Shown here in pieces: positions 1-38,412 of a stretch of 38,412 nt of DNA. The position numbers were made by a program, and so were the translations under genes. The stretch is from a virus (lineage: Duplodnaviria > Caudoviricetes), in IMG/VR virus record IMGVR_UViG_3300012940_000015, positions 1 to 38,412 of that record; one strand, 5' to 3'. Below the pieces are notes generated by a model. It worked only from the letters and a program-made list of their open reading frames with translations. It was not told the DNA's origin and ran no database searches. The number at the start of each line of letters is the position of its first letter. Positions within the stretch are counted from its first letter, which is position 1.

Positions 1-52
1 GCTTGTGGGCAGGGGCGGGGTCGAACCGCCGACCTTCCACTTTTCAGGCGGA
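1..52. repeat. att core, left copy (displaced 3' half of tRNA-Phe)
   Basis: GCTTGTGGGCAGGGGCGGGGTCGAACCGCCGACCTTCCACTTTTCAGGCGGA is identical to 38361-38412. The sequence after 52 is not a tRNA 5' half. Confidence 0.97.
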
Positions 53-133
53 AGAAGTACCCTGGAAAGGGGTCGATTTGAGGCACGATGGCGTATCACC
101 GCAGGTCAGCGTAGGGTCAGCCTGGATCACCAC

Positions 134-180
134 CCGGCTACAGAGATGGCTATAGGAGGCGTTGAACGGTCAATGGCTAC
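134..180 (+). promoter_or_regulatory. Putative integrase arm-type sites (left)
   Basis: CCGGCTAC (134-141), ATGGCTAT (146-153) and ATGGCTAC (173-180) match the ATGGCTAC pair near the right att site. Confidence 0.6.
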
Positions 181-1444
181 CACCAGGCGCGGCTACCGCG
201 AGGGCAGCATCTACCAGCGGGCGTCAGACGGCCTCTGGATCGGGACCATCGAAGCGGGCTGGACCGACAGGGGGACACGCAAGCGGGTCATCGTCTCTGG
301 GAAGACCCGAGCCGAGGCGTCGAAGAAGCTGAGGAAGCGCAAGGTCGCGATCGCCGACGGTGGCGTGCCAACTGCCAACGCGAAGACGACGGTGAAGGTG
401 TACGCCGACACGTGGCTCGACCGGAAGGCGAACGAGCTCCGACCCAAGGCGTTCGGCGCGACGAAGACCAATGTGCGCAAGTGGATCATCCCGACGATCG
501 GCCACCGACGGCTCGACCAACTGACACCGGGAGACATCCGCTCGCTGGAGACGACTGTTCGCGCCGCCGGCCGATCGGCAGGCACGGCCGCCGGAGTCTT
601 CCGCACGGCCCGCAACATGCTCAGCGACGCGGTCGAGGACGGCCACATCGTCGCCCGTGCCATCGAGAAGATGAGTGCACCTGACGTACCCGAGAGTGAC
701 CGGACCGACCTCAGCCTTGCCGAGACGTTCGCCTGCCTCGCGGTCGCCAGCGAACTGCCGCACGGCCTCCGCTGGCTGCTCGCACTGCTGTACGGGGCGC
801 GCCAGGCCGAGATGCTTGGCCTCGTCGAGCATGACCCGCTGACCGGGGACCCATGTGTCGACTTCGAGCGAGGCCAGATCCACCTTGCGTGGCAGCTCCA
901 GGCGCTCCGGTACGTCGACCGCACCGACAAGGCGCTCGGATTCAGAACGCCTCGCGACTACGCCGCGGTGCATCTCGTCGACTCGTGGCACCTCGTGCGG
1001 CCGAAGTCGAAGAAGGGGCATCGCATCCTGCCGATGATCCCGCCCGTTGAGGAGGCCATGCGGCGGTGGCTGGCCGAGCGCCCCGAGAATCCGTGGGGGC
1101 TCGTGTTCCCGACGTTCAAGGGGCGCCCCTGCAACGACAAGATCGACCGCGAGGAGTGGTGGGCGATCCAGGGGGCCGCGGCCGTGGAGGCGAACGCGGA
1201 GGACGAGCACCGCGTCAAGCTCGGCTCCGTGCCGGTCGGGCACCCCGGCGGGCGCTACTACCACGTCCACGAGTGCCGGAACGTCGCCGCGACCCAGCTC
1301 GACGAGACGGGCGCGACGGACAACGTCGTCACCAGCGTGCTCGGCCACGCCAGCATCGTCACCAGCCGCGGCTACATGAGCGCCAACATCGACGCCAAGC
1401 GGACCGCGATCGAGCGAGTTGCGGAACGATTCGGGCTGACCTGA
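173..1444 (+). CDS. int: Tyrosine recombinase (phage integrase)
   Basis: N-terminal EGSIYQR arm-binding motif and catalytic R (GARQAE), K (KSKKG), HxxR (HECR), LGH and Y (RGY). Start placed at MATTRR after GGAGG; the ATG at 146 is an alternative. Confidence 0.95.
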   Translation: MATTRRGYREGSIYQRASDGLWIGTIEAGWTDRGTRKRVIVSGKTRAEASKKLRKRKVAIADGGVPTANAKTTVKVYADTWLDRKANELRPKAFGATKTNVRKWIIPTIGHRRLDQLTPGDIRSLETTVRAAGRSAGTAAGVFRTARNMLSDAVEDGHIVARAIEKMSAPDVPESDRTDLSLAETFACLAVASELPHGLRWLLALLYGARQAEMLGLVEHDPLTGDPCVDFERGQIHLAWQLQALRYVDRTDKALGFRTPRDYAAVHLVDSWHLVRPKSKKGHRILPMIPPVEEAMRRWLAERPENPWGLVFPTFKGRPCNDKIDREEWWAIQGAAAVEANAEDEHRVKLGSVPVGHPGGRYYHVHECRNVAATQLDETGATDNVVTSVLGHASIVTSRGYMSANIDAKRTAIERVAERFGLT

Positions 1445-1474
1445 TCCCTCGGACCCTCCTGCCACCCTCTCCCC

Positions 1475-1720
1475 ATGACCGACCTCGAGATCTCGATCCT
1501 CGCCTTCGAGCAGTCCCGCTGGAAGTTCGCCGGCGCGAAGGAGTCGGCGATCCGCGAGCGGTTCGGCTTGAGCGCGGTGCGGTACTACCAGCTGCTCGGC
1601 GCGTTGATCGACCGTCCCGATGCCCTAGCCCACGACCCCCTGACGGTCAAGCGGCTGCGTCGTCTGCGGGATGCTCGGCGTCGGGTGCGGGCGCTCAGGG
1701 TCGCTGGCGGCGGCGTCTGA
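1475..1720 (+). CDS. DUF3263-like protein
   Basis: ILAFE..W...GAKE.AIRERFGLSA.RYYQ.L..LID.P.ALA.DP..V.RLRRLR pattern typical of this actinobacterial family. Confidence 0.85.
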   Translation: MTDLEISILAFEQSRWKFAGAKESAIRERFGLSAVRYYQLLGALIDRPDALAHDPLTVKRLRRLRDARRRVRALRVAGGGV

Positions 1721-1787
1721 TTGCTTTCCAGGCGGTGGCGAAGATGAGTGCCCATAGTGTGGCGGCGATGACGTAGATCGGTGTCAC
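1695..1787 (-). CDS. 30-aa single-TM peptide MTPIYVIAATLWALIFATAWKAIRRRRQRP
   Basis: GGAGG-AACT-GTG start, hydrophobic helix, basic tail. Confidence 0.55.
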   Translation of the reverse strand: MTPIYVIAATLWALIFATAWKAIRRRRQRP

Positions 1788-1933
1788 AGTTCCTCCCTCG
1801 CCTTGTTTGACGTTCAGCGGGCGCCAAAGGTTGCCGGCGTCGGGTGCGGGCGGGGGTGGGGGTTTGTGTCGGAGGGCTCGCCTATCGTCGGATTCGACCA
1901 CGCGAGCGGTGATGGTGGGATACTGTCCGGGGA

Positions 1934-2224
1934 ATGCACGAGGAGGCCGAGATGGCGTTGCTAGAGAACCTTGAGTTCGAACTGGCTGGCCGGTTCGAGC
2001 CGCTTGAGGCTGACCTCGGCAAGACGCACCTGAGCGTGCGCTACGAGCCTGAGGGCGCGATCGTCCGCATCGGCGCGTGCATCGCGGCGTACACGTGGGA
2101 CAACCGCGACAAGGTGATCGACGCGCTACTGGAGTTCGAGGACAGCCACGCAGACGAGTTCTCCGTGGAGTTCGACGTGGTGCCGCTGGAGGCGGTCACC
2201 GATCCGAACTACGCCGCCGTCTGA
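1934..2224 (+). CDS. Acidic 96-aa protein, putative antitoxin-like partner of the HEPN-like gene
   Basis: TACTGT -10 lies 7 nt before the ATG (leaderless); 3-nt gap to the next gene; strongly acidic. Confidence 0.6.
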   Translation: MHEEAEMALLENLEFELAGRFEPLEADLGKTHLSVRYEPEGAIVRIGACIAAYTWDNRDKVIDALLEFEDSHADEFSVEFDVVPLEAVTDPNYAAV

Positions 2225-2227
2225 GCG

Positions 2228-2662
2228 GTGGGGATCAGGGTCTGGCACGTCGCGCGTGCCGAGTATCACAAGGACGTCGCGGAGCATCTGCGCCGCGAGA
2301 CGGAGTTCGAGGACTGGGCGCTCGTGGCGCTGTACTACTCGGCGCTGCATCTGGTCGACTCGGTGCTTGCGGACGACCCGGATCTGCCCAAGGACGAGCG
2401 CAACCCGCGGAAGCATTCCGGCGTGAAGCCGGGCCAGCGTGGCCGGAACCAGCTGGTCGGGAAGTTGTTCCCGTTCGCTCCTCGCAAGGCGTACCGCAGC
2501 CTCGAGGATCTGTCTCGTCGCACGCGCTACGACTGCGAGGCGCTCAAGTCCAACGATGCCCGGAAGGCTTACGACCTCGCCTTGGACCAGTGGCGCGAGG
2601 TTGATCGGTACGCCCGGATGATGCACATCGCCCGGCCGCCGATCCCGTCAGAGGCACCCTGA
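2228..2662 (+). CDS. HEPN-like domain protein
   Basis: DW..VALYYSALH...S.L, then H..., RN, and Y..L..LS..TRY: helical pattern resembling the UPF0332-type HEPN family. Confidence 0.65.
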   Translation: MGIRVWHVARAEYHKDVAEHLRRETEFEDWALVALYYSALHLVDSVLADDPDLPKDERNPRKHSGVKPGQRGRNQLVGKLFPFAPRKAYRSLEDLSRRTRYDCEALKSNDARKAYDLALDQWREVDRYARMMHIARPPIPSEAP

Positions 2663-2666
2663 CCGT

Positions 2667-2822
2667 TCACCGCTCGACCCGCACGTAGAGAAGGTCCCAG
2701 CCCTCGGGGACGGCCATGTGGATCTCGGTCATGCCGGCGTCGTAGTCGTCGGTCTCGACGGTCCAGTGGTGGGCGTCGGCGTGGGTGTCGTTGTGCGGTC
2801 GGGAGGCTGCGTGGATGAGCAC
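2667..2822 (-). CDS. 51-aa hypothetical protein, leaderless, SOS-boxed
   Basis: GTG lies 6 nt after a TATCCT -10; sequence MLIHAASRPHNDTHADAHHWTVETDDYDAG... Confidence 0.65.
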   Translation of the reverse strand: MLIHAASRPHNDTHADAHHWTVETDDYDAGMTEIHMAVPEGWDLLYVRVER

Positions 2823-2828
2823 CCGGCC

Positions 2829-2860
2829 AGGATACGCGAGTCGAACATGTGTTCTATCCT
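2829..2860. promoter_or_regulatory. LexA (SOS) box between two divergent -10 elements
   Basis: TCGAAC-ATGT-GTTCTA (2841-2856) versus the actinobacterial consensus TCGAAC-N4-GTTCGA. TATCCT is present on both strands (2829-2834 minus, 2855-2860 plus). Confidence 0.8.
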
Positions 2861-2866
2861 GACCGC

Positions 2867-3172
2867 ATGTCCCGTCGCCGTGACTACCCCGGTCGTCGTT
2901 ACCCACCGACGCCGTACCCGCCCCGGACCAAGGCCACCAGTGAGTACCGCGATGGCTGGGACGCTGGCTGGTACGACCTGGGGCATCGTGGCTGGCAGCT
3001 CACGATGGAGTGCGAGGCTGACCTGACTGACGGCCCGTATCGGCACGGCTACCGGGACGGCGTCATGGCTCGGTGGCGCTACGAGGAGGCGTGCGAGGCC
3101 GGTGATCGCGCGGCGCGTCGAGAGGCGGCGGAGCGGGCGCGGCGGGAGGTGCCGCCGGAGACGCCGTACTGA
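2867..3172 (+). CDS. 101-aa hypothetical protein with two YxxG[W/Y]xxG motifs, leaderless, SOS-boxed
   Basis: ATG lies 6 nt after TATCCT; motifs YRDGWDAG and YRHGYRDG. Confidence 0.65.
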   Translation: MSRRRDYPGRRYPPTPYPPRTKATSEYRDGWDAGWYDLGHRGWQLTMECEADLTDGPYRHGYRDGVMARWRYEEACEAGDRAARREAAERARREVPPETPY

Positions 3173-3220
3173 TCCCACGGGGCCCTGGCGACCATAGTTA
3201 TGCATTCCGCCCCCCAAATA

Positions 3221-3270
3221 GCCGAAAGCCCGCCTCCCCCCGGGCGAGTGGGGAGAGGCGGGCGGTCGGC
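3221..3270. terminator. Long GC-rich hairpin between convergent genes (end of late operon)
   Basis: GCCGA..GCCCGCCTC-CCCC ... GGGG-A-GAGGCGGGC..TCGGC inverted repeat. Confidence 0.75.
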
Positions 3271-3283
3271 CTGCGGTAGCGGG

Positions 3284-3997
3284 TCAGGTGGCGTGCGCGG
3301 GCACGAGTTGGCCGTCGGCGATGACGCCGGCGATGTGGGCGGGAACGAGGACGCCGGCGTCGAGCACGTGGAACGTTGCTCCGCCGGGGTCGGGTGTGCT
3401 GGCCGGGCCGATCCAGGCGGACACGTCGTCGGTGGCGAGGATCGTGTCGGCGTAGACCTGCGCGAGCGTGGGTGAGGACGAGGGGCGGCCGACGAGGATC
3501 TTCTGCACGTCGCTGGCTGCGAAGTCGGCGTGGGTCTGCCAGCCGGAGTCCCACAGTGCCGTCGTGGCGTCGGGCAGGAAGCCGGCGACCCTCCCGCGCG
3601 AGTTGGTGACGTCGAGCTGGGCTTCGATCCGGTACCAGGTGCTCGTGGCGAAAGTGCCGCTGCTGGACTGCACGACGGTGGCACCGGTGCCGCGTGAGAG
3701 GCGCAGCTGTCCGGGCTGGCCTGATCCGCCGAGGGTGACTTGCAGCAGCGAGTCGAGCCCGACGAGCATCGCGATACCGGGCGCCGACGAGGGCCAGGTC
3801 GCGGGGGTGCGGAGGTAGAACCGCAGCGCCGCGGTCGGGGTTGGCGTGAAGGTCCATTGGGCGGCGCAGTGCTCGCCCGCCTGCTGGGCGAGGGAGAGGC
3901 AGCCGGGGTCCGGGTAGCCGTCCTGGTCGTCGTAGGTGACGCCCGGCCCGTCGAGGTCGGGCAGAGTGCCGTCGTCCCAGGTGAGGAGTGTCGCCAT
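3284..3997 (-). CDS. Putative tail-tip/fibre-associated beta-sandwich (lectin/ConA-like) protein
   Basis: Beta-rich, contains RFYL and TWYRIEA; coupled by TGATG to the collagen-like gene. Confidence 0.55.
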   Translation of the reverse strand: MATLLTWDDGTLPDLDGPGVTYDDQDGYPDPGCLSLAQQAGEHCAAQWTFTPTPTAALRFYLRTPATWPSSAPGIAMLVGLDSLLQVTLGGSGQPGQLRLSRGTGATVVQSSSGTFATSTWYRIEAQLDVTNSRGRVAGFLPDATTALWDSGWQTHADFAASDVQKILVGRPSSSPTLAQVYADTILATDDVSAWIGPASTPDPGGATFHVLDAGVLVPAHIAGVIADGQLVPAHAT

Positions 3998-5163
3998 CAG
4001 GCGTCTCGTTCGATGACGACGGTGCCGTCGGGGAGGTCGGCGATGTTCGGGTCGGTGGTCGCGTCGTCGGTGACGTACACGTCGGCCATGGGGACGCCGT
4101 TGCGGATCAGGCGGCCATCAGTCCAGCGGCGGGCGTGAAGGATCGGGTACGCCGCGCCGGTGCGGCGGTCGTTGAGCTCGAGGTAGCCGCCGGGGTTGCT
4201 GCTGAGGGGGTTGGTGGCGTCCACGACGCCGCGCACGAGAGCGTCGCCCCAGTTGTAGCCGCCTCGGCCGCGCAGGGCTCCCCACTCGTTGAGCCAGGAC
4301 TGCTGCTTGCCGTTGATGACGTGGTTGGCGATGTCGGGGGCGCTGGTGCCGAGTCCGCCGTCGGTGACGGTGGTTTGCCACAGCGGCCCAGTCGGCGGCG
4401 CGGCATAGGTCTGGTCGATGGGGCCGCCGTCGAAGGTGCCGGGGTCGCCCTGATCCCCCTTGTCGCCCTTGTCGCCCTTGGGGCCAGTGTCGCCGGCGTC
4501 GCCCTTGGGACCTTGCGCACCGTCGGCGCCGGGCGCGCCGGGCGCGCCGGGTGCGCCGGGTGCGCCGTCGGCGCCCGGATCTCCGGGATCACCCTTGGGG
4601 CCTTGGTCACCAGGGTCGCCCTGAGTACCCTGCTCGCCTTGCGGTCCCTCGGGACCGGCGGCTGGCGGGTGCTCGGTGAGGTAGTCCTCGACCGCGCCGG
4701 GCAGCGCGGCCTCCGTGCCCGCTTGGGCGGCCTGCGCTGCGTCGCGGGCGATCTCGGCCGCCTCTGCCGACTCGCCAGCAGCAGCGGCGGCCTCCTCGGC
4801 GTCGTTGACCCACTGCTCGTAGCTCGGGGCGGCGGGGTCGAGGGACCAGTCGTCGGTGACGTCGACCGTGCCGCCGGCGGGCACGAAGATGTTGTGGCGG
4901 GTGATGCGGGAGTTGCCTGCCAGGACGACGGTCACCTCGTAGGTGAAGCCGGACGGGTCGAGGGACTCGTCGTCGGATGCGGCCAGCGTCAGGGAGAAGG
5001 CGCCCTGGTCGTCGAGCTCGACCCGCATCTGCCCGAGCACGACCACATCGCCGGCGTCGTCGCGGATGACCGGCACCGACGGGGAGACGTAGGCGGTGCC
5101 CTGTCGCGGCGTCTTGTCCGGGTACTCGAAGGCTCCGGTCAGGGTGCCGGTGAGGTAGGCCAT
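3997..5163 (-). CDS. Collagen-like tail fibre / minor tail protein
   Basis: N-terminal LDDQGAFSLTL Ig-like attachment domain, Ala-rich helix and a long Gly-X-Y run. Start MAYLTG follows AAGGAG. Confidence 0.8.
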   Translation of the reverse strand: MAYLTGTLTGAFEYPDKTPRQGTAYVSPSVPVIRDDAGDVVVLGQMRVELDDQGAFSLTLAASDDESLDPSGFTYEVTVVLAGNSRITRHNIFVPAGGTVDVTDDWSLDPAAPSYEQWVNDAEEAAAAAGESAEAAEIARDAAQAAQAGTEAALPGAVEDYLTEHPPAAGPEGPQGEQGTQGDPGDQGPKGDPGDPGADGAPGAPGAPGAPGADGAQGPKGDAGDTGPKGDKGDKGDQGDPGTFDGGPIDQTYAAPPTGPLWQTTVTDGGLGTSAPDIANHVINGKQQSWLNEWGALRGRGGYNWGDALVRGVVDATNPLSSNPGGYLELNDRRTGAAYPILHARRWTDGRLIRNGVPMADVYVTDDATTDPNIADLPDGTVVIERDA

Positions 5164-5348
5164 CAGGTCTCCTTGGGGTAGCCACGCCAGACGTGGCCGA
5201 GCAGGTAGGCGAACCCGAGAGAGAGCGCAGCGGTCGAGGCGGGCCGGGGAAGGGTCCGCCTCGTCACTGCGCAGATGGTGGGCTTCCCGCGTCGATAGCG
5301 GGAGTAGTTGTAGGCCAGGGTCCCGAGAAGGCACGCCCAGCCGGGCAT
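5163..5348 (-). CDS. Small membrane protein (lysis-cassette associated)
   Basis: 61 aa with two hydrophobic segments, tightly packed between the holin and fibre genes. Confidence 0.55.
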   Translation of the reverse strand: MPGWACLLGTLAYNYSRYRRGKPTICAVTRRTLPRPASTAALSLGFAYLLGHVWRGYPKET

Positions 5349-5352
5349 GGCA

Positions 5353-5532
5353 CTACTCGTCCCCGGCGCTGTTGGGCACCCGGTAGACGGCGAGCGCGGT
5401 CACGATGGCGAGCACGATCGTCAGCACCCGGTAGCCGGGGTCGTCGGGGGTCAGTGTGCCGACGAGGGCGGTCAAGATGGCACCGAGCAGCGCGGCATAG
5501 GCCTTGGCAGCGGCGAGCAGGTGGGCGTTCAT
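5353..5532 (-). CDS. Putative holin (59 aa, 2 TM)
   Basis: AKAYAALLGAILTALV...VLTIVLAIVTALAVYRVPN, typical of actinophage holins; ATGA overlap with the upstream gene. Confidence 0.75.
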   Translation of the reverse strand: MNAHLLAAAKAYAALLGAILTALVGTLTPDDPGYRVLTIVLAIVTALAVYRVPNSAGDE

Positions 5533-6224
5533 CGGGTCTCCTCGATTCTGTAGGTGGCGACGATGCCGTGCTTGTGGTCGGAGATGACCGGGACCTTCTC
5601 GACGTCGACGACCTCGACGCTGTAGCCCGGTGCGTCGATGTAGCCGACCTTGTCGACGCTGGCCGTCTGCCAGTGGATGCCGTTGATGGCGGGCTGCCCC
5701 TTGCCCTGGTTGGTGTCGCCGGCCGGGAAATGCACGCGGTGGAGGCGGCGCTGGTTGGCGGCGATCCTGTTCAAGACGGCCAGCGACTTGTCGCGGGCGA
5801 TCACGCGCGAGCGGGGCTCGACCTTGCGACCCGGGGGCACCTGGTGGAAGCCGGTGAACGCGAGCGGGATGCCGCTCTTGCGGTGCTTGGCCGCCACCGT
5901 CGTTGCCGAGCGGGCGGCACGGTAGCCGGGGAACAGCCACCAGCCCGTCAGTCGGCCGTGCAGGCGGTGGCGCTTGGCGGCGGTGCGCTCGAGCACCGAC
6001 TTGCGGATCAGCACCGGGTTGGGGGTGGCCCAGAGCCCGGACTGCTTGAAGCCGTGTCGCCGCGCAGCGTTGCGATAGACGATGCGCTGGCGCTGGCTGA
6101 GCGACTCGTTGATGGTCAGCACGTCGCAGCGGGCCAACATCCGGTCGACGCTGGTGCGCCAGCCCTTGCGCCCGACTTTGATCGGCACGTTGACCGTGCC
6201 GACGCGGATGCGTGCCGTGGTCAT
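5529..6224 (-). CDS. Endonuclease/exonuclease/phosphatase (EEP, DNase I-fold) family protein
   Basis: Ordered motifs TVNV, INE, FH, AGDTN, VDKV, SDH. Confidence 0.8.
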   Translation of the reverse strand: MTTARIRVGTVNVPIKVGRKGWRTSVDRMLARCDVLTINESLSQRQRIVYRNAARRHGFKQSGLWATPNPVLIRKSVLERTAAKRHRLHGRLTGWWLFPGYRAARSATTVAAKHRKSGIPLAFTGFHQVPPGRKVEPRSRVIARDKSLAVLNRIAANQRRLHRVHFPAGDTNQGKGQPAINGIHWQTASVDKVGYIDAPGYSVEVVDVEKVPVISDHKHGIVATYRIEETR

Positions 6225-6227
6225 CCG

Positions 6228-6875
6228 TCAGTCCTTGTCGAGCTCGGCCAGAACAGCGTCGAGGTCGGCGGCGACCTTGTCGAAGCCTTCCTTCATCAGC
6301 CGCGCCCGCAGGTTGGTGAGCTGCTGCCGGGTGGCCTTGAGGCGCCCGTTCACCGTCGTGAGCTGCCGGCTGATCAGGTTGACGGTGGACTGGATCTCGT
6401 CGAGCTGCTTGGCGTAGTCGGCCATGGGGTCACGCTCCTTGTTGAGTCCGGCCGCGACCTTGCGGAGGTTCGCCGGGGTGGTGTTGATCTCGAAGTGCAT
6501 CTCGTCGGGGCGGCCGGAGTAGTCGCCTCCCCAGCGGACCGCGCCGCCCAGGTCGCGGAGGATCGCGTGGATCGCGGCGACCTGCTTGGCGGAGAACGTG
6601 CCGCGCTTCCCGAGGGGGTGGCTCGGTGCGTTGAGGTCGATCGCGGTGCCGGACGCGTGGTTGGAGTAGCCGGACGACTGGCCGCGGATCGCTCGGTACG
6701 CCCAGCCCCACGAGCTGCTGACGATGATCGGCTCGACCTCGGCGTTGAAGCGGCGGCAGAGGTAGTCGAAGACGGCGTGCACGTCACCAGGTGCGACGCG
6801 GCCCGTCACCCAGCGCAGCGGTACGAGGCCGCTGCTGCCCGTGTGGACGGTCCAGCCGTTCTGAGAGTTAGCCAC
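6228..6875 (-). CDS. Endolysin, M15-family Zn peptidase
   Basis: SQNGW start, SNHASGTAIDLN, WGGDY and DEMHFE motifs, with a C-terminal coiled coil. GTG start follows GGAGG. Confidence 0.9.
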   Translation of the reverse strand: MANSQNGWTVHTGSSGLVPLRWVTGRVAPGDVHAVFDYLCRRFNAEVEPIIVSSSWGWAYRAIRGQSSGYSNHASGTAIDLNAPSHPLGKRGTFSAKQVAAIHAILRDLGGAVRWGGDYSGRPDEMHFEINTTPANLRKVAAGLNKERDPMADYAKQLDEIQSTVNLISRQLTTVNGRLKATRQQLTNLRARLMKEGFDKVAADLDAVLAELDKD

Positions 6876-7488
6876 GGCCGCCTCCATTGGATCGGATACA
6901 GGAGCCGACGTCTCTGGTCGAGCCGTCGGAGAAGGTCGCGATCCACCGGTAGGACGCGTCGCAGGTAAGGTCTGTCAGGGAGAGGCCAGCGGGTCCGGGC
7001 TGCCCGTCGGCGCCGGGAGCACCGTCCTTGCCGTTGGCGCCGTCCTTGCCAGCGGGTCCGGCAGGACCGGCGGGTCCCTGAGGTCCGACCGGGCCTTGCT
7101 CGCCATTGGCGCCGTTCGTGCCGTCGGCGCCCGACGTTCCGTTGCTGCCGTCGTCGCCGTCGTCGCCTTTCGGTCCGCGTGGGCCGATGGGTCCGCGTGG
7201 GCCGGGGGTGCCTTCGATCAGGACCGTGGTGGGGTCGTCGTCGGTATCGGTGTCGGGTGGCGGGTCAACGGGCTTCTCGCCCGCCTGTCGCAGCCGCTTG
7301 TTCGCTTCCTTGAGGGCGGCCTTGTTGGCAGCCGACTGGTCGGTGAGCGCGGCCACTTCCTCGTTGAGGTTCTTGCGGTCCTCGATCGAGTCCTTGCGGG
7401 TGGCGAGCAGGTCGAGCATCGTGGCGATCACCCATGCGACCACCAGGATCACGACGACCGCGACGACGCCCTTGAGGAATGCCTTCAT
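6868..7488 (-). CDS. Membrane-anchored coiled-coil/collagen-like protein
   Basis: N-terminal TM (MKAFLKGVVAVVVILVVAWVIA), coiled coil, Gly-X-Y repeats and a C-terminal Cys pair. Confidence 0.75.
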   Translation of the reverse strand: MKAFLKGVVAVVVILVVAWVIATMLDLLATRKDSIEDRKNLNEEVAALTDQSAANKAALKEANKRLRQAGEKPVDPPPDTDTDDDPTTVLIEGTPGPRGPIGPRGPKGDDGDDGSNGTSGADGTNGANGEQGPVGPQGPAGPAGPAGKDGANGKDGAPGADGQPGPAGLSLTDLTCDASYRWIATFSDGSTRDVGSCIRSNGGGRG

Positions 7489-7910
7489 GACGGCGCTCCA
7501 CCGATGTTGTTGATCAGCATCACGACCGCGGTGAGGATCGCCAGCGCGGTCCCGACGGCGGAGTAGGAGATGATCCGAGACGACTTGATCCGGTCCTCGC
7601 CCTCGCTGTCGGCCTGCCTGCGTGCTGCGGCCTCTTCGGTGTCGGCCTGCTTCCTCGCCTGGGCTTCCTCGGCGACGGCGGCGATGCGCTCGGCCCGCTC
7701 GGCCGCAAGGTCGGCAGTCAGGTCGGCGATGATGTCCTGCTGCGCCTTTAGGCGCGCGTCGATCGCACGGTCGCGGCCCTCGATGAGCGCGATCAGCGTC
7801 TTCTCGGTGGCCAGCCCGTCCATGCGGGTGTCCATCGACGTGATGCGGGCGGCGAGGTTGTCGATCCGCTCGGCGAGGACATCGTTGCGGGGACCCGAGT
7901 CGTCGACCAT
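7485..7910 (-). CDS. Coiled-coil protein with C-terminal TM (lysis-region membrane protein)
   Basis: Heptad-rich body and a hydrophobic C-terminus; ATGA-coupled to the next gene. Confidence 0.7.
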   Translation of the reverse strand: MVDDSGPRNDVLAERIDNLAARITSMDTRMDGLATEKTLIALIEGRDRAIDARLKAQQDIIADLTADLAAERAERIAAVAEEAQARKQADTEEAAARRQADSEGEDRIKSSRIISYSAVGTALAILTAVVMLINNIGGAPS

Positions 7911-7912
7911 GG

Positions 7913-8368
7913 TCAGCCCAGCGCCACGTAGGCCACGCCGATGATGACCGTCGTGCCTGAGGTGATGGTGGAGTTCGGCATTGCGGTGCGCAGCGAGAAG
8001 ACGGATCCGATGGTGCCGAAGCCGCCCGTGGCACCGGCGTCGTAGGCGAACGACGTGGAGAAGGACGGCATCCAGTCCGACGGGATGCCGGTAAGCACAT
8101 TCTGGTTGGGGATGTCGCCCGCCGAGTTGGCGGTGATGGTCGAGCCGGAATAGCTGAGCTGCATCTGGATGACGCGCAGGACGCCGATGCGGATGGCGGT
8201 GAAGTTGGCGATCGACCAGTTGGTTCCGGCCGAGACGCCGACCTCGGCAGCGGAGTAGGGCTGTGGCGCGATGGCAGCGTCGACCGATTCGGCCATCTGC
8301 TGGAGTTGAGACCGAGAGGGAGTCGACGCCGGGTCAGGGAAGAAGATGTTGTTGTCCGTCGTGCCCAT
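7913..8368 (-). CDS. Minor tail protein
   Basis: Follows the large tail gene; QQMAESVDAAI helix then a beta-rich domain. Confidence 0.65.
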   Translation of the reverse strand: MGTTDNNIFFPDPASTPSRSQLQQMAESVDAAIAPQPYSAAEVGVSAGTNWSIANFTAIRIGVLRVIQMQLSYSGSTITANSAGDIPNQNVLTGIPSDWMPSFSTSFAYDAGATGGFGTIGSVFSLRTAMPNSTITSGTTVIIGVAYVALG

Positions 8369-8369
8369 G

Positions 8370-10643
8370 TCAGGCTCCTAGCTCAAGAGGGTTGGCGTCG
8401 AAGTCGTCCCAGGTCTTGCCTGCCCACACGGCGTCCCAGTCGTCCCACGTGCGGGTCTCGTTGATGCGGTCCCAGTCGCCCCACGTGAACGGCAGGAGCA
8501 CGAGGTCGAGCATCTGGCCGATCTCGCCCTCGGAGCCGTCATAGGAGACCTTGGTGATCAACGCCTTGGCTTCCAGGCCGCTGCGGGAGTACTTGAGTCG
8601 CAGCACCTTGCCGATGTCGTGGGACCAGTCGAGCCGACACCTGACCTCGGAGGCTTTCCACAGCCCGGTCCCTGAGAGGCGCGCGTAGAGGTAGTCGGCG
8701 ATGTCAGCGGCGTCCTGGCGCCGTTGCACCCACTGTGCGAGGTCGACCTCAAGCGGGCGCTGAGCCTCCTCGGCCGACGTGCCGCGCTCGACGATCTGCG
8801 GGGTGTCGTAGGTGGCGACCGACCGGGCGCGCAGGATCAGCGAGGGCTCACCATTGCCGTCGACGAGGTAGATGTCGTTGGCCTTCGGGTTGATGACCAC
8901 GATCCGTGCTGTGGTGGCCGAGGTCTGCCACGCCTGCGCTTGGAACGAGTCGCCACCGAGCGGGGAGCCGGTGCCATTGGGGTTGTTGAACGCGATGATC
9001 GTGTTCCGCTGCGACCAGTAGGGATCGGGCGATCCGATCGGGATATAGAAGCGCTGGAAGATCCCCACGGCGGCACGGTTTTCGAGTTGCGCCTCGATCT
9101 CGATCCGCTCACCAGCGGGCACGCGAACCACGTCATCGGCACGCCACGCCTCGGGCGCCAGTGTGGTCGAGCCAGCGTCGGCCTTGAGTACGGTCGGGGC
9201 GTTGAAGGAGACCTGCACGCGGTCGACCTGGTCGGCAGGGTCGAGCGTCCACGGCAGGTCGGTCCACTCGTGGCCGATGTCGGTGTCTTCGCCGTCGTCA
9301 TTGGCCCCCGCGAGGTCGTCGCGGGTCAGGATGCGGAGGATGCCGTCGGCGCCGAGGATCGCAGCGGCGGCCCACGCTGAGCAGATGTCTTGGATCGCCG
9401 TCCATGCGTTCATCCCGGCGGGCACCCACGGCAGCCCCATGTCGCCGCCGAGCGGCTTGAGGAGCGCCTTGGGAGCCAGCCACAGTGCGGGGTCATCTTC
9501 CGTGGTGACCTGGATGCCGGAGAACTGGCCGGGAGGCAGCGAGGGGTTGGGGCCGCTCGGAGTCAGTGTGCCGGCATAGGGATAGATGAGCTCGATGCCC
9601 GTGGTCGATGGCGTGAAGGACTGTGAACTCGGGGAGGCCTGTGCCGACCAGGCCGCGGTGGCCGAAGAGCGGGCGTTTGCGCGAATGGCGGTCCACTGGC
9701 CCGTGGTCTCGTTCCAGGTACGAGACACGCGCACCTGCACGCGGAGGGGCCAGTTGGGGTCGAGGGCTGGCGTGAACGGGACGGTGGCGAACGTGCTCGA
9801 GACGTTGTTGCAGATGCCGAGCGTGTGCGTGCCGGTGTCGAAGTCGTTGACGATCTTGATCTGCCAGCCGCCTACGAAGTCGGCGAAGTGGAACGTTCCG
9901 GCGACGTTCTGGGTGAAGTAGACGTACTGTCCCGTGGCGAGCCGGTCCTTGATCGGTGTGCCACCGGTGCCCGCGGTTGACACGGCCTGAGCCATCGTGT
10001 CCGACTCGCCACCGACCGTGCCGTCGGGGAGCGTTGTCCATCCAGGCGTGAGGCCGCCCACCTCGTAGATCGGATAGCCAGTCGTGGCCATGAACGAGCC
10101 GTCCATGGGGAACGCCAGGAGGGCCGATTCAACAGGAGGAGGAACTGCGGTGAAGCCTGCCGTTTCCGCGAGTCGAGCGATCGCCCACACGGGGTCGACG
10201 GGCGAGTCGGGATTGAAGGGATCGGCCGCATACGCCGGCAGCGCCTGCGGCTGCTGCTTGCCCGCGTACTGCGCCTCGAGGAGGTTGACATCCACGCCGA
10301 TGCCGCTCAGGGCGCCCGCGGTGTCATCGACGACCCAGGACCCCAGCGGAAGCTCGTCGCCAGCCGAGTCGACCGCGACGATCCGGCTCGCTGCGCCCGA
10401 GGTCACCAGATGCGCCGGGTCCTTCGACCACGGCGTTGCGCGCTGGGCAGGGATCACCGTCACGCCAGCCGACCCCACCGAGAGGCCGTTGCCGGAGCGG
10501 ATGTTGCCGGGGATCGTCGAGGCCACCAGCTCCCGCTCGAGCGAGAACGCAGAGACGGCGGCATTGAACAGCCACTTCACCCCTGGCGCCACCAGTCGGA
10601 CCTCGGGCAGCGCGTAGACGTCCGGCGTCTGCTCCCAGGCCAT
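8370..10643 (-). CDS. Large minor tail (hub/tip) protein
   Basis: 757 aa, second gene after the tape measure; C-terminal TW.DWD repeats. Confidence 0.8.
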   Translation of the reverse strand: MAWEQTPDVYALPEVRLVAPGVKWLFNAAVSAFSLERELVASTIPGNIRSGNGLSVGSAGVTVIPAQRATPWSKDPAHLVTSGAASRIVAVDSAGDELPLGSWVVDDTAGALSGIGVDVNLLEAQYAGKQQPQALPAYAADPFNPDSPVDPVWAIARLAETAGFTAVPPPVESALLAFPMDGSFMATTGYPIYEVGGLTPGWTTLPDGTVGGESDTMAQAVSTAGTGGTPIKDRLATGQYVYFTQNVAGTFHFADFVGGWQIKIVNDFDTGTHTLGICNNVSSTFATVPFTPALDPNWPLRVQVRVSRTWNETTGQWTAIRANARSSATAAWSAQASPSSQSFTPSTTGIELIYPYAGTLTPSGPNPSLPPGQFSGIQVTTEDDPALWLAPKALLKPLGGDMGLPWVPAGMNAWTAIQDICSAWAAAAILGADGILRILTRDDLAGANDDGEDTDIGHEWTDLPWTLDPADQVDRVQVSFNAPTVLKADAGSTTLAPEAWRADDVVRVPAGERIEIEAQLENRAAVGIFQRFYIPIGSPDPYWSQRNTIIAFNNPNGTGSPLGGDSFQAQAWQTSATTARIVVINPKANDIYLVDGNGEPSLILRARSVATYDTPQIVERGTSAEEAQRPLEVDLAQWVQRRQDAADIADYLYARLSGTGLWKASEVRCRLDWSHDIGKVLRLKYSRSGLEAKALITKVSYDGSEGEIGQMLDLVLLPFTWGDWDRINETRTWDDWDAVWAGKTWDDFDANPLELGA

Positions 10644-11368
10644 CAGCCGACCTCACGCAACGCGACAGTGAAGTCACGCAGCCACGTGCCCTGGTAGCGC
10701 ATGGTCAAGGTCTCTTCCGGGTCGTCGACCACGACCTTGCACGGCATCGACTCGCCCGGAGACCAGATCTCGGGCGGCGTGCCCTCGGTCAGCATGAAGC
10801 CGGAGGTGTCAGGGGCACCGTTCATGGCGCCGAAGCTCAGGACACCGTCAGCGTTCGGGGTGAATGCGTAGGTGTTCTGGCCGGCGGTCGTTGCCCGCAG
10901 TGCCGCCACGCCCGGACCCGCCAGTGTCACGGCATCCGCGCCTGACCCGGACGACCACCACGACAGTGTGGTCGACTTCCCGCCGCGCACACTGCCCTGG
11001 AGGACCACGCCCTCGGTGACAGCAGGTAGCGGAACGCCGCCACAGTCGAGCACCGGCCCAGCGCCGAAGCAGGTCGACGAGGTGAGCATGTTGATCGTCG
11101 CCTCCGACCACAGCCACACATCGGCCTGCGACTCCACGGCCGCGGTCACCAGACCGAGGGTGTCGATCGCAGCCCACGGGATCGACCACGACCACGAGCG
11201 GCGCACCTGCGAACCACGCTGCTCGAAGCGGTGACCATCAAGCGAGGTGATCGACGACCGAGGCCGCGACGGAGCCGCATCGACCGTCGGCACAATGCCC
11301 TCGACCCGCAGCCACGAGCCGTTGACCGAGAGCCAGAACGGCGAAGAAGTCGGGTTCGGATCTGTCAC
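10643..11368 (-). CDS. Minor tail protein (distal-tail position)
   Basis: First same-strand gene after the tape measure; GGAGG RBS; ends LREVG. Confidence 0.75.
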   Translation of the reverse strand: MTDPNPTSSPFWLSVNGSWLRVEGIVPTVDAAPSRPRSSITSLDGHRFEQRGSQVRRSWSWSIPWAAIDTLGLVTAAVESQADVWLWSEATINMLTSSTCFGAGPVLDCGGVPLPAVTEGVVLQGSVRGGKSTTLSWWSSGSGADAVTLAGPGVAALRATTAGQNTYAFTPNADGVLSFGAMNGAPDTSGFMLTEGTPPEIWSPGESMPCKVVVDDPEETLTMRYQGTWLRDFTVALREVG

Positions 11369-11410
11369 TTCGCCTCCAAGAGTCGGGGGTTCGGCTTAGA
11401 GTTCCGAGGC

Positions 11411-11581
11411 ATGAAGAGCACCAAGGTCGATCAAGACGGAACGGTCCGCTGCCCGAAGTGCGGGGCGACGTCGTTCTCAGAGAAGCGCAGCGTCAAGGGC
11501 AAGGCGATGGCTGGCCTGATGGCACCGAAGCGCCTGAAGTGCAACGGCTGCGGCCGGATGCTCAAGCGGAGCAACTGGTAG
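11411..11581 (+). CDS. 56-aa basic Zn-ribbon protein (antisense moron)
   Basis: CPKC...CNGC; TAGAGT -10 lies 8 nt before the ATG; fills the gap between the tape measure and distal tail genes. Confidence 0.75.
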   Translation: MKSTKVDQDGTVRCPKCGATSFSEKRSVKGKAMAGLMAPKRLKCNGCGRMLKRSNW

Positions 11582-11589
11582 CCCCGCGC

Positions 11590-14268
11590 TCACTTCCGCC
11601 TGGCGTTGTTGCGTTGACCCTCGGCGACGATCCGCCCTGCGGCGTTCTTCCCGACGCTGAGGGTCCACTTCGACTTCGCCAGGCCCCGCTCGATCGCCTT
11701 CTCGAGCTTGGCTTCCTGCTTGTCGATGCGGGCGCCGTAGGTGGCGTCGGCGGTGATGAAGCCGGCGGCCGAGGCGTAGGTGTTGAACGTTGAGAACGAG
11801 GAGCGCAGGGACTTCATCTGTGCCTTGCTGGCCTGGAGGAAGACGTCGGCCACCCGAGAGCCTTCCTCGCTCCCGTAGCCGGCGATCTCGTTGATCAGTG
11901 CCGGCGGCATGCCTGCCTTGACCAGCGCGGCCAGCTTGACCGCGAACGCCTTCATCCGGGCGGCGAGCGCCTTGGCGGCGTCGACCGCCGCACCCGGCCC
12001 GACGGAGAGGCCGAACTCGTTGGTGCCCACCAGGGACGAGAGGTCGAACTCACCCTTGAGACTGTCGGTGATGCTCTTGGCCATCTCGCGACGGGCGGCC
12101 ACCAGCTTGTTGAGCTTGTTGAGCTGCTTGGTGATCGTGGCCACGAGGTTGCGGTAGTGCTTGGCGACGTTCTTGGTGATCTGCTTGTTCGCCAGCGCCT
12201 TGCTGATCTGCTTGGTGACCCGCGCCAGTGCCTTGGCCAGGTTGCCCTCGGCGCCGCGCATGCCCTTGATGATGTTGCGGATCAGGGCCGCGCCGGTGGC
12301 CTTGGAGTTGTTCAGTCGGGCGCGGGTCTTGGCTGCCGTGGTCACCTTCGCGCCACGGGGGAGCTCGACGAGCTCGGGGCCTTTCTCGCCAACCAGCGCC
12401 ATGCCGCCCTGGAAGAAGTTCGTGCCCTTGGCAAGTGCTGGGATCAGGGTCTGCCCGCCGACCTTGCCGACCCCGGGGATATGAGTGTCGACCTCGGGGA
12501 TCTTGATCGGCAAGTGGAGGACGGCGTTGATGGCAGTCTTGAGGCCATTCGCGAGGCCGTCCCAGATGCCGGAGAACAGGCTCTTGATCTTGCCCGGCAT
12601 GCCTCGGATGAAGTCGAGGGCGTTGCCGAGCCAGCGCTTTACGCCGTTGTAGGCGACCCTGGCCCCGAGGGTGAGGGTGCTGAACGCTCGACCCACCGCG
12701 GAGCCCATGTTGATGGCGCCGCGGACCAGGCTGACGAAGACGCTGATGACGGCCAGGACCGCCGGGACCAGGGTGCGGAGCAGGAAGCCGGAGACCTTGA
12801 TCATGATCGGGATGACCTTGCCGGCGATGGTGGCTTGGAACTTCACCCACCAGGCGATCATCTTGGCCACGATCTGGATCACGGTCTGGATGGTCGGCCA
12901 CCACTCGCGGAGCTTGGCGCCGATCTTCTGGAGGATGGGCAGGATCGTGCCGGTGAAGTAGGTCCCGAGCGCCTTCCAAACCGGCTGGAGCTTCTGCGCG
13001 ACGGCTTGGGCGAGCGAGACGACCGCAGGAACGAGCGTGGAGACGACCCAGGTTCCGAACTTCTGGAGCTGCTCGCCGAGCGTCTGCACGACCGTGCGGA
13101 AGGTCTCGGAGTTCTTGTAGGCGTAGGCGATCGCACCGCCGAGGGCAGCGATACCGAGGATCACCAGTGTGATCGGCGAGGCGGCAAGGGAGACGGCGGC
13201 CATCGCGAGGGCCACGGCCGTCAGGGCGCCGGCGAGGATGCCGAGCGCGGTCGCGGCGCCCTTGATGACCTCGGGGTTCTTCTTGAAGAACTCGTTGACC
13301 TTCGCGATGACGGGGGAGAGCTTGGAGCCGATGGTCTGCACCACGGGCTGGATCGCCTTCACGAGTCGCTGGGCGGCCTTGATCCCTGCCGAAAGCCCGC
13401 GTCCCAGCGTCTCGCCGACTTTGACGGCGACAGGGCCGAGCTTGTCGAGCTGTGCCGTGACATTGCCGAACATCGTCGGCAGCTTGGAGAAGATGCCACT
13501 GAGCACCGAGGCACCGAGGCGACCGAGGGCGGCCTGCATGTTGGCGAACGCGCCGGTGACGGTCTTGCCCGACTCCTGCGCCGCGCCGCCGAGGCCCTGC
13601 TGCATGGCGTTGCGGAAGGTGTCGAAGTTGATCTTGCCCGCACTGGCGAGCTTGACCGTCTCCTCCGCGGTCTTGCCGAGCTCCTTGCCGAGGAGCTGGA
13701 TGATCGGGATGCCCGCGTCGTTGAGCTGGGCGATCACATCGCCCTGGATCTTGTTGGACGCGGCGACCTTGTTGAAGATCGCGCCCATCTCGCCCATGTC
13801 GACGCCGGCGATCGTGGCCGCGTCCGCGACCAACTTGAGGGTGCGCTGGAGGTCGCGGCCGGGCTTCACGCCAGCGGCCACGGCGCCGGCCGCCGAGGTA
13901 GCGGCCTCATCGAGCCCGAACGCCGTGCCCTTCACCGAGGCGAGGGCATTGCCCATGATCTTGTCGACGACCTTGGCCGAGTGTCCCAGGCCGGTCAGCT
14001 TTGCCTCGGCCTGCTCGATGCCCTTGAGGCGGGAGAAGCCCTTAGCCAGTGACAGACCCAATGTGCCCGCGACGACAGCGCCAGTGGCCTTGGCCGCGAC
14101 GCCCATCGTCTTCTTCATCGACGACGAGAGGCGCGTGCCGATCGACCGGCCAGCACCGTCAGCCGCGCGCCCGGTGCTCGAGTCGCCGAGCGCCTTCTTC
14201 ACGCCGGGGGCGATCTTGCTGGTCTCGGGGATGATTGACAGGTAGGCGACACCGAGCTCCGTGGCCAT
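11590..14268 (-). CDS. Tape measure protein
   Basis: 892 aa, helical; ELGVAYLSIIP start, VKGTAFGLDEAA tape-measure domain, VGEKGPEL motif. Confidence 0.95.
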   Translation of the reverse strand: MATELGVAYLSIIPETSKIAPGVKKALGDSSTGRAADGAGRSIGTRLSSSMKKTMGVAAKATGAVVAGTLGLSLAKGFSRLKGIEQAEAKLTGLGHSAKVVDKIMGNALASVKGTAFGLDEAATSAAGAVAAGVKPGRDLQRTLKLVADAATIAGVDMGEMGAIFNKVAASNKIQGDVIAQLNDAGIPIIQLLGKELGKTAEETVKLASAGKINFDTFRNAMQQGLGGAAQESGKTVTGAFANMQAALGRLGASVLSGIFSKLPTMFGNVTAQLDKLGPVAVKVGETLGRGLSAGIKAAQRLVKAIQPVVQTIGSKLSPVIAKVNEFFKKNPEVIKGAATALGILAGALTAVALAMAAVSLAASPITLVILGIAALGGAIAYAYKNSETFRTVVQTLGEQLQKFGTWVVSTLVPAVVSLAQAVAQKLQPVWKALGTYFTGTILPILQKIGAKLREWWPTIQTVIQIVAKMIAWWVKFQATIAGKVIPIMIKVSGFLLRTLVPAVLAVISVFVSLVRGAINMGSAVGRAFSTLTLGARVAYNGVKRWLGNALDFIRGMPGKIKSLFSGIWDGLANGLKTAINAVLHLPIKIPEVDTHIPGVGKVGGQTLIPALAKGTNFFQGGMALVGEKGPELVELPRGAKVTTAAKTRARLNNSKATGAALIRNIIKGMRGAEGNLAKALARVTKQISKALANKQITKNVAKHYRNLVATITKQLNKLNKLVAARREMAKSITDSLKGEFDLSSLVGTNEFGLSVGPGAAVDAAKALAARMKAFAVKLAALVKAGMPPALINEIAGYGSEEGSRVADVFLQASKAQMKSLRSSFSTFNTYASAAGFITADATYGARIDKQEAKLEKAIERGLAKSKWTLSVGKNAAGRIVAEGQRNNARRK

Positions 14269-14283
14269 CTCGCCTCCTTGCGG

Positions 14284-14712
14284 TCAGATGCGTGCGTTCG
14301 GGAAGTGGGCGAGGTACCAGGCGTCGGCCTCGGCGAATGTGTCGAAGCCGTCGTTCGCGCCGATCTGGGACCGCTCGACATCGCCGTCCTGGACGGTCTC
14401 ACTGGGCGGTCGGATCAGGTCGACGCGCAATTTGCCGCCCGTGAGAGCAATGACGTCCCTGCGCAGGAGCTTGACCTCGTTGGCCAAGGCGACTGCAACC
14501 TGCGTGTTGAGCGATCCCCACTCCCACGAGGGATCGAACGCGCGGGCCGTCGCCGACCCCGGTGGCAGTTCAGCCAGCAGGGACGCGACGTCCAGCAGGT
14601 GCATGCCGTTGCGCCAGAGCGCGAACGGGGTGGCCTGGTAGTAGCGGGTGAAGTCCGCGAGAAGAGCCCCGCGATGCTGCCGGAGCAGCGTCGCGAGGTT
14701 CAGGAGTTTGGG
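14284..14712 (-). CDS. Tail assembly chaperone, frameshift-extended part (gpT-like)
   Basis: The -1 frame from CCCAAAC is open (KLLNLATLLRQHRGALLADFTRYY...) and continuous with ORF 14284..14604. Confidence 0.8.
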   Translation of the reverse strand, partial: PKLLNLATLLRQHRGALLADFTRYYQATPFALWRNGMHLLDVASLLAELPPGSATARAFDPSWEWGSLNTQVAVALANEVKLLRRDVIALTGGKLRVDLIRPPSETVQDGDVERSQIGANDGFDTFAEADAWYLAHFPNARI

Positions 14713-15086
14713 AGCGACTCCAGCACGTGCATCAGGATCTCGGCGCCCTTCTCCATCGGCACTCGGCCAGTCTCAGGGTCGCGGTGAGCGTCCATCAGCG
14801 CGCGGAACGTGACGCCACCGACGAGCTTCCGGAGCAGTTGCCCGGCGAGGAGGATGTCCGAGGGCTCGCCTTCGCCGGCGCTCGCCTCGGTGATACGACC
14901 GATCTTGTCCGCGACCTCGAAGTCATCGAGGGCCGAGGGATCGAGGGAGACGGGCACCTCGAGCGGGTCGCCTGCCTCGTCGAGGGCGGTGCCGGTGACG
15001 GTGAAGTCGATGACGGACGGTGCGGTCGGGTCGGCCTTGGCCTTGCGGTCCTCGGGGACCTTTGCGCCTTCGGGGATCTCGGACAT
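14700..15086 (-). CDS. Tail assembly chaperone (gpG-like)
   Basis: Between the major tail and tape measure genes; ALDDFE motif; slippery heptamer just before the stop. Confidence 0.85.
   Translation of the reverse strand: MSEIPEGAKVPEDRKAKADPTAPSVIDFTVTGTALDEAGDPLEVPVSLDPSALDDFEVADKIGRITEASAGEGEPSDILLAGQLLRKLVGGVTFRALMDAHRDPETGRVPMEKGAEILMHVLESLPNS
14706..14712 (-). other. Programmed -1 ribosomal frameshift site C-CCA-AAC
   Basis: XXXYYYZ heptamer in the correct phase; the -1 frame joins the two chaperone ORFs. Confidence 0.8.
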
Positions 15087-15126
15087 GGGTGCGGAACCTC
15101 TCTACTGCGGAGCCATGGATGAAGAG

Positions 15127-15169
15127 CCCGGCCGCCGGTGAGGCTCCGCGTGAGATACCGGCGGCCGGG
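15127..15169 (-). terminator. 13-bp perfect hairpin after the major tail gene
   Basis: CCCGGCCGCCGGT / ACCGGCGGCCGGG, followed by CTCTTC on the minus strand. Confidence 0.65.
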
Positions 15170-15176
15170 GGATTGA

Positions 15177-15752
15177 TCAGCTCGAGGAGCTGGACGACTC
15201 GACGCCGGAGTCGGCGTAGTCGTAGAAGAAGACGCCGCTCGCATCCTTGTAGAGCGTCAGGGTGATCGGGATGCCGACCACTGCGCCCGCGGTCATCTCC
15301 TGCGTGAAGTCCTCGGTCACGTCCTTGGCGTTGGGCGCGACGATGCGGCGCACGCTGTCGCCGTCCTTGAGCTCGAAGTCCCACGGCCCTGCCGGAGCGT
15401 CCTCGCCCTTGTAGGCGACGGTGATCTTGGTGCCGGCCACGGTGACGGCGCCGTCACCGAACTTCGCCTTGAGGACGTTGGGGTCGGCGGCCTGGATGAG
15501 CGTGAACGTCAGCGTCACCGAGGTCTCGGTCTTCAGGCGCTTGACCTCGTCGCCGTTCCAGTCGCGGATGACCTCGTATGCCTTGGTGATCGCGCGGGAG
15601 AGGCCGTCGCTCGACGCGTAGCCCTGGTTGATGAACGCGGGGTCGAGAGCCGTGGTCTCGTCGGTCGGCAGGGTCGTGCCTGCCGGTGCCCTGAAGATGT
15701 AGCCGCCAGGCTTACCGGTGCCGGCGACGATCAGGTTGCTGTCCTGTGCCAT
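15177..15752 (-). CDS. Major tail (tube) protein with C-terminal Ser6
   Basis: APAGTTLPTD...LD.AF...GY.SSDG motif of actinophage tail tubes; ends ESSSSSS. Confidence 0.9.
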   Translation of the reverse strand: MAQDSNLIVAGTGKPGGYIFRAPAGTTLPTDETTALDPAFINQGYASSDGLSRAITKAYEVIRDWNGDEVKRLKTETSVTLTFTLIQAADPNVLKAKFGDGAVTVAGTKITVAYKGEDAPAGPWDFELKDGDSVRRIVAPNAKDVTEDFTQEMTAGAVVGIPITLTLYKDASGVFFYDYADSGVESSSSSS

Positions 15753-15831
15753 GACAATCCTCCATGAAGTTGCGGAGCCTCATGGGTGGGTGGTGCACCC
15801 CTCGTCGCCGACGTGGGGAGTAGATGGCCCG

Positions 15832-16215
15832 TCAGAGAGCGACGGGGCGAAGGTTGAGCTCGACCGTGGCCTGCCAGCGCGGACAGGCGGCCTCGGGATC
15901 GGGGAACGACTGCGGACCACCGACGGCGATGACCTCACGGACGCGGTCACCGAACGTGGTGTCGTCGTGGATCGCCCACAGGTGAGCGAAGGCCAGGCGG
16001 CACATCTCGGAGGCCTCGACCTCGTCGGAGTGCCAGGTCTGGATCGTGAGCATCGGATGATCGTGGACCGGCGACCGGCGAGAACTGCCGATCTGCTCGA
16101 CGGTGATGGCGCCGTCGCGATCCCGAACGCGGGTCGAGACCTCGCGGGTCGGCATCTTCGCGGCCAGGTACTCGACAACCAGCGCCTCGGCGTCGACCGG
16201 AACCATGGTGGTCAT
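15832..16215 (-). CDS. Tail terminator
   Basis: Synteny plus DAEALVVEYL, VSTRV and PDP...RWQAT motifs. Confidence 0.75.
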   Translation of the reverse strand: MTTMVPVDAEALVVEYLAAKMPTREVSTRVRDRDGAITVEQIGSSRRSPVHDHPMLTIQTWHSDEVEASEMCRLAFAHLWAIHDDTTFGDRVREVIAVGGPQSFPDPEAACPRWQATVELNLRPVAL

Positions 16216-16454
16216 CCGCGCCCAGCGTTCAGGTTGGCCAGGATGGTGTTCCGCTTCGCGTTGCGGACCATGCCTCGCGGGGTCGTGGTGACCACGGCCG
16301 AGCGGGCACGGGTCTTGCCGTTGCCGCGGACAGCTTCGATCCCGGCGCCACAGTGAAGGGCGATCGCCTCGGCGCGGTCCTGGAGTTCGTCGGCCACCTT
16401 GGGCAGGCGGCGGATCTCCTCGAAGGCCGAGATGTTCCAGTCGATCTTGACCAT
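16212..16454 (-). CDS. Neck/tail-completion protein (80 aa)
   Basis: MVKIDWNISAFEEIRR...RARSAV...NAKRNTIL; overlaps both neighbours by start/stop coupling. Confidence 0.7.
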   Translation of the reverse strand: MVKIDWNISAFEEIRRLPKVADELQDRAEAIALHCGAGIEAVRGNGKTRARSAVVTTTPRGMVRNAKRNTILANLNAGRG

Positions 16455-16804
16455 CAGCCGGCCTCCTCGATCCTCAGCAGCGATACCCGGACGCCCGGCG
16501 TGAAGCCGAACGGTCCGTGGTTGAAGTCCTCGGGGTGGCCGACGACGGAGTAGAGCGTGCCGTCGACCGTCATCCGGTCCTTCGGCTTGGCGGCCGAGGC
16601 GGGCATGTAGACGTCGAGGTCGCGGACGACGGGGGTTCGGTTGGGCTCGAAGGGCTGGGCATCGGGCGAGGGTGGCGCCCAACCGTAGGCGTCCTCGGGA
16701 GTGCCGGGGTCGGCCCAGGTCTCCTTGGGGTTGCCGTGGGAGTTCTTGGTGCCCATGGAGCGCTGGTGAAGGGTGATCGACCAGGGAGTCGGGAAGGTGG
16801 GCAT
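16454..16804 (-). CDS. Head-to-tail stopper
   Basis: HGNP.ETW, GWAP, DRMTVDG..Y.VVG.P motifs; synteny. Confidence 0.75.
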   Translation of the reverse strand: MPTFPTPWSITLHQRSMGTKNSHGNPKETWADPGTPEDAYGWAPPSPDAQPFEPNRTPVVRDLDVYMPASAAKPKDRMTVDGTLYSVVGHPEDFNHGPFGFTPGVRVSLLRIEEAG

Positions 16805-16844
16805 TCGGCTGACACCACCCTTCAGGCAATGCGATGGTGGGTGG

Positions 16845-17201
16845 ATGCGCTCACTTGCTGTGATCCCTGTGCTTCTGCTTGCCTTCGCCGCTTGCGGCAA
16901 CGACGACGATGGCGACGGATCGAGCGGTGGGTCGACGCCCAAGTGCTCCGACATCTGGACGGAGGGCGCGACGATCCCGAAGGGCTACGAGGGCTGCGTG
17001 GACGGGAGCACCCTGAATCCCGTCGCGATCTACGACGACTGCGCCGGCGGCAAGGTCTTCATGCGCGACGACCGGATGTACGGCTTCGAGGGTGAGGGTG
17101 TGCACGTTGTTCCTGAGGGCACCGAGATCGGGTATGACCTGCCGGAGTACGACCAGCTCTGGCGGGAGTGCTACCCGACCGACGACGAGTCGTCGTCGTA
17201 G
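16845..17201 (+). CDS. Lipoprotein (antisense moron), candidate superinfection-exclusion protein
   Basis: Signal peptide with lipobox MRSLAVIPVLLLAFAA-C; acidic body with 4 further Cys. Confidence 0.75.
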   Translation: MRSLAVIPVLLLAFAACGNDDDGDGSSGGSTPKCSDIWTEGATIPKGYEGCVDGSTLNPVAIYDDCAGGKVFMRDDRMYGFEGEGVHVVPEGTEIGYDLPEYDQLWRECYPTDDESSS

Positions 17202-17566
17202 TTGTCGATCAGGTCCACCATGAAGGCACGCTGGACGCCGATTCGCAGCCGCTTCTTCTCGAACTTGGTCAGGTAGAGATCGCCCGACGGGTTCGCGAAC
17301 GAGACGCCCTGTGAGAACGGGCCGGCAGACTGCTGGGTCTGCGTGACTCCGTCGAAGTCGGCGGGGCCCTGCATGACCCGCTTGACCATCGCGCAGACGA
17401 TGGCCTTGAGGGTGGTCTCCGATGCCCAGTCCTCGATGTCGGGCTGGAGGTCGAGGATCAGCGTCGACGCGTCCTCCAGCAGGGTGTCGGCGCGCGTCTG
17501 CTCGGCCGGAGAGAGGGGGCGCCAGCGGGCTTCAAGATCCGCGTGGGTGGCGAACGGAGCAGCCAT
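17171..17566 (-). CDS. Head-to-tail adaptor (Gp19/Gp15/Gp42-like)
   Basis: FAT..DL..RWRPL...E..RA..LL.DAS, AGPFS and NP.GDLYLT motifs. Confidence 0.9.
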   Translation of the reverse strand: MAAPFATHADLEARWRPLSPAEQTRADTLLEDASTLILDLQPDIEDWASETTLKAIVCAMVKRVMQGPADFDGVTQTQQSAGPFSQGVSFANPSGDLYLTKFEKKRLRIGVQRAFMVDLIDNYDDDSSSVG

Positions 17567-17595
17567 GACGCACCCCTCTCTGGTTGGTCGGTCGA

Positions 17596-18573
17596 TCAGG
17601 AGCTGGACGAGCTGGACGAGTCGTCACCGGAGACGGTGAGCTTCCCGTGCTTCAGCTCGTTGCCGTACTTGAGCCCGATCTCGCCGTAGATCTGGACCTT
17701 GTCCGCAGAGCCGGTCTTGGCGAGCGGCTCGGCGAAGAAGTGACCCTTGCCCGGGATCTCCAGGAACGCGGGGGCCAGCTCCTCCAGCGACGCCACGACC
17801 AGTTGGTCGGCGGGCATGTACCGGTTGAGCATGATGTTCGCCCGGCCGAAGTCGGTCTCGAACGTCTGGAGGTTGACGCCGCCGACGTTGCGGGTCGACT
17901 CCTGGTAGCCCTTGTCCTTGATGAAGATCTTCGTGAGCTGGCGCTTCAGTGTGCCGTTCACAACGACCGTGCGGGTCTCGCCCTCCTGGATTCCGCCGTT
18001 CTCCCAGACCTCCTGGAAGAGGTCGAGCACGACGTCTTCTGTGAGGGCGCCGGCGGTCTCCACGTTGGAGGTGATCGCCTCGAGCAGGCCGCGGGTCTTC
18101 CGCGGGTTGGCGTTGGTCGCCGGCCGGGCGTAGGTGCCGGTGATGAACGTCTTCTCGACGTCCCGGGCGACCTGCTTGAATTGCTGCTCGAGCTGCCAGG
18201 CGAGCTCGTCGGCTGGGATAACCGTCGAGCCGACGGTGACCGCGGTGTTCTCGACACCACGCTGACGGTTCGCGCCCTGCTTGGTGTAGGAGATCTCCAC
18301 TGCTTCCTGGTGGATCTCCACGACGTTGCTGGCGTTGTAGCGGACGCGCTCCTCGCCAGAGGGGGCGTCGGCGCCCTCCAGGCGCTGCCGGTCGTCCTCG
18401 GCGTCGCGGAGGTCGTAGCCCTGCCACTCGAAAACGGTGGCGCCGACGGACTCGCCACCGGTGAGGCCGCCAATGGCGGACAGGAGCGGGGTGTCCTCGG
18501 GCGAGGCTGCGAACAGCTCGCCCACGTAGTTCGGCAGGTTGAAGGTGGTTCCCTGCCCGGTGATTCCGGCCAT
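17596..18573 (-). CDS. Major capsid protein with C-terminal Ser7
   Basis: TTFNLPNYVGELF..SP.DTP.LS.IGGL and LAKTGS....IYGEIGL.YG.E..HG motifs (DUF5309/SU10-like); ends DDSSSSSSS. Confidence 0.92.
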   Translation of the reverse strand: MAGITGQGTTFNLPNYVGELFAASPEDTPLLSAIGGLTGGESVGATVFEWQGYDLRDAEDDRQRLEGADAPSGEERVRYNASNVVEIHQEAVEISYTKQGANRQRGVENTAVTVGSTVIPADELAWQLEQQFKQVARDVEKTFITGTYARPATNANPRKTRGLLEAITSNVETAGALTEDVVLDLFQEVWENGGIQEGETRTVVVNGTLKRQLTKIFIKDKGYQESTRNVGGVNLQTFETDFGRANIMLNRYMPADQLVVASLEELAPAFLEIPGKGHFFAEPLAKTGSADKVQIYGEIGLKYGNELKHGKLTVSGDDSSSSSSS

Positions 18574-18598
18574 GATCGGCCCCTTTCAGGATGAAGGT

Positions 18599-19201
18599 TC
18601 AGGTGGTGGTGGTTGCAGTCGCGCCCGCGAGCTTCATCGCCTTTAGTTGGGCGACGAGGCCCTTGTTGCCCGCGCCCTCCGCTGCCGAGATCTGCTCGTC
18701 GATGGAGATGTTGGGCGCGGCGGCCGGGGTCTTGCCGATGGTCGGCACGACGGCCGGCGTGGGCATCCCGTCGGACTGCTGTCCGATGAGCGGCTTGAGG
18801 GTCGCGGCGTGCGCCTCGATCTCCTCCTTGGTGGACCCAGCCAGTGCCACCGCGGGGACCCCGGTCACTTCGGCGACCTCGGCCTTCCACGTGGCGATCT
18901 GCTCGCGGGTCTCGTACTCCTTGACCTTGGCCTGCGCTGCGGCGAGCGCGTCGGCCTGCTTCTGTGCCTCGGTCTTGGCCGACTCCTCGATCTCGGCGAG
19001 GCGCTTGGCAGCCTCGGCGTTCTCCTTGGAGCGCGTCTCCCACTTGCGGGACTCGGCGATCGTCTCCTCGTACTTCGCCTTCCAGTCGGGCTCCTGTGCA
19101 GGTGCCGCAGGCGTGGCGGGCGGAGACGGTGCGGGCGGCGAGGGGTTGGGCTGGCCAGGGATGGTCGCCGGACCGGTCGGCTCAGTTGGAGTGGTGCTCA
19201 T
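18599..19201 (-). CDS. Scaffolding protein
   Basis: Pro-rich N-terminus, DWKA...SRKWE.R.KEN coiled coil; directly before the capsid gene. Confidence 0.88.
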   Translation of the reverse strand: MSTTPTEPTGPATIPGQPNPSPPAPSPPATPAAPAQEPDWKAKYEETIAESRKWETRSKENAEAAKRLAEIEESAKTEAQKQADALAAAQAKVKEYETREQIATWKAEVAEVTGVPAVALAGSTKEEIEAHAATLKPLIGQQSDGMPTPAVVPTIGKTPAAAPNISIDEQISAAEGAGNKGLVAQLKAMKLAGATATTTT

Positions 19202-19209
19202 CGGATTCC

Positions 19210-19281
19210 TCCCGTGCGGGATCGCCACGACGCCGTGCGGCTGGTCATGGATGGTGGGTGGTTCTTCCGCCGTGCGGCGGG
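19210..19281 (-). repeat. Three CC-GCAC-GG mini-hairpins in the scaffold leader
   Basis: CCGTGCGG on the plus strand at 19212, 19233 and 19270, each with an extendable stem. Confidence 0.7.
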
Positions 19282-19284
19282 AAG

Positions 19285-19944
19285 TCAGAGGTGATCGGCG
19301 ATCCACTTGCGAGCGCGGGCATTGTCGGCCTCGCGGGTCTCGTCGGATCGGCGACGCTGGCTGGCGCGGTACTCCTCGACGTCGACGAGGGTCGCCTTGC
19401 CTGCCCACTTGGGGGTCGCGCCACAGTGGCAGGAGTCGTGGCTGGCGAACTTCACGGTGGACTCGGTGTAGACGAAGCCGCGTCCGGCGAGCATCACGCA
19501 GAACTGGCACCCATCGGCTCGGGCGACTCTCTGCCAGCCTTCGCCACGAGGATCGGCAAATGATGAGCCCATGATCGTCTCGCGTGACCAGTCGGAGATC
19601 CGGCGAGAGAGGCCGCCAATGATCAGCGCCTCCATCGACGCGAGGTCGGTGGCGGTCGTGCTAGCCCATCCGGTCAGCGACTCAGTGTCCTGGCTTGGCA
19701 GGTCCGCAGGGATGGCCCTGAAGCGCCCTTGGACAGCCTGCTCGTCACGGAGGTCGTCGTACCACTCCGCGGCCACCAGGGAGGCCGCTTCGCCGTACTG
19801 ACGGGTCAGGGTGGGGAGGACGTCGTTGAGCGCCTCGCGGGCTTCGGCCGCCGTCTCCAGGCGACGAAAGATCGTGGCGACGTCTCGCTGCGCCAGCCCA
19901 GTCAGGCGGGCGATGTCGCGCCGCAGGTCTGCCGGCGTCGGCAT
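19285..19944 (-). CDS. MuF-like / capsid maturation protein
   Basis: W.RV....C.FC.MLA.RG..Y and H..C.C motifs, between portal and scaffold. Confidence 0.8.
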   Translation of the reverse strand: MPTPADLRRDIARLTGLAQRDVATIFRRLETAAEAREALNDVLPTLTRQYGEAASLVAAEWYDDLRDEQAVQGRFRAIPADLPSQDTESLTGWASTTATDLASMEALIIGGLSRRISDWSRETIMGSSFADPRGEGWQRVARADGCQFCVMLAGRGFVYTESTVKFASHDSCHCGATPKWAGKATLVDVEEYRASQRRRSDETREADNARARKWIADHL

Positions 19945-19947
19945 TGG

Positions 19948-21588
19948 CTACCGCTCCTCGAGCGACCGCGCCTGCGACTCAGGAAGGCGCAGGGCGACCG
20001 GCGTGGCGCCGGTGAACTCCAGGCCGCTCAGGCCGACCCGTCGTGCCGCCTCCTCGGGGTCGACGCCGGCGCGGATCAGGACACCGAGTGCGTCTGCCTT
20101 GGCCTTGATCGCCGCGGCGTCCTCAGTCACGGACGCCCCCCCCAGTTCCTCAGGAGAAGTGGCGCCAGTGGCGCGGTCGAGGATGGAGTTCAGGGAGTCC
20201 GAGCCGCGACGACGACGAAGCTCGCTCTCTGCTCGGTCGATCTGATCGGGCTCCATGCCGACAAGCTCCATGCCGACCGTCGTGTCGGCGAGGGATGGGA
20301 TGGCCGAGACCTGCTTCGTCCCAGCGTCGGCGATCGACACCAGTGACGGGCGGTCACCACGGCGCCACTTGAACGACAGGTCGAGGATGCCCTCGGGCGG
20401 TGTAGTCATGTTGTCGCGGATCATGATCGCGTTCTCGAACGTTCGGAGCAGCGCGTCGCTGTAGATGACGTGCTGCTTCTCGACGTCCACGATGATGTCC
20501 TGGCGGGCCTCCTGCTTGGCGCCCTGCGACTCGGGGTTGTCGGTCGAGATGCCCAGCGACGACATCGGGACGCCGGTGTGACCGGAGAACTTCGATGCGA
20601 GGTCACGACCGATCGCGATGTGCGGCTCTGGCGACTCTGATCGGATGATTTCCAGCTCGGGAGTGTCGCCGTCCTCGTCCTTCGAGAGCATGTTCATCCG
20701 GCCGAGGAAGAACGACCACAGCGGCACCATCTTGCCGCTGGCGTCCTTGAAGGCTTCCTCGTCGGCCCCCAGGAGGAGGAGCTTCATGGAGGTGAACAGC
20801 TCGGAGTGGACCTCGAGCCGGGCGCCGGCTCGGACGGCCCGATTCGTCAGCGACATGACGGTGCGGTCGATCCGGGACCGCCCGAAGGGACGATCGGTGG
20901 TCGGCCTGAACGGCAGGATCTCCATCGGCGTGCGGCCGAGTGCGTGCGGGATGACGGCCGAGACATACCAGCCTTGCGATCCCTTCGCGCACACCACGTG
21001 CTCAGCCGGAGTCATGACAGTGATCTCGACCGGCAGGCCCATCTTGTCGACCTCGGAGATCAGCATCCCGCCCCGGAGCGCACGACGCCGGCGGTCCCAG
21101 ATGCCCGTCGACCAGAGCGCAGAGTGGAACATGATCAGAGCCGGGGCCTCGCCCTCCGCGACATCGCCCGGAGTCGTCGAGACGAAGGCGCACGACTGGG
21201 CCAGGGAGGACGCGACGGCCTGCGGGAACTCGATCGCAAAGCGGTTGTCGTACAAGACTCGCTTCAGGTCGAACGGGTCACGGCTGTCGTCAGGGCTCAG
21301 GATGCGCTCAAAGACAATGCGGTTCGCGACCTCATAGACGGCCTTCTCGGGCCACCCGACCACGACGTCGAGCCGGTCAACGAGCGATGGTGGGAGCGAG
21401 ACGCCCAGGTCGTCAAGGGTGTTCTTCGCGTCGAGGTAGATCATCCGCTCGAGGTTCCGGGGAAGCTTCCACGCCCACTGGACGACGAGCTCGTTCAGGA
21501 GATCTTGGGTCTGCTCATTGAGGCCGAGGACCTGCGGCGGCGCGAAGGCTCGGATCGGATGCACTTGCCCGAGGGGGGTCAGCGTCAC
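19948..21588 (-). CDS. Portal protein
   Basis: 546 aa after the terminase; VVGWP.KAV and RPFGRSRI motifs. Confidence 0.92.
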   Translation of the reverse strand: MTLTPLGQVHPIRAFAPPQVLGLNEQTQDLLNELVVQWAWKLPRNLERMIYLDAKNTLDDLGVSLPPSLVDRLDVVVGWPEKAVYEVANRIVFERILSPDDSRDPFDLKRVLYDNRFAIEFPQAVASSLAQSCAFVSTTPGDVAEGEAPALIMFHSALWSTGIWDRRRRALRGGMLISEVDKMGLPVEITVMTPAEHVVCAKGSQGWYVSAVIPHALGRTPMEILPFRPTTDRPFGRSRIDRTVMSLTNRAVRAGARLEVHSELFTSMKLLLLGADEEAFKDASGKMVPLWSFFLGRMNMLSKDEDGDTPELEIIRSESPEPHIAIGRDLASKFSGHTGVPMSSLGISTDNPESQGAKQEARQDIIVDVEKQHVIYSDALLRTFENAIMIRDNMTTPPEGILDLSFKWRRGDRPSLVSIADAGTKQVSAIPSLADTTVGMELVGMEPDQIDRAESELRRRRGSDSLNSILDRATGATSPEELGGASVTEDAAAIKAKADALGVLIRAGVDPEEAARRVGLSGLEFTGATPVALRLPESQARSLEER

Positions 21589-23123
21589 GTCATCCCCCCT
21601 ACGGTCATCTTTCGGCCTGGCTTGCGCTTGCTGGTCTTGGCGCCCCAGTGGGCGAGTGCTGCGGAGGCGATCGGTACCTCGCCGCCAGGATCAGATGGGC
21701 AATGCCAGTTCCATGCGCCCTCAGTGCCGCGAAGCTTCTTCGTGGTCACTGCGACCGAGTCGTCGAGCACCTTCTGGCCCTCGGGTTTCTCCGGGTCGGA
21801 CAGATGGGTCGCAGTCCTGCCGATGACCGCCTCGAGGAGCATTGCGTTGGCTGTGGCGACCTCGGGCCACGTCGGGGTCACGATCGCCCGCTTCGACACG
21901 CCCAGGTCGATCAGCTTGTTGACGAAGGCTCCCGCGTGAGACTTGCCGTCGACCACAATCGCGGCGTAGTTGGCGGCCCGTTCTGCGACCCACTCGGCCA
22001 GCGAGGCGGTGCCGGCGGACATGCTGCCGGTGTGCGCTCCGACGAGCTCGACATGGATGCCGCCCTTGTGCTTGAGCGCCCCGGAGACGGCGACGCGAGA
22101 CCCGTCGGGAGAGAACTTGATCCCGAGCGACTTGATGCCATCAGTGGGCGGGGCAGGGACGGCGGTGGCGCTCCACTCGTCGGGCATGATCACGCGGTCA
22201 ACCAGCTGGGCGTCGTCTCGCCAGATGCCGAGCCGGTCCTGCGCGAAACGGTCGGGCGAGTAGGTCTCAAACTCGCCTTGCACCACTTCGTGGTTGATCC
22301 TGGTGTTCCACGCCGGGTTGGCGGCCCAGCACAGATACTCCACGGCCGACGACCAGGTGCGAGAGGCGAGATCGGACTTCGCGGCGAGGTACTCCGGCGA
22401 TGTCAGCTCGGCAGACCATTCCACCCAAGCGGCGGCCGACGACTTCCCATCGAGTGCCGCACGGCGGACCATCTCGAAGGTGTAGCAGTCGTCCTCATCC
22501 TGCGGCGGCGTGCCGAGGAGCCAGACCTGCGGGTTCTTCATCGCCGACATCGTCGAGTTGATCGACGTCCACGCACGAGAGCCGAGGATCTGCGCCTCGT
22601 CGAGCAGCAGGCAGTCGGAGGAGAAGCCCTTGCCGGCCGCGCCCGAGCGAGCCTTGAACTGGATCAGCGCGCCGTTGGAGAACTTCACCGACTCACGGTT
22701 CAGCGCGTTCATCACGCTCTTGACTCGTGACCGCAACGCGCCGTTGGCGTCGTCCTCGACGATCTCCATCAGCTTCGCGAATGACTCCCGTGCAGTGTCC
22801 TGCTGGTGCGCACTGACGACGATCTTCTTCTCGCCGAACAGCAACGCGCCGGCGAGAGCACGGGCAACGAGGAGTTGGCTCTTACCGTTCTGGCGAGGGA
22901 CCGTGATCCCGACCCGCTTGGCGGCCCAGGTGCGATCGGACCGTTCACCCATGGCAGCCTCGAGGATCAGTTCTTGCCAAGCATCGAGCGCGATGCCGAA
23001 CGACGCCGAGATGTCGGCGACGTCCTGCCAGGAGTTAGCCCTTGCCCCCTGCGGCTTGACCAAGACGCGAGGTGGCGCCTCCCCGAGCAGCGCGACGGGC
23101 TGCGATCTCGTCAATCGGGTCAC
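21585..23123 (-). CDS. terL: Terminase large subunit
   Basis: Walker A VPRQNGKS, Walker B LLLDEAQ, coupling motif GTPP, ANPA. Confidence 0.95.
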   Translation of the reverse strand: MTRLTRSQPVALLGEAPPRVLVKPQGARANSWQDVADISASFGIALDAWQELILEAAMGERSDRTWAAKRVGITVPRQNGKSQLLVARALAGALLFGEKKIVVSAHQQDTARESFAKLMEIVEDDANGALRSRVKSVMNALNRESVKFSNGALIQFKARSGAAGKGFSSDCLLLDEAQILGSRAWTSINSTMSAMKNPQVWLLGTPPQDEDDCYTFEMVRRAALDGKSSAAAWVEWSAELTSPEYLAAKSDLASRTWSSAVEYLCWAANPAWNTRINHEVVQGEFETYSPDRFAQDRLGIWRDDAQLVDRVIMPDEWSATAVPAPPTDGIKSLGIKFSPDGSRVAVSGALKHKGGIHVELVGAHTGSMSAGTASLAEWVAERAANYAAIVVDGKSHAGAFVNKLIDLGVSKRAIVTPTWPEVATANAMLLEAVIGRTATHLSDPEKPEGQKVLDDSVAVTTKKLRGTEGAWNWHCPSDPGGEVPIASAALAHWGAKTSKRKPGRKMTVGGMT

Positions 23124-23283
23124 CAGCCTTCGCGGTCGGAGTCAGCTCCTCGATCTGCTTCGCAATGGACTCCGCGCGCGCGATCAAGGGGGCACACTTC
23201 TCGGGGTCCGAAGCGGTGATCGAGGCGAGTGCGATCTCGTACAGGGACCGCAGTTCCTCGAGGCGGTTGAAGGCGTCGGACAT
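23035..23283 (-). CDS. terS: Terminase small subunit
   Basis: Short helical protein ending D.IDEIAARRAAR, directly before terL. Confidence 0.75.
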   Translation of the reverse strand: MSDAFNRLEELRSLYEIALASITASDPEKCAPLIARAESIAKQIEELTPTAKAGDPIDEIAARRAARGGATSRLGQAAGGKG

Positions 23284-23373
23284 GGCGGCCCCCAACCTGA
23301 CGAGCTCTGCGTGTGAAAAGGCCGTATGCCCGGAGGCTGCCGCGACCCGGGCGGGGGAGGGGGTGGTGCCCCG

Positions 23374-23694
23374 TCACCAGATGGATGAAGCCTCGACCGG
23401 CTTCGGTGTGGCCATGGTCTCGCCTGCGAGTCGTGCTCGAGCCTCGGCGAGCGTCATCGTCGACTTCCATCGGTTGCATCGACGGTGCATGAGGTGACAG
23501 TTGGAGCGTTGGTACTGCGATCCACCACGCGAACGCGGTACATCCTCGTCGACCACGGCAGCCATCGGGTCGAGGTGATGCAGCGTCTGATCCACGTAGC
23601 CATCGCACAGGGCGCAGTGGGTCTCTTCAGCCTTGACCCGGGCGACCACCTGTCGACGACGGTGGCCGTTGGCGTTGACCCGGGCAGCCATCAC
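23374..23694 (-). CDS. HNH endonuclease (packaging-associated)
   Basis: CALC...VDEDVPRSRGG...N....HRRCN..K. Confidence 0.85.
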   Translation of the reverse strand: MMAARVNANGHRRRQVVARVKAEETHCALCDGYVDQTLHHLDPMAAVVDEDVPRSRGGSQYQRSNCHLMHRRCNRWKSTMTLAEARARLAGETMATPKPVEASSIW

Positions 23695-24446
23695 GCAACC
23701 TGTGCGATGGTCTCAGGCGAGGAGGTGGAGGTCTTCTCGTACCGCCCCGGGGTCTTGAACTCCCCCCGGACGTACTCACCTAGGGGGCCGTTCCATGAGC
23801 CGGGGGAGCCTGACAAGTAGGGGAGGGGGAGGTTCAACTTCGCCCCCAAGGTCTCGGTCTTCACCTTGGCGTTGCCTCGAGCCTCACCCTCGGGACCTGC
23901 GCCGGCGACGGGGTACAGCTCACCCACGGCAAACGGCTGACCAGTGGGGTACGCAGCCAGCGCATCCCGCAGCCGCTTGGTGTCGAAGACGAGCGGCGTG
24001 TGGCACTCGTAGATCCAGGGATCGATGCCGGTGGTCTCGGCGACCCAGGTGGCGGTGGCGATCACGGCCCGATGCCACGCGCCGAGTGCCCGCTCCTTCT
24101 GTTCGGCCGCTGCCCAACGTGAGGCGGGGTGACGATTGCGGCAGACCACGATCTCGTCGTGCGGCTCGATGGCGAACATGTCGTCGTTGAGCACGACGAG
24201 ACGGTCGGCAGCGCCCGGCAGGTTGACGTAGGCGGTCAGGCTGTGGCGCTGGTTCTCGAACTTGTTGGGGTGCGGCTCGAGCGGGAGCCGTGCACCGGCG
24301 AACCAGTCAGGCGGAACGCCCACGGCCCAGACGTCTCGCCACTCCATGCGGAGGTTCTGCTCGAAGGAGCGGAGCGAGTACCGCATCTCGTCGCGGCCGG
24401 GCGAGTCGGGCTGACCCCCGACGACGTAGACGAGGTCGGTGGTCAT
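23691..24446 (-). CDS. Stealth-family sugar-1-phosphate transferase
   Basis: CR1-like DLVYV, CR2-like DEMRYSLRS...PDW...LNDDMF, CR3-like HTP, CR4-like F..P.RYE. Confidence 0.75.
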   Translation of the reverse strand: MTTDLVYVVGGQPDSPGRDEMRYSLRSFEQNLRMEWRDVWAVGVPPDWFAGARLPLEPHPNKFENQRHSLTAYVNLPGAADRLVVLNDDMFAIEPHDEIVVCRNRHPASRWAAAEQKERALGAWHRAVIATATWVAETTGIDPWIYECHTPLVFDTKRLRDALAAYPTGQPFAVGELYPVAGAGPEGEARGNAKVKTETLGAKLNLPLPYLSGSPGSWNGPLGEYVRGEFKTPGRYEKTSTSSPETIAQVA

Positions 24447-24448
24447 GG

Positions 24449-25099
24449 CTACCTGGAACGGACGATGCAGAATCCCCGCTTGGCGGGGTTCTTGGCCCAC
24501 AGGCGGACCTCACGACCCTCGAAGTCCCAGCGCTCACGCAGGGTCTTGTTGCGGGCCAGTGCGAGCCGTGCGCCTTCCTCGACCTCGAAGCGCGGGTCGC
24601 CGACGTCGTGCAGCACGATGACGGCGTCGTCGGCCATGTGTGGCAGCCACGCCTTCAGATCGTCGCGCACATCCTCCTTGCGGTGGAGCGCGTCGTGGAA
24701 CAGCAAGCCGACCGGCAGGCCGTCGTACTGCTCAGCGCCCTCGGTCGCGGTGGCCTGGTGGGCGGTGACGTACTCACCGGCGCCGGTCAGCTCCATGTGG
24801 GCATCGAAGGCGGCGCGAGTCTCGGAGCGGACATACTCGACGATGCTGGGCGCGTGCTGCTCGTAACCGGCCGGGATCTCCCCGGCCTCCCACGGGTCGA
24901 AGGCATGAACCTGAACGCCGGCGCCACGGGACGAGCCGAGCGCGAGGTGACCCGTCGAGCGGCCCTTGAAGGAGCCAAGCTCAACGATCGCCTGACCGGC
25001 TGGCACCTTGGACGCCAGGTCGATCAACACGTCGCGGCAGGGGTTCTCGATCAGCCCCACGGCGATCTTCTGGTCGAGGATCGCAGCCTCGTTCAGCAT
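24449..25099 (-). CDS. Class I SAM-dependent methyltransferase (Methyltransf_24-like)
   Basis: IVELGSFKGRST, LLFHDALH and IVLHD motifs; GAGGAGG RBS. Confidence 0.85.
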   Translation of the reverse strand: MLNEAAILDQKIAVGLIENPCRDVLIDLASKVPAGQAIVELGSFKGRSTGHLALGSSRGAGVQVHAFDPWEAGEIPAGYEQHAPSIVEYVRSETRAAFDAHMELTGAGEYVTAHQATATEGAEQYDGLPVGLLFHDALHRKEDVRDDLKAWLPHMADDAVIVLHDVGDPRFEVEEGARLALARNKTLRERWDFEGREVRLWAKNPAKRGFCIVRSR

Positions 25100-25269
25100 G
25101 GTGCCTCCTCGATGCGGGATGTCAGCATGTCCAGCAACTCATCCACCGCAGCCCCATACTCGGCGGCGGTGCTCGGAATGACTGCGGCCCGTTGCTTGGC
25201 CCTCAGGTGGGTGATGGCCTCACGCAGGTCGTCGGCCGTGGAGTCGTCGGTCACCCGCAGGATCACCAC
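25093..25269 (-). CDS. 58-aa hypothetical protein (not in the ORF track)
   Basis: MVILRVTDDSTADDLREAITHLRAKQR...; GC3-rich codons; overlaps the methyltransferase start. Confidence 0.55.
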   Translation of the reverse strand: MVILRVTDDSTADDLREAITHLRAKQRAAVIPSTAAEYGAAVDELLDMLTSRIEEAPC

Positions 25270-25402
25270 GACACTCGCCCGTCATCGACCCACCGCGCGA
25301 GCCGAGCCAGCAGGCCGAGCAACCAGCGCATGGCGACCTCCCGACTCCGGGAACGACGAAACCGCCGACCCGAACTTGGGCACGACGGTTCGTTGGTGAT
25401 TT

Positions 25403-25419
25403 TGAGTGTATAACACTCA
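25403..25419 (-). promoter_or_regulatory. Candidate late promoter -10 (TACACT) inside a 7-bp inverted repeat
   Basis: TGAGTGT-ATA-ACACTCA in an AT-rich patch at the head of the late operon. Confidence 0.5.
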
Positions 25420-25983
25420 CTGCGCGGCGCGACGGATGTATACCGGGCTGTTCTTCCCCCGGCGCTTCACGGTCAGCCACGCGGGCAGCCCATTGCGCTC
25501 CCGAAGACTTGCGATGTGATCATCCAGGTCGGGGCCATGGTTGAAGTTCTCCCAGCGGCGATTGATCCTCAGGTGGTCGAACTGCTGGTGCCTGAACTGC
25601 TCCTCGTCCCGACCGCCCGGCTCTAGGGCCAACACCTGATCGACGGTGGCGCGCAGGGCCTGGAGGCGCTGCCGGAAGTGTGCCGAGTATCCGATCTTGA
25701 TGTGATTTCCGAGTTCCACGTAGTAGACGACGCTCTCGCTCTGTGTCAGTTCTTGCGCCCACGGGTAGGGAGTTGTCCGCGTCATCCGCTCATTCAGAGC
25801 GGTAGCCCTTCTTGCGCGCCACTCCTGCAACTCCTGGTAGTTGCGACCCCGTGCCTGCGCTTCGATGCGGTCGGCGTACCTCTCGGCGATGTTCCACGCG
25901 CAGTCAGCGCAGACGCCCAGGTCGGCGCATCGACTTCCTCGCTCCTCGTCGATCTCCTCGCCGCACAGCACGCACCTATGCAC
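25417..25983 (-). CDS. GIY-YIG (T5orf172/MUG113-like) protein with N-terminal Zn finger
   Basis: VYYV....IKIGYS....R...L, E...H.QF..LR....E.F; two CxxC pairs at the N-terminus. Confidence 0.75.
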   Translation of the reverse strand: MHRCVLCGEEIDEERGSRCADLGVCADCAWNIAERYADRIEAQARGRNYQELQEWRARRATALNERMTRTTPYPWAQELTQSESVVYYVELGNHIKIGYSAHFRQRLQALRATVDQVLALEPGGRDEEQFRHQQFDHLRINRRWENFNHGPDLDDHIASLRERNGLPAWLTVKRRGKNSPVYIRRAAQ

Positions 25984-26965
25984 TCCGCAACAGCTCCTTC
26001 ACCTCGGACACCCGGTAGACCTTGCGACCCGAGAACTTCCCCGCGGGCTTCAGGCGCGGGGGTTGCTCAATGATCTCGCCACCCACCGACACTCGGACGG
26101 GTGCGCAGAGCCTGCGGAGATCCTTCATGTCAACGTCAAGACGGAGAGCGAGGTCAGTCAGCGGCAGCTTCTCCGCCTCCTCCACGTACACCTGCCGCAC
26201 GTTCAGCCGGTAGTCGTCCTCCCCGCGCCACTCCCGACACCGCGCGCACGCCCAGCAGTCCTCGCCCGCCAGTGGTCGGCTGCCGTCGCGGTGGCTCCAT
26301 GGCAGCTCGCCACCACCGAACACGCGCAGGAGCGGTCGCTCGCACGTCATGCATGGTGCCCCGGTCTCGATCTGCTCGCCGTCGTGCAACACGCGCTCCA
26401 GGTGGGTGCGGCAGTCAGCGAGGTCCCGGCGGAAGTCGCGGAACGGGATGTCGTCCTCGGTGCCGATGTGGTCGAGGTTGCGCGTCAGGTACGACAGCGC
26501 GCCCGAGACGGTGATGCGCGCGGGCTCGTCATGGCTGAACGCTTCGAGGTACGCCTCCATCCAGCCACCCACGACGATCAGCGGGTGCAGCTCGTGGTCG
26601 GCAGACTCCAGCCAGTCGGCGGGGATGCGACCGACGTTGACACTCGCCTGCATGTGGCCCAGCGCCTCGGGATCAGCCGCCGGCGCCATGAGGTTGAAGG
26701 CCTCGGAGTCGACGCCCTTGCGCTCGGCCTCGGCTGGCAGCCCGTCGCACAGTCGCCCGATCTCAGTCAGGGTCTCGCGGACGTCGGCCAAGCAGTCGGG
26801 GCAGACGTGCTCGTTGTGCGTCCGGTAACAGCCCAAGCAGTGGTCGAGCGGGCAGGGTAGGCATCCACCGCAGTCACCCTCGCACTCGTCGACGTGGCGG
26901 CCGAGGACCACGCGCGGGCTCTCGGTGCCGTTCCATCGACAGCGGATCTCGGTCACGACGCTCAC
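25976..26965 (-). CDS. Cys-rich protein with C-terminal HTH-like region, probable late-transcription regulator
   Basis: Multiple CxxC pairs; C-terminal GRKVYRVSEV; sits at the end of the early region. Confidence 0.6.
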   Translation of the reverse strand: MSVVTEIRCRWNGTESPRVVLGRHVDECEGDCGGCLPCPLDHCLGCYRTHNEHVCPDCLADVRETLTEIGRLCDGLPAEAERKGVDSEAFNLMAPAADPEALGHMQASVNVGRIPADWLESADHELHPLIVVGGWMEAYLEAFSHDEPARITVSGALSYLTRNLDHIGTEDDIPFRDFRRDLADCRTHLERVLHDGEQIETGAPCMTCERPLLRVFGGGELPWSHRDGSRPLAGEDCWACARCREWRGEDDYRLNVRQVYVEEAEKLPLTDLALRLDVDMKDLRRLCAPVRVSVGGEIIEQPPRLKPAGKFSGRKVYRVSEVKELLRSA

Positions 26966-27060
26966 AGCTCTCCCTCTCGACACGTCTCGCACGGCTCGCT
27001 CACGACCACACGGCTTCGGTCGCCGTCGGTCAGGGTCTCGGTCACGCAGTCGCAGGTCAC
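26962..27060 (-). CDS. Small Cys-containing hypothetical protein
   Basis: MTCDCVTE...PCETCREGEL; GTGA coupling on both sides. Confidence 0.45.
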   Translation of the reverse strand: MTCDCVTETLTDGDRSRVVVSEPCETCREGEL

Positions 27061-27314
27061 CACAGCGCCTCCCCCTCGTCGACCCGCCCCAGGTAGGCGT
27101 CGATCTCGTCGGCGATCTGCTGCCACATTCGCCGCTCGTGCTCCGTTGGTCGGTGGCACCTACAGGCGCAGTCGCCGCCACAGTTGGCGTGGTCGGCAGG
27201 CTTCTCGCGGCCGAATGTGGTCACCGTCTTGCAGGCGACCCTGACGGCGGTGCGTCCGTCGGGCCAGAGTGCGCGGGATCGTGCGTGGTCGCGGAGATCG
27301 GTCAACTCACTCAT
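27057..27314 (-). CDS. Hypothetical protein
   Basis: 85 aa coupled ORF with H..C...C.C.CH. Confidence 0.6.
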   Translation of the reverse strand: MSELTDLRDHARSRALWPDGRTAVRVACKTVTTFGREKPADHANCGGDCACRCHRPTEHERRMWQQIADEIDAYLGRVDEGEALW

Positions 27315-27393
27315 CGTCGTCTCCCCACACGTCGAGCGCGCTGTCGATGCGGTCGAGGATGGTGCGGGCCCAGGTGAGGACGCGGGCGATCAT
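27307..27393 (-). CDS. 28-aa hypothetical peptide
   Basis: GAGGAGG RBS; ATGA coupling. Confidence 0.45.
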   Translation of the reverse strand: MIARVLTWARTILDRIDSALDVWGDDDE

Positions 27394-27611
27394 GAGTCCT
27401 CCTCGACCATGCCGGAGACGAGGACCTCGAAGCAGCACTCTGGTTCGGCGTCGTCGTTGCCAATGTCGGCCATCGAGTAGATCGACAGTGGCGTGATCCT
27501 GATGTGTGGTTTCGGGCCGACTTGGTCGACGTAGGTCATGACGAATCGCCATGCCTCGGCGAGGGTGTCGACGCTGGTGGCATACTTGGTGGTGACCTCG
27601 ATCGGGCTCAC
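27390..27611 (-). CDS. Hypothetical protein (73 aa)
   Basis: GTGA-coupled start MSPIEV. Confidence 0.6.
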   Translation of the reverse strand: MSPIEVTTKYATSVDTLAEAWRFVMTYVDQVGPKPHIRITPLSIYSMADIGNDDAEPECCFEVLVSGMVEEDS

Positions 27612-27981
27612 TTCTCCACCCCCTCTGCGTCGTAGACCACCGGAACCGGATGCCGCGCTACCCACCAGTGCATCAGCCGCGCACCGGGAGCGGATTCCAG
27701 TTCCTCAGCCCAGGCATGGTCGCGTCGGACGTGCGTCCAGTGGATCAGGTCGCGGCCGTCGGTGACTCGGTAGCGGTAGGCGGTGCGGTCGCAGGTGAGC
27801 GTGTGACTGGTAAGTCCGAGCGCGGCGCGGTTTGGTCGCGAGAGGTCTGTGAACCATGCGTAGATCCATGGCCCGTCGTTGGGATATCGGCCCAGGCTGT
27901 CGGCAGGCACGATGGTTCCAGTAATCAGGCGGCGACCGTGGTCGCAGGTGTAGTGGTAACGCGGGCTCACTTCTCCACCCC
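27603..27981. repeat. 20-bp direct repeat at two consecutive gene junctions
   Basis: CGGGCTCACTTCTCCACCCC at 27603-27622 and 27962-27981. Confidence 0.9.
27608..27970 (-). CDS. 120-aa protein, possible ADP-ribosyltransferase fold
   Basis: N-terminal YHYT and downstream WFTD motifs; GTGA-coupled. Confidence 0.5.
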   Translation of the reverse strand: MSPRYHYTCDHGRRLITGTIVPADSLGRYPNDGPWIYAWFTDLSRPNRAALGLTSHTLTCDRTAYRYRVTDGRDLIHWTHVRRDHAWAEELESAPGARLMHWWVARHPVPVVYDAEGVEK

Positions 27982-28977
27982 CGCCCGGTAGGGGTTGACA
28001 CTCCGCGACTCGGCGCGAGCCGCGATATCGAAGTCTCCTAGCGCAGTCGAGTACCCCTCGTCCCACGTCTCTGCGCGGACCCGTGCCAGCGCGGTGCCGG
28101 GGTCGGACAGGGCGGCGCGGAGTTCTGAAGACGCGGAGTCCAGCACGCACCCCTCGCCGTCCGGCCCTTCGCCGACCTGCCACGGTCCCCACCCGAGCTC
28201 ACCCTTGTAGCGCCACTTCTCAGCCAGCGCTTCCACCGCCGCGACCTGCTCGGCCAGGCAGTCCCGCTCGGAATCCAGGTCGATGTTGCGCTGCTGCACG
28301 GTACAGAATCCCTCGACCCACCATCCGTACTCGCGCCCGTGGTGGCCGCAGTCCTCTTGTGGGCCGTCGCCCATCGGGTAAGGCGTGCAGATGCAATGCC
28401 CGAGTTGGTCGCGGATCAGGGCGGACAGTCGGTCCCGCTCGGCTTCGACCCGTGCCAGACGTGCCGCGATGATCGACTCCACGTTCTCGACCTGCTCGCG
28501 AGCGGACCCGACGTGGTGGGTGGCGCGGACGGTGGACTTCTCGACGTCGGTCAACTCCACCCGCTCGGACGGGGCGGGGTCAGTGAGCGCGTCACTGTAG
28601 GTCACTGACGATTCAGTGACGGACGGGGCGGGGCTGGTTGCGGTTACTACCGGACGGGCGTGTGGCGGCACCTGCGCGATCCGCTCCTTGGCTCGCTCGG
28701 CCTCCTCGGCAGCCTCGGCACGGGCGGCGAGATTCGCGATCTGAGGGCCTTTCAGTGAGTCGGTGGCACTGGACCCCAGCCCGACCCCCTGCGCAATTCC
28801 TGGGGCCGATTCCAATTGCCTGGCGGCCTGTCTCGCCTCGTCCCGCTCGCTGGTGACGCGGGCCAGCTCGTCGGCCAACTCCCGCACTGTGACGGCGAGG
28901 ACGTGGGCATCGAGCGAGCAGGCGGTGTCGGTGGGGGTCTGCTCGGCGAGGCGCTTGCGGGCTTCAGAGTTCGTCAT
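27967..28977 (-). CDS. Mosaic coiled-coil hypothetical protein
   Basis: 336 aa with ERD heptads; ends with the common actinophage WDEG...NPYR motif. Confidence 0.65.
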   Translation of the reverse strand: MTNSEARKRLAEQTPTDTACSLDAHVLAVTVRELADELARVTSERDEARQAARQLESAPGIAQGVGLGSSATDSLKGPQIANLAARAEAAEEAERAKERIAQVPPHARPVVTATSPAPSVTESSVTYSDALTDPAPSERVELTDVEKSTVRATHHVGSAREQVENVESIIAARLARVEAERDRLSALIRDQLGHCICTPYPMGDGPQEDCGHHGREYGWWVEGFCTVQQRNIDLDSERDCLAEQVAAVEALAEKWRYKGELGWGPWQVGEGPDGEGCVLDSASSELRAALSDPGTALARVRAETWDEGYSTALGDFDIAARAESRSVNPYRAGVEK

Positions 28978-29383
28978 CGGGGTCTCCTTGGGTCGGGCGG
29001 GGCAGTGGCGGCTTGGGTGTCTGGTCGCGGCGTCGGTTGGCGTCGAGGACGGATACGAACTCGTGGCCGCTGGTCGAGCCGTGGCGGTGCTCGGGCTGTG
29101 AGCAGGTGTCGCACGCGGTGGTCGGGTCGAACAGGTTGCGGGGCGCGCCGCCGGTGTTTGTGGCGTCGACCGCGACCGCCCGCCACCAGGGCCCAGCCTC
29201 GAGGACTCGGTACGGCGTGGTGCTCGCAGCCTCCGAGGCGACCCATGCGAGCGCCACGAACACGTCGCGGCGTGGGCGGTCGATCAGCTTGCTCTCGATG
29301 AGGGTGAGTACCTGTCGCGCCGGCCAGTCGGGTCGGGCGTGCGAGATCGCGTCAGCGATCCGCTGAGCCTCGTGTTCGTTCAT
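28964..29383 (-). CDS. Replication-region protein (possible initiator partner/loader)
   Basis: Directly after the initiator; RPDW...GPWW and C..C....H motifs. Confidence 0.55.
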   Translation of the reverse strand: MNEHEAQRIADAISHARPDWPARQVLTLIESKLIDRPRRDVFVALAWVASEAASTTPYRVLEAGPWWRAVAVDATNTGGAPRNLFDPTTACDTCSQPEHRHGSTSGHEFVSVLDANRRRDQTPKPPLPRPTQGDPDDEL

Positions 29384-30148
29384 CGCGCATCGTCCGATCC
29401 CGAGAGCCCGCGCGTTACAGAACTTTCGGATTCGGATTTACCTGATTGAGAAGAAGAACAAACCGCAAGCCGAGGGATTTGGGGGTTGGGGTTGGGGTTG
29501 GGGTTGGGGGCATCCGTTTGCCATACCGTTTGCCATAGATTTGCCATGCGATTTGCTATGCGATTCGCCATGGCTGAGCGTGGGCGGCTAGCCATGGCCC
29601 ACATCCTGAGATCGTCGTCCCACATTCTGGCGGCGCGCTCTCTAACTTCACTTCCTGATCGCATTCCATTTGCCATGCGATTTGCTATGGCACTTGCCAT
29701 GCGATTAGCCATTCTCGGCACCCCCCCATCGGGTCGCAGCGCCCTTCTTTCCAGCTTCTGAACGCCTCTCTGCGCGCTCCTTGATCTCGGCCGCGGAAGG
29801 CTGATAGCGGAGGTAGTCGTGCACGTAATAGCGCCGGCGACCAGGCTGCGGGCAGTCCGCGCAGTCGTGGCCGTTCTCGTGCCACAGGCCGACCTCGATC
29901 AGGTCATTGATGGCCAGCGGCGTGCAGTCGTCTTCCATCACTCCCGCGAGGTCACCGATGGTGGCCACGGTGTAGGAGAGTCCGTCGAAATCGCAGAGTC
30001 GCTGAGCCGCGGACGTGGGGATGATTCCGTCGGTGAGGTTGCGGTTGCAGTACCCCATTCCGACGATCCACATCGCGATCGACAGTGGGGTGACGTCCGT
30101 GAACTTGGGGTGGTCGTAGAAGTCGTCCGACACGCGAATCCAGCCCAT
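29380..30148 (-). pseudogene. Replication initiator, split into 29705..30148 and 29380..29721 at a G7 run
   Basis: N-terminal W.RVSDD..DHPK...TDG...GLW...HDY..YQ domain stops 4 codons after G7. The +1 frame continues with iteron-coded MANRM repeats and PNPNPNP. Confidence 0.6.
29429..29712. repeat. Putative replication origin: about 10 TTTGCCAT-type iterons, (GGGGTT)n tract and AT-rich flank
   Basis: Two clusters of 11-12-bp-period repeats (29514-29572, 29666-29712), including an exact TTTGCCATGCGATTTGCTATG duplication. Confidence 0.75.
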
Positions 30149-30762
30149 CAGGCCACCTGTCCTCTCTCCAGCCGCCTGCGCTGGTCCTTGAAGCTGCTCA
30201 GTCGCACACCGAGTCGTTCGGCGGCCTGCTCTTCGGTCTCGCCGTTGCGGATGAGGAAGTCGAAGTCCTCGACGCGGGCGGTGATGACCTCGGGGCGGCC
30301 GTGGGATCGCCGCGCGATGCCCTTGGGGGCGTCGTCGTTGTCGATGTCGTCCCAGGCGAGTGGGGGTGCGTACCCACGCTTGGCGGCCATGCGCCGGCAG
30401 CGCTCGTGATAGCCACCGTCCGGCAGTGTCATGCTCAGTCGCTCGTAGGTCTCGGCGACCGCTTCGGCCGTGGCGCGATAGACGCTGGTCCCTCGGTAGA
30501 TCGGATTGCGCAGCGTCTTCTCGTACAGCCCTGATTGGCGAGCGATGTCGGCGATGGTCCAGCCGAGCGCCTGCAGTGCCTGAATCCGCCGCACGGTGCC
30601 GCGAGCGGGGACGGTGCGAGGATTGCCCGCGAGTCGGTCGGCGAGCGCTTGGATGTGCGCGATGCGCTCGGCTCGTTGGCATGGCTGGCAGATGGGATGC
30701 CCTGTCTTACGGTGTTCGGAGGCGCCTGCGTAGGTCCCGTGTCTTGGGTCGTCCGGGCTCAA
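30148..30762 (-). CDS. HTH DNA-binding protein with N-terminal HGT...C.PC motif
   Basis: RRIQAL.ALGW....IA...G and PPLAWDD motifs; TTG start after GGAGG. Confidence 0.7.
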   Translation of the reverse strand: MSPDDPRHGTYAGASEHRKTGHPICQPCQRAERIAHIQALADRLAGNPRTVPARGTVRRIQALQALGWTIADIARQSGLYEKTLRNPIYRGTSVYRATAEAVAETYERLSMTLPDGGYHERCRRMAAKRGYAPPLAWDDIDNDDAPKGIARRSHGRPEVITARVEDFDFLIRNGETEEQAAERLGVRLSSFKDQRRRLERGQVA

Positions 30763-30935
30763 TGCCCTCGCCTCCCTTCCCGATTGCAGTCCTTGCATTG
30801 CCGGCGCCCGACGTTGTTGACGCGCCGGATCCCGCACGACGCGCACCAGCCCTCGGCGACGCGCTGATCGGCGTCGTAGGCGGCTCGGGCTGCGATCTGG
30901 CGGGCGTTCCAGGCGGCGAGGGAGTCGGGGGTCAT
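30759..30935 (-). CDS. 58-aa Zn-finger protein (not in the ORF track)
   Basis: MTPDSLAAWNARQ...CASC...CKDC; coupled at both ends. Confidence 0.55.
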   Translation of the reverse strand: MTPDSLAAWNARQIAARAAYDADQRVAEGWCASCGIRRVNNVGRRQCKDCNREGRRGH

Positions 30936-31582
30936 GAGACCGCTCCAAACAGGGTGTCCTGCGCGAGGCGCTTGGCCGCGATCTCGCAGTAGCGCTCGTC
31001 AAGTTCGACGCCGATTGCCCGGTGCCCCAACTGCTTAGCGGCAGCGAGAGTCGGTCCGCTGCCTGCCGTTGGGTCAGCAATGACCCACTGGTCGGGGCAC
31101 TTGTCGACCAGGTCTTGCATGAGGCCAATCGGCTTCTCGTGCGGGTGTTGACGGCCGTTGTAGCCAAGCGACTGCACTGGAGCGTGGCTCAGGATGTTCG
31201 AGCCGCGGTGGCCCACGAAGCCGTAGCCCAAGACGTAGATCTCCTGATCCGACGGCTTCCATGGCACCGACAGATTCCCCATGCCCAGCGCGCCTTTGGT
31301 GTCCCAGACGAGGCGCGTGTGCGTGGCAGCCGGGCGGGGGATGCGCCACGTCCCGAAAATCAGGGCTGGGCGGTCTCCCCATGCGGCGAGGATGTCGTCA
31401 CGGACGGCTGTGTCCTCGTCACCCTCGATGCTGTCGGCGAGCGTCTGTCGCCGAGACCCGCTCTTGTAGGCGATGCCATAAGGCACGTCGCAGATCAGCA
31501 CGTCGGCCTCAAGCCACGCGGTGATCTCGCGGCAATCACCGTGATACAGGGTCACAAGGTCGTCGGAGTAGTAGGGGGTCAC
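30932..31582 (-). CDS. Orphan N6-A/N4-C DNA methyltransferase (beta class)
   Basis: GDC, DVPY (DPPY variant), HPHEKP, DPTAGSG and GVEL motifs. Confidence 0.88.
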   Translation of the reverse strand: MTPYYSDDLVTLYHGDCREITAWLEADVLICDVPYGIAYKSGSRRQTLADSIEGDEDTAVRDDILAAWGDRPALIFGTWRIPRPAATHTRLVWDTKGALGMGNLSVPWKPSDQEIYVLGYGFVGHRGSNILSHAPVQSLGYNGRQHPHEKPIGLMQDLVDKCPDQWVIADPTAGSGPTLAAAKQLGHRAIGVELDERYCEIAAKRLAQDTLFGAVS

Positions 31583-32061
31583 GCCGCACCTCCCCCGTAC
31601 TCGTAGACGTCGGACAGCTCGATCCACATCGCGGCGGGCAGTCCCTTCACGGGTGGGTGGATGCGCTCGGTGGACGCGGGTACGTGCACCCAGGAGTCGT
31701 CGGGCAGCACGCCCTCGTCGACGAGCGCGTCGGTCACTGCCTTCTTGGTGCCGGCAAGGTTGTCGGCGTCTCGGCGGCGGTTGTCAGGTACGCGCCAGTG
31801 CAGGGTGATGTTGGCGGCGACGATGGGGCGGACCTTGGCGGCTCGGATGGCCCAGCGTGCTTCGGTGCGGGTGCTGCCGACTGCGCGCGCCTTGGTTGCC
31901 CAGTGCCCGCGGTCGTTGAGGCTGATCGGTGGCCGCGTCCAGGGCAGCGGGATCAGGATCGCGTTGGACGGCTTGTCGCACTTGTGGCGGCGGATGGTGC
32001 CGGTCTTGGTGGGGGTGTAGCGGCGGCCGCAGTCGGGGCAGGGGATGGCGCTCAGGCTCAC
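31579..32061 (-). CDS. RusA-like Holliday junction resolvase with N-terminal Zn-binding segment
   Basis: SLN, RRRDADNL...K...DAL...GVLPDD motifs; N-terminal CPDC...H.C. Confidence 0.8.
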   Translation of the reverse strand: MSLSAIPCPDCGRRYTPTKTGTIRRHKCDKPSNAILIPLPWTRPPISLNDRGHWATKARAVGSTRTEARWAIRAAKVRPIVAANITLHWRVPDNRRRDADNLAGTKKAVTDALVDEGVLPDDSWVHVPASTERIHPPVKGLPAAMWIELSDVYEYGGGAA

Positions 32062-32597
32062 TGCGCACCGTCCGCTGGCTCGGCCTTGATCTCCGCGACC
32101 CGCTGCTCGATCGCCGCACGCTGGTCGGGGTGCTGCTTCCACCAGGCGCCGAGCTGGTCGATGTCGGTGGCGCAGGCGATCTGTGCGTCGGTCAGGGGAG
32201 TGGGGGTGGGCGTGGCGTCGGGCAGGGGGTCAACGGTGTGCACCTTCCGCTTGCCGCGCGTCTCGGTGAGGCTCGCGTGGACAGGCTTGTCGATGTGCGA
32301 GAGACGGGAGACTCGGATGCCGCCGACGCGCTCGGGCCCGAATTTCACCTCGGGGTCGCCGTACAGCTCGGCACGGCGACCGACCCACTCGCTCGCGTCG
32401 TCGCCCCATGCTGCGACCAAGAGCTTGAGGACCGTGACCGCCGGCCGCCAGACGCGTTGGTCGCCCTCGATCACGATGTCGTACTGCTGCTCCTTGGTGC
32501 CCTTCTTGACCCCCGCGATGGTGACAACGCGGGTGATGCCGTGCAGGAAGTCCTCAAAATTCAGCTGGTCGGTCTTCTTCTCGATCGTGACCCTCAT
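32058..32597 (-). CDS. Recombination-module protein (SSB/annealing position)
   Basis: Coupled to the exonuclease; DQLN.ED, WG.D...W.G....LY.DP.V.FG...VGGIR motifs. Confidence 0.55.
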   Translation of the reverse strand: MRVTIEKKTDQLNFEDFLHGITRVVTIAGVKKGTKEQQYDIVIEGDQRVWRPAVTVLKLLVAAWGDDASEWVGRRAELYGDPEVKFGPERVGGIRVSRLSHIDKPVHASLTETRGKRKVHTVDPLPDATPTPTPLTDAQIACATDIDQLGAWWKQHPDQRAAIEQRVAEIKAEPADGAQ

Positions 32598-33289
32598 GCG
32601 ATGCCCCTCAGTTCTACGGCGTTGAAGTCGATGCGCTTAGTCGCCGGCAGCCCGTGGACTGCCTGCTTGTAGGTGGCGACGGTGGTGGTGATGTCCTGCT
32701 CGGCCTTCTCGACGGCCGCGAGGATCGCCTCTTGCCAGCGGGGGTCGGGCTTCACGCGTCGCACCCACAGGGGCATTCCGCCGCAGTAGGAGACGAAGTC
32801 GATCCACTGGCGGCCAGTGACGAGCAGCCCCGCCTGTAGTTGCGCCGCGTGGTAGAGCGGCACCATGTCGGCGACGACGGTGGCGAGGTGGTTCTTCTGC
32901 CGGGGCGCCTTGATCTCGATCAGCCCGTCGTCGCCTACGAGTCCGTCGGGGGAGTAGCCGATCTTGAATCCGTCGAAGTCGCGGACCATGAAGCCGCACT
33001 CGTCGACGGGTGCGTTCGCGCAGTGCTCGGCGTACAGGTCGCGGGCGTAGGGCTCGGACTCGATGCCGCGCCACATGTCGCTGCTGGTGAAGGTCCCCTC
33101 GACGTGTCTGGTGACGCGTTCGGAGGCCAGGAGGGCCACTAGTCCGCGTGATTCGTCGTTGCTGGCCGGCTTGATCGTCTTCGGCGTGATGAGCTTGCCG
33201 ACGGCCGACGCGGTGACGATGCCGCAGCGGGCGTCGTACCACTCGTCGGAGCGCTGGATGAGCTCGCGGTAGATGGTCAGATCGCTCAT
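32594..33289 (-). CDS. YqaJ/lambda-exonuclease family protein
   Basis: QRSDEW...R.G.VTAS, G...EP.AR, SPDGLV, IEIK and Q.Q motifs. Confidence 0.92.
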   Translation of the reverse strand: MSDLTIYRELIQRSDEWYDARCGIVTASAVGKLITPKTIKPASNDESRGLVALLASERVTRHVEGTFTSSDMWRGIESEPYARDLYAEHCANAPVDECGFMVRDFDGFKIGYSPDGLVGDDGLIEIKAPRQKNHLATVVADMVPLYHAAQLQAGLLVTGRQWIDFVSYCGGMPLWVRRVKPDPRWQEAILAAVEKAEQDITTTVATYKQAVHGLPATKRIDFNAVELRGIA

Positions 33290-33381
33290 CGCCACCACGC
33301 CCACTTCTCGCACCAGGCGCAGAGTCCGCCTTGGGTGATGGGCTCCTCGCGGCACCAGCGGCAGAGATGGGGGTCGGTCAT
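33286..33381 (-). CDS. 31-aa Cys/Trp-rich peptide
   Basis: MTDPHLCRWCREEPITQGGLCAWCEKWAWWR; coupled at both ends. Confidence 0.5.
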   Translation of the reverse strand: MTDPHLCRWCREEPITQGGLCAWCEKWAWWR

Positions 33382-33527
33382 CACTCCCACCCCCGATGCC
33401 ATTCGCGGTCGGCGTAGTCGTCGGCCATCCGGTCGTCGGTGTCGTCGCGGTGCCACTCGCGCTCATCACGGCGGCGGTTGCAGCGAGAGCAGGTCTCGAC
33501 GTCGCCGGTGCAGTAGTGGTCAGGCAT
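33381..33527 (-). CDS. 48-aa hypothetical peptide with an internal REWHR duplication
   Basis: MPDHYCTGDVETCSRC...; coupled ORF. Confidence 0.5.
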   Translation of the reverse strand: MPDHYCTGDVETCSRCNRRRDEREWHRDDTDDRMADDYADREWHRGWE

Positions 33528-33645
33528 CCTGTTGCGCCTCCTCGACGTCGAGGTCGTGGTCGGACTCGAGGCGAGCAGCGTGCTCAGCGCACCACCAGCC
33601 GCGACCGTCGACAGCGGAGTCGCAGAAGACCCAGGCGCACTTCAT
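33520..33645 (-). CDS. 41-aa Cys/His peptide
   Basis: MKCAWVFC...WCAEH; GGAGG RBS, ATGA overlap. Confidence 0.5.
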   Translation of the reverse strand: MKCAWVFCDSAVDGRGWWCAEHAARLESDHDLDVEEAQQDA

Positions 33646-33956
33646 CGCGCACCTCCCCGGATCGGCAGCACCTTCGCGCGGTGCTCGCGGAGGATGACCG
33701 GCTTCATCTCGGGCGCGATGTGGGTGGCGTGGATGATGCGCGACCACTCCAGGTCGGCCTTCACGTTGCGGATCTCGGCGAGGTGGGCGGCACGTTCCTT
33801 CTGCAGCTCCTCGTCCATGCCGAGCGCGAGATCGGCCCAGTCGTCGCGGCTCTTGGTGGCTTGCTCGACCCGGCCCGACCAGTACGCGTACTGGGCGACG
33901 GCGACACCGAGGCCGATGAGCATGGCGATGGCGGCGGCGATCATGCTGTCTCCCAC
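33642..33956 (-). CDS. Membrane-anchored coiled-coil hypothetical protein
   Basis: N-terminal TM; the start may be the ATG at 33944. Confidence 0.55.
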   Translation of the reverse strand: MGDSMIAAAIAMLIGLGVAVAQYAYWSGRVEQATKSRDDWADLALGMDEELQKERAAHLAEIRNVKADLEWSRIIHATHIAPEMKPVILREHRAKVLPIRGGAR

Positions 33957-34351
33957 TCAATGCCGTGCTCGTGCGCGTGGGTGATCCCGTCGTGGGGTGC
34001 AGGGACGAGACAGGGGTACTCCTCGCCGGCGAAGATCAGCACCGACGGGCACATGGTCGTCGGGGCGGCGTATTCGCGGAGAGCTTCCTGCATCTGACTG
34101 ACCCAGCCGGACGAAGGCGCGGCGCAGAAGATGGCCGCCAGCCGCTCGACCTGCTCGCGATCTTCGGGATCGATGACCACGAGAGGGCGGTAGATGCAGT
34201 CCTTCGAGGAGATGCCGTCCGGCCAGTCCCTGGGAGCGGACCAGTAGCTTTCGCTGCTGAGGCCGGTGCGCACCACAAGGAAGTCGTCCGCAAACGACCG
34301 CTCGTGCCGGGCCATCGCCACGTCGCCTGGCTTCCACTCGCGGGCGGTCAT
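33941..34351 (-). CDS. Hypothetical protein
   Basis: 136 aa; WKPGDVA and RPLVVIDPEDREQV; ATGA-coupled. Confidence 0.65.
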   Translation of the reverse strand: MTAREWKPGDVAMARHERSFADDFLVVRTGLSSESYWSAPRDWPDGISSKDCIYRPLVVIDPEDREQVERLAAIFCAAPSSGWVSQMQEALREYAAPTTMCPSVLIFAGEEYPCLVPAPHDGITHAHEHGIEWETA

Positions 34352-34554
34352 CGGGCGCCCGCCTTGAGCAGTCCCAGCGCCGCTTCGATCTGCTGCAACT
34401 CGACCTTTGACGCTGCCAGACGCTCGTGCGCGGCCTGCAGGTTGTCGGTCATCTCCTTGATGCGCTCGGCCTGCTCATCGATGCAGTCGATGCCATTGAC
34501 CAGTGCTTCTCGCCTGCTCTCCAACAAGCTGATCGGCTGTTCGTAGTCGGTCAC
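34348..34554 (-). CDS. 68-aa coiled-coil protein
   Basis: GAAAGGG RBS before GTG; heptad pattern. Confidence 0.6.
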   Translation of the reverse strand: MTDYEQPISLLESRREALVNGIDCIDEQAERIKEMTDNLQAAHERLAASKVELQQIEAALGLLKAGAR

Positions 34555-34585
34555 GATGTACCCTTTCGATTGAGAGTTCTTCTCC

Positions 34586-34703
34586 GCCCCGCCTCGTCGC
34601 ACCGAGAGCGGGGCACTTTCGTTTCGTCTGGTTGGGGCCCTCGGCTTCCCCCGCACGAGGGCCCCGTTCCGCCGCTGCGCACGACCCATCAGCGCGGCGG
34701 CGG
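34586..34703 (-). other. Three back-to-back hairpins in an intergenic region
   Basis: Stems at 34586-34614, 34634-34665 (perfect 10 bp) and 34669-34703 (12 bp, one imperfect pair). Confidence 0.7.
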
Positions 34704-34707
34704 AGGT

Positions 34708-34839
34708 CTACGGGCTGGCGAAACCCATCCATGCGCCCAGCGCCAGCAGCCCCACCAGGACCACGACGAAGAAGCACATGAACAGCCACGCGGCAGCCTT
34801 GGAGCCAGCCCTGTACTCGTCCTGCTCGCCCCACGTCAT
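34708..34839 (-). CDS. 43-aa membrane peptide
   Basis: MTWGEQDEY...WLFMCFFVVVLVGLLALGAW; ATGA overlap. Confidence 0.55.
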   Translation of the reverse strand: MTWGEQDEYRAGSKAAAWLFMCFFVVVLVGLLALGAWMGFASP

Positions 34840-34964
34840 CGCTGGTCTCCGATGCACGCGGTCTCCGAATGCTCCACGTGGTCGCACCAGACGGACAGGG
34901 CGCCGATGGGGAGGTCGACCTGGCCGCAGTCGCACATCACGACGCGCTCCCGGCAGTGGCTCAT
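34836..34964 (-). CDS. 42-aa Cys-rich peptide
   Basis: Coupled at both ends. Confidence 0.45.
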   Translation of the reverse strand: MSHCRERVVMCDCGQVDLPIGALSVWCDHVEHSETACIGDQR

Positions 34965-35380
34965 GCTGCTACTCGCAATCTGTAGAGAGGCTGCGGACGT
35001 CCGGCGTTCTTGCCAGCGACGTCCGTGGATTCGTTGATGCCGATCCGCTCGATCAGCTCGGCCTTCTTGGCGACCGCGAACGCAGTGCCGATGTGCTTGG
35101 GTTCGATCCGGCCACGCACCAGGGGGCGGACCTTGTTGGCGTCGACCTCGCCACCGTTCTCGGCGGCCACCTGCTTGATCGCTGCGAGGAACGTGCGCCA
35201 TTCGGCCTCGGTGACCTTGCCCTCCGCCGCGACGTGGGCCGCTGCCCTCGCCTCGACCAGGGCACGCGCCTCGGCTTCGGCAGCCCTGGCCTTGTCGCAG
35301 TCAGGGCAGACCCAGGTGGCGCCACGTTGGCGAGGGGCGTGGGCGAGGTTCTTGCACTCGCCGTAGTCGGTGCTCATCAC
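34961..35380 (-). CDS. Hypothetical protein with Zn finger and winged-helix-like C-terminus
   Basis: C...H...CPDC; VDAN.VR...; N.GRP...YRL. Confidence 0.65.
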   Translation of the reverse strand: MMSTDYGECKNLAHAPRQRGATWVCPDCDKARAAEAEARALVEARAAAHVAAEGKVTEAEWRTFLAAIKQVAAENGGEVDANKVRPLVRGRIEPKHIGTAFAVAKKAELIERIGINESTDVAGKNAGRPQPLYRLRVAA

Positions 35381-35538
35381 GCGCCCCTAGAGACCGGGCA
35401 GTCATAGAGGCACGGGGTGATCTCGTCCCACTCCGGCGCCGGCTGCTGGGTGACCGGCTCGGGGCGGGTCAACAGGAAGGCGATCAGGACCGCGGCCAGG
35501 ACGGCAGCGAGGGTGAGGGTTGCGCGGAGGTCGGTCAC
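35377..35538 (-). CDS. 53-aa membrane/secreted peptide (not in the ORF track)
   Basis: MTDLRATLTLAAVLAAVLIAFLLTRPEP...; GTGA overlaps. Confidence 0.55.
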   Translation of the reverse strand: MTDLRATLTLAAVLAAVLIAFLLTRPEPVTQQPAPEWDEITPCLYDCPVSRGA

Positions 35539-35563
35539 TTCGCACCCCCGGACCGCTCGCTGA

Positions 35564-35611
35564 CCACAACATGTTGTGCGTCCGGCGTGTCGACACCCGT
35601 AGATGTAGGGA
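35564..35611 (+). promoter_or_regulatory. Tandem NrdR-box-like operators, 32 bp apart
   Basis: CCACAACATGTTGTGC (35564-35579) and CCCGTAGATGTAGGGA (35596-35611) versus the consensus acaCwAtATaTwGtgt. Confidence 0.6.
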
Positions 35612-35651
35612 TACGTCGATAGAGTGTTCGAGATGAAAGGAGGTAACCGTT

Positions 35652-35765
35652 ATGGCCGCAAAGAAGAGTGGGTCGGGGAAGGCCCGCAGCGCCAAGACGG
35701 GTCGCTATGTGACGAAGAAGCACGCCAAGGCGAACCCGAACACGACTGTCATCGAGAAGTCGTGA
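35652..35765 (+). CDS. 37-aa basic micropeptide MAAKKSGSGKARSAKTGRYVTKKHAKANPNTTVIEKS (antisense moron)
   Basis: Near-perfect AAGGAGGT RBS and TAGAGT -10 at 35620-35625. The RSAKTGR.V....A...P.TT..E motif is recognisable from a widespread small-protein family. Confidence 0.8.
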   Translation: MAAKKSGSGKARSAKTGRYVTKKHAKANPNTTVIEKS

Positions 35766-35839
35766 CGTAATCCCGGCAGGGGAATCAAGGGCGGGGTCAG
35801 TCGTGGAGCGACTGGCCCCGTCGTTCGTCTTGACGTGCA

Positions 35840-36031
35840 TCACGAGGCTACACCGCCCTCGGCCAGCCAAGCCTCCAGCGACTCGGCCTCGTACCGCACC
35901 AGTCGGCCGACCTTCACAAAGGCCGGCCCCGTCTTCCGCCAGCGCCACTGCGCCAACGTCTGCGGCTGCACTCCCAGGTACTCGGCCGCCTGAGTGGATG
36001 TGAGAAGCGCCCGCTGCTGGGGGCCGTTCAT
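35840..36031 (-). CDS. Xis/AlpA-like HTH_17 protein
   Basis: LLT..QAAEYLGV...TL..WR....GP.FVKVGRLVRY. Confidence 0.85.
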   Translation of the reverse strand: MNGPQQRALLTSTQAAEYLGVQPQTLAQWRWRKTGPAFVKVGRLVRYEAESLEAWLAEGGVAS

Positions 36032-36071
36032 GATGCGGCCCGCCGGGTGGGGGAGGTGAGGTCGACGGCGG

Positions 36072-36257
36072 TCATGCGTCCACCAGCCCGTCGAACCAGG
36101 CGTCGAGTTCGGTGACGCGAATGAGGTACTTGCCACCGCCACCAGCGCCGGACTTCTTCGCGCGGAGGTTGCCCGCGTAGATGGCGCGCTTGACGGTGGG
36201 AACTGAGACGCGGAGGTACTCGGCGGCCTCGTCGAGGGTGAGGTACGCGGCGGTCAT
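36072..36257 (-). CDS. Excisionase-like HTH_17 protein
   Basis: YLTLDEAAEYLRVS..TV.R.I..G.L.A.K...Y.I....LDAW. Confidence 0.85.
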   Translation of the reverse strand: MTAAYLTLDEAAEYLRVSVPTVKRAIYAGNLRAKKSGAGGGGKYLIRVTELDAWFDGLVDA

Positions 36258-36874
36258 GACGGCACCAGCCAGTCGCGCACGTCGGAGCCCTTGACCTTGA
36301 CTTCCTTGCCGCACTGGTAAGCCTCCAGCCGCCCGGACTGGATGGCGCGCTGTACGGCCCTGTCGGTGAGTCCGGTCTGGTCGGCCACTTGGGCGATGGT
36401 CAGCATCGCGTCGGCACGGACGGCCGCGTTCGTCGGCGCTTCGCCACCACGCATCAGGCGGTCGAGTTCACGGCGGCGGCTGGCGATCCGCGCAGACTCC
36501 TGTGCGGCGACTCGCTCGGCGCGACGGGCCTCGGCCAGCAACTGAGCACTCTCGCGGCGCTTCCGCTCGGCGGCGCGCTCGGCCTTCTCGCGCTGGTTCG
36601 CCTTCGCCTTGCGCGGCTCCCTCGCCTCGTTCGTCGCGAGGCCAAGGACACGCTTGGCGACGGCGATCTGCGTGCGGGCAGCCAGCTCGCTCATGTGGGT
36701 GTCGAACTTGACGACAGTCTCGGGCTCGTTGGCGTGGGTGAACAGCCAGCGGTCCTTGCGCAGCTTGCGATCGTCGTGATTCAGGTCGAAGCCTGCCGAC
36801 GAGCACAGGTCGACGCCGTCCTTGATGATGCGCTTCACGATGCGGTCCTCCATCCGGTCTCGCCGATCCGCCAC
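36254..36874 (-). CDS. Protein with coiled coil and C-terminal HTH_17
   Basis: MLTIAQVADQTGL...AV.RAI.SGRL.A; the start may be the ATG at 36853. Confidence 0.7.
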   Translation of the reverse strand: MADRRDRMEDRIVKRIIKDGVDLCSSAGFDLNHDDRKLRKDRWLFTHANEPETVVKFDTHMSELAARTQIAVAKRVLGLATNEAREPRKAKANQREKAERAAERKRRESAQLLAEARRAERVAAQESARIASRRRELDRLMRGGEAPTNAAVRADAMLTIAQVADQTGLTDRAVQRAIQSGRLEAYQCGKEVKVKGSDVRDWLVPS

Positions 36875-37149
36875 TTGCGGATCGTTGGCTTGCGCGGGCT
36901 CGGCGCCTGTCGCATCAGCCAGTCGATGAATGACGCCCGGTAGGTCTCGCCGGACGTGACGAGCGGGCGCTCCTGATCGCGCTCGAATGCTCGGATCAAG
37001 GCGTGCGCCTGGGGGCGACTGACGCCGAGTTCTGCGACGAGGTAGCGCATCTGCTTCGTCTTGGTGGAGAGGTCGGGTTCCCTCTCCGCGCTGATCTGCT
37101 CAACGCGAGGCTCCGAGGAGTGCCGGGCATTGCCCGGCGGTGCGGTCAT
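36835..37149 (-). CDS. Hypothetical early protein
   Basis: ATGA overlap with the Cro-like gene. Confidence 0.5.
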   Translation of the reverse strand: MTAPPGNARHSSEPRVEQISAEREPDLSTKTKQMRYLVAELGVSRPQAHALIRAFERDQERPLVTSGETYRASFIDWLMRQAPSPRKPTIRKWRIGETGWRTAS

Positions 37150-37406
37150 GCGGCTGCCTCTGCGAGGTAGTCGATGCCGACGCCAAGCCACAGGGCGACT
37201 TGAACGAGCTCGACCACGTTGTACGGCTGCGAACCGGAATAGCGGCTCTTCGCCGTGTTGAGAGTGACGCCGAGGGCCTGGGCGAGCTCGCCCTTGGACT
37301 TGCCCTGTCGAGCCATCTCGGCTCGAACCTCGGCTGCAACACGTGCGGCCCGGGCTTCTCCAGCCTCCCTCGCGGCGCCGTTGGCGTCGGTCTGGAACGA
37401 AGTCAT
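37146..37406 (-). CDS. Cro-like XRE/BetR HTH protein
   Basis: VAAEVRAEMARQG.S..ELA.ALG......R..G......EL...A..LG; divergent from the repressor; leaderless. Confidence 0.85.
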   Translation of the reverse strand: MTSFQTDANGAAREAGEARAARVAAEVRAEMARQGKSKGELAQALGVTLNTAKSRYSGSQPYNVVELVQVALWLGVGIDYLAEAAA

Positions 37407-37494
37407 GCCAGAATCTTGGAACGGATGCATTCCAATGTCAAGCATCCGTGCCAGATTGTTTACAAACGTTCCAAGTTGCACGATGATCGACCAC
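37407..37494. promoter_or_regulatory. Lysis/lysogeny switch: divergent promoters and operators
   Basis: Minus strand reads TTGACA-17 bp-CAAGAT-6 nt-ATG. Palindrome TTGGAA-N8-TTCCAA (37416-37435) and a further GTTCCAAG half site near 37468-37475. Confidence 0.7.
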
Positions 37495-37824
37495 ATGAAC
37501 ACAGCACGTGAGCACGGCGAGCGCCTGAATGCAGCGATGCCGGCCGTAGTGGAACAAGCACGATGGAACGCCAAGTTCCGGAGCGTGCGAGCGCTGGCGG
37601 AAGCCGCCGGCATGACGCACACCTACCTCAACAACCGCCTTTCCGGGTCGGTGATCTTCTCGATCCGCGACCTCGGGGCCCTCGGGCATGCCCTCGGCGT
37701 ACCGGTGGCCGAGTTGCTCGATCGAGCGAAGGCGTTGGCTGATGCGTCGGAGGCGGATGACAGCCTGCGCGCAGCGGCCAGCACAGAGGCCGAACTCGAC
37801 CCGGGAGACCTCGAGGAGCAATGA
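37495..37824 (+). CDS. Immunity repressor (ImmR-like XRE HTH, no autoprotease domain)
   Basis: SVRALAEAAGM....L..RL.G...F...DL..L..ALGV...EL, with an acidic tail containing AA; coupled to ImmA. Confidence 0.85.
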   Translation: MNTAREHGERLNAAMPAVVEQARWNAKFRSVRALAEAAGMTHTYLNNRLSGSVIFSIRDLGALGHALGVPVAELLDRAKALADASEADDSLRAAASTEAELDPGDLEEQ

Positions 37825-38249
37825 GCAACACGTACAGCCCGTGGCGGGAGCTCTCGGACCTGCCGCACATCGACCTTGTTTGGGAGCCGCTGGTCGGTCA
37901 CCTGGGGGAGTACCGGCACTGGCGCCGACAGATCGCACTTGATCCACGGATGCATCGGCACCAGGCGCGGAGCGTTCTGTGTCACGAGCTGCGCCACGTC
38001 GAGCGTTGCGACATGCTCACGGACTGCTCGCGGGCGAACCTGCGCCAGGAGCAGTGGGCGGACCGGGATGCCGCGCGACTGCTGATCGACGTTCACGATC
38101 TCGGCGAAGTGGTCGCGGCGCACGGCGAGCACCACGTCACCCTCGCGCGGGAACTGCGCGTCTCGCTGCACACCATTCGCGTGCGACTCACGAACCTCCA
38201 TCCGGCCGAGCTGCACTACTTGCGGCGCCGGCTCAAGGAGGTCGGCTGA
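37821..38249 (+). CDS. ImmA/IrrE-family metallopeptidase (antirepressor)
   Basis: HELRH (HExxH), E..AD..AA.LLI and a C-terminal HTH-like LARELRVS. Confidence 0.9.
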   Translation: MSNTYSPWRELSDLPHIDLVWEPLVGHLGEYRHWRRQIALDPRMHRHQARSVLCHELRHVERCDMLTDCSRANLRQEQWADRDAARLLIDVHDLGEVVAAHGEHHVTLARELRVSLHTIRVRLTNLHPAELHYLRRRLKEVG

Positions 38250-38267
38250 AAGCGGTTCCGAAACAGC

Positions 38268-38287
38268 ATGGCTACGTAGATGGCTAC
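38268..38287 (+). promoter_or_regulatory. Putative integrase arm-type sites (right)
   Basis: ATGGCTAC direct repeat at 38268 and 38280, the same 12-bp period as the left pair. Confidence 0.65.
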
Positions 38288-38317
38288 ATTCGGCGTATTC
38301 TGGGCCGAAATGCAGAC

Positions 38318-38353
38318 CGGCCCCCGGTCCGCGTCTCCGCAGGCCGGGGGCCG
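38318..38353. terminator. Hairpin downstream of the tRNA 3' end and of immA
   Basis: CGGCCCCCGG / CCGGGGGCCG with additional inner pairing. Confidence 0.75.
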
Positions 38354-38360
38354 AATCGGT

Positions 38361-38412
38361 GCTTGTGGGCAGGGGCGGGGTCGAACCGCCGACCTTCCAC
38401 TTTTCAGGCGGA
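38361..38412 (-). tRNA. att core, right copy = 3' half of tRNA-Phe(GAA); the 5' half is expected just beyond the window
   Basis: Reverse complement reads TCCGC-CTGAAAA-GTGGA (anticodon arm, GAA), AGGTC, GGCGG-TTCGACC-CCGCC (T arm), CCTGCCC-A (acceptor strand). Confidence 0.9.

Follow-up and report, generated by a model that had tools for sequence, protein, structure and literature searches.

Mycobacteriophage glycans are reportedly attached at C-terminal serine. Virion glycosylation is known in a few mycobacteriophages and reduces antibody neutralisation (as cited in PMC12363180 and PMC11600133). It has been described for Che8, Corndog and Myrna (Freeman et al. 2023, PMID 37329881, as cited in PMC12363180, PMC11600133 and PMC11256854), which encode two or three conventional glycosyltransferases, and in cluster O phages an O-methyltransferase adjoins the transferases (PMC11600133). 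Stealth enzymes, which include GNPTAB and mycobacterial CpsY (Pfam PF11380), act on sugar acceptors in the cases described (PMC7729866). Phosphoglycosylation of serine as GlcNAc-P-Ser is known for eukaryotic secretory proteins of Dictyostelium, described in PMC6994554 in passages that name no Stealth enzyme for it. We found no phage example of sugar-phosphate on serine in the published literature.

The window analysed here (38,412 nucleotides) is the complete 38.4-kb genome, with direct terminal repeats, of a temperate actinophage of a soil bacterium (Table 1). Like the glycosylating mycobacteriophages, this phage encodes its own transferase, with capsid and tail tube as the targets suggested by its genes, and like the cluster O phages it has an O-methyltransferase gene adjoining the transferase gene. 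Unlike Che8, Corndog and Myrna, its sole transferase has a Stealth fold, and its putative acceptor is a run of serines (up to 15 in relatives). The first-pass annotation had seen no conventional glycosyltransferase; a Pfam scan of the 75 ORFs of this complete genome likewise matched no glycosyltransferase family, and found no donor-making gene in the window. The two modifying-enzyme genes had also been described as the first enzymes of the late operon. They do head the packaging and structural gene run, with tight junctions (the Stealth gene starts 2 nt past the methyltransferase stop, and its own stop overlaps the HNH start), but a search for a promoter of the putative operon found none.

Table 1. 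Features of the modification cassette and of its putative targets in the window.
Feature	Coordinates	Strand	Remarks
SAM-dependent O-methyltransferase (Methyltransf_24)	24449..25099	-	216 aa, soluble; Pfam E 1.9e-20
Minimal Stealth-family catalytic domain (PHROG 7999)	23691..24446	-	251 aa, soluble; fold and profile
HNH packaging endonuclease, immediately after cassette	23374..23694	-	PHROG 338, E 1.7e-19
Large terminase	21585..23123	-	Pfam TerL_ATPase
Major capsid protein, SU10 family	17596..18573	-	Pfam SU10_MCP, PHROG 1328; C-terminus SGDDSSSSSSS
Putative capsid acceptor tag	17596..17625	-	DD + 7 Ser + stop, mixed codons
Head-tail adaptor	17171..17566	-	PHROG 137; C-terminus DDDSSSVG, weaker tag
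Tail tube protein	15177..15752	-	Phage_TTP_17, PHROG 117; C-terminus DSGVESSSSSS
Putative tail tube acceptor tag	15177..15200	-	E + 6 Ser + stop, mixed codons

The transferase matches Pfam Stealth_CR2 weakly (E 0.003; 18.2 bits, under the curated cut-off of 39.4), a cut-off passed by one of 30 scanned homologues (P0048). Its structure model (pLDDT 94.6) is closest to Stealth enzymes, which supply all eight best matches (Z 15.2-17.4, GNPTAB and CpsY among these). The top match (Z 17.4, rmsd 3.0, 219 aligned) spans GNPTAB 73-1188, and the next entry after the eight scores 11.1. All five significant matches in a PDB profile search were Stealth proteins, and HHalign scored 99.2-99.7% against 29 bacterial Stealth domains. 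Profile and predicted structure thus bear out the earlier label of a Stealth-motif protein, with CR1-CR4 colinear. N87-D88-D89 aligns with GNPTAB N406-D407-D408 (the NDD metal/ribose motif) and H149 with the general-base H956 (the PAHMP histidine), residues whose roles are described in PMC9388126. D89 and H149 are present in 136 of 136 family sequences and D88 in 134. The phage enzyme therefore has the whole catalytic fold, the CR1-CR4 order, the NDD motif and the general-base histidine of GNPTAB and CpsY, but it is a soluble minimal form lacking an Arg986-type loop. In the phage family alignment a gap replaces the FRS segment that bacterial Stealth proteins have and that we take to hold the equivalent of GNPTAB Arg986. 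In GNPTAB this beta-phosphate arginine is strictly conserved, and Arg986Lys already kills activity (PMC9388126). Since no residue of the phage enzyme aligns with this essential arginine, its sugar-1-phosphate chemistry is a prediction. From the alignment, K62 (119 K and 11 R among 136) and K194 (135 of 136) may substitute for it. CR4 aligns, S214, the likely match to GNPTAB N1151, is replaced by N, T or D in other members of the phage family, and the GNPTAB residues contacting GlcNAc are not clearly kept.

The gapped arginine segment is one of three points that favour plain O-glycosides on the same serines, made by an enzyme that lost the arginine loop and, as ordinary GT-A enzymes do, attacks at the anomeric carbon; the others are the GT6, GT8 and UGGT folds that rank after the Stealth entries (Z 9.7-11), and the GT2 genes that accompany the same kind of serine end in Stealth-negative records (see below). 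We consider such glycosides unlikely, since Stealth entries score more than 4 Z units over all glycosyltransferases, the histidine is invariant and the two lysines are nearly so, and the Stealth domain is fused to GT2 in L123 and L140, suggesting a different reaction. Plain glycosides would fall in the linkage class of the described mycobacteriophage glycans.

The adjacent gene encodes a SAM methyltransferase, as proposed from the sequence alone. It scores 74.1 bits against Methyltransf_24 (cut-off 26.3), and its model (pLDDT 96.4) has a class I fold like that of sugar O-methyltransferases. MeT1 (PDB 6G80/6G7D) is both the best fold match (Z 21.5, rmsd 2.5, 193 aligned) and the best sequence match (E 8e-4), yet at 16% identity; the sugar O-methyltransferases SpnH, NovP and MycF also lie near the top. 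The fold does not settle the substrate, because the Z scores of catechol O-methyltransferases are just 2-3 units lower, but the enzyme likely methylates the attached sugar. The two activities are fused in L005-L007, L095 and L096. The methyltransferase was not found in four of five partial contigs of the Stealth clade, and on this gene content it seems optional there. Its 38 matches in isolated phages comprise exactly those 34 mycobacteriophage records in which the Stealth gene occurs, three beside annotated transferases and one weak cyanophage match.

The serine tails claimed for capsid, tail tube and adaptor were all located as described. Serine frequency is 6.0% among the 52 hand-listed ORFs, in which a run longer than three occurs only in capsid and tail tube; the chance per protein is ~5e-8 for six terminal serines and ~3e-9 for seven. 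C-terminal serine on both capsid and tail tube, a feature of Che8/Corndog-type virion O-glycosylation, is thus present. The runs mix TCG, TCC and AGC codons and are therefore not the product of DNA slippage, a source ruled out across the 22 tails listed, with the exception of the adaptor's three TCG codons. We also considered whether the DD-SSS ends encode an RNA hairpin or a terminator. Folding z-scores were not significant (+0.97 for capsid, -1.63 for tube, -1.62 for adaptor), and no terminator-like site was found there. The adaptor tail is weaker evidence when taken alone, because an antisense ORF, lipoprotein-like and itself ending DDESSS, overlaps it with its 3' end.

A motif pattern search for enzyme loci returned 114 loci, 80 with full flanks. 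With capsids clustered at 90%, SSSS lies within the last 10 residues in 12 of 28 enzyme-bearing clusters and 0 of 50 others, and serine lies within the last three in 27 and 24 of these, respectively; the clusters compared are related, so p-values are nominal. The corresponding counts for other genes of the same loci are 5/315 and 75/315. These cluster counts leave out 43 of 88 enzyme loci with no capsid or tube in reach, three capsids that are truncated, and 11 complete candidates that PHROG did not confirm as major head protein (10 with serine in the last three). Many close loci may share similar environments. Among 80 loci drawn by capsid similarity alone, L005 and L039 were the only ones with poly-serine tails and also the only ones with an in-locus enzyme. 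Runs across tagged proteins are 6-15 serines long (6-7 in this phage), and the adaptors of L005, L007, L010 and L039 end in 4-11. Tail tubes of cassette-free relatives end DGVTTA (L299) and DGRFSA (L300). In K-type phages, capsid and tube both have serine close to their ends in 3/3 cases with the enzyme and 0/34 without.

The association has exceptions. The enzyme-bearing capsid of L124 ends TPQA. Since the complete K-type records L224, L240 and L241 end GS and neither Stealth nor GT2 was found in them, terminal serine alone is not diagnostic. L085, L087 and L088 have serine-rich ends with no enzyme seen on their short contigs (L085 and L088 rated 24-28% complete). A reverse search with one DNA pattern for a seven-serine end and stop hit three viral contigs from a group of low-GC phages, but each match was out of frame, so the search does not bear on the association. 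GT2 is present in 7 of 30 records, all seven Stealth-negative with serine-ended capsids; from these gene contents, Stealth and GT2 enzymes therefore look like alternative writers on one kind of tag.

In a quick tree, the enzymes of all poly-serine phages form one clade (SH-aLRT 100), while its 14 linked capsids belong to eight groups at 50% identity and five PHROG families. The three tagged SU10 capsids sit on three separate branches with untagged nearest kin, and three capsid homologues bear an Ig-like Big_2 domain at the tagged end. The G737 prophage carries the same cassette (79%/73%) with a different, unrelated head-tail module that has four serine-tailed ORFs. A sister of its capsid in L299, 81% identical, ends VTPDVTP, and the cassette is absent at that site. 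The phage-type enzyme was found once in 401 genomes of G001's family, where 31 genomes had weaker, mostly canonical Stealth matches, and once in 401 genomes of a genus search. A tail-tube search in G001's family gave one match (L344), whose tube ends DGQKTA. The wider phage mini-Stealth family comprises 5,102 representatives at 50% identity (E up to 0.001) and includes some canonical Stealth proteins. Collectively, poly-serine on capsid, tail tube and connectors goes with the enzyme clade even where the capsid families are unrelated, and close sisters without the enzyme also lack the tails, which is the genomic co-occurrence that the first-pass annotation had called for. We are largely confident that the enzyme pair targets virion proteins.

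If instead the enzymes modified phage DNA or a host cell-wall polymer, the serine tails would be a separate trait, and it would be left unexplained why unrelated capsids gained tags repeatedly. This is highly improbable in our estimation. It is favoured by the distant members BrutonGaster, Zooman and L139, in which the enzyme gene lies away from structural genes, by the PHROG 2675 label of the methyltransferase ('DNA methyltransferase') and by a weak SAP-domain match in one distant homologue. Against these stand the resemblance of the methyltransferase fold to sugar and small-molecule O-methyltransferases, a distinct N6/N4 DNA methyltransferase encoded at 30932-31627, the absence of a hydrophobic segment from both enzymes, and the gene order in relatives, where the enzyme gene immediately follows that of the capsid or adaptor.

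In the explanation that we judge best, at slightly better than even, a nucleotide sugar of the host would be the donor from which the Stealth-fold enzyme takes sugar-1-phosphate, and this would go straight to the serine runs that end the capsid and tail-tube subunits. The neighbouring methyltransferase would then O-methylate the transferred sugar. The enzyme is likely a serine-modifying transferase, with the tags as its predicted substrate. Both proteins would act in the cytoplasm during assembly, because neither has a hydrophobic segment. The tags would face outward, the linkage would be sugar-P-Ser, as in Dictyostelium, with the methyl group on the sugar, and the outcome would be a dense anionic coat on the particle. 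The acceptor would then be a protein serine, in contrast to the sugars of described Stealth enzymes. A virion coat of sugar-phosphodiesters with methyl modification had been proposed at first pass; tags that follow the enzyme clade and the fold argue for it, whereas the missing arginine counterpart and the seemingly optional methyltransferase weigh against its chemical details.

The same serines could also carry sugar-phosphate chains stopped by a methyl group, or another phospho-group such as alditol-phosphate or NMP. Bacterial Stealth proteins make capsular polysaccharides (PMC9388126), MeT1 blocks a sugar end (PMC9883506), and Fionnbharth-type mycobacteriophages retain the methyltransferase despite merely 1-2 terminal serines; L158 has a cytidylyltransferase upstream, and one homologue has a weak NTP_transf_3 match (E 0.004). 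Such adducts nevertheless appear distinctly unlikely, since runs of 6-15 serines suit many single additions, serine and sugar would both have to fit one small active site, and the window yielded no donor-making gene.

Alternatively, a host enzyme could prime the serines with sugar or phosphate and the phage enzyme add sugar-phosphate to the primer, in keeping with the usual sugar-acceptor chemistry (PMC7729866). Many relatives (TurkishDelight, Yvonnetastic, Rasputia and L039) do have glycosyltransferases that could prime, but neither the window nor Fionnbharth (annotation and Pfam on 15 larger ORFs) yielded any, and tag length tracks the enzyme clade. Moreover, actinobacterial protein O-mannosylation targets exported proteins and is not known to act on cytoplasmic capsids. 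We therefore rate host priming as very unlikely. This phage and Fionnbharth are the cleanest cases for phage Stealth function, because no glycosyltransferase accompanies the enzyme in either.

The Stealth gene is a 'hypothetical protein' in all 53 matched isolated-phage records, and the enzyme pair also occurs, without annotation, in cultured mycobacteriophages of the Fionnbharth type, which makes the prediction testable now. Our literature search found no report on Stealth proteins of phages, on capsids with poly-serine tails or on Fionnbharth glycosylation, although the text or supplements of Freeman et al. 2023 may list such phages or enzymes. These results suggest that virions can be coated by a second route, with another chemistry, which depends on a single small enzyme missed by standard annotation. 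The chances are about even that the widespread phage mini-Stealth enzymes recognise a portable serine tag at the C-terminus and act as serine phosphoglycosyl transferases, one enzyme building a methyl-capped sugar-phosphate 'capsule' on the virion; this would be the first Stealth enzyme with a protein acceptor and the first phage phosphoglycosylation, so far overlooked in cultured mycobacteriophages such as Fionnbharth and Gaia. If this is true, PHROG 7999 would gain a function, Stealth chemistry would reach protein acceptors, and a one-enzyme, short-tag system for protein phosphoglycosylation would be at hand. Some cultured and therapeutically studied phages would then bear an unrecognised surface coat.

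The phage genome is complete at 38,412 bases, bounded by direct terminal repeats, with a GC content of 67%, and encodes a tyrosine integrase as well as a repressor-like protein. On the minus strand, a methyltransferase and a 251-aa protein (together, the cassette) precede, in order, HNH, small terminase, large terminase, portal, capsid, adaptor, connectors, tail tube, and tape measure. Two bases separate the methyltransferase stop from the start of the 251-aa gene, whose own stop overlaps the HNH start. Closest to the cassette are one prophage, carried by a Nocardioidaceae genome (L218), and proteins labelled Nocardioides, which points to a Nocardioides-like actinobacterium as the likely host. 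Next to the integrase lie two small ORFs that resemble an accessory pair, possibly of toxin-antitoxin type.

Positions of the cassette, its counterparts in related loci, and other ORFs of interest
Feature	Locus	Position	Strand	Basis or note
SAM methyltransferase (Methyltransf_24)	window	24449-25099	-	Pfam
251-aa Stealth-like protein	window	23691-24446	-	sub-threshold Pfam, profile and fold comparison
Two small ORFs by integrase	window	1934-2662	+	no Pfam match
Antisense lipoprotein-like ORF	window	16773-17201	+	likely start 16845; no Pfam or PHROG match
Scaffold-position ORF	window	18599-19510	-	
Fionnbharth gene 6 (Stealth-like)	L001	1273-1959		paired with gene 95
Fionnbharth gene 95 (methyltransferase)	L335	28469-29044		paired with gene 6
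Gaia genes 170-171 (Stealth-like and methyltransferase pair)	L003	14237-15588		
Gaia gene 10	L004	8073-8660		annotated tail assembly chaperone
Thermobifida phage P1312 methyltransferase region	L336	12872-13867		
phiAsp2 methyltransferase region	L337	18434-21613		
Stealth-like gene in larger cassette	L158	7283-8158	-	
Rasputia cluster	L342	4953-9311		

Pfam gave the 251-aa protein a sub-threshold match to Stealth_CR2. A sequence search found 31 close homologs, and a profile search with an E cutoff of 0.001 reached 5,102 representatives. When the PDB was compared with a 136-row family profile, five Stealth sequences were the only significant matches (E 3e-13 to 9e-10). The top Foldseek matches of the predicted structure (pLDDT 94.6) were the known Stealth proteins CpsY and GNPTAB. 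The first-pass annotation had proposed a check against the Stealth conserved regions, and the outcome was favorable: CR1-CR4 are colinear between the phage family and 29 bacterial Stealth domains by profile comparison, and eight Stealth entries were the best folds in VIA-align (Z 15.2-17.4; next fold 11.1). GNPTAB residues that one study calls catalytic include D407, D408, H956, N1151, and R986 (PMC9388126). Counterparts of D407, D408, and H956 are conserved in the phage family; for N1151, CR4 aligns, but the probable counterpart (S214) varies among S, N, T, and D. The bacterial Stealth segment presumed to hold R986 is deleted from the phage enzymes, and two lysines that are near-invariant across the family may replace that arginine. 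By its fold and most of its active site, the protein would work as Stealth enzymes do, but one defining residue fails, and we do not class it as canonical Stealth.

The methyltransferase passes Pfam Methyltransf_24, and its best match in both sequence and fold is MeT1, described as a sugar 1-O-methyltransferase (PMC9883506). Among 38 matches in isolated phages, 34 are exactly the mycobacteriophage records in which the Stealth-like gene occurs; three others lie beside annotated transferases and one is weak. The two domains are fused in five loci. Four of five partial contigs in the enzyme clade showed no methyltransferase, suggesting that methylation may be an optional finishing step. The same methyltransferase family adjoins an annotated glycosyl/glycerophosphate transferase in Thermobifida phage P1312 and is fused inside a glycosyltransferase cluster in phiAsp2; no Stealth-like gene was seen within the stretches fetched from either.

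The serine-rich ends reported for the capsid (SGDDSSSSSSS), tail tube (DSGVESSSSSS), and adaptor (DDDSSSVG) are present in the sequence. Mixed codons encode the capsid and tube runs, whose chance expectation is below 1e-7 per protein, and runs of more than three serines are absent from every other ORF among the 52 listed. RNA structure was rejected as a cause, as structure analysis did not explain these ends. An Ig-like domain occupies the same end in three homologous capsids, which suggests that this site faces outward. The scaffold-position ORF ends in a threonine run (ATATTTT), and relatives end in ALASK (L300) and LLSAS (L088). Inserted between adaptor and stopper is an acidic antisense ORF with a hydrophobic N-terminus ending in Cys, possibly a superinfection-exclusion moron; its DDESSS end overlaps the adaptor DDDSSS via a near-palindrome.

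The association between poly-Ser tails and the enzyme that the first-pass annotation had proposed to look for across phages appeared in five tests. All six viral loci fetched by enzyme (five distinct) had poly-Ser on capsid, adaptor, or tube. Among 80 loci fetched by capsid alone, poly-Ser ends occurred in two, the only two with the enzyme; it was absent from 48 further records (whole-record searches that detected both positive controls) and from 10 additional records, mostly partial. With tag scoring leaving out 43 of 88 enzyme loci, at least four terminal serines were found in 12/28 enzyme-bearing versus 0/50 other capsid clusters (nominal P = 7e-7), and serine within the last three residues in 27/28 versus 24/50 (nominal P = 6e-6). 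In a quick tree, the enzymes of poly-Ser phages formed a single clade comprising 13 rows, of which 11 had visible tags. Capsids of these phages span five PHROG families, and tagged capsids of the SU10 family, to which the window's belongs, fall on three separate branches. The cassette also stands at this site in the G737 prophage, where it adjoins a different head-tail module whose capsid, head closure, tube, and one further ORF end in 8-15 serines; a capsid 81% identical to the prophage's (L299) comes with neither cassette nor tags. Of 37 loci of the K type, serine lies near both capsid and tube ends in 3/3 with the enzyme and 0/34 without. In a 30-record search, the seven GT2 carriers were all Stealth-negative phages with Ser-ended capsids.

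One enzyme-bearing capsid has no terminal serine, and serine-rich ends without visible enzyme occur in three contigs, all partial. These short contigs (L085 and L087, with Ser-rich capsid and tube; L088, with DES ending capsid, adaptor, and tube) are candidates for a missing cassette. Three complete records have GS ends, and neither Stealth nor the alternative enzyme (searched as PF00535 alone) was found in them. Overall, the target of the enzyme is very probably the virion. Some distant family members lie away from structural genes, which favors a non-virion target, a reading we consider very improbable.

In 53 isolated-phage records, among them those of the cultured mycobacteriophages Fionnbharth and Gaia, the Stealth-like gene has no annotation. 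Fionnbharth (K4) has been used therapeutically. Its two genes occupy opposite ends of the genome, and circularization brings them side by side. The Fionnbharth and Gaia capsids end in DAGSGS and PSSGS, and their tubes in VGSV and VVGS; Gaia gene 10 resembles the window's tail tube. Elsewhere, the Stealth-like gene is part of larger cassettes: that of L158 adds a cytidylyltransferase along with a GT7-like gene, and that of Rasputia adds three glycosyltransferases plus one acetyltransferase and one methyltransferase. Terminase-adjoining GT2-Stealth fusions occur in low-GC phages (L123, L140, L151, L153, and related loci) whose candidate capsids end in ESE, DSE, or SES. In a large low-GC group (L105, L110, L111, L118-L122, and others), the enzyme is distant from structural genes and at times close to sugar-metabolism-like genes.

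The claimed absence of a conventional glycosyltransferase held, with no family matched among the 75 ORFs of the complete genome; none appeared in the Fionnbharth annotation or among 15 of its larger ORFs. The simplest reading is that the Stealth-like enzyme would act on the tag serines directly, with a host nucleotide sugar as donor, and the methyltransferase would modify the transferred sugar. Plain glycosylation of the serines is unlikely. Transfer of sugar-1-phosphate onto serine is the chemistry toward which we lean, and GlcNAc-P-Ser of Dictyostelium is a precedent for the linkage (PMC6994554); a polymer or other phospho-adduct on the serines is quite unlikely. The acceptors of described Stealth enzymes are sugars (PMC7729866), which counts against serine as acceptor. 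Priming of the serines by the host is distinctly improbable.

Virion glycosylation in Che8 and Corndog, as cited in PMC12363180, PMC11600133, PMC11256854, and PMC12582341, would work alike, but those phages have their own glycosyltransferases, which the window system lacks. No published report of phage Stealth enzymes or poly-Ser capsid tags was found in the literature searched, and what is distinct here is a Stealth-only writer with cultured test subjects. Antibody shielding is reported for glycosylated mycobacteriophages; for a soil phage, protection against proteases, aggregation, or decoy binding would be as plausible a benefit of the coat.
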